The notes under the pieces are model-generated. The model searched no databases. It was not told the DNA's origin and saw nothing but the letters and a program-made list of their open reading frames with translations. A stretch of DNA of 63,835 bases, filler included, from Reclinomonas americana ATCC 50394 (lineage: Eukaryota), in NCBI GenBank assembly GCA_048213135.1. It is 12 parts of 12 records of this genome, joined end to end, with 100 filler letters (N's around TTAATTAATTAA, not from the genome) between each part and the next. Parts side by side here need not be neighbours in the genome. Positions count along the whole stretch, not along the records: positions 40,321 to 45,902 come from AFZH01016971.1; positions 46,003 to 48,188 come from AFZH01016972.1; 10 more parts are not named here. The stretch is one strand, 5' to 3'. Position 1 is the first letter of the stretch. Every line of letters begins with the position of its first letter. A program made the position numbers and the translations under genes. Positions 1-63,835 of the stretch are shown here, in pieces.

Positions 1-11996: not shown

Positions 11997-12130
11997 CTAG
12001 CCAGGCTCAGCAGCGATCGCAGTTTCCTGTCAATGTGAAAAACCAAATGAGTGTGACTGATGCACATGTCTCACACACTCAAAAAACTTACCCCGAGCAG
12101 CCACGGCAACGGGATGTACGCCCTCAACAT
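11997..12130 (-). promoter_or_regulatory. Spliced upstream ORF in the SAMDC 5' leader, MLRAYIPLPWLLGETAIAAEPG* (22 aa)
   Basis: ATG at 12130; 65-nt GTAAGT..ACAG intron at 12091-12027 in phase 0; TAG at 11999-11997, 113 nt upstream of the main ATG. Confidence 0.7.
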
Positions 12131-12878
12131 ACAATGATGGGAGGGCGGAGAGAGTGAGCGCGTGTGCGTAGAGGGAGGAGTGTTTGTGTTTGTGTGTTTT
12201 TTGCACACAACACACACACAAACGAGGGATGGGGGGAGGGTGGCACGACTCGCAGAGATCGGCACGAGGAGGTGAGAGAGGTGGGTGGGGGAGAGAGGAA
12301 GCGCGTGGTGCGCTCACGCGCGGGAATAGAGAAAGTTTTGGAGGACAAGTGGGACACATTGAAGTGATTGTTGCTGACGCTCAATTGTCGTGGCTTTTGC
12401 GCAGCACGCGACAGGATTTCCTCTGCATTGGAGCAAACGAATTCTTGAGCAATTTTACTTCACAGTAGGCGGTCGCCAGCAAATGTTGCTGTTCTTCCAC
12501 CTCCACATCATCGACGCCGTCAAACAAAACTTCATTCACCACATTCCAATAATGCGACAAATGTCCACAAATCCCTTGCCGACGATGACCATTGGCACAA
12601 ATGAGAAAAGAAGCACCGCGCCAGTGTCTCACGGCATGAGATAGAGAGAAGCTGCCGCTACTTGTATTGCAGCACTTCGCAGAGAAAGGGACGAGCTGTG
12701 GGGAAAAAGAAACAAAGCAATCCTTCCAAGCCGTCACAACCGTTTCCTCCTTCGTACTTGACATCGCAGCTCCCATCCGTCGCCTCCCCCGCTGCACTTT
12801 CGCCTCACAAAACACCTGCTCGCCATGCGCTGCCCCTCGTACATCCGTCACCTTCCCCTCTTTTACCCCTTTTCCCCT

Positions 12879-13946
12879 TCACCTCCTTTTCCCCTCCTTG
12901 CCCCACACCACCACCTCCGCCTCCTCCACCACAAAACACCTCATCACCACCTCCACCAAGCACCACCTCTCATTGTCCTCCGGCTGCATCTCGCGCACCG
13001 CCCGCGCCGCCGCCCTCGCACACTCCAGCTCATACCTCGCCGCGCCACACGGCTCACACCACACCCGCACACACGCATCGGCGCTCCCGCTTACCACAAA
13101 CCGCCCATCGGGCGACACCGCCACGGCCCACACAGCCCCCGAACCCTCCTCCTTCAACCGACACAGCTCCTCGCCCGTCGCCAACGACCACACGCGCACC
13201 GTTCCACTCATGTCGGCACTCACCACGCGCTCACTGTCGCCCGTGACCGCGACCGCCACCACCTCCCCCGCCGCCTCCATGCGCCACACCAGCGCACCAT
13301 CACCCTCCATTGCAAACACGAGCACCGTGCGATCGCCGGCACTGACCACATACCGCGCATCCGCGGACACCGCCACCGCCTTGACGTGCGCCGTATGGAA
13401 GCCGCCCAGCCACCTCACCGCGCACCCTCGCTCCATTGACCACACGCACACGGCCATGTCTCGACTGCCGCTCACCACGTGCCGCCCGTCGCGCGAGACC
13501 GCCACACACGTCACTCCGTAGAGGTGTTGTCCGCGCAGCTGCAGCACCTCGGCGCCACTGGCCAGCAGCCACACGCGCACAGTCGTGTCCAGACTGCCGC
13601 TCACCACGTGTCGCCCCGAGGGAGTGAAGGCCACGGCGTGCACTGCACGTGTGTGTCCCTCCATGCGCTGCACCAGCTCGCCTTTTCCAGCCAGAGACCA
13701 CACGCACACAGAGGCGTCTTGTGCGCCACTGGCCACGAGGTTGCTGTCGGTGGGCGAGGTGGCGAGGGCGAGCACGGCGGTGGAGTGGGCTGTCCAGCGG
13801 AGAGGTGCTTCTTTGCGGCGGAGAGGAAGGAGAGGCCACACGCGGAGAGAGTGGTCGGCGCCGCCGGAGATGATGTGGTGGGCGTCGGCGGAGATGGCGA
13901 TGGCGTAGATGGAGCGGGAGTGGCCTTCGAGGCGGGAGAGGGACAT
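12879..13946 (-). CDS. Intronless WD40-repeat protein (~355 aa) with a C-terminal tail shared with 26530-27594
   Basis: About seven repeats such as LEGHSRSIYAIAISADAHHIISGGADHSLRVW and MEGHTRAVHAVAFTPSGRHVVSGSLDTTVRVW. ATG at 13946. Confidence 0.9.
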   Translation of the reverse strand: MSLSRLEGHSRSIYAIAISADAHHIISGGADHSLRVWPLLPLRRKEAPLRWTAHSTAVLALATSPTDSNLVASGAQDASVCVWSLAGKGELVQRMEGHTRAVHAVAFTPSGRHVVSGSLDTTVRVWLLASGAEVLQLRGQHLYGVTCVAVSRDGRHVVSGSRDMAVCVWSMERGCAVRWLGGFHTAHVKAVAVSADARYVVSAGDRTVLVFAMEGDGALVWRMEAAGEVVAVAVTGDSERVVSADMSGTVRVWSLATGEELCRLKEEGSGAVWAVAVSPDGRFVVSGSADACVRVWCEPCGAARYELECARAAARAVREMQPEDNERWCLVEVVMRCFVVEEAEVVVWGKEGKRR

Positions 13947-14062
13947 GTGGGGAGGGGGAAGGGGGATGAAGGGCAAAGTTGGCCAAAGTTGAGAATTGCA
14001 AGTGTGGGACGGAGTGGACGTGGGACAAGGCGCAGTGGTGAGTCTCTCTTTCTTTCTTTCTT

Positions 14063-14100
<38 letters not shown>

Positions 14101-14512
14101 CCGGTGTCGGTGACGGCGAGATAAGCGCGCGAAAAATGCACTCGAATTCGTTCTCTCGGACTCCAAGCACTTTCTGCTCCTCGTAAGAGAGTGTGGAATT
14201 CACAAGTAGAAAGCAGCTCGCAACGAACAAGCAAGAGCTGCCTGGGTAGCCAAGTCAAGCAAGATCCAACACGTCAGCGCAAACACCAGCTGCACAATTG
14301 CGGGCTGTGTTCGAATTCGAATTCGCGCTCGGAGCTTCAAGAGAAACGCTTTTCGCGTGGGCGCAAGCTGATGTGTAGAGAAAGCGACGCCAATTACGTA
14401 TGAATTTACAAAAACGCAAGTACCTGAAGAGACCACTTGTGCAAGAAAGCGCGCGAAACATGCATCGATTTCAGGCGATTTGCGAGAAAAGACCACACTC
14501 TTTTGTTGTGAC

Positions 14513-15128
14513 ATGGAGGCGCTCTCCTCGCGTGCGAGTGAGTGGATGGGACGAATGGGTGTGGGTGGTGGTGCGCAGGGCGAGCAGGCGCGCAGTGAGG
14601 CGGAAGTGCGGGGAGTGTGTCGCGGGAATGCGCAGCGAGTGTGGGAGTTTTTGGTGCGAAGGGTGCACCCGGAGAGGTGAGTCGAAGGAGAAGGATGGGA
14701 AAGGGGAAGAAGAAGGAGAAGGGGAAGAAGAAGGGAAGAGATTTGAGAGAGGGGAGAGAGAGAGAGAGTTGGAGTGTGTGAGGTGCGTCTTCATCTCTCT
14801 CCCACTCTGTCTCTCTTTCAGAGCCCAGCAAAGAAGAGAAGAGTAGAGAAGCTGTCACCCTCACTCTGTCACTCACTCTCTTCTGCCTCTGTCTTTCAAT
14901 GTCTCTCTCTCTCTCTCTCTCTCTCTAGACTGAGAGGTGGAAGCAGACAGAGAAGAGACGCCTCTTGCTGTCTCTCTCTTGTTGCTTGTCTCTCTCTCTC
15001 ACACACAGTCTGTGTCTCTCTCTCTCTCGCGGTCTGTGTCTCTGTCTCTGGAGAGCGGGGCAGACAGAGAGCTCTCACTGTCTCTCTCCCTCTCTTGATC
15101 TCTCTCCATCTGTCTCTCTCTTTCTCTC

Positions 15129-15159
<31 letters not shown>

Positions 15160-18100
15160 AGATCTCTTTCTCTCCCTCACTCGCAGTCTCTTTGTCACTC
15201 AGCGTTATTCTGTCTTCTGTCACTCAGTGCCTTCTTCTCCCTGTGGTTCTCACCATTTCTGTCTCCCCTTCTGTCTGTCTCTCACTCATTCACGAGGCAC
15301 AGGAGGTCTCTTCTCTTTGCTCATTCTCTTGAGTTGTCAACTGCCTCACCCCACTCTCGGCTATCTCCCTCCCTCTTGCTCACTTTCCCTCCCCATCACA
15401 GCCACGTTCAAAAAGTCCGCGGCAATCTCGAACTGTTACGCGCCACCCCGCTTCTTCCCTTCACTCTCCTCTCCCTCTCGCCCACTTCTCCTCTCCCCGA
15501 CAGCAACCAAGACCGCGATCTCACCCCCGAGCTGTCCTCGCTGCTGGCCCGCCGCAACGCCCTTCGCGATCAGGTCGCCGAGGCGCGCCAAAACACCGGG
15601 CGTCTGCGCAACGAGCTGGCCACGCTGCGACACGACCTGCTGAGCGTTGGTGCGCGCGCACACGTCTGCTGTTGTATGTGCTGCGTGCCTTGTCGCTCAC
15701 AATGTGGGGCAGAGCGCGATGTTGGCAACAAGCGCAGCGAGGATCGCGATGGGCATGTGGCCACGGCGCTGCTGGGTGCGTATGCGCAGCGGTGTGCGGA
15801 GAAGATGGCCGTGTTGCAGGAGTATGCGAGGCGTATTCAGCAGTTGCGTGAGGGGGAAAGGCGCGGAAGGGGGGTACACAGTGAAATGGCCTTCTTAGCC
15901 GCTCACTTCTTGCGCTGTTGCCTTTTTTGTGCGACGTCCGACCGCTTGCTGCGTCTGCAGTTTGCATCCGCTTGTCATTCTTTCTCTCGTCGTTCTCCCT
16001 GCATCACGAAACACACTCACCCTCTTCGTCTCTTGCTTATTCTCTCTCTCTCTCTCACTCTCTCTTCGTCTCTTTCTCTCTCGCTTGAAGCGCAACGAGA
16101 AGGCATTCTTGATCGCTCGCCTCTCACTCATTCTCTTTACTCAGGCGCACACTATTGCATCTCCGTCCTCTTCAATTCTCTCTTCTACGTTGTGCATCCA
16201 ATCGCCTGCAGTGCGAAGTGAGCTCTGACTTCGTCTCGGCGCCTGGAATTCTTCTCTCATTCGTCTCATTGCATCGCACTCCTCGAGGCTTTCTACTTTT
16301 CTCGCTAGTCTTTCGACAGGTATGCTTTCCGCCCGCTGCACCGTTAACAATTGTATTCTCCTTCTCTCNNNNNNNNNNNNNNNNNNNNNNNNNNNNNNNN
16401 NNNNNNNNNNNNTTAATTAATTAANNNNNNNNNNNNNNNNNNNNNNNNNNNNNNNNNNNNNNNNNNNNTCTCTCTCCCCTTCTCTCTCTCACCCTCCTCT
16501 CTTCCTCTCTCTCACTTGTTCGCTCGCTCTGCCCACAGGCGAACCACGCACGTCAAGCGCAGTGAGCGCAGTCTGCGGCCTGTGGATGATGCGGTGAGTG
16601 GCTTGATGCAGCCAGTCAACGATGCTTCTTTGTACTGACCCGCATGGACAGGCCACACTCCGATCCGCCGAGTTGTCTCGTCGCGTAGGCTCTCTGTGCG
16701 AAGAGATGCGACAGCTGGTGGAGAGCGAGTTGTACAGGGAGAGTGGGGAGCCGAGTTGCGTGAATGGAAGAAGTGGAGGCCACATCGTTTTGAGATGATT
16801 CGCGCCTCTCTCACTCCACCCCGACACGATGCTTCTCTCTCACACTCTAAACTCTGGCACAAGCTCATTTCTTCCCTCTTCTCCCCTAATCCTCCCCTCT
16901 TCCCCTTCACCTTCCCCTTCCCCACAGCCACCGACACGGCCCTCGTCGACACCATTCGCTCGCGCATCGCCCAAACCGAGTGCATGCCCGAGGAGCTGCT
17001 GCAGGCGCTGTGCACCGTCGTCAAGTCCGCCACGCAATCTCTGGCCGAGGACACCGACAAGATGGACCTGTCGCGCGATGCCGAGGAGCTGAGGTCAGTG
17101 AAAGGAGAGGAGATGAGAAGGTGATGTGAGACGGACGACTGAAGAATCATGCACGCAGGAAGCAACATGAGGACCGCGGTGAACTGAAGAGCGTGGGCGA
17201 TCTCATTGAGGAGATGCGCTCCACCCACGTGCAGACTTTCGTCGACGGAGAACAGTGCGTGCATCTTGTCGTTGATTGATCGTTTGACTGCTGACTCACA
17301 TTCCACCTCTCAGTGATCGCAACAAGGCCACGGCGCTGTCATCGCGCATCACCAGCTTGTGGTCGCAGTATCATCACGACGTGGTGGTGCGCCTCGAGCG
17401 CGATACGGATCCGTCGGACCTGCTGTTTGACTCGGCGCTCAAGTTGCGTGGCAAGGGCAAGCGAATGAGGGACGAGTGTTGATGTTTGTAAATGCAGGTT
17501 GCTGGAGGAGCGCGAGGCCGCACGATTGCAGTGTGCGCAGGTGGAGGCCGAGGCACATGCGCTGCGCGAGTGGTACGATCGTCTGCGAGCGAAGCGGTGA
17601 GTGGGTGGCGTGGTCTCGCGACTGGCATTCTGCTTGCTCACGAATGCACAGTGATGCTCTGTCCTCGCGCGTGGACGGCCTGCAAGCGCAGCTCGACGCG
17701 ATTCAGGATACGGAGCGCACGCGCGCCGATACGCAGCGCACGATTGCGGCGCTCACTGAGAAGAACATGCAGGCGCGCATGCAGTTGGCGGGCTTGCGGG
17801 AGGTGAGAAGGGGGAAAGGGGGCACAGGGGAAGGGGAGAGAGAGAGAGAGAAAGGCAAAGGAGAAAGAGCAGAAGCAGCTGCACGAATAGGAGAAGGGAG
17901 TGCAGGAGCAGAAGGCAGCAGGAGCAGCAGAAGGAACTGGACAAGGAGCACGAGCCAGAAGCACGAACACGATCAGCAGCACAAGCAGAAACAACTACAG
18001 GAACGGAGAGGGAGCAGATACAGGTGCAGAAGAAGGAGCAGGATAATGTGCACGAACAGGAGCCAGTGCAGGAGCAAGGAATAGGAGCAGGAGCACGAGC

Positions 18101-19737
18101 ACGAGCAGGAGCACGACCAGGATACCAGCAGAAACAGCAGCAGAAACAAGAGAAGGAGCAAGTGCAGGAGCAGAAGAATGAGCAGGATCATGTGCAATGC
18201 AGGAGCACGAGCCAGAAGCACGAACACGATCAGTAGCACAAGCAGAAACAACTACAGGAACGGAGAGGGAGCAGGTACAGATGCAGAAGAAGGAGCAGGA
18301 TAATGTGCACGAACAGGACCATGTGCAGGAGCAGAAGAATGAGCAGGATCATGTGCAAGTGCAGGAGCACGAGAAAGAGCACGATCACGAGCAGGAGCGC
18401 AATCAAGTACATCAGCAGGAATAGGTGACGGTGCCTTGGAAAGAAACAGATCAAGACAAGGAACAGAAGAGAATCGAAGGAGAAGGATGGAAAGGAAGAA
18501 ACAGAGAGAGGTTCTGGGAGTGGAAAAGACAGCACAACGCATTCAGCGACTCAGCGATGCAAGGAACAGAATGTCGGCAGTGCTGACGCCCCTGTTCTCT
18601 GTTCTTCTCCTGCACCTCAGTGAGATAGAGAGAGATATAGAGTGATACCTTCTCTTTCTGAGAGAAAAGAAAAATCTCTTCCTCCCTTCTCCTTTATCCC
18701 TTCTGACGCGCAGTGCTTCTTCTGTGCATAACATGCGCACGTGTCTGTTCCAGTGTTGTTCCTTCTCTTGATCACGTTGTTGTCTTTGTTCTTATCCCTG
18801 CCCCTGCTCCTTCTCCTTCTTGTGATCCTCACTCCCTTCCCCTTACCCGCCCTCAGAAAATCCAACGCTACCTGGAGGCCAAGCTGGTCATCTTCCGCCA
18901 CAGCCTCAGCGACGACGCCGGCTCGCTGCATGGCTCGCTCGTGCAGGAGAGCGCGGCTTTTGCACGGCTCGACATGCGGCAGTTGTGCCATGCGTTGCCG
19001 TTGGGTGGTCAGGGCACGGCTGTGGAGGTTTGTCCACCCTTCCCTCCCTTTCCATCCTCTCCTTTCGCTTCCCTTTTCCACCCTCCCTCTCCTTCCTTCC
19101 CTTTCCCTCCCTCTCCCTCACCGCCCTCTTTTCCCGTTTCAGTCCACCACCACCGCCGCCACCACCCCGCTCGTCTCCGACCTGGTGATCTCGCGCCTGG
19201 CCACCCCGGACGAGCACACCGCCGACCTCATCCGCGCCACGCGCTTCCGTGATCACGCGTCCGCCGACTTGCTGTTGCCGCACCTGGCGCAATTTGCGCG
19301 CGAGGAGCGTGCACTAGAGAGCCAACTGAGCGCCGAGCAGGCGGTGCTCGAGCGCCTGCTGCATGATCGCTCGCGTGCGGACTTTTCCAGCGAACACGTG
19401 CAAGGTCTTACTTTTTCTCCAGTCTTCGCACACTCCTCCACCCTCCTCCTTCTCACACACCTGAGCAGAGCTGGTGCACGAAGCACGCACATCACTCGGT
19501 TCTGCCGAGGCGGCGTGGATGAAGCAGCTGAGCGACACGCTCGATCACTCCGAGTCGGCGGTCAACGACGCCACGCTCGTGCGCGCCATTGCCGAGGAGT
19601 GGTGGGAGCAGCCGGCGCAATTCTGCTGCAACTGGGTCAAGGCGCACAATGTCACGTACCCGGAGGCGGTGGAGCGGTACCGCACGTTGGTGATGCAGTT
19701 GCAGGAGTCGCGGGCGGCGTCGGCCAGCAGGCGGTGA
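14513..19737 (+). CDS. HAUS5: HAUS augmin-like complex subunit 5 (multi-exon; exon structure between 15848 and 16538 unresolved because of a gap)
   Basis: N-terminal VCRGNAQRVWEFLVRRVHPESHVQKVRGNL and C-terminal EEWWEQPAQFCCNWV match HAUS5/AUG5 signature segments. The middle is coiled-coil. Stop at 19735-19737. Confidence 0.85.
17945..18420 (+). repeat. Intronic ~255-nt tandem duplication built from GCAGGA/GAGCAC-type units (HAUS5 intron)
   Basis: ggagcacgagccagaagcacgaacacgatcag..acaagcagaaacaactacaggaacggagagggagcag occurs at ~17945 and ~18202. Confidence 0.8.
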
Positions 19738-20425
19738 CGTGGGGGGAAGGGAATGAAAGGGAAAGGAATGGGCAAGGGGGGAAGAGGGAATGGATGGGGT
19801 AAGGGAGGCAGGCCAGAGTAAGGAGGGAAGGGAAGGGGGTGGAAGAAGAAACGAGAGTGGAGGAGGGAGGATTGAGGAAACCTGGCGAAAAGGAGACAGT
19901 GCGGAGAGAGTAGCGAGGAGGCAAGGGTCACGTCTGCCAGGATAAATGCGAGTGTTGGTGCAAATAGCGAAGTGGAAAGGACTAAATGATAGAAGAAGAC
20001 ATTCAGGGGAAGACATGCTGGCCTCATCCATAGAAATCAGCGACTTGGCAGTTGAGAGGGTAAGGCATTCAAGGTCTGATGGAGGAAGAGTGCAGAGCGG
20101 AAAGTCGACGAGCAGCGCACACGAAGACTGCGTCTGGATTCATCATCTGCGGCAGCCAGTGGCCGATGTGGGGTAAGGAAAAGTACGCGACAGAGGAATC
20201 GAAAGCGAGTTCTTATGTGAAAGAGAACGAAACAAACAAAGGAAGAATGAAACGAGGAGTTCGAGAAATAAGAGAGAGAAAGAGTGCTCGCATCAAACAA
20301 CAACGAGGTGAAACGAGGACGGCACACCAGCTTACTGTCGCCAAAAGGGAAGACAGCGTCTTCATTCGATTCTCGTCGCCACACAGAAAAAGAGTAAAAG
20401 GAGATGCATGCCGTCAGTGAGCGTG

Positions 20426-23400
20426 TCACCTGGTGACGAAGCCGTCGAGCTCGTCGTGCAGTCTTGCTCTCTTCTGCGGTGAGCTGCCGTCGTCCCCATT
20501 CACCACCATTGACGTCGACCCCTCAGCCGCCGACAGGGTTCGTTTCGGGGCCACACCTGCGCAGTGGTCAGCTTCTGTCGATGCGCGATGCAACACCGTG
20601 AATTACACACCTTGTGGTTTCCGGTGTGGGAACTGCAGAGGAGCAGAGGCACGTGCCACGACTGGTCTCACCTGTGGAGGGAGAGGAGTGAGAAACAAGA
20701 AAGGGTGGTGGGGATGAGAGAGAGTAGAACCAAATACACTTTTTCCTAGCACAAGCTGATGTCTGTCTCTTCTTTCTCTTACTTACACATACTGTCTCCT
20801 CACACCTTTGTGCTCTCTCTCCTCTTTCTCTCGCTCTCTCTCCTCAGTCTCTCATCTCTGTCCTCTTGCTCTTANNNNNNNNNNNNNNNNNNNNNNNNNN
20901 NNNNNNNNNNNNNNNNNNTTAATTAATTAANNNNNNNNNNNNNNNNNNNNNNNNNNNNNNNNNNNNNNNNNNNNTCTCGTGTCTCTCTCTCTCTCTCTCT
21001 CTCTCTCTACACTACTACTACTACTTAACTAACTACTACCTCCCTCCCTCCCCCTCCCCCCCCCCCCCCTTCCCCCCCGCTCACCACTGGCGGCCTCGGC
21101 ACCACCGCAGGTGACGGTCGCAGCATGCTGGACGTCGGCACAGATGCATCCGCAGCACGAGCCGACGGGAACGGCAACAGAAGAGGTGCCACTGCTGCTG
21201 CTGCCGCCGACGAGGAGGAGCCGGCTTCCGGCGCCTTGCGAGTGGGGAACACGGGCGCGCGAGCCGGCGGCCGCCGCCGTGACGTCACGCGAGCGCGCAG
21301 CGAGTTGTGGTTGACTGACGATGATGACGACGACGAAGAAGAAGACGATGAGCCGGGTGATGTGCGCATAAAGCGCTTTGGTGGTGGTGGCGGCATGGCG
21401 AGCGAGGCGGGCGATGGACTGCGGCCTGCTGGCGTAGGATTCGAAGGTGCAGCAGTGATCTTCAAATCCGTGATGTCGCCGCCAGTCGAGTCCGACGATT
21501 CCGTCGAGTTGACAATCGGGCTGGCGGCAATGATAGGCGGTGGAGGAGGAGGAGGAGGCGGGGCGGCAGTGACAGTGGTGGTCACCGGGGCCGCCGGGCT
21601 CACCGTGACCGACGATTCAAAGTGGACAGGTGATTCCGCGGCTGGCATTGCCGAGTCATCGTCGTCGTCGGGTGGAGTCGAGGGGTCCGCGAGTTCACGG
21701 TGCAGGGAGGGGAGGGTGGGAATGGCGTCGTCGCCGCCCCATACGGCCAGGACGGGGGAGCGGCGGCCGCTCTGCGGTGGGGAGAAGGGTAAGAAAAGGG
21801 GAAAGGAGGAGGAGGAAAAGGGGAAGGGAGGAACGGGAGAAGGGAGGAGGGAGGAGGGAGGGAGGGAGGGAGAGAGACCTCCCCGACAACGATGCCTGCT
21901 CGCCTCGCTACAGTCATTCCTATTCTTCTTCGGCTTTGCAAAACACAGCCACAGAGACATTGACTGAGAGTGGGGGAGAAACAAGGTAGAGACACATAAA
22001 AAAAGAAGGAAAGAAATGAGAACTGGCAACGATGCCTGATCGCCGCACTCACAGCCATTCCTTCTTCGGGGGCAAAATCAGTGACATTGATTGAGAGTGA
22101 GAGGCAAAGAGGGAAGAGAAACATAACAGAGAGAAGAAAGAATGAAAGACAGACAGAGAAATAGAAAGATAGAGAATGATAAGCGGTTGTTTGCCTCCCC
22201 CTCTTTCATCGAATGACGCACGAACTGAAACTGAGAGAGGAAGACAGGCAGACGCAGCGAAATGATGAGTCAGACAGAGAGTGTGACAGTGCAGAGAGAT
22301 AGAACGTGCAAAAAAGAGAGACAGAAGGAGAGAGAATGAGACAAAGGACTGCCTGTCAACCCGTTTTGTTCGCAGTTACTCTCATTCTATCTTTTCAACA
22401 CATGCTAACCAGAGAAAGTAGAAGTCACACTGCCGAAGAGACAGAACGATTAAATGAAGGATAGAGAAAGAAAGAAAGAAAGAGAAAGAATGAGAGAAAG
22501 AGAGAAAGAACGAAAGAAAGAAAGAACGAAAGAAAGAAAGAAAGAAAGAATGAATGAAAGACAGAATGAACGAAAGAATGAAAGAAAGAGAGAAAGAAAG
22601 AACGAAAGAACGAAAGAAAGCAAGAAAGAAAGACAGACAGAAAGAGAAATAGAAGAACGAAAGAGAAAACGAAAGAATGAAAGAAAGAAAGAAAAAAAGA
22701 GACAAAAGATTGAAAAAAGAATGAAAGAAAGAAACAAAGAAACAAAGAAATAAAATGACAAAAAGAAACAAGAGAATGGCCTATCCCTCTGTCCACACCC
22801 TTGCCCCCATTCCCTATCCCTTTCCCTTTCCCCCATCTTCCCCTCATATCCCTTTCCCATACTACGCACCGCTTCACCCCACACAATAATATCCGGCGAC
22901 GATCGCCCCGACGACCCATCATCCTCCAAACTGGTCCACCGCGCCGCCGCAATCACTTGCGCCGCCGCCTGCAAAACAAGTAAGCCACCACTCTCTCTCC
23001 CCCACACACATCTTCGTCCCCTCCAAAACGCACCGCCGCCATTTGCTCCTTTTCCCGCTCGTGCTTCTCCAGCGACGTGCGCGCCTCTCGCGCCCTCTCA
23101 CCGGCCACCGCCGACTTGCGGGCGCGCGCCGGCAAGTCGCTGTGACTGTCGTCGTCGCCGCCGCCGAGCGAGCCGACGCCGGAGATCATGGACGTTGGCG
23201 ACCGGCTTCGCGAATCCTTTGGCACGTACAGTGAAAATGAAACGGCACCACCACCGCCACCACCATTCGGCACCGACGGCAAGGCAGAGAGCGCCGGCAG
23301 CAGGGGAGCGACTGAAGCACCACCACCGGAGCTCGCCTGCCCAGTGTAGTTGATGGTGTTGGGTGTGCGGAACTGGTTCGACTTGGCCGTGGGCCGCGGA

Positions 23401-25029
23401 TACATGCCGCGACGGCTGGCTCGCGAGGCCTGCTGCTCGGTGGCCGGCTGTCGCTGCTTTTGCCGTCGCGAGGATCTTGATCGCGTCGTCTCTGCCTCCA
23501 CGGCGCTGGCGGCGGCCGCCAGCAGCGTGCCAATAAGGGGCGTGGCGGTGGAGGCGCGGGATCGTGCGCGTCTCGCGCTGTAGTCACCGTCGTCGGCGTC
23601 GTCTTCATCTTCTTGCTCATCGATGTCGTCGTCGTCGCCGAGCAGCTCGTCGTCAAAGTCGTCGAAATCGGAGTCGTCGCCGCTGAGGGGTTCGTCGTCG
23701 CCGTCGGAGAGGTCGGCGTCGTGGCGGGTGGTGTGGAGCTGTGTGGATGGGAGAAGGGGGAGATTGGGGAGGAGAAGGATGAGGGTGACGGGAAGGAGGG
23801 AGAGGGGGAGAAGACAAGAAGGAGGGAGAAGGATGAAGAGACGGAGAAACAGAGGGAGAGAGAACGAGAGGGGAACGCGGGAAACGGGCAAAAGAAGAGA
23901 TGGGGTGCAGGGAGAGAGTGGAAAAGGGCAAGACAAACTGAGAAGGGCACAAAAGCCTCCTTGAACTGAATGAATGCAGCACCAAAACACGACATGAATG
24001 AACACAAAATCCGCGCGAAGAGACAAAGAAAGACATAAGAGAGAAGACAGAGAGCGCTGAGCACAGAGTGAGGAAGAAGAGCGCACAGAGACAGGACAGA
24101 GAAGGGCCAAAAGCCTCCCTGACTTGCATAAATGCAAACACGACAAGAATGAGCACAAAATCCGCGCAAAGAGACAGAGAAAGACATGAGAGAGAAGACG
24201 GAGAGTGTTGCACACAGAGTGAGGGAGAAGAGTGCAAAGAGAGAGAGAGAGAGTCAGAGAAGGACACAAAAGCATCCTTATGAAAGCAACACCAAAACAC
24301 GACAAGAATGAGCACAAAATCCGCGCAAAGAGACAGAGAAAGACATGAGAGAGAAGACGGAGAGTGTTGCACACAGAGTGAGGGAGAAGAGTGCACAGAG
24401 AGAGGGTCAGAAGGGCACGAAAGCCTCCGAAACTTGCATGAAAGCAACAACAAACCCGACAAGAATGGACACGAAATCGCGCGAAGAGAGACACAAGAGA
24501 GAAGACAGAGAGTATTGAGCACCGAGTAGGGAGAAGAGTGCACAGAGAGAGAGAGTCAGAGAAGGACACAGAAGCCTCCTTGTGAAAGCAAGACCAAAAC
24601 ACGACAAGAATGAACACAAAATCCGCGCGAAGAGAGACATAAGAGAGAAGATAGAGAGTGTTGAGCACCAAGTAGGGAGAGAGAGAGCGAGACAGACATG
24701 CAAGTCCGCTTGAACAAAGCCGCATGAAAGCAACACCAAAACACTAGTAAATCAACATGCAAATCGAGAGGATCACAACGAAGCATTCTCTCTCTCTCTC
24801 GCATACACGCACACTCTTCTCTCTCTCTCTCTCTATCACACTCTCACACAGACACACAGCACAACACAACGCACAAACAAGAATCAATGCGCGCCAGAGT
24901 CCTGACAGAATGATGTCACTGCTCTCTTTCTCTCTCTCTCACTCACTCTTTCTCTCTCACACACACACTCTCTCTCTCTCTCTGTGCGCGCGTGTGTGTC
25001 TCTCACGCAACATTATGAGAGGCAGGCAT
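20426..25029 (-). CDS. Hypothetical low-complexity (acidic, Ser/Pro/Ala-rich) protein, about 6 exons
   Basis: GC-rich exons joined in frame by GT-AG introns: MPASHN|LHTTRHDADLSDGDDEP...EQMAA|AAAQVI...WGEA|SGRRSPV...PRPPV|VRPVV...|GVAPKR...PQKRARLHDELDGFVTR*. The start exon is tentative. Confidence 0.6.
23980..24750. repeat. Intronic degenerate tandem repeat, about 5 copies of ~130-170 nt
   Basis: Recurring acacgacaagaatgagcacaaaatccgcgcaaagagacagagaaagacatgagagagaagac. Confidence 0.85.
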
Positions 25030-25285
25030 CACTGCATCATCGTAAATGCTTCGTCGCGGAACACTCGCCATCTCACTCTCACAGAGAGGCACACAAAGAG
25101 CAAAGCAGTCTCTCTCTCTGTGTTGCACCACACACTGTGAGAGAGAGAGAGTGAGTGATCGGGAATCACACGCCATGTCACACACACTCACACAGTGAAT
25201 CTTACCTTTGTCGCGCTGTGTTGCTTTTCACTTGTTGTTTGCCTTCTGTGCGCGCGCTCTCTCGTGTGTGCGTGTGTGTTGCACT

Positions 25286-25297
25286 TTTCGCGCCAAA
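25286..25297. promoter_or_regulatory. Overlapping E2F-type site TTTCGCGCCAAA upstream of the 25029 gene
   Basis: Exact match to the double E2F element known from vertebrate DHFR promoters. The motif is short and untested here. Confidence 0.3.
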
Positions 25298-25399
25298 TGC
25301 TTTGCTGACCAAATTTGGCAATTTGCAAGTGTCGACGTTGAATGGGAGATTCTGCGTTGTGTTGTAGGCCGTGGGTTGCGTGCTCTCGTGTAGTGTGTT

Positions 25400-26330
25400 A
25401 TCCGAGGCGGTGTTTGTGTCGCTGCAGCTGCGTTGCTGCGACCAGGAAGCGATGTCCTGCATCGTGTCCGCTCTTTTCTCTTCCTTTCTCAGAGGCTGCT
25501 GAGCTGTCTCGACCTCGCACTACCACAGTCGAACATGGAGAATGCGATGTGCGTCGTCGCTTGCCTTGTACCTGCTTCACTGCGACCAGTACGCGATGTC
25601 CTGTGCAGTGTCAGCTCCGTTTTTTGGCTTTCTCAGTGTCTCCTGAGCTGTCTCGACCTCACACTACCACAGCCGTAGATGGAGAATGCGATGTGCGTCG
25701 TCGCTTGCCTTGCACCTGCTTCACTGCGACCAGGACGCGATGTCCTGTGCAGTGTCAGCTCCGTTTTTTGGCTTTCTCAGTGTCTCCTGAGCTGTCTCGA
25801 CCTCGGACCACCTTCAATGATCATAGAAGATACCATGTGCATCGTCAGCTGCTTTGCAGCTGCGTTACTACGATCAGGAAGCGATGTCCCGCGCAGTGTC
25901 AGATCCGTTATCGGCTTTCTCTGTGTCTCCTGAGCTGTCTCGACCTCTGGCCACCTCTGCTGATCATAGAGAATATCATCTGCATCATCGCTTGCTCTGC
26001 TGCTGCACTGCTGCGACCAAGAGGCATGTCCGGATCCTGCATCTTGTCCGCTCTTTCCACTTCTTTTCCCTGCAGCTGTTGCGCTGCCTCTGCCTCAGAC
26101 CACCTCTGTTGAGCACTGAGAAAGCTATCTGCATCGTTGCCTGCGTTGTAGCTGTTTTGTTGCAACCAGTACGTGATGTCCTGCGAAGCGTCAGCTCTGT
26201 TTCTGGCGTTCTCTGAGCTTCGTGAGCTGCCTCTGCCTCAGACTACCTCTGTTGAGCATAGAGGATATTATCTGCATCGTCGCCTGCGTTGCAGCTGCTT
26301 TGGTGCGATGAGGAAGCGACGTTCTGTATC
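25400..26330. repeat. ~144-nt tandem repeat, 6-7 diverging copies
   Basis: Anchor gagctgtctcgacct at 25501, 25645, 25789 and 25932; degenerate anchors at 26081 and 26224. Confidence 0.9.
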
Positions 26331-26529
26331 TCGTCCGCCCAATTTTCCGATTTTCTCTCTTGCTCTTGAGCATTCATTCGTTCTTCTCCAAACCATCACC
26401 CTCTTGCGTTGCACCTTCGTCCCTTGTGAGCAATCTGCTCAAGGGCATCGCATACTTTGAGCGCTCCCTCTCTCTCCCTCCCTCTCAATCACCCTCCCTC
26501 TCTCCCTCCCCCTTCTCCCCCTTTCCCCC

Positions 26530-27594
26530 ATGACCTCCCCTCCCGCCTTTCCCATCCTGCTGCCCACCACCTGCATCCGCACGCACCGCTCCCAAGTATG
26601 GGCCGTGGCCTTTTCCCGCGACAACCGCCACCTCATCAGCGGCAGCCACGACACCACCGCCCGCATGTGGTCCCTCCCCAGTGGCCGCGAGGTGCTCCGC
26701 CTGGAGGGACACACCGCATCCGTGCGAGCCCTCGCTGTTGTCCCTTCCACTAATGAGGAAGAGGAAGAGCTGGTGGTCACAGGCAGCGCCGACCACACTG
26801 TGCGCGTGTGGTCACTGTCCACGGGCGCAGAGGTGCGGCGACTGCAGGGCGCGCACGCGAGCTACGTGCTGAGCGTGGCAGTGTCGCCTGACGCGCGACT
26901 GGTGGTCAGTGGCGACAGTGATGGATTGGTGGTGGTGTGGTCGCTGGCTAGTGGTGACGAGGTGCGGCGATGGAGTGGCGACGGTTGCGCAGTGTACGCG
27001 CTGGCTGTCACTGCTGATAGCGAGCGTGTGGTCTGTGGAGGCGTGCTGCGCGTGTGCTCGCTGGCGACGGGCGAGGAGGTGTGGCGAGAGGCGTCGTGGG
27101 TGACGAGTGTGGCACTGCTCGGCGATGCAGTGGTGGTGACTGGTGGCATAGACAAGATCGTGCGCGTGTCGTCGCGCGAGTTTCGCGGGCATGCCAGTTG
27201 CGTTCGTGCAGTGGCGGTGACGCCGAGTGGACGGCATGTGGTGAGCGGCAGCAACGATGGCACGGTGCGGGTGTGGTCAATGGCGAGTGGGGAGCAGGTG
27301 CAGCGGTTGACGGGGAACGAGGATATGGTGTTGGCGGTGGCGGTGTCGCGTGACGGGCAGCACGTGGCGAGTGGGGGCGAGGATGCGTCGGTGCGAGTGT
27401 GGTCGACGCCGTGTGGGCTGGCGCGGGAGGAGGTGCGGTGTGCGGAGGAGGTGGTGGAGGTGGTGCGGGGGATGATGGAGATGATGATGGGGGAGGAGAG
27501 GAGGTGTTTGGTGGAGATGGTGATGAGGTGTTTTGTGGTGGAGGAGGCGAGGGTGGTGGTGTGGGGGTGTGTGGAGCGGGGGGAGTGTTTGTAG
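26530..27594 (+). CDS. Intronless WD40-repeat protein (354 aa), paralog of 12879-13946
   Basis: Repeats LEGHTASVRALAV..TGSADHTVRVW and FRGHASCVRAVAVTPSGRHVVSGSNDGTVRVW; shared tail CLVEMVMRCFVVEEARVVVWG. Confidence 0.9.
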   Translation: MTSPPAFPILLPTTCIRTHRSQVWAVAFSRDNRHLISGSHDTTARMWSLPSGREVLRLEGHTASVRALAVVPSTNEEEEELVVTGSADHTVRVWSLSTGAEVRRLQGAHASYVLSVAVSPDARLVVSGDSDGLVVVWSLASGDEVRRWSGDGCAVYALAVTADSERVVCGGVLRVCSLATGEEVWREASWVTSVALLGDAVVVTGGIDKIVRVSSREFRGHASCVRAVAVTPSGRHVVSGSNDGTVRVWSMASGEQVQRLTGNEDMVLAVAVSRDGQHVASGGEDASVRVWSTPCGLAREEVRCAEEVVEVVRGMMEMMMGEERRCLVEMVMRCFVVEEARVVVWGCVERGECL

Positions 27595-27622
27595 AGTGCT
27601 GAGCTCCCGAGACTTTGCGCTG

Positions 27623-27830
27623 GTCTCGACGCTCGGCAGGGCATGCTGAATTCCCTGTATTCGTTGCGACGCGATGTTACCCACTTCTGTCGAGGTGGGA
27701 TGCAGGAGGCTGAGCCTTCAAGACTTTGCACAGGTCGATTGTTGTTGCTGTTGTCTCGACGCGCAGCAGGGCATGCTGAATTCCCTGCATTCGTTGCAAG
27801 GCAGTGAGCGACGCGGTGTTTATCACTTCT
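27623..27830. repeat. Direct repeat of ~70 nt, two copies, downstream of the WD40 gene
   Basis: gtctcgacgc..gcagggcatgctgaattccctg.attcgttgc at ~27623 and ~27753. Confidence 0.75.
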
Positions 27831-28161
27831 GCTTATGGGCATGCCATGGCCGGGGAGAACTGCCCTTCGCTTGGTTGACAACTGCAACAGCAACAGCAGC
27901 ACCGAACAGCCAACCAGATTCAGAGCGCGACAAGACATGGTTGGGAACAGAAGAAGTTCAAAGTGGCGGATTTCCTCGTTGAGTGAATGGGCGATGCTGG
28001 GAAGTGTGATTTCTGAGAAGAAGCCGAACGAGAGAAATCAACGTCGCATGTCCAAACAGGACCCAGCGTTCGAATTCAGTCAGAAAAACAACAACGAGAG
28101 AGCAAGCGAGGCAGCACGAGTGTGAGGGAGAGAAGGAGAGAGACAGAGCACTGCAATCAGC

Positions 28162-29685
28162 ATGAGCGCGCGCTTCATCGCCACTCAATCACGCATCTCT
28201 CACAAAGAGACAGACAGCGACGAGGCCTCCTCACTGACCAGCACCGCCAGCTCAGTCAGCGACGACGATGAAGACGACTACTACGAAGACGAAGAAGAAG
28301 AAGACAATGAGAGGAGACGAGCGGACGAGGACGAAGACGACGATGAGGAAACATGGGCCGCAGTGACCCCGACGTTGACGTCGCCAGGCAATGCGGTGAG
28401 GAGAGAGAGACACACAGAGATAAGAGAGAAGAGAAGAGTGCGAGTGAGAGAGAAAACTGATGCATTGAGAGTAACACACACACTCTCTCTCACACTGTTT
28501 CACTCAGTTATGCACTCACTCCCTCTCTGTTGCACTCACTGCTCTCACTTATTTGCTTGTTACTCACTCTAACTCGCACATTCACTCTCTCTCTCTCTCT
28601 CTCTAACTCACTCTCTCTCTCTCTCTCTCGCCTTCCTCTTTGCCACTCACTCTTCTCACACTCTTCCCTCTCTCACACACACTCTCTCTGTGTGTGTGTG
28701 TCTCTCTTTCTTTGTGTCATTTTTCACGTGTGATTCCTTCATTGTTGTTGACCAATTATTTCTTCTCGCAGTGACACCAATCGTGAGCGCACATTGGTGA
28801 CTTGGTCGTGTCGTTTTATTTCTTGGATGAGTCTGAATGTCCACTTTCTCTTCTGTGTTTCATTGTGCGACAGTGTTGCTTTATGTGTGTCTCTCTCTGT
28901 GTTTTGTTAGTGTCTTTGCGCGCGCGTGGGTGTTCGACAGGTCATTCAATACTCCTGTCTATATTCTCTCTCTTCCACCCTCTGCCTCTCCTCCCTCTCT
29001 TCCCTCTTTGTGCACGTTTTGTCGTTTCTTCAGTCGCCCGCTTGATCCCCACCTTCTCCGCATCCCTTCTCTGCTCTTCGTGTCCATTTCCTGCCCTCCA
29101 ACACTCCTTGTCTATCTCCCCTTCTTGCTCCCTTCCTTCTCCTCATTCCCTTCCCCTTCTTGCTCCCTTCTCCTCCTCCTCCCCCCACAGGGCCGCAAGC
29201 GCCACCGCTCCCCCAACAAGTGGCTCTGGGAGCGCCACCAACGCCGCCGACTGCAAAAGAAGGCCGCCGCCGCCGCCGCCGACACCATCATCGCCGATGC
29301 CGCACCACGCATCAACCCACCGCCACTGCCACTCCCTCCCGTTGCCGCCGCCGCCCCGCCCATGTCGCGCGTGCCCGCGTTCAACTTGAAGACGCCCGAT
29401 CAGTGGCTGCATGGTGCGCCTGCGTTGCTTTCCAAGTGTTTCGCCAGTCGCTCACCCCTCTCCTTCCTCAGATCTGTGCTCCCACCCGCTTCTCACGCGC
29501 TGCGCGTTTCGCGTGAATGCCCTCGGCTATGTGGCGGTGTGTATTCTGCGATGAGAGGCGTGTTAGTGAGAACAATGAGAGAGGGAGAGTGAGATCAAGG
29601 GAGGAAGAAGAAGAGTATGACAGGTGTCGCCTAAATCACATTGATTGATTGAATGCATGAGCGTGGGTGCGAGGGAGAGGAGAGG

Positions 29686-29732
<47 letters not shown>

Positions 29733-30462
29733 CTTTTCTGTGAGTCAGTCAGTCAGTCTGTCACACAAATGCACGTCGAGTTGCTGACTCTTCCCATTGC
29801 GACAGCCAATTGTTCCGCCGGAGCGGCTGGTGCCGGAGCTGGCTCAGATGGAGAAGCCGCAACAATCAACGAAGCGGCTGCAGGCGTTGCTCAGCGTGCG
29901 TTCTCCAAATGGGAATACTGTCATCCCTCTCACCCCTCACCGTTCCCCCCCTCAATCCCCACAGGTCGGCAGCATCCCCCGCGGCCACGTCCCCGCTCCC
30001 AGACGTCTCCGCTCCTTTTCACACATTTCCGTGGGAGTGCGTTCATTTACTTACCTTTTCCTTTCTGCCCCTCTCCTCACTCTTCTGCCTCTCAGATCGC
30101 ACCCCCACAACCGCACCATGTGCGCCACTCGGCGACCTTTCACTACTACCGCGAGAGGCGAATCACCTTCTCCCTCGTGAACCCGGGAAGGTGAGACCCA
30201 GTGCTTGCGGCGGCGCTCTTACCTGTCCTCATAAATGACCGCCCCTCCGCAGCCAAACAATCCCACTCCCGCAACCGCCAGGGTTCAGCGAGCCGCCGCT
30301 GTTTGCGATTCCGAAAGGTGTGGAAGGAGAGTGTTTGTTGCCGGCCCATTCTTTTTTGTCTCTTCTTTCTGTCACTCCGCTCGTTGTATCCGTATTCGTA
30401 TCCGTTCCCTCGCGTCGCTCGTACCAGACCCGCTTGCGCAGAATGCTCTCCTGTTTCCCCGC

Positions 30463-30493
<31 letters not shown>

Positions 30494-31601
30494 CTCTCTC
30501 TCCGCTTCACTAACTCGCTCACTACCTTGTCTCTCTTGGTCTCTCTCTCTCACTTTCTTTTTCGGTCCCTCTCTTCCCTGCCGTTCCTCATCTCTCTGCG
30601 CTCCTCATCTTCTTCTCTCACTCTCTCTCTTTCTTTCTTTCTCTCCCCGTTTCCCACAAACTCGCTCACCACCTTGTCTCTCTTGGTCTCTCTCTCACTT
30701 TCTTTTTCGGTCCCTCTCTTCCCTGCCATTCCTCATCTCTCTGTGCTCCTCAACTTCTTCTTCTTCTCTCTCTCTCGCTCACTCACTCAGTCGCCTTGTC
30801 TCTCTCCGTCTCTTCCTTTCTTCCCCTGTCGCTCTCTTGTACGCTTTGTGTCCCTCGCCTCTTCTCTTCACTCTCACACTCTCACACATTTCTTGTTCTT
30901 TCCCATGATCTCTCTCAATTTCTCTTCCTTCCTTCCTTGCATTCTTTTCTTCTCAGTCCCTTTCTCCACGTTCTTTCTGCCTCTTCGACTGCGCTCATCG
31001 CTTTGTTTCTCTTTCTGTCCTGTTCACGGAGAAGCTAACGGGTACAAGGTTGGGGAGAGGGGAAGTTTCGCATTTTCCTTCAGCTCTTGCGCCTTTCTCA
31101 TTCTGCATCACTTGTTGCAAGTTGTTCCTTTCTTGCATCAGTCATCTCGCTCCCTTTGCCCCTTCTAACCCTTTCCCATCAGGCCCCCCCACCCCCTCCA
31201 CCACCCCCATCGACCTCCCCCGCAACCTCCACCCCCTCCCCCCCGACGCGCGCCTCTCCGACACCAGCCGTTCCCTCGCCTTTGACCCCTTCACCCCACC
31301 CGCCCTAATCCCGCACCTCCGCCACTCCTCCTCCTCAGCAGCAGCGCAGGCACTCTCCCCACCACCTCCTCCACCACCACCAGCAGCAGCACCTGCCGGC
31401 GCCTCCTCCTCCTCTTCCTCCTCGTCAACAGTGACGCTGACTCGCGTCTTCCCACCCTTCATGGCCGGCAGCATTCGCTTCCGCGCCTCCCGACACCGCC
31501 ACGACGCAGCCGGGGACGACGAAGACGACGGAATGGGCAGTGTTGTGCTGGCACCACTGCGCGCACCGGCGTCGCGCAAGATGCAGCCGGTGCGGAGATG
31601 A
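28162..31601 (+). CDS. Hypothetical acidic/Pro-rich protein, multi-exon
   Basis: MSARFIATQ..acidic tract..PGNA|GRKRHRSPNKWLWERHQRRRLQKK... with further GC-rich exons ending KMQPVRR*. Internal junctions are partly uncertain. Confidence 0.55.
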
Positions 31602-33235
31602 CGAGAAAAAGAGAGTGGAGAGGAAAATGGGAAAGGGCAAATCAAAATGACTAAATGAGCACAATTGGATGGTCTCTCTTACAGGGTGCAGTCCATCTCC
31701 CGCTTAGAGTTCAGCGAGAGCAGGTACGCATGTGAAATGACCTTGGCAAGAGAAAAAGAAGGGAAACCGGTCGAAACACTGGGAATGAATATTCGCGCCT
31801 GCTTCTCCTACCCGCTGCTTCTGCGGTGCAAGAGACCCTTCTTTTATGAAGCGTCCATCGTAAGCAGAGGCTCACCGTGCACTGAGAGAACATCAACAAG
31901 CAGAAGATAGACGGCTGGAAATGAACTTCGTCGGCAAGGGATTTGTGGACATTTGTCGCATTATTGGAATGTGGTGAATGAAGTGTTTTGTTGCAAGATA
32001 CCGCCATCGATATCGATGCAGCTGCATGAAAGCAGACCGCGTTCCCTTCCTCCAGCACCCGATATTCCGCGTGTATTCATAGCTCTTCTTACCCGGGTGC
32101 GCAGATGAACCGACCTCGAAAAAGCGAGCTCGAGAAAAAAAGGAAAAACAGAATACAGGAAGTTGAATATTGGCGCCGTCTGCAGTTCGCGTTTCTCTTC
32201 TGTAAACGAGATTCTTTATTTCATGTCATTGTTGGCATACATCTGCATACTTGCAGCGTGAGCGGTGCTGGCAAAACATGACTAAATGCGGAAAATTGGA
32301 TTGTCATGTTCGGAGTTGCTGTTCCGCAGTCAAAACAAATGTGAGTGAGAGAGTGTGTGTGTGTGTGAGAGAGAGAGAGAAAGAGTGTGTGTGAGAGAGA
32401 GAGTGAAGAGTTGTGCAGTGCAGTTTGTGTTTCTTTCATTTGAGACACACGCAGTCATTTGCGTTATTCGCGCTCATTGTGTGTGTGAGAGGGAGGAGAG
32501 AGAGAGAGAGAGAGCGTGTGTGTTGCCTCTGTGTGTGTGACAGAGAGAGTGACGAGTTGAGACAGAAAGCGCATTTTTTCTGCAGTTCCTGTATTCAGTT
32601 ATTCCGCCCCTCTCTCCCACTCTCTTCTCACTCTCTCACTCTCTCACACACGCAGACACACACAGAGACTCAAGCACTCATTGTACAGTCGCTCACGCAT
32701 TGCAGTCAAACGAACTCCTCTTCCTGTCCGCCCCTCTCTCACTCGTTCTCCCTTGCTCTCTTTGTTGCCCTTCCTCGCCTGCCTCCTCACTTGCTCACCT
32801 CTTCCCTTGTCTCTCTCTCTCTCTCTCTTCTCTCATCTCTTGCTTGTCTTCCTTCGCCTTCTCTCAGCCCTCTTGTCTTCTCACTCTCCCAGCCACGACA
32901 CCCCTCTTCTTACTATTTTCCCTTGTACCCCTTTTCTGTCGCCCATCTTCTCTTGTGCCCTCTTCTCTTGCCTCCTCAGTTGCTCACTTCTTCTCCCCCG
33001 TCCTCCCTTCTCCTCACCCCCCTTCTCCTCACTCTCCCAGCCACCGTCTTTTACTATTTTCCCTCTTGCTCTCTTTGTCGCCCATCTTCTCTTGTTCCCT
33101 CTTCTCTACTCTCCCTTGCCTCCTCAGTTGCTCAATTCTTCTCCCCCGTCCTCCCTTCTCCTCTTTCCCTTCTCCTCTTTCCCCTTCTTTCTTCTCCTCA
33201 TCCCCTTTCCCCCCTTTCTCCTCACTCTCCCAGCC

Positions 33236-37366
<4,131 letters not shown>

Positions 37367-38807
37367 TTGGGAGCGGAAAAAATGAGAGAGAGGGAGAGAG
37401 GGAGAGAGAGGTGAAGTGTGCTCATGTGTGTGTGTGATGCAGTCTGGGAAGAAACCCGATCACATCTCCTTCACCGAGTATCTCTTCGACAATGCCGGTC
37501 GCGAGTCCCTTGTGTGAGTAGTGGGACGGGGAGGATGGGAGAGAGGGAAAAGGAGAGGCTCGGGAAAAAATCCTCCTCGCTATCTTCTTCTCCTCCTGAG
37601 TGCTTGTACGCTGATTCCGCCTCACATCTCCTCCCTCATGTGCACAAGCTTCACTTGTCGTCTTGGAGCTCTCTTTCTATCTCGCCCGTTTTCCTTCGTT
37701 CTCCTTCCTCTCGACTTCTCTCTTCTTCGTTCTTCATTCATTCCCCACACACCTATCTCCTTCTGTCTCCTTCATTGTGCCTTCCCCCCCTTCAGCCTTT
37801 CTCCTTCATCGTCTCCTCTCCATTGCACTTGTCAAGCTCTCCCTTTCCTTGCTGTCTTCTGTTCCCCTTCTTTCCTTCTACCTTGTCCTTTCTTCTGCCA
37901 CCTTTCACTTCATGTTGCGCCGTTCTCTCTCAGTCCTTCTTGTCTCCTCAGTAACCATTCCCCATACGCGCACCACTTACCTTCCTTTGCACCTCTCAGG
38001 CTCTCCTTTGTGACCTTCGTTGATCTCTCTGTCCACTCTTTCACTATTCTCCACCTTTTGAATTCCTTATATCTTCTCAGTTCTCGCTGTTCATTCTCCT
38101 CGCTCTTTTCTCTGCGCCATTCCGATTGCTATTTTCCCCTGCATTCAAACTATTTCGCATGCCTTTCCTTCCTCTTCTCCTTCCCTCCTTCTTCGTTTCT
38201 TTCTTTTCCCTCCTCCTTCCCCGTTTCTCACTCTTCCAGTCCCTGTCTTCCCTTCTCCGTTTCTCCTTCTTTCCCTCCCCCTTCCCCTTTACTCACTCTT
38301 CCAATCCTCTGTCTTCCCTTCTCCCGCTCTCGTCTCCCTTCTCTCTCCTTCCTCCTCACTCGCCCCCTTCCCACCCTTCCCCTTCCCTTCCACTTCCCCC
38401 TCTCCCTTCCCCCTTCCCCTTTTACCCCTTCTCCCCTTCCCCCCTTCCCCCCTTCNNNNNNNNNNNNNNNNNNNNNNNNNNNNNNNNNNNNNNNNNNNNT
38501 TAATTAATTAANNNNNNNNNNNNNNNNNNNNNNNNNNNNNNNNNNNNNNNNNNNNCGTCAATCACAGATTAGAAGAGAATATTAATCCTACACACCTCAA
38601 GAAAGTGGCGTATTTCGTGTCACTGTCAGGTGTCGTGTTTCGTTGATATTTTGGATCCGGATACGACTCGGTTGGAAAAAACAAAACACTTCATTCACCA
38701 CATTCCAATAATGCGTAAACGCCCACAGACTTGGTCATCAAGACGGCTGTTGCTTGTACATGTTTAAATTTGCTGGTGAATGAATTTGTTGTACATGTTG
38801 TTTAATA

Positions 38808-39193
38808 ACAACAACAACAACAACAACTTCACTAATCCAAACAGGAACACAGCTGCATGATGATCACTATCTTGCGACCTTGATCCTTGACACCTTCGAG
38901 TTCCTGAACGAAAATTTATACTGTAAGTATTTGCACGGTTGCCTGGCTTTGGTGGGTTTTCCTTTGTGTTCTGACACCAACACCTCTTGCTATCTTACTC
39001 GTTTCCTTTCTGAAATTCGACGTCAAATCCATGCTTGTCACTAGCCGTGGTTTCTCTTGTATGAAACGCCAGCATTGGCCATCTCGACTTTTTCGCGCTT
39101 TTTTCCGTGATGTCTGACTGTCTGGTGCTCTCTCGAGATGGTGATCATCATGCAGCTGTGTTGCTGTTTGGATTAGTAAAGTTGTTGTTGTTG
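38808..39193. mobile_element. MITE-like fold-back element with (CAA)n-tipped inverted arms
   Basis: 38808-38878 (acaacaac..ctaatccaaacaggaacacagctgcatgatgatcac) is the reverse complement of 39135-39193. Related sequence occurs at 7857-7970 and 52952-53290. No target-site duplication identified. Confidence 0.5.
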
Positions 39194-39531
39194 ATTTTAT
39201 ACGACAACGTCGCATACAAAGCAATTTGTCGTGATCGATGAAAATCCGGCCGCCTGATTCCGCTCGTCGTCGTGGAATTCGAAACAGGACACACGCTGCG
39301 GGTAAGTGCGAGAAGAGAAGGCGCTGATTGAGGCAGGGAGAGAGGAAAGAGAGAAAGAGAGGGAGAGGAAGAGAGGGAGAGAAGATGACGCAGCGTGTGC
39401 TACGCTACGCGCTGTGATGCATGCGGTTGAACTGCTGCTTGCGTCATTGCCCTCAGGTGGCATTCACATGTGACTCTCACTTGCGCTTCTGGTTGTTTGT
39501 GTGTGCATGTCTCTTTGGCAGTGCTCGTCAG

Positions 39532-42336
39532 ATGACGGCGTTGGAGATGGCGACGAAAGGCAATGTGGAGGGACTGCGCGACCTAGTGGCGCAAGAAGGC
39601 GCACGTGTGCTGCTGGTCAGGACGAAAGGCTACTGCTCCGCATTCTTTGCCGCCGCTCAGGAGGGCCACCTTGCCGTCCTGGACTACCTCTGGGAAGAGA
39701 GTGGTGTTGGGCCTGAACTCTCTCAGAAGGTCGACATCTACGGCTTCACACCGCTAATGGCGGCCGCCAACAGTGGGCGCCATCAAGTGGTAGATTGGCT
39801 GCTTGCCGATGAGCGGCGCTGTCCGCGGAAGATGGTGTTTGCGGTCACCAATGACCGTTCCTGGCATTCCCAGTCCACTGCCCTGCACTATGCTACGAGG
39901 CCATTGTGCGAAGCCTCGCAACTCGCTATCCCGACCTCATTCCCATGGTCAACAAGTGGGGCAAGACGGCGGCTCAACGGGCACGCGACGGAAACAAGCA
40001 GCAAGTGGCCGTTTTGCTCGATCGCTCAGCGCAGGTGCCACCGGCAAGCCAACAACAACAACAACAACAACAACAACAGCAGCAGGAGGAGCAGGAGCAG
40101 CAGCAGCAGCAGCAGCAGCAGGAGCAGCAGGAGCAGCAGCAGCAGCAGGAGCAGCAGCAGGAGCAGCAGCAGCAGCAGCAGCAGGAGCAGCAGCAGGAGC
40201 AGCAGCTGCAGCAGCAGCAGNNNNNNNNNNNNNNNNNNNNNNNNNNNNNNNNNNNNNNNNNNNNTTAATTAATTAANNNNNNNNNNNNNNNNNNNNNNNN
40301 NNNNNNNNNNNNNNNNNNNNCAGCAGCAGCAGCAGCAGCAACAACAACAACAGCAACAGCAGCAGCAGCAGCAGCAGCAATCTTCTCCACTCGCAGGTGG
40401 GATCTCATCTGCTCAGTGCACATTGTGTGCTCCACGCCATTTGTTCTCACAATCCAGCCATGAATGTGTTGTTGTCGCCCTTGCAAACCATACAGTGTCA
40501 GCACGCCTGGTGAGAGGCAGAGAGTGCTCTTTTCTGTCTGTCGTGTTGATCGTCCATCTGGCTCCTTGCATGTATCCGTCGCACACTCTCCTCTCATGTT
40601 TTCTTCTGTTTAGGTTGTAGGTGGTGATCCCGCCACGGCACGCCAGCTCGCCGACAAGGAAGCACTCATCGCTCAACTCCGGCAGGAGAAAGAGCAGCAG
40701 CAGCGAGAGTGGGATCTGCAGCGACGAGAGCACGAAGGCATCGTCGCCCAGTTTCAGCGAGCCATTGCCGAGGAGCAGCAGAAGAATGATCACCTGCAGC
40801 GGACTGTCTCTCAGCTGCAAGAAGGCATCATCAAGGAGCAAGAGAGGAATGCACTTCTGCTGCAGGCCAACAGGGGACTCCAAAGCAGCACTCAACGGCA
40901 ACATGCAGACTCGGCAGAGTTGCATGCGCAGCGAACCCCTGCGAATGAGCAGCAGCAGACGAATGTTGATGGCCAGCAATCTTTCTCGGAATGGCAGCAA
41001 GCCTGTAGCGAGCTGCGGGCTCAGCTGACCGCGGCGTCTGTGCGCGACAAGGACGATCTCGCCGCGCTGCAGCTCCTGCGAGAAGCGATCCAACTCATCT
41101 CCATTCTGCGACAGGATCTCGAGCTCCTCCTCACCCAAGGTCTGTCTCTTGCGCTGTTTGCTCTCTTTGCGATGTGTTTCAGTGCTTTGTGTCCATCGTT
41201 TCCCACTCCCATCACGCCCTCCACAGTCAACACCGGCGAGCAGCCCTTCAAGTTGTCTGAGATTGTGCAAGCCAGTGCAATTGACTCAAGCTCGGAGGAC
41301 TCAATCTCGCAGCGTGTCAAGGTCGGTGATGGCGGCCAGGGTGCCGTGTTGACGGAAGGGCAGCTGCGCGCCGTCTCCCACGTGGACTTTCTCAGGTTAT
41401 TTCTCGGCCGTTTTCTTGTCTACCGATGCCAATCTTCCCCCTCATGACCACTCTCAGTCCTGTGCGCAGCATTCGTTGTCCACAGTTCGCGCTCGTTGCC
41501 ACAGTCTTCCAGGTAATTCCGGACGCTCTCGGCTCCCTGCTGCAGCAGCTCTCGGTTGGGTTTTTTCCAGGCGAATTCGACATTGAGCAACTCTGCGTCT
41601 CATCTCCACCACCGAGGTGCAGATTAAATTCTCTGCGCTTTGTACCGTATCAGCGCTGCAGCCGCACTCATTCTGCCACGCAGATATTGCCGGATGACTC
41701 TGGATAAGCGGGGCAACATTCGCATGCGCTCCGCTGCGCTGTGCCCTGCCAACTACGATGCAATCCGTGCATTCAAGCGAAGTGGGATGACCACGGATAT
41801 GGATGCGTCGCTGTCGAGCACAGTGCTGCTCTACACCACTTTCCTTCCGGTCGCAGCTTGTCGCGACGAGGATCTTACGGAGAGCTGCGTCCGCCTGGAC
41901 CCTTCGACAAACGAAGACCGGCTGGCTGTGCACTTGCTCGCGGATCCCGCCAAGGTGCATATACTCACAATTTCGCATTCGCAGACTTGTTCGTTTCTGT
42001 TACCTCTCACTTGATGCTCTCTTTCTGTAGAATCGTGCCGTGAGGAACCTGCTCGCTGTGCGTCATCGCGTGGCTCATTTGGGCCGCTTGTTTGCACTCA
42101 CAGACGAAGAGTGCGTAAGCATCATGCGGGCGGTGCTTGTCTCTCTCCACTCGCTGTTCCCTGACGGGCACCAGGAGAGCATCCACCTGTTGTCCGAGTT
42201 TTTGAACTCCTTTCCCGCCTCCTCCTACGTTCCTCCTATGACAACTTTTTCGATGTCGCTGTCGCCGCTGTTCAGCAGCTCGTTGACCTGGACGTCTAAA
42301 AGTCGTCTCAGCTCTCCTGACCGAGAGCCGCCTTGA
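39532..42336 (+). pseudogene. Ankyrin-repeat / poly-Q / coiled-coil protein with a C-terminal DZIP3-like HEPN domain; frameshift at ~39895 (pseudogene or assembly error)
   Basis: Ankyrin motifs AFFAAAQEGHLAVLDYL, GFTPLMAAANSGRHQVVDWLL, TALHYA//EAIVRSL and WGKTA. The C-terminal exons give DMDASLSSTVL and LLAVRHRVAH (Rx4H). Confidence 0.65.
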
Positions 42337-42612
42337 TCAGCTGCCCTTTTGAATTTCAGCTTCGTTGTCTGAATTCCGAATTCCCACCTCTTCCTGAACT
42401 GCCTTCTCCTCCCGCCCCCTGGCCAAGTAAATTGTGCCTCTTGTGAAATCCCCTCCTCTCCACGCTTGCATCAATCAAGGGGCATGTGCATCATTCACTT
42501 GCAAATTTGAGGCATCGCAAGTCACGATGGGCTCGCAGAAAACGACGAGCGAGAGCAGCAAGAAAAGAGTGAGAAAACACAAAACTGGGCGCGGAAGATC
42601 TCAGTGCGCGCT

Positions 42613-45600
42613 TTACGCCACCACAGAGCAATCGTCACCCTTCCAGCCAGCAAAGCACGCGCAGCGGCCAGAGGCCGAGCAGCGACCACGGCCGTTGCAT
42701 GACTCCACAGGGCGGCAGCCACCTACATACACCCACCAACATGTGAGGGACAAACAGCCAAGTGATCGACCGCAGCGCAGCAGCTCGACAGGTACGCAAC
42801 AGTCCGGACCACCGACACCGGTGAAGCAGCGGCATCGACCATTGACACATTGCCTGTGACGAGTAGTGCGGAGTGAGTACCGAGCGTAACGCAGAAGCTT
42901 GTCAGCAAACTGGACCACCAGCCACACACCCACTGCAACACAACCGCAATGAGCAACGATCGCGACAACAATCCACAGAGAAGAAGCACTCACTTGAACA
43001 AGCTGGCATTCTTGCTCCACGGAGCATTGCACTGCGCGTCGGTTGTGCAAACAGCCGGCTGCACCACGGTGGTCTCATCACGCGGGACCACGAACACCTC
43101 ACGGCGGTTGACCGTCGTTGTCGCACTCGGAGCCGCACCGTTCTCGATACGGTTGGTGATCTTGATCGTCGTACGCAGCTCTTGCTCTGTGCACACGCAC
43201 ATCGTAGCGCTGTCAGGACACACACACACACACACACAAAACAAAAATATGTATGTTTTTCTCACTGCACTTACCGGAGGCTTCGACCACCGAGTAGCCC
43301 TGAACGTCGGTGCGAATGAACTTGAACCACGGGTTGTTGTTCCAGTTGGCGTACAGCGTCGCCAGCTGCACAAGTTGACCTGCGTGAGACGGATGTGTGT
43401 GGTGAGCGTCAACGAAACCGCAATTGCATTCCAGCAAGCACACGCATACCGAATGCCGGGCTGGCCCTCACACCAGCCATCTGTGATGTACCATTGCAAT
43501 AATTCATACATGTCAGCGCCAAATCGCCGTGACAAGACATGCGTCATGCATGACTCACGATTTGAGCAAGAGTAGCATCCACGGCAGCGAGCGGAACGGC
43601 ATTCGACACAACGCGTCGGAGACGAATGGCCAGGTTGTCGGCAATGTCGTCAGCTGTCGGCGCCTTGCGCCCTGCCGTCCAGTCAAGAAGAGCAAGAGAG
43701 ACGTTGATGGTTCCGACGCCAGGGACTGGGATCGGCACCAGCTGTCCCACCAGCGGGGCGATGGAATCTGGCGTGGAGAAGGCGTAGTTGTCGTACATGG
43801 ACCACTCGCTCACCGCCGGCGAGGAGAACTCGATCGCGACCGGCGACGTGGCAGGGTCGCTGGCCTTGCTGAAGTCATCGTACACCTGCATGTGTGTCAG
43901 GTTGGCAAGTAACTCGGCATCACAGGCAGCAGATACGTCGCAACTTGGGAGACGATGGCTGCGCTGAAGCCTCCAGAGAGCACAACCACGTTCTTGATGC
44001 CCGACTTGCGCAAGTGAGAGAGAATGTCGGCACGCTCCGTCGCATAGCCATCCCACGTGTCTGGCAAGAAAAGAGCGGAATGAGCATCAACTTAGCAGAG
44101 AGTGCGTGGTCTCCACACTACGCACTCACCAGCACTAGCGAGGAACGTCTTGAGGTAGGGCGAAAGCGCGTTCTTCTGCCCGGTGGCAAGCAAGGCTTGC
44201 GAGTTGGCCTTGTTGGCGCGAATGTCGGGCTCGATGTACCCGAAAGCAATGGCCTGAGCCGCAGCACTGGCACCGCTGCCCGAGGGAGCTGTGGCAGCAG
44301 CGTTGAACGTGGCGACAACCACGGCCGCTTGCGAAGCCGTGAGGCCGGCGTTGATTGCGGCCGTGGTCAGGTTGCCGTTGGTGGCGGCGGCAACGGCCAC
44401 TGCCTGCGCAGCCGCAGCGGCCACTGTCTGTGTCGCACCGGTGAAGCTGGCGGCCACAACGACGGCGGCGACTGGCACAGGCAACGACAAGCCCGTGGCC
44501 GTCGTGGTGATGGACGTCTGGAGCTGAGTCAGCGAGTTGACTGCCACCAGGGTTGCCACCGCCTTGACGCCGTCGAACGCAAAGCGTGAGATCGTGTTGG
44601 GATTGGCCCAAAGGCGCCAGACAGGCGAGCCGGAGGTGAGCTTGGACTTGAGCCAATCGCGCTGCTGCTTGCCGACGACAGTGGTGAGGAACAGCGGGTC
44701 GTTGGGGTTGACAGAGGTGGCGGCGGCCACGAAGTTAGCCTCCACTCTGCGAAGGGAGCAAGAAACATGGAATAAGAAAGAACATCAGTGAGGTCGACAG
44801 CGCGCGGTGGGAGCTCAGCTACGCAACGCTGCGCGTGTAGCATCATCGACCAGAGAGCGAGATCCGACAAAGCCGATCTCCTTGTTCGTCAGCGGGTCAA
44901 TCGTGTTCTCGGGAATGGTCTGCGTGTGTCGGGAAACGGGCAAGTCAGAAGATCAGAAAGCATCTCGTCGCGTCGGGACGCGCGTAACATGGTCCGTGCG
45001 TGCAATACGCTCATCGCTGACGATCAGCTGAGCCAGCGTGCCATCTGCATGACACAGGCGAGATCAATGATCGTGACTGTCGGACTGCGCGAGACAAGTA
45101 TGCCCTACGCAACACTGGAAGTCACGGTAGACGCGCACAATGTCAAAGCTGTTCGGGTCACTGTCGTTCAGCACCACGTCAGCCGGAATGAACTCGAACC
45201 ACGCAATGGATGCGTTGCGGCGGCGTTGAGTCTGCATGCGTGCGCGAAATGAGAACGAGACGAGGCGAATGCACACACACTTGACGTCGAAAAAACATCA
45301 CACCTGGCGAGTATTGTTGTTGGGATACGTGTCGCGGTCTTGCCACGAAGCAAAGGAGAACTCAGTGTCGTCCCACCTGCAAAACTACACTTTACACACG
45401 CAGAAAAGCACCCATGGCTGCACGACAAGAAGAGAGCTGGCACGCAACGTAATGATCCAGGCAAAGGACTCATGCGCACGCTGCAGACGGGGGTCGGCAC
45501 GGTACGTGGCGTGAATGAAGCGGTAGTCGGCGAGGGTGTCACTGCGCGGTAGCAGCAACTTTAGTAGACTGCACACAGTGTTTCTTTGGAGCTCAAAAAA

Positions 45601-47789
45601 AAAACGCAACGCGCGGTAGGGATCGACAACGTCGCCTTTGATGCCGGTGGCATTCGGGAAATCGAAGGGGGCATGCGCGGACTCCTTGGTGGTGATCTGT
45701 GAGAGCGCGTTGCGATCAGTGAGCAGCCGGAGAGGGAGGGAGGGAGAGAGGGAAGGGAGGGAAGGGAGGGAGAGGGAAGGGAGAGAGGGAAGGGAGAGAG
45801 GGAAGGGAGAGAGGGAAGGGAGGGGGAAGGGAGGGGGAAGGGAGAGAGGGAAGGGAGGAGAAGGGAGGAGGGAAGGGAGGAGAAGGGAGGAGAAGGGAGG
45901 AGNNNNNNNNNNNNNNNNNNNNNNNNNNNNNNNNNNNNNNNNNNNNTTAATTAATTAANNNNNNNNNNNNNNNNNNNNNNNNNNNNNNNNNNNNNNNNNN
46001 NNAGGAGAAGGGAGGAGAAGGGAAGGGAGGGACTGGAGGAGGAGAGGGAGGAGAGGGTGGAGAGGGAAGGGAGGGAGGAGAGGGTGGAGAGGGAAGGGAG
46101 GGAAGGGAGGGAAGGGAGGGAAGGGAGGGGAGGGAAAGGAGCGTGAGTGAATTGTACGGGTTTTACGAGTCACGCAACAGTCTTGAAAACCACGCTGCAC
46201 ACGAGAACAAAACAAGCATCGTATTGATTACAGTTAGTTGCAGCGAAGAACTTGACGTGATGAACGAGCTCGCACTCAACTACTCCTGGATGCAGTCGCC
46301 GAGGCAAACAACAAAGTCGGTGTCGCTCTCGTTGTTGACCAGGTCGGTCAACGAGCTCCAGTGACCATCGTTCCAGTCAAGGCCCCACAGCACCGCAGTC
46401 TTCATGCGCGCCGGGGCGGATCCGGCAGCTGGGAAAGTCTTGAAGCGACCAACCTGCACCACGATGAGAGAAACAAGACACAGACCGCGCATCAGCATCA
46501 AATACGGGGAAAGAACGACAAATGACGCAATTCTCACCCGGGAGTACACGCTGCCTGCAATAAACTGGTAGTAGTACGTGGTGTTTGCGGCAAGGCCGGT
46601 GACCTTGGAGCGGACTGTGCCGTTGCGCGCACTGAGCGCAGCAACCTTGCGGTTCACCGCGAACGGTCCGGTGATCGGTGTGCTGTGTCAGGGGAGGGGC
46701 GAGCACAACGTCAGAGGAGTGAAAAAGAGCAGGCGTGGGAGATGTTGCGCAACACGCAACTTGCTGTTGAGGCGAGAGGCGTTGCCGGCATCGCTGCTCA
46801 CCACCAGCGTGATGGTGACGCTGCTGACAGTGTTGTCCAGCGCCACCACACGGGTCCACACGATCGCACCGTCGGGAGTCGGGTCGCCCGAAGCCACTGA
46901 TTGCGGGAACTGTTGCAGGCGGTGTGCTCAGCACCAACGACACACACGCACACACATACACACACGCGCGACTCACCTTCCAGTTGGACCCCGCGGCCTC
47001 AGGAGGCGACAGGTCGGCACACTGCGGTCCAGAACGTCCCTCGACGCAGCTCTGGCAATTGGTGCCAGCGAACGGGAACGGGCACTGTCCGAACAGTCAG
47101 CGCCGCCAATTGAAGAAAACGAAACCAGAGAGCATTCACGCACGTAGCAAGTTCCGTCATGCAGACACAAACCGCGTCCGGAGCAAGTTCCGGCATCGGT
47201 GCACGGAGTCGGGTTGGGCACATACTGATCGGCGCCCTGCCCGCAGAATGGGAATCCGGTCTTCTTGTAGTTGGGAGCGCACACCTCGCAGAACGCTCCG
47301 CGATACTGTGTGGGCGAGGCAAGAGGAGAGTGTCTGACGTAAGTATGCGCGTCATGTCACGCGCGGAAAAATACAAAACACACACACACACGCACGCACA
47401 CACACACGCACGCGCGCGCACCTGAATGTTGCACACACAGACGCTGTTGACGCAGTTGCCGCCAGGCTGGTTGCACTGCTGGTTGGTGGTGCATGCGCCA
47501 CCTGTGCGCGTGGAGAGAGGTGTGGGGGGACGGAGGAAATGTCACATGTCTCACGCGCACACACGCACCGCCCGTCTGCGCGTGCGCAGTGATGGCACAC
47601 AGTGCCAGCAGAATGCTGTGAGAGAGTGTGAGCGCAAGTGTGTTCGAAGAGAGAGAGAGAGAGTTGGGACATCGGAGCCTTAGGTCACCCTGCTTGCACA
47701 ATTAATAAACGGAGTCAACGATAAACGCGTTCGGGGAAATACCACCCCAGCACGGAACTGCAGGTTAAGATGACGATGGAGCGGTGCAT
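42613..47789 (-). CDS. Secreted EGF-repeat + alkaline phosphatase D (PhoD)-fold protein, about 23 exons, with most metal ligands substituted
   Basis: Signal peptide MHRSIVILTCSSVLGCILLALCAITAHA; EGF-like Cys repeats at both ends; FPQSVASGDPTPDGAIVWTR, TTYYYQF, GDCIQEY, TLADYR, WIITWDDTE, GKQQRDWL, DTWDGYATER and NPWFKF..QGY. Confidence 0.88.
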
Positions 47790-48928
47790 GTGTTCCTGCG
47801 GCAGGAGCGTGTGTGTGTGTGAGTGAGAGAAATCGAGAGATAGAGTGTGTGTGGGAAGGTCTGCTTTACCTGTTCTCGCCGCTAGTGTGGGAAAAAAGTG
47901 AATATATCGAATATTGAAGCGAGCACTGTCCGTGACAGGGCATGTGTGCTTGTCCTCAGCGCCACTAATTGTTGGTCTGGCATGCACAATGCCGAAGTTT
48001 CACGTGGTTTCTGCGCATGCATCTGCCGTCGTTTGAGGACAGCTTTCAAGAGGGAGAGCGACAATGAGAAAGAGAGAGAGAGAGGAGGGAGGGAGGGAGG
48101 GAGGGAGGGAGAGAGAGAGAGAGGAGAGGAAGGAGGAGAGGAAGGAACGAGGAGGAGGAGGAGAGAGGAGGAGGAGGAGACAGAGGAANNNNNNNNNNNN
48201 NNNNNNNNNNNNNNNNNNNNNNNNNNNNNNNNTTAATTAATTAANNNNNNNNNNNNNNNNNNNNNNNNNNNNNNNNNNNNNNNNNNNNCAGAGGGAGAGG
48301 GAGAGAGAGGGAGAGAATGGAGAGGAGGTCAGTACAAGAGAGAGCTTGAAATAGAGAGAACAACAGGGCACAGAGAGAGAGAGAGAGAAGAGGGAAGAAC
48401 GCATGGAGCAAAAAGAGACAGACAGGGAGAGAGGGAGATAAGAGAGAGGCAGAGAGAGGAGAGAGAGAGAGAGGAGAGAGACAGAGTGTGTGTGTGTGAG
48501 AGAGAGAGAGAGACAGGTCTCCTGGTCTCCAAACATACATGCAGACATGGAGAGAGTGCTGGCAGACTTACTTTCGCGAATGTTCCGAGCGATCGACTTC
48601 GAGACTTGTCCTGCAATTTTCCATAACTTCTCCACCTCAACGACCGAATAATCCTCCTCCCTTGTCACACACACCCACTCCAACGCACCACGCACTCGGG
48701 CATCAGCCTCGCATCGCATCTCCGCAATCGTGTCCCGCGCGACTTTCGGACACCAGCTCACATTCACACATTCGGCGAGAGAAGTGGAGCAAGAAAACTC
48801 GGGACGCCTCCTCTTCTTCGCACACACGCCGCACGCACACAAGCCCGCACACGCATCCTCTCTCCACAGTCAAGTGCACAGTGCACAACAACTTCACACG
48901 CTGTGTCTCCTCCGCGACTTCAGCAGCA

Positions 48929-51120
48929 ATGCGCAGCACTGGTCACGTCCCAGCTCCTCTCAAACGCACTGCAGAGCGCGTGGAGATTGGTGAGTGTGTG
49001 AGACAGAGAGACAGAGATAGAGTTGACTAACAAGCAACAGGTGTTGTCATGTTCGATTTGTCTCAAGTTGACATCGCTTTTGCGAGGCGAGATTTTTTAT
49101 CGTGTTTGTGCACAGCGGAGTGGGTGGTTTGCATTGTGGGACATGCTTGCTGTTGCTTTGTCTGCCTCCAACGTGGACTGGAACGTGGGCTCATTGTTTA
49201 TTTGTGATTTTCTTTGTGTGTTTGTGTGTGCAGGGACGTGGGTGCGACAGGCGAATCCTGAGGATGTGGCCACTCATACACCACTTGTTGCGTAAAGGAG
49301 GAGGAAAGGGGGAGGAGAAGGGGGAGGAGAAGTTGATCAAGAAGAGAAGGTGAAGGAGAAGATGATCAAGGAGAACAGAAGAGACTGAGAAAGACAAGGA
49401 GGATCTGCGCACCGACTGCTGAGTGAGGGAGAAAGGGAGGAGGAGAAGGTGTCTACAGGTCGAGTGGCAAAAGGCCAAGAAGAGAGAGAGAGAAAGAGGG
49501 AGAGACAGAGAGAGACGGAGTAATCAGAGGGAATGTCGACGGAGCAAGGGATAAGAAGAGAATCAGTGAAGGTGGCAGGAGAGGAAACGAGAGACAGAGT
49601 TATCAGAAGGATGACAGCGAGGATGGAAAGAATCTGAGCAGATTGTCAGAGGAGAAGAGGGAGAAGAAGGAGAAGAAGGGAGGAAGAGAAGGTGGCAAGT
49701 GTCCAAGGAGAGGAACAGAGACAGAAGGAATGACTGAAGGAAAGGGAGATGCTTCCCCTTCCCCTTTCCCTCACTCTCCCCCTCCCCCTCCTCCCTTCCC
49801 CTCCTCTCACAGATCTGCAAAGTGGTGTTCTCCGCCCGCGTCTTCGCCTGGGAGATCAACGCCACCACGGCCTGCGGTGAACGACACTGTATCGAAATCC
49901 CCTTCGATACAGTCGCTGGTCTCGGTACGTTACTCTCCTCCCCATTTCTCTCCTCCCCCTATCTCACACCCGACCACCACAGACATTCAGTCGGTGACGA
50001 CCACCAAGCGGAAAATCAGCAATCTCATCATCGAGGTGATGTGCCCGCCCAGGCTGCTGTCGGGCTTGCATCGCAACTCGTCAAAGACCGAGTGGAAGGA
50101 GGCGACGTACGATGTCACTGGTGGCCAGGCATTCATGTTGCGTAGCGAGCTGGGGTGAAGAGATCATGCTTTTTTCTTCTCTCTCTCTCTCTCTCCACCT
50201 CCTCGCTCTTCAACCCTCGCTCCTCAACCCTCGCACTTCAATCCTTGCACCCTCATTTTTCAACCCACTCTCCTCAACCTCATTCTTTAACTCTCGCTCC
50301 TCAACAACCACCCTTCATCAACCCTCGCTTTTCAACCCTCGCTCTTCAACCCTCGCTCTTCAACCCTTGCTCCTACTCTCCTCGTCTTTCGCTCCTCAAC
50401 CCTCGTTCCTCAACCCTCACTGCTCCACCCTCGTTTCTCAACCCTCGTTTGTCAACCCTCTCTCCTCAACCCTTGCCCGCACTCTGCAACCCTTCCTCTT
50501 CAACCCTTGCTCCTACTCAACCCTCAACCCTTGCTTGCTCTTCAACCCTCGTTCCTCCAACCTCGCTCCTCATCTTTCGCTCCTCAACCCTGTTTCTCAA
50601 CCCTCGTTCCTCAACCCTTGCTCCTCCTCAACCCTTGCTCCACAATCATCACTCCCCAACCTTTGCTTCTCAACCCTTCCCCCCTTTAGATGTCGCTACC
50701 ACACGGTCACCGTCAAAGCCGCCGCCCTCAACGCCCTCCGCGAACTCTTTGGCTTTTACGAACCGCGCCTCAGCGACCTCCTCGGCCGCGGCCTCGTCGT
50801 GAACCCCCACGACATCTACTTCCGCAACGTCGCCGTGATGCCCATGACCGCCGGCGCCTCACCATCCTCCGTGCTCGCCTCGCCACTCATGTCACCCACC
50901 TCCCCACCACCCATGGGTGGTGGGCGCTTGCGGCGCGCTGGATCACCCGATCCCTCACAACAAGCACCACCACCACCACCACCACCGCCACCACCACCAC
51001 CAGCACCAGCACCAGCACCTGCAGCCGCACCACCGATGCCGCCGGGCGTTGTGCATGCAATGCAGCCAGCGCCCATGCACCATCACGCCACCCCACCCGT
51101 GTCCATGGAGTGCATGGATG

Positions 51121-51154
<34 letters not shown>

Positions 51155-52400
51155 AGCGTACATGCCAGCCAGCTACATGTCGCCGCCACCGCCACCGGGT
51201 CCCATCCGCGCGCCCATTCGTCGCGTGAGGGAGCCACCTGCGTCGCACGCGACATTTATTCCGCTGCGCCCGACGACGGCGGCAGCGACAACGGCTACCA
51301 CCATGTACGCTCCGCTGCCGACCAACATGCTGCCGCCATCGCTACCGCCGCCACCGCCACCACCGCCTGCGCCGCCAGTCGTGAAGATGGAGTCGATGGA
51401 GTCGCCTCCGCAGCCGAGCATGTTGGTCATCCCACCGTCGCCAGTGGCGGCTCACTCCTCCTCCTCCTCCTCCTCGTCGACCACTACCACCACTACCACT
51501 GCTGTGGCGGTGAGCGTTGACGACAGTGGAGTGGGCGGCAGTGGAGTGGCGACGGCGGTATGGGAGGAGTCGGCGTTCTCGTCGTCGCCTCACCACTTGT
51601 CGGCGTCGCCCGACGGAATGCTCTTCAAGCAGTCGCCGTCGCCGCCGCCATGGCAGTCCCTGTCGTCGTCGATTGCAGTTGCGCCGACTCTGCATTCTCT
51701 GTGCACGCCAGTGAGCTCACACACATCTTCTCCACGCAGAGTCGATTCCCCGTGTCGGCAATGCTGGCGCCAATGGGACTCTTTGCCATGTCGGGCTCGC
51801 CGCTCTTCATGACCTCACACTCGCCGGAGCTGCAGCCGTCATCGATGGAAACCGCCTTTGGCTCGTACTACTCGCCCCCGTCGCCGCCCAAGAGCCGCAG
51901 CAGCTTCTCGCCTCCCGCCTCGCCGGGAATGCACGCGGCCACACCGCCGCACATGTATCGCCACCTCGACCTGTCGCAAGGCATGCGACAGCCGCTGCGA
52001 TGCGAGGTGCGTCTTTCATGCCCCCTTCTTTATCACTTGCTTCTGTCTTCTCACCTTTACCCCTTCTTCGAAACAGGCTCACACTGCCAGCTTCCACATG
52101 AACCCGTCGCCACCGCCAGTGCAGCCACCGCTGACTGGTCCCGGTACCAAGCGCACCATGGACGCGGTTCTGCTGGAAGAGTCGACGATGATGTGTGAGC
52201 AGCAGCAGCAGTCGAGCACGGGCGGCCCACCGAACCAGGTGGGCGCCAGCGGCGTGCAGCTGTGGATCTCCCCGCCGCACATGATGATGGCCGGTAACGG
52301 TGGTGCCGGTGGCACGGCTGCTGCTGCTACTACTGCAGGAGTCAGTGGTGGGGTTGGCGAACCGCCAACCAAGATGCGACCAACATCCATGCACCTATAG
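48929..52400 (+). CDS. Protein with an N-terminal TRF2/HOY1-type PH-like domain and a long Pro/Ser-rich tail
   Basis: Spliced VEIGTWVR..LICKVVFSARVFAWEI..IEIPF..W..DVTGGQAFICRYH..EPRL resembles the plant/amoebozoan IGxW..LVAKCYFAK.KLVWE..DFTGGQAS..R.H family. The start codon is tentative. Confidence 0.7.
50200..50685. repeat. Intronic degenerate short repeat with core TCAACCCT
   Basis: More than 20 occurrences of tcaaccc(t) at irregular, mostly 15-20-nt spacing. Confidence 0.85.
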
Positions 52401-52951
52401 TGCAGGGGGAGAGAGACAAGGGTGTTTTTTTTGTGTCCATGTATTGTTTTGCTTGATGTTTTGAATAGAGAGAGAGAGAGAGACAGGCTGGTAGTTTTGC
52501 TTTTGCATATGTATGTTTGCCGTGCACGTGAGAGTGCGCGTGCGAGGTGTGTTTTCTGAAGTATGGAGAGAGAGAGAGGGAGAGGAAGAGAGGAATCGTT
52601 CGCAGTGAAATCGTGCAATATCCTGCTGAATCAAGCACTCACTTGCCGTGTTGAGGGCTCGCACGATGACAGAGGCGGTTCAGCCAGTCATCGACAAGGT
52701 TGTGTGGAGGAGCACTTGTCGTGAACTGTGCAGAAACGCCTGCACCGACAATGTCACTTTCGCACACCGTTTCAGTCTCAGCGTTCTCTTTCTTGGATGC
52801 CTCTGTGGCTGACACTCATTCACGATGGTATTCTTCATGCAGTCATGTGGCTCGTCGGTCTTTTTCCCCCGATAACCCAGCATTACCAAAGAAAGGCATA
52901 CGGGGGTTCGAACACCGGTACCAGCGAGGATGTGGATGAGGACCGGCAGGT

Positions 52952-53290
52952 ACAACAACAACAACAACTCTACTAATCCAAGCAGCATGGTGATCACCAT
53001 CTTGAGTGAGCACCAGAAACTCAGACATCGATATCACGGAAAAAGTGAGAAAAAGTCGAGAGGGCTAATGGTGGCGTTTCTGCTCTCTCGTGCTCTTCCA
53101 CTGTAGCCTGGACCTCCGCCTGTTTGCTCGTGGAATCATGATTCCAGCAGCGACTGTTGGTGATCATCAAGACAGCTGATGCTTGTTGTGAATGTTCTCG
53201 AACTGTTTCGGTAATGACCGGTTTTAAATTCTGGCGCACGCTCAAAATGGTGAACACCATGCAGCTGTGTTGGATTTCTCAAGTAGTTGT
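52952..53290. mobile_element. Second MITE-like fold-back element of the same family
   Basis: 52952-53062 is the reverse complement of the 39080-39193 arm. A partial forward arm (atggtgaacaccatgcagctgtgttgg) lies at 53230-53290. Confidence 0.45.
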
Positions 53291-54626
53291 TCTTTTCCGC
53301 ACTCACTCCACCACCCGCGTCGCCTCACACTCCATGTCCGAATTTCTCCGATGCAATGTACACGAGAGCGGACACACCGCGTAATTAACCCCGCGCTCCC
53401 CCTTCGTCGCCGCCCACACTCCACCCTTGTCCAATCAGCATACACACGCACACATCGCTCAACACCACCCACACGCAGAGAATCTGCAGAGAAACGCCGG
53501 GAACAAGGAGAATATTGCTTGAATTTTCACGATATCTTCATCTTTCACGCTCATCAGCAGAGGCAGACAAGTCGCGCTCTCTCTCTCGCCCACTCACACA
53601 CTCTCCCACTCTCTCTGCGAGTGAGTGAGAGTGAGTGACAGCAAACACACACACAAACACACAGACAAGCATCACACACAAGGAGAAAGGGCGCGCTTTG
53701 CTGCGTGCGTTCGAGGTTCGTGCACATGCACATGCTCAACCACTCACACCCCACTTTTTCCTCACACACACACTCTCTCTCACTCTCTCACTCTCTCTCC
53801 ACATGTGCACACAGACACACACGCCTGTCTCTCTCTTTCTCTCGCGCACAACTGCAGCAGTCACTCTGTGTCACTCCTTGTCTCTCTCCCACTCTCTCTG
53901 CCTCTGTGTGTGTCTTCTTTGTGTGTGCACATTCGTCAGTGGTGTTGTCTTGCAATGTGCACTTTGTGCGGGCGAAAAAGAGAGGAAAAAAGTGAGTGAG
54001 TGTGTGGTGGGGCTGTTGATGTGAATGTGCAGATGTCCCACGAAAAGCACGCGCACTTGTTTCACTCACTCCTTTCTCCCTCTCTCTCACACACACTCTC
54101 TCTCACTCTCTCTGTGAGTGCTCATGTGCTGATTGTTCCTCCGATCATTGTTGTCTCTCACTCTTTTGTCTCTTCTCTCTCTCTCTCACTCACAGGAATG
54201 CTTAAGCATCGGCTTGGAGTGAGTGGTTCATCGTCATCGTCGTCGCCGTCGCTGGTGAGTGCTACACCAGCGAGAGAAAGAGATTATGAGTGAGAGCGAT
54301 ATATGGGTGATTGGTGTTCGGAGTGGTGCTGTTGTTGTGCTGTATGTGGAGGGGATAAGGCGTGTGTAGGTGTGGGGTGCTGAGCAAGTGGGATTCTCGT
54401 GATAATGGCAAAGAGATGGGCAATGAGAGTGTGTGAAAATGCACACTTGCGCAGTGAGAGAAAGAAAGTGGGCTTTTAAGGCTGCGAGGCTCTTGTGCGA
54501 GTGAAAGACACTGAGAGAGGCAGAGAGACAGCGGGCTTCTCAATCTTCAAGGTTCAAGAGATCTCTTGCAAGGGAGTGGGTGACACACACACACACACGC
54601 ACACGCACACGCACACACACATTCAC

Positions 54627-54702
<76 letters not shown>

Positions 54703-54710
54703 GACGACGA

Positions 54711-54741
<31 letters not shown>

Positions 54742-55028
54742 TACGTACGTACGTACGTACGTACGTACGTACGTACGTACGTACGTACGTACGTACGTAC
54801 GTAGTAGTAGTAGACGTACGTACGTANNNNNNNNNNNNNNNNNNNNNNNNNNNNNNNNNNNNNNNNNNNNTTAATTAATTAANNNNNNNNNNNNNNNNNN
54901 NNNNNNNNNNNNNNNNNNNNNNNNNNGTATGAGGTGGCGTGGAGGAGTGAGCGAGTGCGGCGAGAGTCGTTTAGTTAAGGACGATGCGCAGTGGTCGTGT
55001 GTGTATGTGTTTGTCACGCGCAGTGAGA

Positions 55029-55094
<66 letters not shown>

Positions 55095-55096
<2 letters not shown>

Positions 55097-55380
55097 GACA
55101 GCGGGCTTCTCAATCTTCAAGGTTTCGGAGATTCTCGGCAAGGGAGAATATGAGAGACTCGACACTTGGAGAGAATGGCAGAGAAAGACAGCGGGCTTCT
55201 CACTCTGCAAGTTTCAGAGATCCGTAGAAGAGAGTACACACAGAGAATGGCAGAGAAAGACAGCGGGCTTCTCACTCTGCAAGTTTCAGAGATCCGTAGA
55301 AGGGAGTACACACAGAGAATGGCAGAGAAAAGCAGTGGGCTTCTCACTCGGCAAGTTTCAGAGATCCGTAGAAGAGAGTT
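55095..55380. repeat. ~62-80-nt tandem repeat, 4 copies, with a related copy near 54525
   Basis: Recurring gacagcgggcttctcactctgcaagtttcagagatccgtagaag. Confidence 0.85.
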
Positions 55381-55960
55381 TGTTAACACGAGGAGAGAAA
55401 GGCAGCGAAGCACGCACAGGAGTATGAGTCCTGGTCCGCCTCTGTTTCTCTTTCTTCCACGGTGGGAGAGGGGCACGCAGAATGGATGCAGTTCGTCGCA
55501 GTTACACGCTGCGACTTCGCTTCGCTGAGACATGCCTTTGAGAGAGAAAGAAAGGAGACTGGCACACGCTCGACTTCTCCTGTCTTTCAAAGTACGTGTC
55601 AGGGTCGTTTTCTTTTCATTCTCTTGGGTTATCATGCAAGTCAATGCATCCCCAGTTTGCGGTCCTACTCTGCGTTCTCGTCGTTCTCTCCTTCCACACT
55701 CCAAAGTGAGATGCAAACTTCATGTATTCATCGCACTTAGTCAAGCATGCCTTCTCCTCCCTCCCCCCTCTCGTCACCTCCTTGTTGTTCTTTTGTCGAC
55801 GTGCTGTCCCCTTTGCCTTCTTCTCCCTCTCCTTTCCCTCCTTCCCCTTCTCCCTTCCCCTCCTTCTCCGCCCCCTTCCCCCCTTCCCCCTTCCCCTCCC
55901 TTGCCCTCACAATCCCCTTTGCCAACCTTGCAGACCGGCGCCGTGTCGCAACATTTGAGT

Positions 55961-58900
55961 ATGGATGTCGACATGGAGATGCTGGAGGCCGTGCTGGCCT
56001 CGGCCCCAGTACCGACGAGCGCGATGAAGCCGAACCACCCCACCACCGGTGCCACTGAGCACGAGAACGGCAGCGTTGTCGCCATTGTCGCCGATCGAGA
56101 AGATAATGTCGAGGAGATGGAGGGAGGAGAAGGAGAAGGCCGCGTTGTTGGGAGACGAAGGGAACGCGAGAATCAACATCAGGAGGAGGAGGAACAGGAG
56201 GAAGGAGAGGGAGGAGTAGGCCGCGTCACCAGAAGTCGTCGACGAGCGGCGACCGAGGTCGTGGCACCGCCCGACGATCAGCCAATTGTCGGCAGCAGCG
56301 GACGACCAGTGCGCAATGCGGCTCGTGGGTCGCTGCTGAGAAGGCGGCAGCAGGCAGAGGCCTCGCAACAACAACAACAGCAGCCGCGACGGAGCGCGCG
56401 TGGCAAGACACAGCCAGCGGCTACTGCTGCGGACGCCGATGCCGACGATGAGGGTGAGGGCGAGGAGTGCGAGGCTGAGGAGGAAGAGGACGAAGAGGAG
56501 GAGGAGGAGGAAGGCGAGGAGGAGGACGATGATGACGGAAGTGACTTTGGAAGCGGGCAGCAGACTCGCCGTGGTCGGGGTCGTGGACGACGGGGCGGTG
56601 GTCGCATGGCCCCCGTGTCGAGATCCACGGTGCATGCGCCAGTGGTGTGTGCGCCGCCGGCTGCCATGTCGCCGTTCCAGCGTTTCAAATCGGCGCGCAT
56701 GCAAGTTGCGATTGTGTTGGGAGGGAAGGAAGAAGGAGAGAGAGAGAGATGATCTCATTTCTTTGGTTCAATCTATTAGTCACCGGTGCTGTTGCCGTGC
56801 AACGCGACGGCGGCTGACGTGGCCGCCGCCACACTTCTGCAGGCGGCCGCCGCCGTCTCGTCGCCGTACAACTCGCCGCAGAAGCCACTCGTTTCCACGG
56901 CGACAACTACGACCACGACCACCACGACGACGACGACAACGATCACACGAAATGTGCGACAATCGCCTGCTCTCACCGCCGCAGCGCCGCCGCCGTCCAT
57001 GCCGGCCGGTGTTCCGATTGCCACCATGAACAGCAGATCGCGGTCGGCTGCGCTGCAGGAGGCACTCGAGGGCGGTGAGCATGCTGGAGGTTTGGTCGTC
57101 CCTCAACCTTTTTCTTCCTTCACTCTTTATGCTCGCCATCTCATCGCTGCGCATGCACACACAGGCGGTCGCCGCGGCAAACTGAAGCGTGGTGCGGCTC
57201 TGTTGGGCGGTCGATTCTATCTGCCGTCTGCCGATTCGCTGGCACGGCAGTGCATTGTGGAGCTGGCGCGTCACAATGGTGGCCCGCTGACGCTGGATGA
57301 GATTGCGGATGGTGTGACTCGGCGATCGGCGTTTGTTTTCACCGCCAATGTGCCGCCAAGGGTGCGTAGGAAAGGGAAAGGGAAAGGGAGAAGATGAAGG
57401 GAAGGGGAAGGGAGAGAAAAGGGGAAGACAAAGGGAAAGAGAGTGGAGAGGGTGGCGAGAGAGAGAGAGAGAAAAGATAAAGGGAGAGGAATGGAAAGGA
57501 GAGGACAACGAGAATTAGAAAGGGACAGCGTAGGATAGAAGATCAAATGGGGAGGAAGGGAAGGAGAAAGCGGGAAGTGGAGAGAAACAGGGAATTAGGA
57601 CAAGGGGAGAGTGGTGAAGGTGGCGAGAGTGTGTGCAGAAAAGGAGGATTAACTGTTCTTACTTGATGTGTGCGTTCTCTCTCATTGTGTGCTTTTGATC
57701 TGCACTTCTGCTTTCCTTCCACTCACTGAAGTTGGGCACTGATGGTCGAATATGCTTATTGTTTTCTTTCTTGAGCTCTCATGCATCTGGCCTCTTGTTA
57801 TTTGTCTCATTCTCTCTCGTCTCTCGCTCTCATCTCTTTTTGCCCGTTCCCCACCCTTCCCATCCTTCCCCCTTCCCTCTTTTCTCCCTTCTCCCTTTCC
57901 CTTACCCCCCTCTTCCCCCCTCGCAGATCTCCGTGGCCAACGCCGTCCGCCAACAAGCTCGTCGCTACGACAACCGCGCACTGCTGGACCTCCCCCGCCA
58001 AGGCCGCGTCTCGCTGGTCGACGGTTGGGTGGACTTCCGCTCGCTGCTCTCTGCCGACCCGCCCGCCCGCTCGCCGTCGGACGAGCTGGCGGTGACGTCG
58101 GGCGAGGACACGGATCCCGCCGTCGGCGCCAGTCCGGCTCTGCGCGGCATTAGCGCCAGCCCTGCCCCACGCACTGCCAGCCAGAGTCCGGCCATGCGTG
58201 GAGTGAGCGCGAGTCGCAGTCCGGCCATGCGCCCGGCGCGCACACTGAGCGCTTCGCCTGCGCTCCGACCCAGTCGGTTCAGCCTGCCGCCGCCAAAGAC
58301 GTGCCTGTCCCCAGCAGCACCCACTCCGCCAGAGGATGTTCACTTGCCGGTGCCGCTCCTCGCCGCGTCCCCTTCGTCGTCGCTGTCGTCGCCCGTGTCC
58401 GCTACCATGGCGGTGGTCGACTCCGCAGCGCTCACCGTGCCCGTGCCGCTGCCGGTGCCGATGGACTTGTCCGCCGGCGACGATGAGAGGCGGCGCGTCA
58501 GCAAGAGGCATGCGTCGCGCGATTCCGGTCTGGTGCCGACCGAGGACTGGCCGTCGGGGCAGAAGCTAGGCGGCAAGGTATGTGTTGTGGGAGGGAGGAA
58601 TAATGTGAGATGGGTGTCTTACGTTTTGCGCGTGCCTCTTGCAGTGGTGGGTTCCGCCGGGAGACGCGCTCTGCTCCCAGATCATTCACGAGCTGGCGCT
58701 GGCCAATGGCGGACCGCTGACGTCGCCGGAGCTGGCGGATCGCATTGCCGCGCGTGGTGCATTCACGTCGTCGGCAAAGGTGGCACCGAGGGTGAGCGAA
58801 GGAGGGGAAGGCGGGAGGGTGTGAGAGGGGGAAGGAGTGAGGAGGAGGGCTGATGTGGAGACAGGGTGGAATTTAGGGAGAAGGTGCAGCGTTGGTCTTT

Positions 58901-60579
58901 CAGTCCTCGCTCTTCACGTCAGTTCTGTTCATTTATGTTGTTTGTGCTGGGTGATTATGCTGTTCCCTATCCTGTGTTGTGCTTGGCAGTGTGTGTGTGT
59001 GTGTGTGTGTGTGTGAGAGACGCAAAGGAAGAAAAAGACAGGAAGAAGTCGGAGAGAGTGAGTCAAGTAAATCTGCAGCAGGTCAGTGTTCGTGCGCTAA
59101 TGTGTGTACCTGCTGTGTTTGTGACTGTGTGTGACTGTTTTGTGTGGAGTGGGTGGGAGGACAGAAAGTGACAGTGAGTGAGAGTTATGCGTATGAATGA
59201 GTGAGAGACAGCGAAAGAGAGATCGTGACTATTTGCGTCATTTTGAGTCTTTGTTCTTGCATGCCCTCTTCCTTCCAAGACCACTTACTTTGCTTGCCTC
59301 CCCTCTCTCGCAGACAACCATTGGCAATGCCGTGCGGGCTCACTTGCGCGTGCATGAAGGCCGAAGTATTCTCGAGTGGATGCGTCCCGACAAGGCTGTG
59401 TTGGTGCAGGGGTGGGAGAACTATCGGAACTTGCTGACCCAAGGTGCGGTTTCATTCTGTGGCGTGTCGTTCGCGTATCTTTCACTCCTCGCGAGGAGGG
59501 AAGAAGCAGAAGACAAGAGATAAGAAGAGGAGAGAGGGGAGAAGGAGAGAAGAAAGAGAAGAGAAAGCAGAGCAGAGAAGGGAAGCGCAGAGATGAAAGA
59601 GAATAGAAGTGGAGCCGAAGGGGAGAAGTGGAGAGAAGACGGGACGAGAAGAAAAGAGAAGAGAAGGGAAGAGATGAAGTGAGGAGAAGATAAGAACAGG
59701 GAGAGAAGGGATATCTCTGTCTCGCAGATACCTCGCTCTCTCCACTCCCTTCGTCATTCTGGCAGTCTCTTCACTCTCTTCTCTGACTTTGTTTCATTTC
59801 TCTCTGTCTCATTCCAAAATGTCTGTCTCACTCCCTTTCAGATCGCTGCTAATACCATCCTTCCCTCTGTCTCTCACACTCTCACTCGTCCGTTGTTTTC
59901 ATCAAATCCCTTTCCACCTTCTCCCGTCTCCTCTTCACCCTTCTCTCCTCTTTTCTCTTGCCCTCTTCTCCGTATTCTCCTATCCTTCCCTCTTAACCTC
60001 TCCACCCTTTCTCCTTCCCCTTCTCTCCTCTATTCTCTTGCCCTCGTCTCCTTCTTCTCCACCCTTTCCTCTTCTCCTCTCCACCCTTTCCTCTTCTCCT
60101 CTCCCCCCTTTCCCTTCCCCTTTCCACCCTTTCTCCTTCTCCTCCGACCCTTTCTCCTTCTCCTCTCTAACCTTTCTCCTTCTCCTCCCACCCTTTCTCC
60201 TTCCCTCTCCACCCTTTCCCTTCTCCTCTCCACCCTTTCCCTTCTCCTCCTTCTCCCTTCCCCCTTTCTCCCCCTTCTCCCTTCCCCCTTTCCCCCAATC
60301 CCTTCTCCCTCACCACCTCCTTCTCCCCCTCACAGTCCCCTCCCTCCCCACCGACATCGCCGCCGTGGAAAGCATGAGCGAGGGCTTTGACGTGCCACCA
60401 CCCATCAGCTCACCGCGCCTGCCTGGCCGACCATCCGTCGCCGGCGGCGGTCGCTCTTCATCGTCATCCGTGCATGGCACACCGTTCTCCTCGTCAAGCA
60501 GCGATCGTGCTGAGGGAGCGGACCAGGTAGGGCACAAATGTGTTACCTTGATTGTGTTCTGATTGCACTCCGTGGTGTG

Positions 60580-60665
<86 letters not shown>

Positions 60666-62508
60666 GTGCATTGTGGTGTTTTGTGAGTGTCTTTTGGTGC
60701 GTGGCCGCCAGCCTGTTTTGGAGGGAAGCGAGGGCCACATCCGCTGTCATCATCTTCGGTGCCACGCCACTTTGGTCAGGCTAACACGCTTGCGCAGCTG
60801 CGGAGCAGAGTCGGCGCAGACGGTGCTGCAGTGGACGGGGCGTTGGATGACGCGGCCCTCGGTATGTTTTCATCCAAAGAGGAGGGAGTTTTCTGTCGTC
60901 GTCTGACCACCGAGCGCTGTCACAGACGCCACAAGTCAGTGGCCCAGCAAGGCGGTTCTCGGCCAAAAGGTTTGTGTGTTTTTGATTGATGTTTGATGTC
61001 TGTCTCGCGTCTGACTCATTATCGGTGCGCAGTTTTTCGTGCCACCGCGCGACACTTTGGTGGCCGAGATCATTTACCAGCTGGCGCTACACGGTCCTGG
61101 ACCAATGACAACGGAGGTGAGAAGTGACAGAGAGAGCAGGAGGGCAAAGTCGTCGGCTTGGCGGGGAGTTTGTAGTGTTCCCTTCTAAGTCTCCGTGATT
61201 TGAATCTGCATTTCACTTGTCACTTCGGGTCGGAGTGTGCTGTTTCTTGCTGTTGACGTTTTCTTCTGATCATGGATTGGCGTTTCTCTTCCTATCCTTC
61301 TCTCTGCCTGAACCGCTCTCCCTTCAGCCTCTTGTCCTCTTCTCTTCCTCCCCTTTCTATTCTCTCATTTTCATCTCACCCTTTCTCTTCCTCCCTTCTC
61401 CATTCCTCATCTCCACCCTCTTACAGGCCCTGGTTGACCGATTAACCCCGCGACAGGCCTTCAACCCCACCTCTTCTGTGACACCTCCGGTATGCTCTCT
61501 ACGTGCAAGATGCATTGTTGTCCCATTGTCGCCTCATCCTTTCCCCATTCAAAAGGCGTCGGTCGGCAATGCCATTCGACAGTACCTGCGGTATCACGGA
61601 AAGATGAGTCTGCTGGAATGGGCGGCACCGAGCCAGCCGCAGCTCGTCGGCGGATGGGAGGAATTCGTCCATCTCTTGCGTCATGGTGAGGGGGAGAGAA
61701 GCTTGACGGTTCAATTGTCCGTAGTACTTGCTTCTCACGTCACCTTTCTTCATGCGCAGATCCGTCGCCATCACGAGCCAGAGTTTGTTGTTTCTCCACT
61801 CTCCTTCCGTGCACACAACTTTCATATTATCTCACCCTCCGTCTCGATTCCCTTCCCCCCTCATCCGCAGATGGCCACTGCCGCCGCCAAACGGCCGCAG
61901 GTAGAGAAGAACCTCGTGCACCATCTCGCAGTGTGGAGGACGCATTTGTTGCTGACACACTGCTGGGTTGGGGGTTTCTTCTTTTTCTGCGTTGTGTTCA
62001 GGCGTCAAATCGCAGTCGCGTACCACCACCGGCCTTGACCATTGCGCCACCCACGTCAACAACTACCACCCCCGTGATGACCGCGACGAGTGGCGGAAGT
62101 GGACAGTCGGCTGCGTTGTCGGCCTCTGGCGTCAGCGAGAAGAGTGCACGCAGTCCGTGCTTACGACCCACTGAGGCGGTTCGCTCTCTCACGAATCATT
62201 TTCCTTTCTCTTGTATTGACGCTCACTTCTCCTCTCCTTTTTAGTTCCACTTCCCCCGCGACAACACGCTTGCGCGCTACGCCGTGGAGGTGGTGATGCG
62301 CCACTTTGGCAGTGCGATGACGGTGCGCGAGATTGCCGAGGAGCTCATTCAGCAGGGCATGCAAGGCGACGTGACGGATCTGTCGGCCCGCGTCTCGCAG
62401 TCGCTGTGCCGCTACATTCAGCGCGCCGAGGGTCGCTCGCTCATTCGCCACCCCATGCCCAGCACGTTTGAGATGGTGCCGAACTGGGCGCAGAGGACGA
62501 CAGCGGAG
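55961..62508 (+). CDS. Large protein with an acidic/RG-rich N-terminus and four tandem HARE-HTH-like winged-helix domains (both ends uncertain; 3' end runs into a gap)
   Basis: Four homologous ~90-aa units, e.g. LARQCIVELARHNGGPLTLDEIADGV..PPRISVANAVRQ..LVDGW and LARYAVEVVMRHFGSAMTVREIAEELIQQG..RSLI..FEMVPNW. Confidence 0.7.
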
Positions 62509-62819
62509 GGTGAGTGTTGGGAAAGGGGGGAGGGAGGCAAAGGGAAGGGTGGGAAAGGCGAAGAGCACGTTCTTTCTCTCGAGTTCCCCTTGTGTCCCCC
62601 TTGTGTTCCCCTTGTGTTCCCCTTGTGTTCCCCCTCGCGTTTCCCCTCGCGTTCCCCCTCGCGTTCCCCCTCGTGTTCCCCTCGCGTTCCCCCTCGTGNN
62701 NNNNNNNNNNNNNNNNNNNNNNNNNNNNNNNNNNNNNNNNNNTTAATTAATTAANNNNNNNNNNNNNNNNNNNNNNNNNNNNNNNNNNNNNNNNNNNNGA
62801 GAGAGAGAGAGAGAGAGAA

Positions 62820-63250
62820 AAGAAGAGCAAGCAAGAGGAGAGACTCAAACAGCAGAAAGACAGAGCAACATGATTCCTTGTCTTCTCGCCCAAACCTAAA
62901 GACGCAGAATGCTCGAGAGGACGACAGATTTCGTTGATCAGCGGTAAGAAACTCAGAGAGGAGAGAGCAAGCAAGAGGAGAGGGGAGCAGACGAGAGAAC
63001 AAAGAAGAGCAGCGGGAGGAGAGACTCAAACAGCAGAAAGACAGAGCAACATGATTCCTTGTCTTCTCGCTCACACCTAAAGACGCATAATGCTCGAGAG
63101 GAAAACAGATCTCGTTGATCAGCAGTAAGAGCTCTGAAAAGAGAGAGAGAGAAAAGAGCAAGGGAGAGGAGAGAAGAGGGAGTAGACGAGAGAGAAGCAC
63201 GTTTCCTTGTCTTCTCGCTCAAAGCTGAAAACGCAGAATGCTCGAGAGCA
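62820..63250. repeat. ~180-nt tandem repeat, about 2.5 copies
   Basis: ccttgtcttctcgc..aagacgcagaatgctcgagag at ~62877, ~63057 and ~63206. Confidence 0.85.
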
Positions 63251-63674
63251 ACACACATCCCCCAACGAGCGCAATAAACGTTGACCAACCTTGATCTGCA
63301 CACCAAAAAAACATGACAAATCAGCGAAACTCACCAACCTCCACTTCACAAAAGCGATCAACAATGAAGCACAACAACGCACCTCCAATAATGTGTTGAT
63401 TGCAAGCACAAGCGGGAGACAGAGACAGAGGAAGAGAAGAGAGAGAGAGAGAGTTCACACTGGTGAGTCAAAAATAACACACACTCATGACACGCAAGGC
63501 GAGCGACGGATTACATATCAGCAGCTGTGCATGTACACAAGCAGGGAGAGAGAGAGAGGCATGTTAGTCACAGTAACAATGAGTGTATGTGAGAGAGAGG
63601 AGAGAGACTGTGTCTCAACGATCAGCAGTCTTCTCATTCATTGTCCTCTCTCTGCTTTGCTCTCTCTCTCTCTC

Positions 63675-63728
<54 letters not shown>

Positions 63729-63835
63729 TAGTGTGTGAGTAGTGTGTGAGACGATACGAGACGTACGTAGTGTGTAGAGTACTACAACAACAACTAGTAG
63801 TACTACTACTACTAAGTGTACGAACGTAGGTAGGA

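Follow-up and report, generated by a model that had tools for sequence, protein, structure and literature searches.

A frequent putative class of 5' splice sites with one extra uridine after GU in Reclinomonas americana

We analyzed a window of 63,835 nt of Reclinomonas americana ATCC 50394 DNA, which contains 11 scaffold gaps and along whose whole length all positions are counted. The window carries a PhoD-like phosphatase gene flanked by EGF-like domains at both ends, genes for SAMDC and PRODH, and a gene for a multi-pass membrane protein, and each of these holds introns that open with GTT (Table 1). An earlier note had listed 23 donors starting with GTTGCG, GTTACG, GTTGAG or GTTTCG, and a pattern scan of the window found the named hexamer at all 23: GTTGCG at all 19 coordinates claimed for it, GTTACG at 15435+ and 44988-, GTTGAG at 46280- and GTTTCG at 11028-. 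The exact heptamer GTTGCGT is present at 16 of these 23 sites.

Table 1. GTT-class donors, claimed or candidate donor sites and the PhoD-like gene (a slash within a motif marks the junction; sites with the entry "frame only" or "frame-consistent" have open frames on both sides)
Positions	Strand	Feature	Intron	Length (nt)	Phase	Base at -1	Support
4008..4014	+	PRODH GTTGCGT donor, GYN/AIKVLPYGP	4008..5290		2	A	homology
11022..11028	-	SAMDC GTTTCGT donor	11028..10964	65	2	A	homology
11769..11775	-	SAMDC GTTGCGT donor, GLRA/LGRDQW	11775..11100	676	0	T	homology
15435..15441	+	GTTACGC donor	likely 15435..15503	69		T	frame only
16755..16761	+	GTTGCGT donor	likely 16755..16927	173		A	frame only
17443..17449	+	GTTGCGT donor	likely 17443..17497	55		A	frame only
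25005..25011	-	GTTGCGT claimed probable donor				T	
34970..34976	+	GTTGCGT donor, membrane protein gene	34970..35024	55		C	frame-consistent
35102..35108	+	GTTGCGT donor, same membrane protein gene	35102..35165	64		A	frame only
42613..47789	-	PhoD-like phosphatase gene	22 introns				
42794..42800	-	GTTGCGT donor, in EGF-like module	42800..42723	78	1	T	PhoD gene model
43938..43944	-	GTTGCGA donor	43944..43886	59	0	A	PhoD gene model
44821..44827	-	GTTGCGT donor	44827..44747	81	2	C	PhoD gene model
44982..44988	-	GTTACGC donor	44988..44920	69	0	T	PhoD gene model
45107..45113	-	GTTGCGT donor	45113..45045	69	1	T	PhoD gene model
45442..45448	-	GTTGCGT donor, WIIT/WDD	45448..45377	72	2	C	PhoD gene model
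45604..45610	-	GTTGCGT donor	45610..45542	69	2	C	PhoD gene model
46172..46178	-	GTTGCGT donor, after 16-nt exon	46178..45697	482 as assembled	0	T	PhoD gene model
46274..46280	-	GTTGAGT donor	46280..46195	86	2	A	PhoD gene model
46754..46760	-	GTTGCGT donor	46760..46683	78	2	A	PhoD gene model
49287..49293	+	GTTGCGT claimed donor				T	
50137..50143	+	GTTGCGT candidate site	possible 50137..50689	553		T	frame only
51678..51684	+	GTTGCGC candidate site	possible 51678..51739	62		A	frame-consistent
56705..56711	+	GTTGCGA donor	likely 56705..56779	75		A	frame only

A coordinate-built model of the PhoD-like gene runs from the ATG at 47789 to the TAA at 42613, giving 2,994 nt and 997 codons with a single, terminal stop, and within this one open reading frame 10 of the 22 introns are GTT-class, as had been claimed. 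Pfam PhoD_N or PhoD was matched, in collinear order, by 7 of the 13 exons submitted, and with an HMM built from 74 bacterial PhoD proteins the spliced product reached 203.6 bits. Alternative placements of each junction were then scored as the bit change in fit to the PhoD HMM. Moving the boundary by +3 to a GC-AG intron scores lower at seven of the eight GTTGCG junctions of this gene (-0.2 to -7.0, sum -20.9) and ties at the eighth, 42800, which lies outside the PhoD domain. At 45448, where exon 9 ends on Pfam PhoD position 90 and on residue 206 in PDB 2yeq, the three alternatives lose between 7.0 and 14.1 bits; two score -7.0 and -13.0 at 45113, the sole in-frame one within ±15 nt of 46280 scores -6.3, three score -2.6 to -5.4 at 43944, and the sole one at 45610 (GC +3) scores -2.1, while at 46760 the GC-AG +3 rival stands at -0.6 and the other in-frame alternative at -1.3. 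Homology resolves four junctions only weakly. At 44988 five alternatives span -3.8 to +0.7, the latter being the same donor with a GAG acceptor; 44827 (GC +3, -0.8) has four GC-donor/GAG-acceptor alternatives at +0.7 to +2.7 and is weakly resolved for that reason; 46178, whose intron contains an assembly gap, rests on frame and motif because conservation is poor there, with alternatives at -2.6 to +1.2; and at 42800 every alternative scores 0.0 because the site is outside the HMM, its support being the frame and the cysteine pattern, with a split codon T/GT for Cys.

Against an HMM of 53 homologues the SAMDC protein aligns without a gap (279.8 bits), including at the 11028 donor, around which there is no other frame-keeping GT/GC..AG pair within ±30 nt; all nine alternatives to the 11775 donor are worse, by 4.7 to 31.3 bits. 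The nearest named relatives of this SAMDC are amoebozoan (48-49% identity). The PRODH intron has an assembly gap inside, and Pfam Pro_dh crosses it without an alignment gap, the exon ending at profile position 244, the split codon falling at 245 and the following exon placing its residue 2 at 247. The junctions said to be fixed by motifs, WIIT/WDD, GLRA/LGRDQW and GYN/AIKVLPYGP, are thus supported by PhoD, SAMDC and PRODH homology, respectively, and homology-fixed GTT-class junctions number 13 (PhoD 10, SAMDC 2, PRODH 1). Eight more of the 23 placements are frame-consistent. Homology in the membrane protein gene is limited to a weak Ferric_reduct match in a later exon, and the 34970 intron has CTGAC 12 nt upstream of its AG; the likely intron at 16755 joins a 49-codon to a 64-codon open frame, that at 15435 lies upstream of an exon with a weak HAUS5-like match, and at the 51678+ candidate the upstream ORF reads through as well. 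The claim did not carry to 25011- and 49287+, for which no convincing acceptor was found, although a 72-codon frame is open upstream of the former.

The motif itself is overrepresented. GTTGCG occurs 55 times in the window against 37.7±5.9 in dinucleotide shuffles, and GTTGCGT 22 times against 6.9±2.5 expected; none of 100 shuffles reaches either count, the top shuffle for the heptamer having 14. T follows at +7 in 16/19 claimed GTTGCG donors but in 6/36 other GTTGCG sites (Fisher p=1.5e-6), and GTTGCG opens 10 of 24 checked introns versus 0.77% of GT sites overall (binomial 1e-15). Even when supplied with nothing but GT..AG, a gene finder ranked GTTGCG as its top donor (6/53). A donor-aware gene finder returned 15 consensus GTT-class donors in 47 introns and, outside the PhoD gene, 7 GTT-class in 29, both estimates being partly circular.

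On the exon side, position -1 is A at 10, T at 9, C at 4 and G at none of the 23 sites, just as the earlier note had stated, and G is found there in 0/13 homology-fixed GTT donors versus 10/13 ordinary donors (Fisher p=1e-4), which bears out its remark that most ordinary donors carry it; position -3 is C or A at 19 of the 23. C precedes G-T in 12/13 GTT donors but in 3/11 ordinary donors (p=0.002), among which GTGAGT predominates, and the GTT class is nearly confined to NCGT cores, i.e., C at +5. The description of each site as a usual donor plus one extra T therefore holds for the extra T after GT but has to be narrowed, since nearly only C-before-G-T cores receive it. The excess of the heptamer and the exclusion of G at -1 agree with the proposal of a systematic second donor class, and, judged from the DNA, GT+T+NCGT appears to be real, frequent and systematic, with a predicted consensus N/GUUGCGU in which N is never G and a 5' splice site GU-U-(G/A/U)CGU, that is, the NCGU-type donor of this genome with one extra uridine after GU.

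Apart from the donor, these introns look ordinary. Phase 2 is abundant among them, 10/12 measure 59-86 nt, a strict CTRAY motif is present in 6/12 versus 4/10 ordinary introns, and the pyrimidine fraction is 0.65 versus 0.63. Lengths, pyrimidine content, branch-like motifs and 3' ends match those of ordinary introns, and both donor types are interleaved within the same genes. The class would consist of genuine GT-AG spliceosomal introns of the genome's ordinary short type.

The likeliest mechanism, which we hold to be somewhat probable, is splicing by the major spliceosome with a one-nucleotide shift or bulge in U1/U6 pairing, perhaps involving a U1 modified in this lineage. The major spliceosome would remove the GTT-class introns, the conserved GCGU being paired to the U1 5' end out of register by one nucleotide, either shifted, with G+1 opposite U1 C9 and U+2 mismatched, or with one U bulged; U6 would also tolerate the extra nucleotide, and cleavage would remain at the only GU. 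The C required at +5 suggests that U1 of this lineage may carry G at what is the pseudouridine-5 position of most eukaryotes, as in Mastigamoeba. For the standard U1 5' end, the predicted mean duplex energy is -1.16 kcal/mol at the 13 fixed GTT donors, -2.59 at 400 random GT sites and -7.29 at 11 ordinary donors; for a G5-variant U1 the predicted values are -4.70, -3.70 and -7.52 kcal/mol, respectively. With the G5 U1 5' end, ViennaRNA predicts the shifted register at several sites, and for 46760 it gives -7.4 kcal/mol with A-1:U10, G+1:C9 and U+2 unpaired. Against the bulge register, a bulge would be predicted to favor G at -1, yet none of the 23 sites has it, and the exon-side signals conflict, -3 looking unshifted and -1 shifted. 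Since the energies at GTT donors are near or weaker than those at random GT sites, pairing with a single U1 explains the tight consensus poorly.

A second U1-type or other variant snRNA, with a 5' end directly complementary to GUUGCGU and working alongside the U1 of GURAGU and GUNCGU donors, is possible though rather unlikely. The motif varies very little for a site that is only tolerated, as the heptamer and C-core counts show, G at -1 is strictly excluded, and predicted pairing falls below random GT sites with standard U1 and barely above them with G5 U1; moreover, Amoebozoa, the group of the nearest named SAMDC relatives, are reported to have U1 variants that are multiple or have co-evolved (bioRxiv 2022.06.08.495308). 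Yet both donor classes share genes, 3' signals and lengths, single-U1 shifted or bulged pairing is proven elsewhere (PMC4856993), and a search of the window found no snRNA gene of any kind, whether at Rfam gathering scores or with E relaxed to 1. We regard as improbable an altered U1C, LUC7, Prp8 or tri-snRNP factor that would read GUUGCGU as an 'intron-side' class of an extreme kind and leave little role for U1 pairing: a base-pairing partner would require just such a conserved GCGU, and nothing within the window bears on any of these factors, even though predicted U1 pairing is weak in each register tested, exon-side G-1 is wholly absent, the class depends on +4 to +7, and the LUC7 family reportedly separates 5' splice sites into two classes by their exon-side or intron-side strength (bioRxiv 2022.12.07.519539).

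Three further readings question the introns or the DNA itself. Misplaced boundaries, with GC-AG introns starting 3 nt downstream (GTT/GCGT) or at other nearby sites, are very improbable. The +3 shift does preserve the frame at all GTTGCG sites, costs little where conservation is poor (46760 -0.6, 46178 -0.2, 44827 -0.8, 42800 0.0), and 44827 has some GC..GAG alternatives with slightly higher scores, but the +3 model is never better, it inserts a residue at each of 45448 (-7.0), 45113 (-7.0), 43944 (-3.2), 45610 (-2.1) and SAMDC 11775 (-4.7), and the PRODH profile numbering has no space for an added one. It also leaves the GTTACG, GTTGAG and GTTTCG donors unexplained and demands that exons invariably end in GTT, in each of the three codon phases; we reject it, and mis-traced junctions with it, on the PhoD and SAMDC HMM scores and the PRODH numbering. 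An intron family spread by a mobile element had been suggested by the earlier note; a recent, introner-like spread in which the element carries the donor motif would suit the local density and the uniform 7-nt start, but is hardly credible: the introns have nothing in common past their first 7-8 nt, their bodies in 66 pairwise local alignments score no higher than shuffled sequence (mean 8.45 vs 8.16, max 25 vs 27), reading the sequence revealed neither terminal repeats nor duplications, and in size and 3' signals they match ordinary introns, on which grounds this family was rejected. Just as scarcely credible is a sequencing or assembly artefact adding a spurious T to GTGCGT donors. The draft is gap-rich and an intronic indel leaves the frame undisturbed; however, the absence of any frameshift over the PhoD exons indicates that indel errors are rare, and errors would neither single out 10/22 donors of one gene nor avoid GTGAGT donors and those with G at -1, so this reading too was set aside.

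Known systems offer partial parallels to this donor class. Introner elements are numerous similar-looking introns inside single genes, a feature shared with the present case, but the intron bodies here lack sequence similarity. U12-type introns likewise have a second tightly conserved donor consensus beside the main one, but the [AG]TATCCTT donor and the TCCTTRA branch motif occur in 0/22 introns here. Papers by Roca from 2009 and 2012 reportedly describe shifted-register and bulged 5' splice sites of mammals. Experiments in human cells have proven shifted and +2/+3-bulged U1 registers (Tan, Roca et al. 2016, PMC4856993), with 1.5% of 201,541 sites for the validated noncanonical registers together and 68 and 51 predicted sites for the +2/+3 and +3 bulge classes. 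The mammalian sites resemble ours in having a real GU cleavage site and then an extra nucleotide, so that conserved downstream bases meet U1 one position out of register, and the 'bulge +2/+3' class shares the U+2/U+3 ambiguity. They differ in frequency (the human 1.5% against 10/22 here in the PhoD-like gene and, on the partly circular estimate, about a quarter of introns outside it) and in consensus (GUUAAGU-like against GUUGCGU with G-1 excluded), and the mammalian register is proven whereas that of Reclinomonas is a proposal. What humans use very rarely as a start signal seems to be routine for the splicing machinery here. In the copepod Eurytemora affinis, about 12% of introns have GA/GG donors (PMC5714493), atypical donors again being common enough to break standard gene models, but there the GT dinucleotide itself changes, while here GT stays and the spacing changes. 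Another likeness is of amoebozoan type, with C at +4 and G at +5 of donors: in bioRxiv 2022.06.08.495308, Entamoeba pairs a GUUUGU donor with U1 ACAAAC, Mastigamoeba has U1 ACGUAC with +4C donors, and Physarum has both a standard and a modified U1. A G at U1 position 5, as in Mastigamoeba, would account for the C that the GTT class requires, but Entamoeba and Mastigamoeba, as described there, have one shifted consensus of normal length, whereas here two length classes stand within the same genes.

The earlier note had claimed 23 donors in which an extra T follows GT (here GTT donors: GTTGCG, GTTACG, GTTGAG and GTTTCG) and had read them as a systematic second class of 5' splice sites. We called all junctions from sequence, reading frames and homology, in an intron-rich, eukaryotic window of 55.6% G+C that contains 11 gaps, each written N44-TTAATTAATTAA-N44. 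All 19 GTTGCG coordinates named there were present in our pattern list, and the four related donors read in the sequence as they had been given. Compared with 100 dinucleotide-preserving shuffles, the motif is in excess: the two strands together hold 55 copies of GTTGCG vs 37.7±5.9, with no shuffle reaching 55, and the heptamer GTTGCGT occurs 22 times vs 6.9±2.5, the top shuffle value being 14. This heptamer surplus of about 15 agrees with the 16 claimed donors of that sequence, and across all 55 sites T at intron base +7 is found in 16 of 19 claimed donors vs 6 of the 36 remaining ones (p=1.5e-6). Four further GTTGCGT sites, absent from the earlier list and not obviously exonic, are included in the table.

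The coordinate-built model of the PhoD-like phosphatase gene comprises 22 GT..AG introns and 2,994 nt of coding sequence with a single, terminal stop, and 10 of its 22 donors belong to the GTT class as claimed (GTTGCG eight, GTTGAG one, GTTACG one). When 13 exons were scanned singly against Pfam, seven matched, in collinear order, either PhoD_N (profile positions 2-40 and 46-83) or PhoD (6-35, 62-90, 118-149, 184-221 and 233-265); five others had no match and one had a weak unrelated match. Exon 9 ends exactly at PhoD profile position 90 and aligned to residues 178-206 of Bacillus PhoD (PDB 2yeq), and a PDB search with exon 10 alone gave 0 matches. Because a word-based protein search (exon 16 and longer lengths) returned no close relatives at E up to 0.001 among 610 candidates, we built a profile from 74 bacterial PhoD ORFs, taken from 110 ORFs in 111 stretches that match a degenerate WDDHEV..NN pattern; with this profile the spliced protein reaches 203.6 bits. 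The protein has a signal-peptide-like start, EGF-like cysteine modules on both sides of the catalytic domain, and a long Ala/Thr-rich low-complexity insert in exon 14. In intron 7 a (CCCTCC/CCTTCC)n repeat flanks the gap on both sides, so that the assembled length of this intron is provisional.

Mis-traced boundaries could mimic such a class, above all if the introns were GC-AG introns that begin 3 nt downstream (exon ...GTT|GCGT..., the +3 rival), a placement that leaves the frame intact wherever the donor reads GTTGCG. We scored 71 alternative PhoD junctions against the base model (GT or GC donor, AG acceptor, within ±15 nt of the borders, frame open), and the +3 rival never scored better. 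Other alternatives did outscore the base model at three junctions: four at 44827 (GC donors and GAG acceptors, +0.7 to +2.7 bits), four at 46178 (+0.1 to +1.2) and one at 44988 (unchanged donor, GAG acceptor, +0.7). These three junctions and 42800 are placed by frame and motif, not by homology. Listing alternative introns at unlimited distance was uninformative because exon-deleting solutions abound, and a simple ORF-bridging score chose wrong phases.

For SAMDC, the profile was built from 53 homologues, a length-based choice among the first 60 of 120 listed matches, and maps four exons; the best identity among the matches listed is 54%, and the nearest named relatives are the amoebozoans Nematostelium and Vermistella (48-49%), a weak hint at the organism's lineage. 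The model with both GTT introns aligns to this profile without gaps at 279.8 bits. All nine alternatives at 11775- score lower, by 4.7 to 31.3 bits, and at 11028- there is no frame-keeping alternative within ±30 nt. The SAMDC of the one metagenome locus found (48% identity) is intronless with 41% GC, hence from an unrelated organism, and is uninformative on donors. The first SAMDC intron measures 676 nt, and most introns here 55-90 nt. For PRODH, Pro_dh profile numbering continues without interruption over the junction at 4008+, whose intron contains a scaffold gap: the upstream exon stops at position 244, the split codon supplies 245, and the second residue of the downstream exon is 247. Homology scores thus rule out GC-AG introns and mis-traced boundaries, at -0.2 to -7.0 bits for seven PhoD junctions and -4.7 for SAMDC. 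In all, 13 of the 23 claimed donors count as fixed by homology, including 44827, 46178, 44988 and 42800, which are placed by frame and motif. The donors at 34970+ and 35102+ are frame-consistent, flanking a 77-nt exon that encodes a hydrophobic helix of a membrane protein; six more bridge open frames, and no convincing acceptor was found for 25011- and 49287+.

Coordinates of donors and other features in the window; bits are the score of the +3 rival relative to the base model
Feature	Position (strand)	Donor	Bits	Remark
PhoD gene, ATG to TAA	47789 to 42613 (-)
PhoD intron	46760 (-)	GTTGCG	-0.6
PhoD intron	46280 (-)	GTTGAG
PhoD intron	46178 (-)	GTTGCG	-0.2
Repeat in PhoD intron 7	45740-46160			repeat with gap
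PhoD intron	45610 (-)	GTTGCG	-2.1
PhoD intron	45448 (-)	GTTGCG	-7.0
PhoD intron	45113 (-)	GTTGCG	-7.0
PhoD intron	44988 (-)	GTTACG
PhoD intron	44827 (-)	GTTGCG	-0.8
PhoD exon 14	44131-44745 (-)			low-complexity insert
PhoD intron	43944 (-)	GTTGCG	-3.2
PhoD intron	42800 (-)	GTTGCG	0.0	outside PhoD domain
SAMDC intron	11775 (-)	GTTGCG	-4.7	rival inserts one residue
SAMDC intron	11028 (-)	GTTTCG
SAMDC third intron	9336-10527 (-)	GTGCGG		about 1.19 kb
PRODH intron	4008 (+)	GTTGCG
Membrane-protein introns	34970 (+), 35102 (+)	GTTGCG
Claimed donor	15435 (+)	GTTACG		frame test only
Claimed donors	16755 (+), 17443 (+), 50137 (+), 51678 (+), 56705 (+)	GTTGCG		frame test only
Claimed donors	25011 (-), 49287 (+)	GTTGCG
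Further GTTGCGT sites	8287 (-), 15843 (+), 25375 (+), 34577 (+)			G at -1 at 25375 (+) only
WD40-repeat genes	12879-13946 (-), 26530-27594 (+)
(AG)n microsatellite	34320-34480			long, directly after a gap, upstream of the membrane-protein gene
Palindromic low-complexity stretch	54732-54809 (both strands)			sub-threshold matches to several miRNA families

The class has a sharp signature on the exon side. None of the 23 claimed sites has G at -1, the last exon base (A 10, T 9, C 4, G 0), and among the checked introns G stands there in 10 of 13 ordinary donors (GTGAGT, GTGCGT and similar) vs 0 of 13 GTT donors (p=1e-4), both as the earlier note had observed. Its description of each site as a usual donor with one extra T held in part: C precedes the conserved G-T in 12 of 13 GTT donors vs 3 of 11 ordinary ones, which GTGAGT dominates (p=0.002), and the class is therefore essentially GT+T+NCGT, not any usual donor plus T. 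Phase 2 is overrepresented (7 of 13 GTT introns vs 1 of 11 ordinary, p=0.03), which may be a mere by-product of the -1 rule, given the scarcity of G at the second codon position. C at +4 is frequent in the window's ordinary donors (GTGCGT, GTGCGG, GTGCGC), and such a C is unusual among eukaryotes. A preprint describes the same preference in Mastigamoeba, Thecamonas and Mamiellales (bioRxiv 2022.06.08.495308).

Beyond the donor, the two classes look alike. GT-AG borders, as of major (U2-type) introns, restore the frame in 22 of 22 PhoD introns, in the SAMDC introns and in the PRODH intron at 4008; intron lengths are similar, a strict CTRAY branch-like motif is found in 6 of 12 GTT introns vs 4 of 10 ordinary ones and a loose YTNAY motif in 10 of 12 vs 9 of 10, and the pyrimidine fraction of the 3' region is 0.65 vs 0.63. 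U12-type introns were rejected, the [AG]TATCCTT donor and TCCTTRA branch site being present in 0 of 22 introns. A family of introns spread by a mobile element, as the earlier note had offered, would leave related intron bodies, and these are unrelated (mean local score 8.45 vs 8.16 for shuffled sequences). An assembly artefact was likewise discarded: the exons run without frameshift over 2,994 nt, and an error would select neither donors without G at -1 nor NCGT cores. The observation of a GTT donor class is thus confirmed and its interpretation partly supported, in that the homology-tested junctions, the heptamer excess and the -1 rule support a systematic second donor class and the intron bodies do not support a mobile family.

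Donor-agnostic gene finders, using codon log-odds and GT..AG only (with a weak acceptor matrix and length prior added in a second version), recovered 10 of 22 checked donors and served for hexamer ranking only, because they were too imprecise. GTTGCG was their top predicted donor hexamer (6 of 53 vs 55 of 7,186 GT sites), with all six predictions within the PhoD gene. A finder given both donor classes recovered 19 of the 23 claimed donors and, in genes scoring >30, placed consensus GTT-class donors in 15 of 47 introns; with the PhoD gene set aside, the count was 7 of 29. These counts agree with the claim that about a quarter of introns are of the GTT class, an estimate that is partly circular. 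As a side observation, the window also holds two intronless WD40-repeat genes with intron-rich neighbours; these are paralogues of about 355 codons each with 43% identity and a conserved C-terminal tail common to both.

How such donors might be recognized was modelled as duplexes between donor positions -3 to +9 and an 11-nt U1 5' end. With standard U1, the mean predicted energy is -1.16 kcal/mol for GTT donors (n=13), -7.29 for ordinary donors (n=11) and -2.59 for random GT sites (n=400); canonical-register complementarity is thus not predicted, GTT donors falling below random sites, and no register is predicted to pair well. We then modelled a U1 5' end with G at position 5 on the ACGUAC U1 that the same preprint reports from Mastigamoeba, where donors have C at +4 (bioRxiv 2022.06.08.495308). 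The corresponding means are -4.70 (n=13), -7.52 (n=11) and -3.70 (n=400), and several sites are predicted to pair in a shifted register (-4.2 to -7.4), the class mean lying near that of random sites. In this predicted register -1 pairs with U10 and G+1 with C9, U+2 stays unpaired opposite C8, and U+3 to U+7 are paired. A modified U1 of this kind would account for the C requirement of the class, and a bulge would fit the lack of G at -1 less well than a shifted register; the statistics of exon bases -3 to -1 gave mixed signals between shifted and bulged registers, from 23 sites and with codon phase as a confounder.

Judged by these modelled energies, pairing strength alone is an insufficient explanation for the tight consensus of GTT donors, which leaves room for a dedicated variant snRNA or for recognition driven by proteins. 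No snRNA was found in the window with Rfam, either at gathering scores (0 matches of any family) or among the 35 matches at E up to 1, all sub-threshold, mostly to miRNA families and many on low-complexity or palindromic sequence; the miRNA-family matches on the palindromic stretch in the table are most likely chance. A bolder reading, which we regard as improbable, is that single genes here depend on two parallel 5' splice-site recognition systems: G|GURAGU and G|GUNCGU donors would use the usual one, and H|GUUGCGU donors a separate one. The latter sites would be served by their own U1-type snRNA with a complementary 5' end, or by their own U1-associated protein, and G at -1 would switch between the systems. 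If true, this would add a third kind of donor recognition to the major and minor spliceosomes.

The second donor class is of clear interest to splicing research. A genome with about a quarter of its introns off-register, a strict consensus and a strict -1 rule would be a natural test system for how the cleavage site stays in place when the pairing register shifts, how such sites are handed over between U1 and U6, and whether snRNAs co-evolve with donor classes; gene finders that expect standard donors will mis-predict a large share of this organism's genes. A full-text literature search, with the organism's own literature outside its scope, turned up neither an account of GUUGCG/GTTGCG donors as a class nor one of high-frequency shifted registers in protists. 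Off-register U1 pairing in mammals, which the earlier note had rightly called real but rare, is the nearest known parallel: the human shifted register and +2/+3 bulge are experimentally proven, predicted human sites number 68 for the +2/+3 bulge class and 51 for the +3 bulge class, and all validated noncanonical registers together account for 1.5% of 201,541 human sites (PMC4856993).
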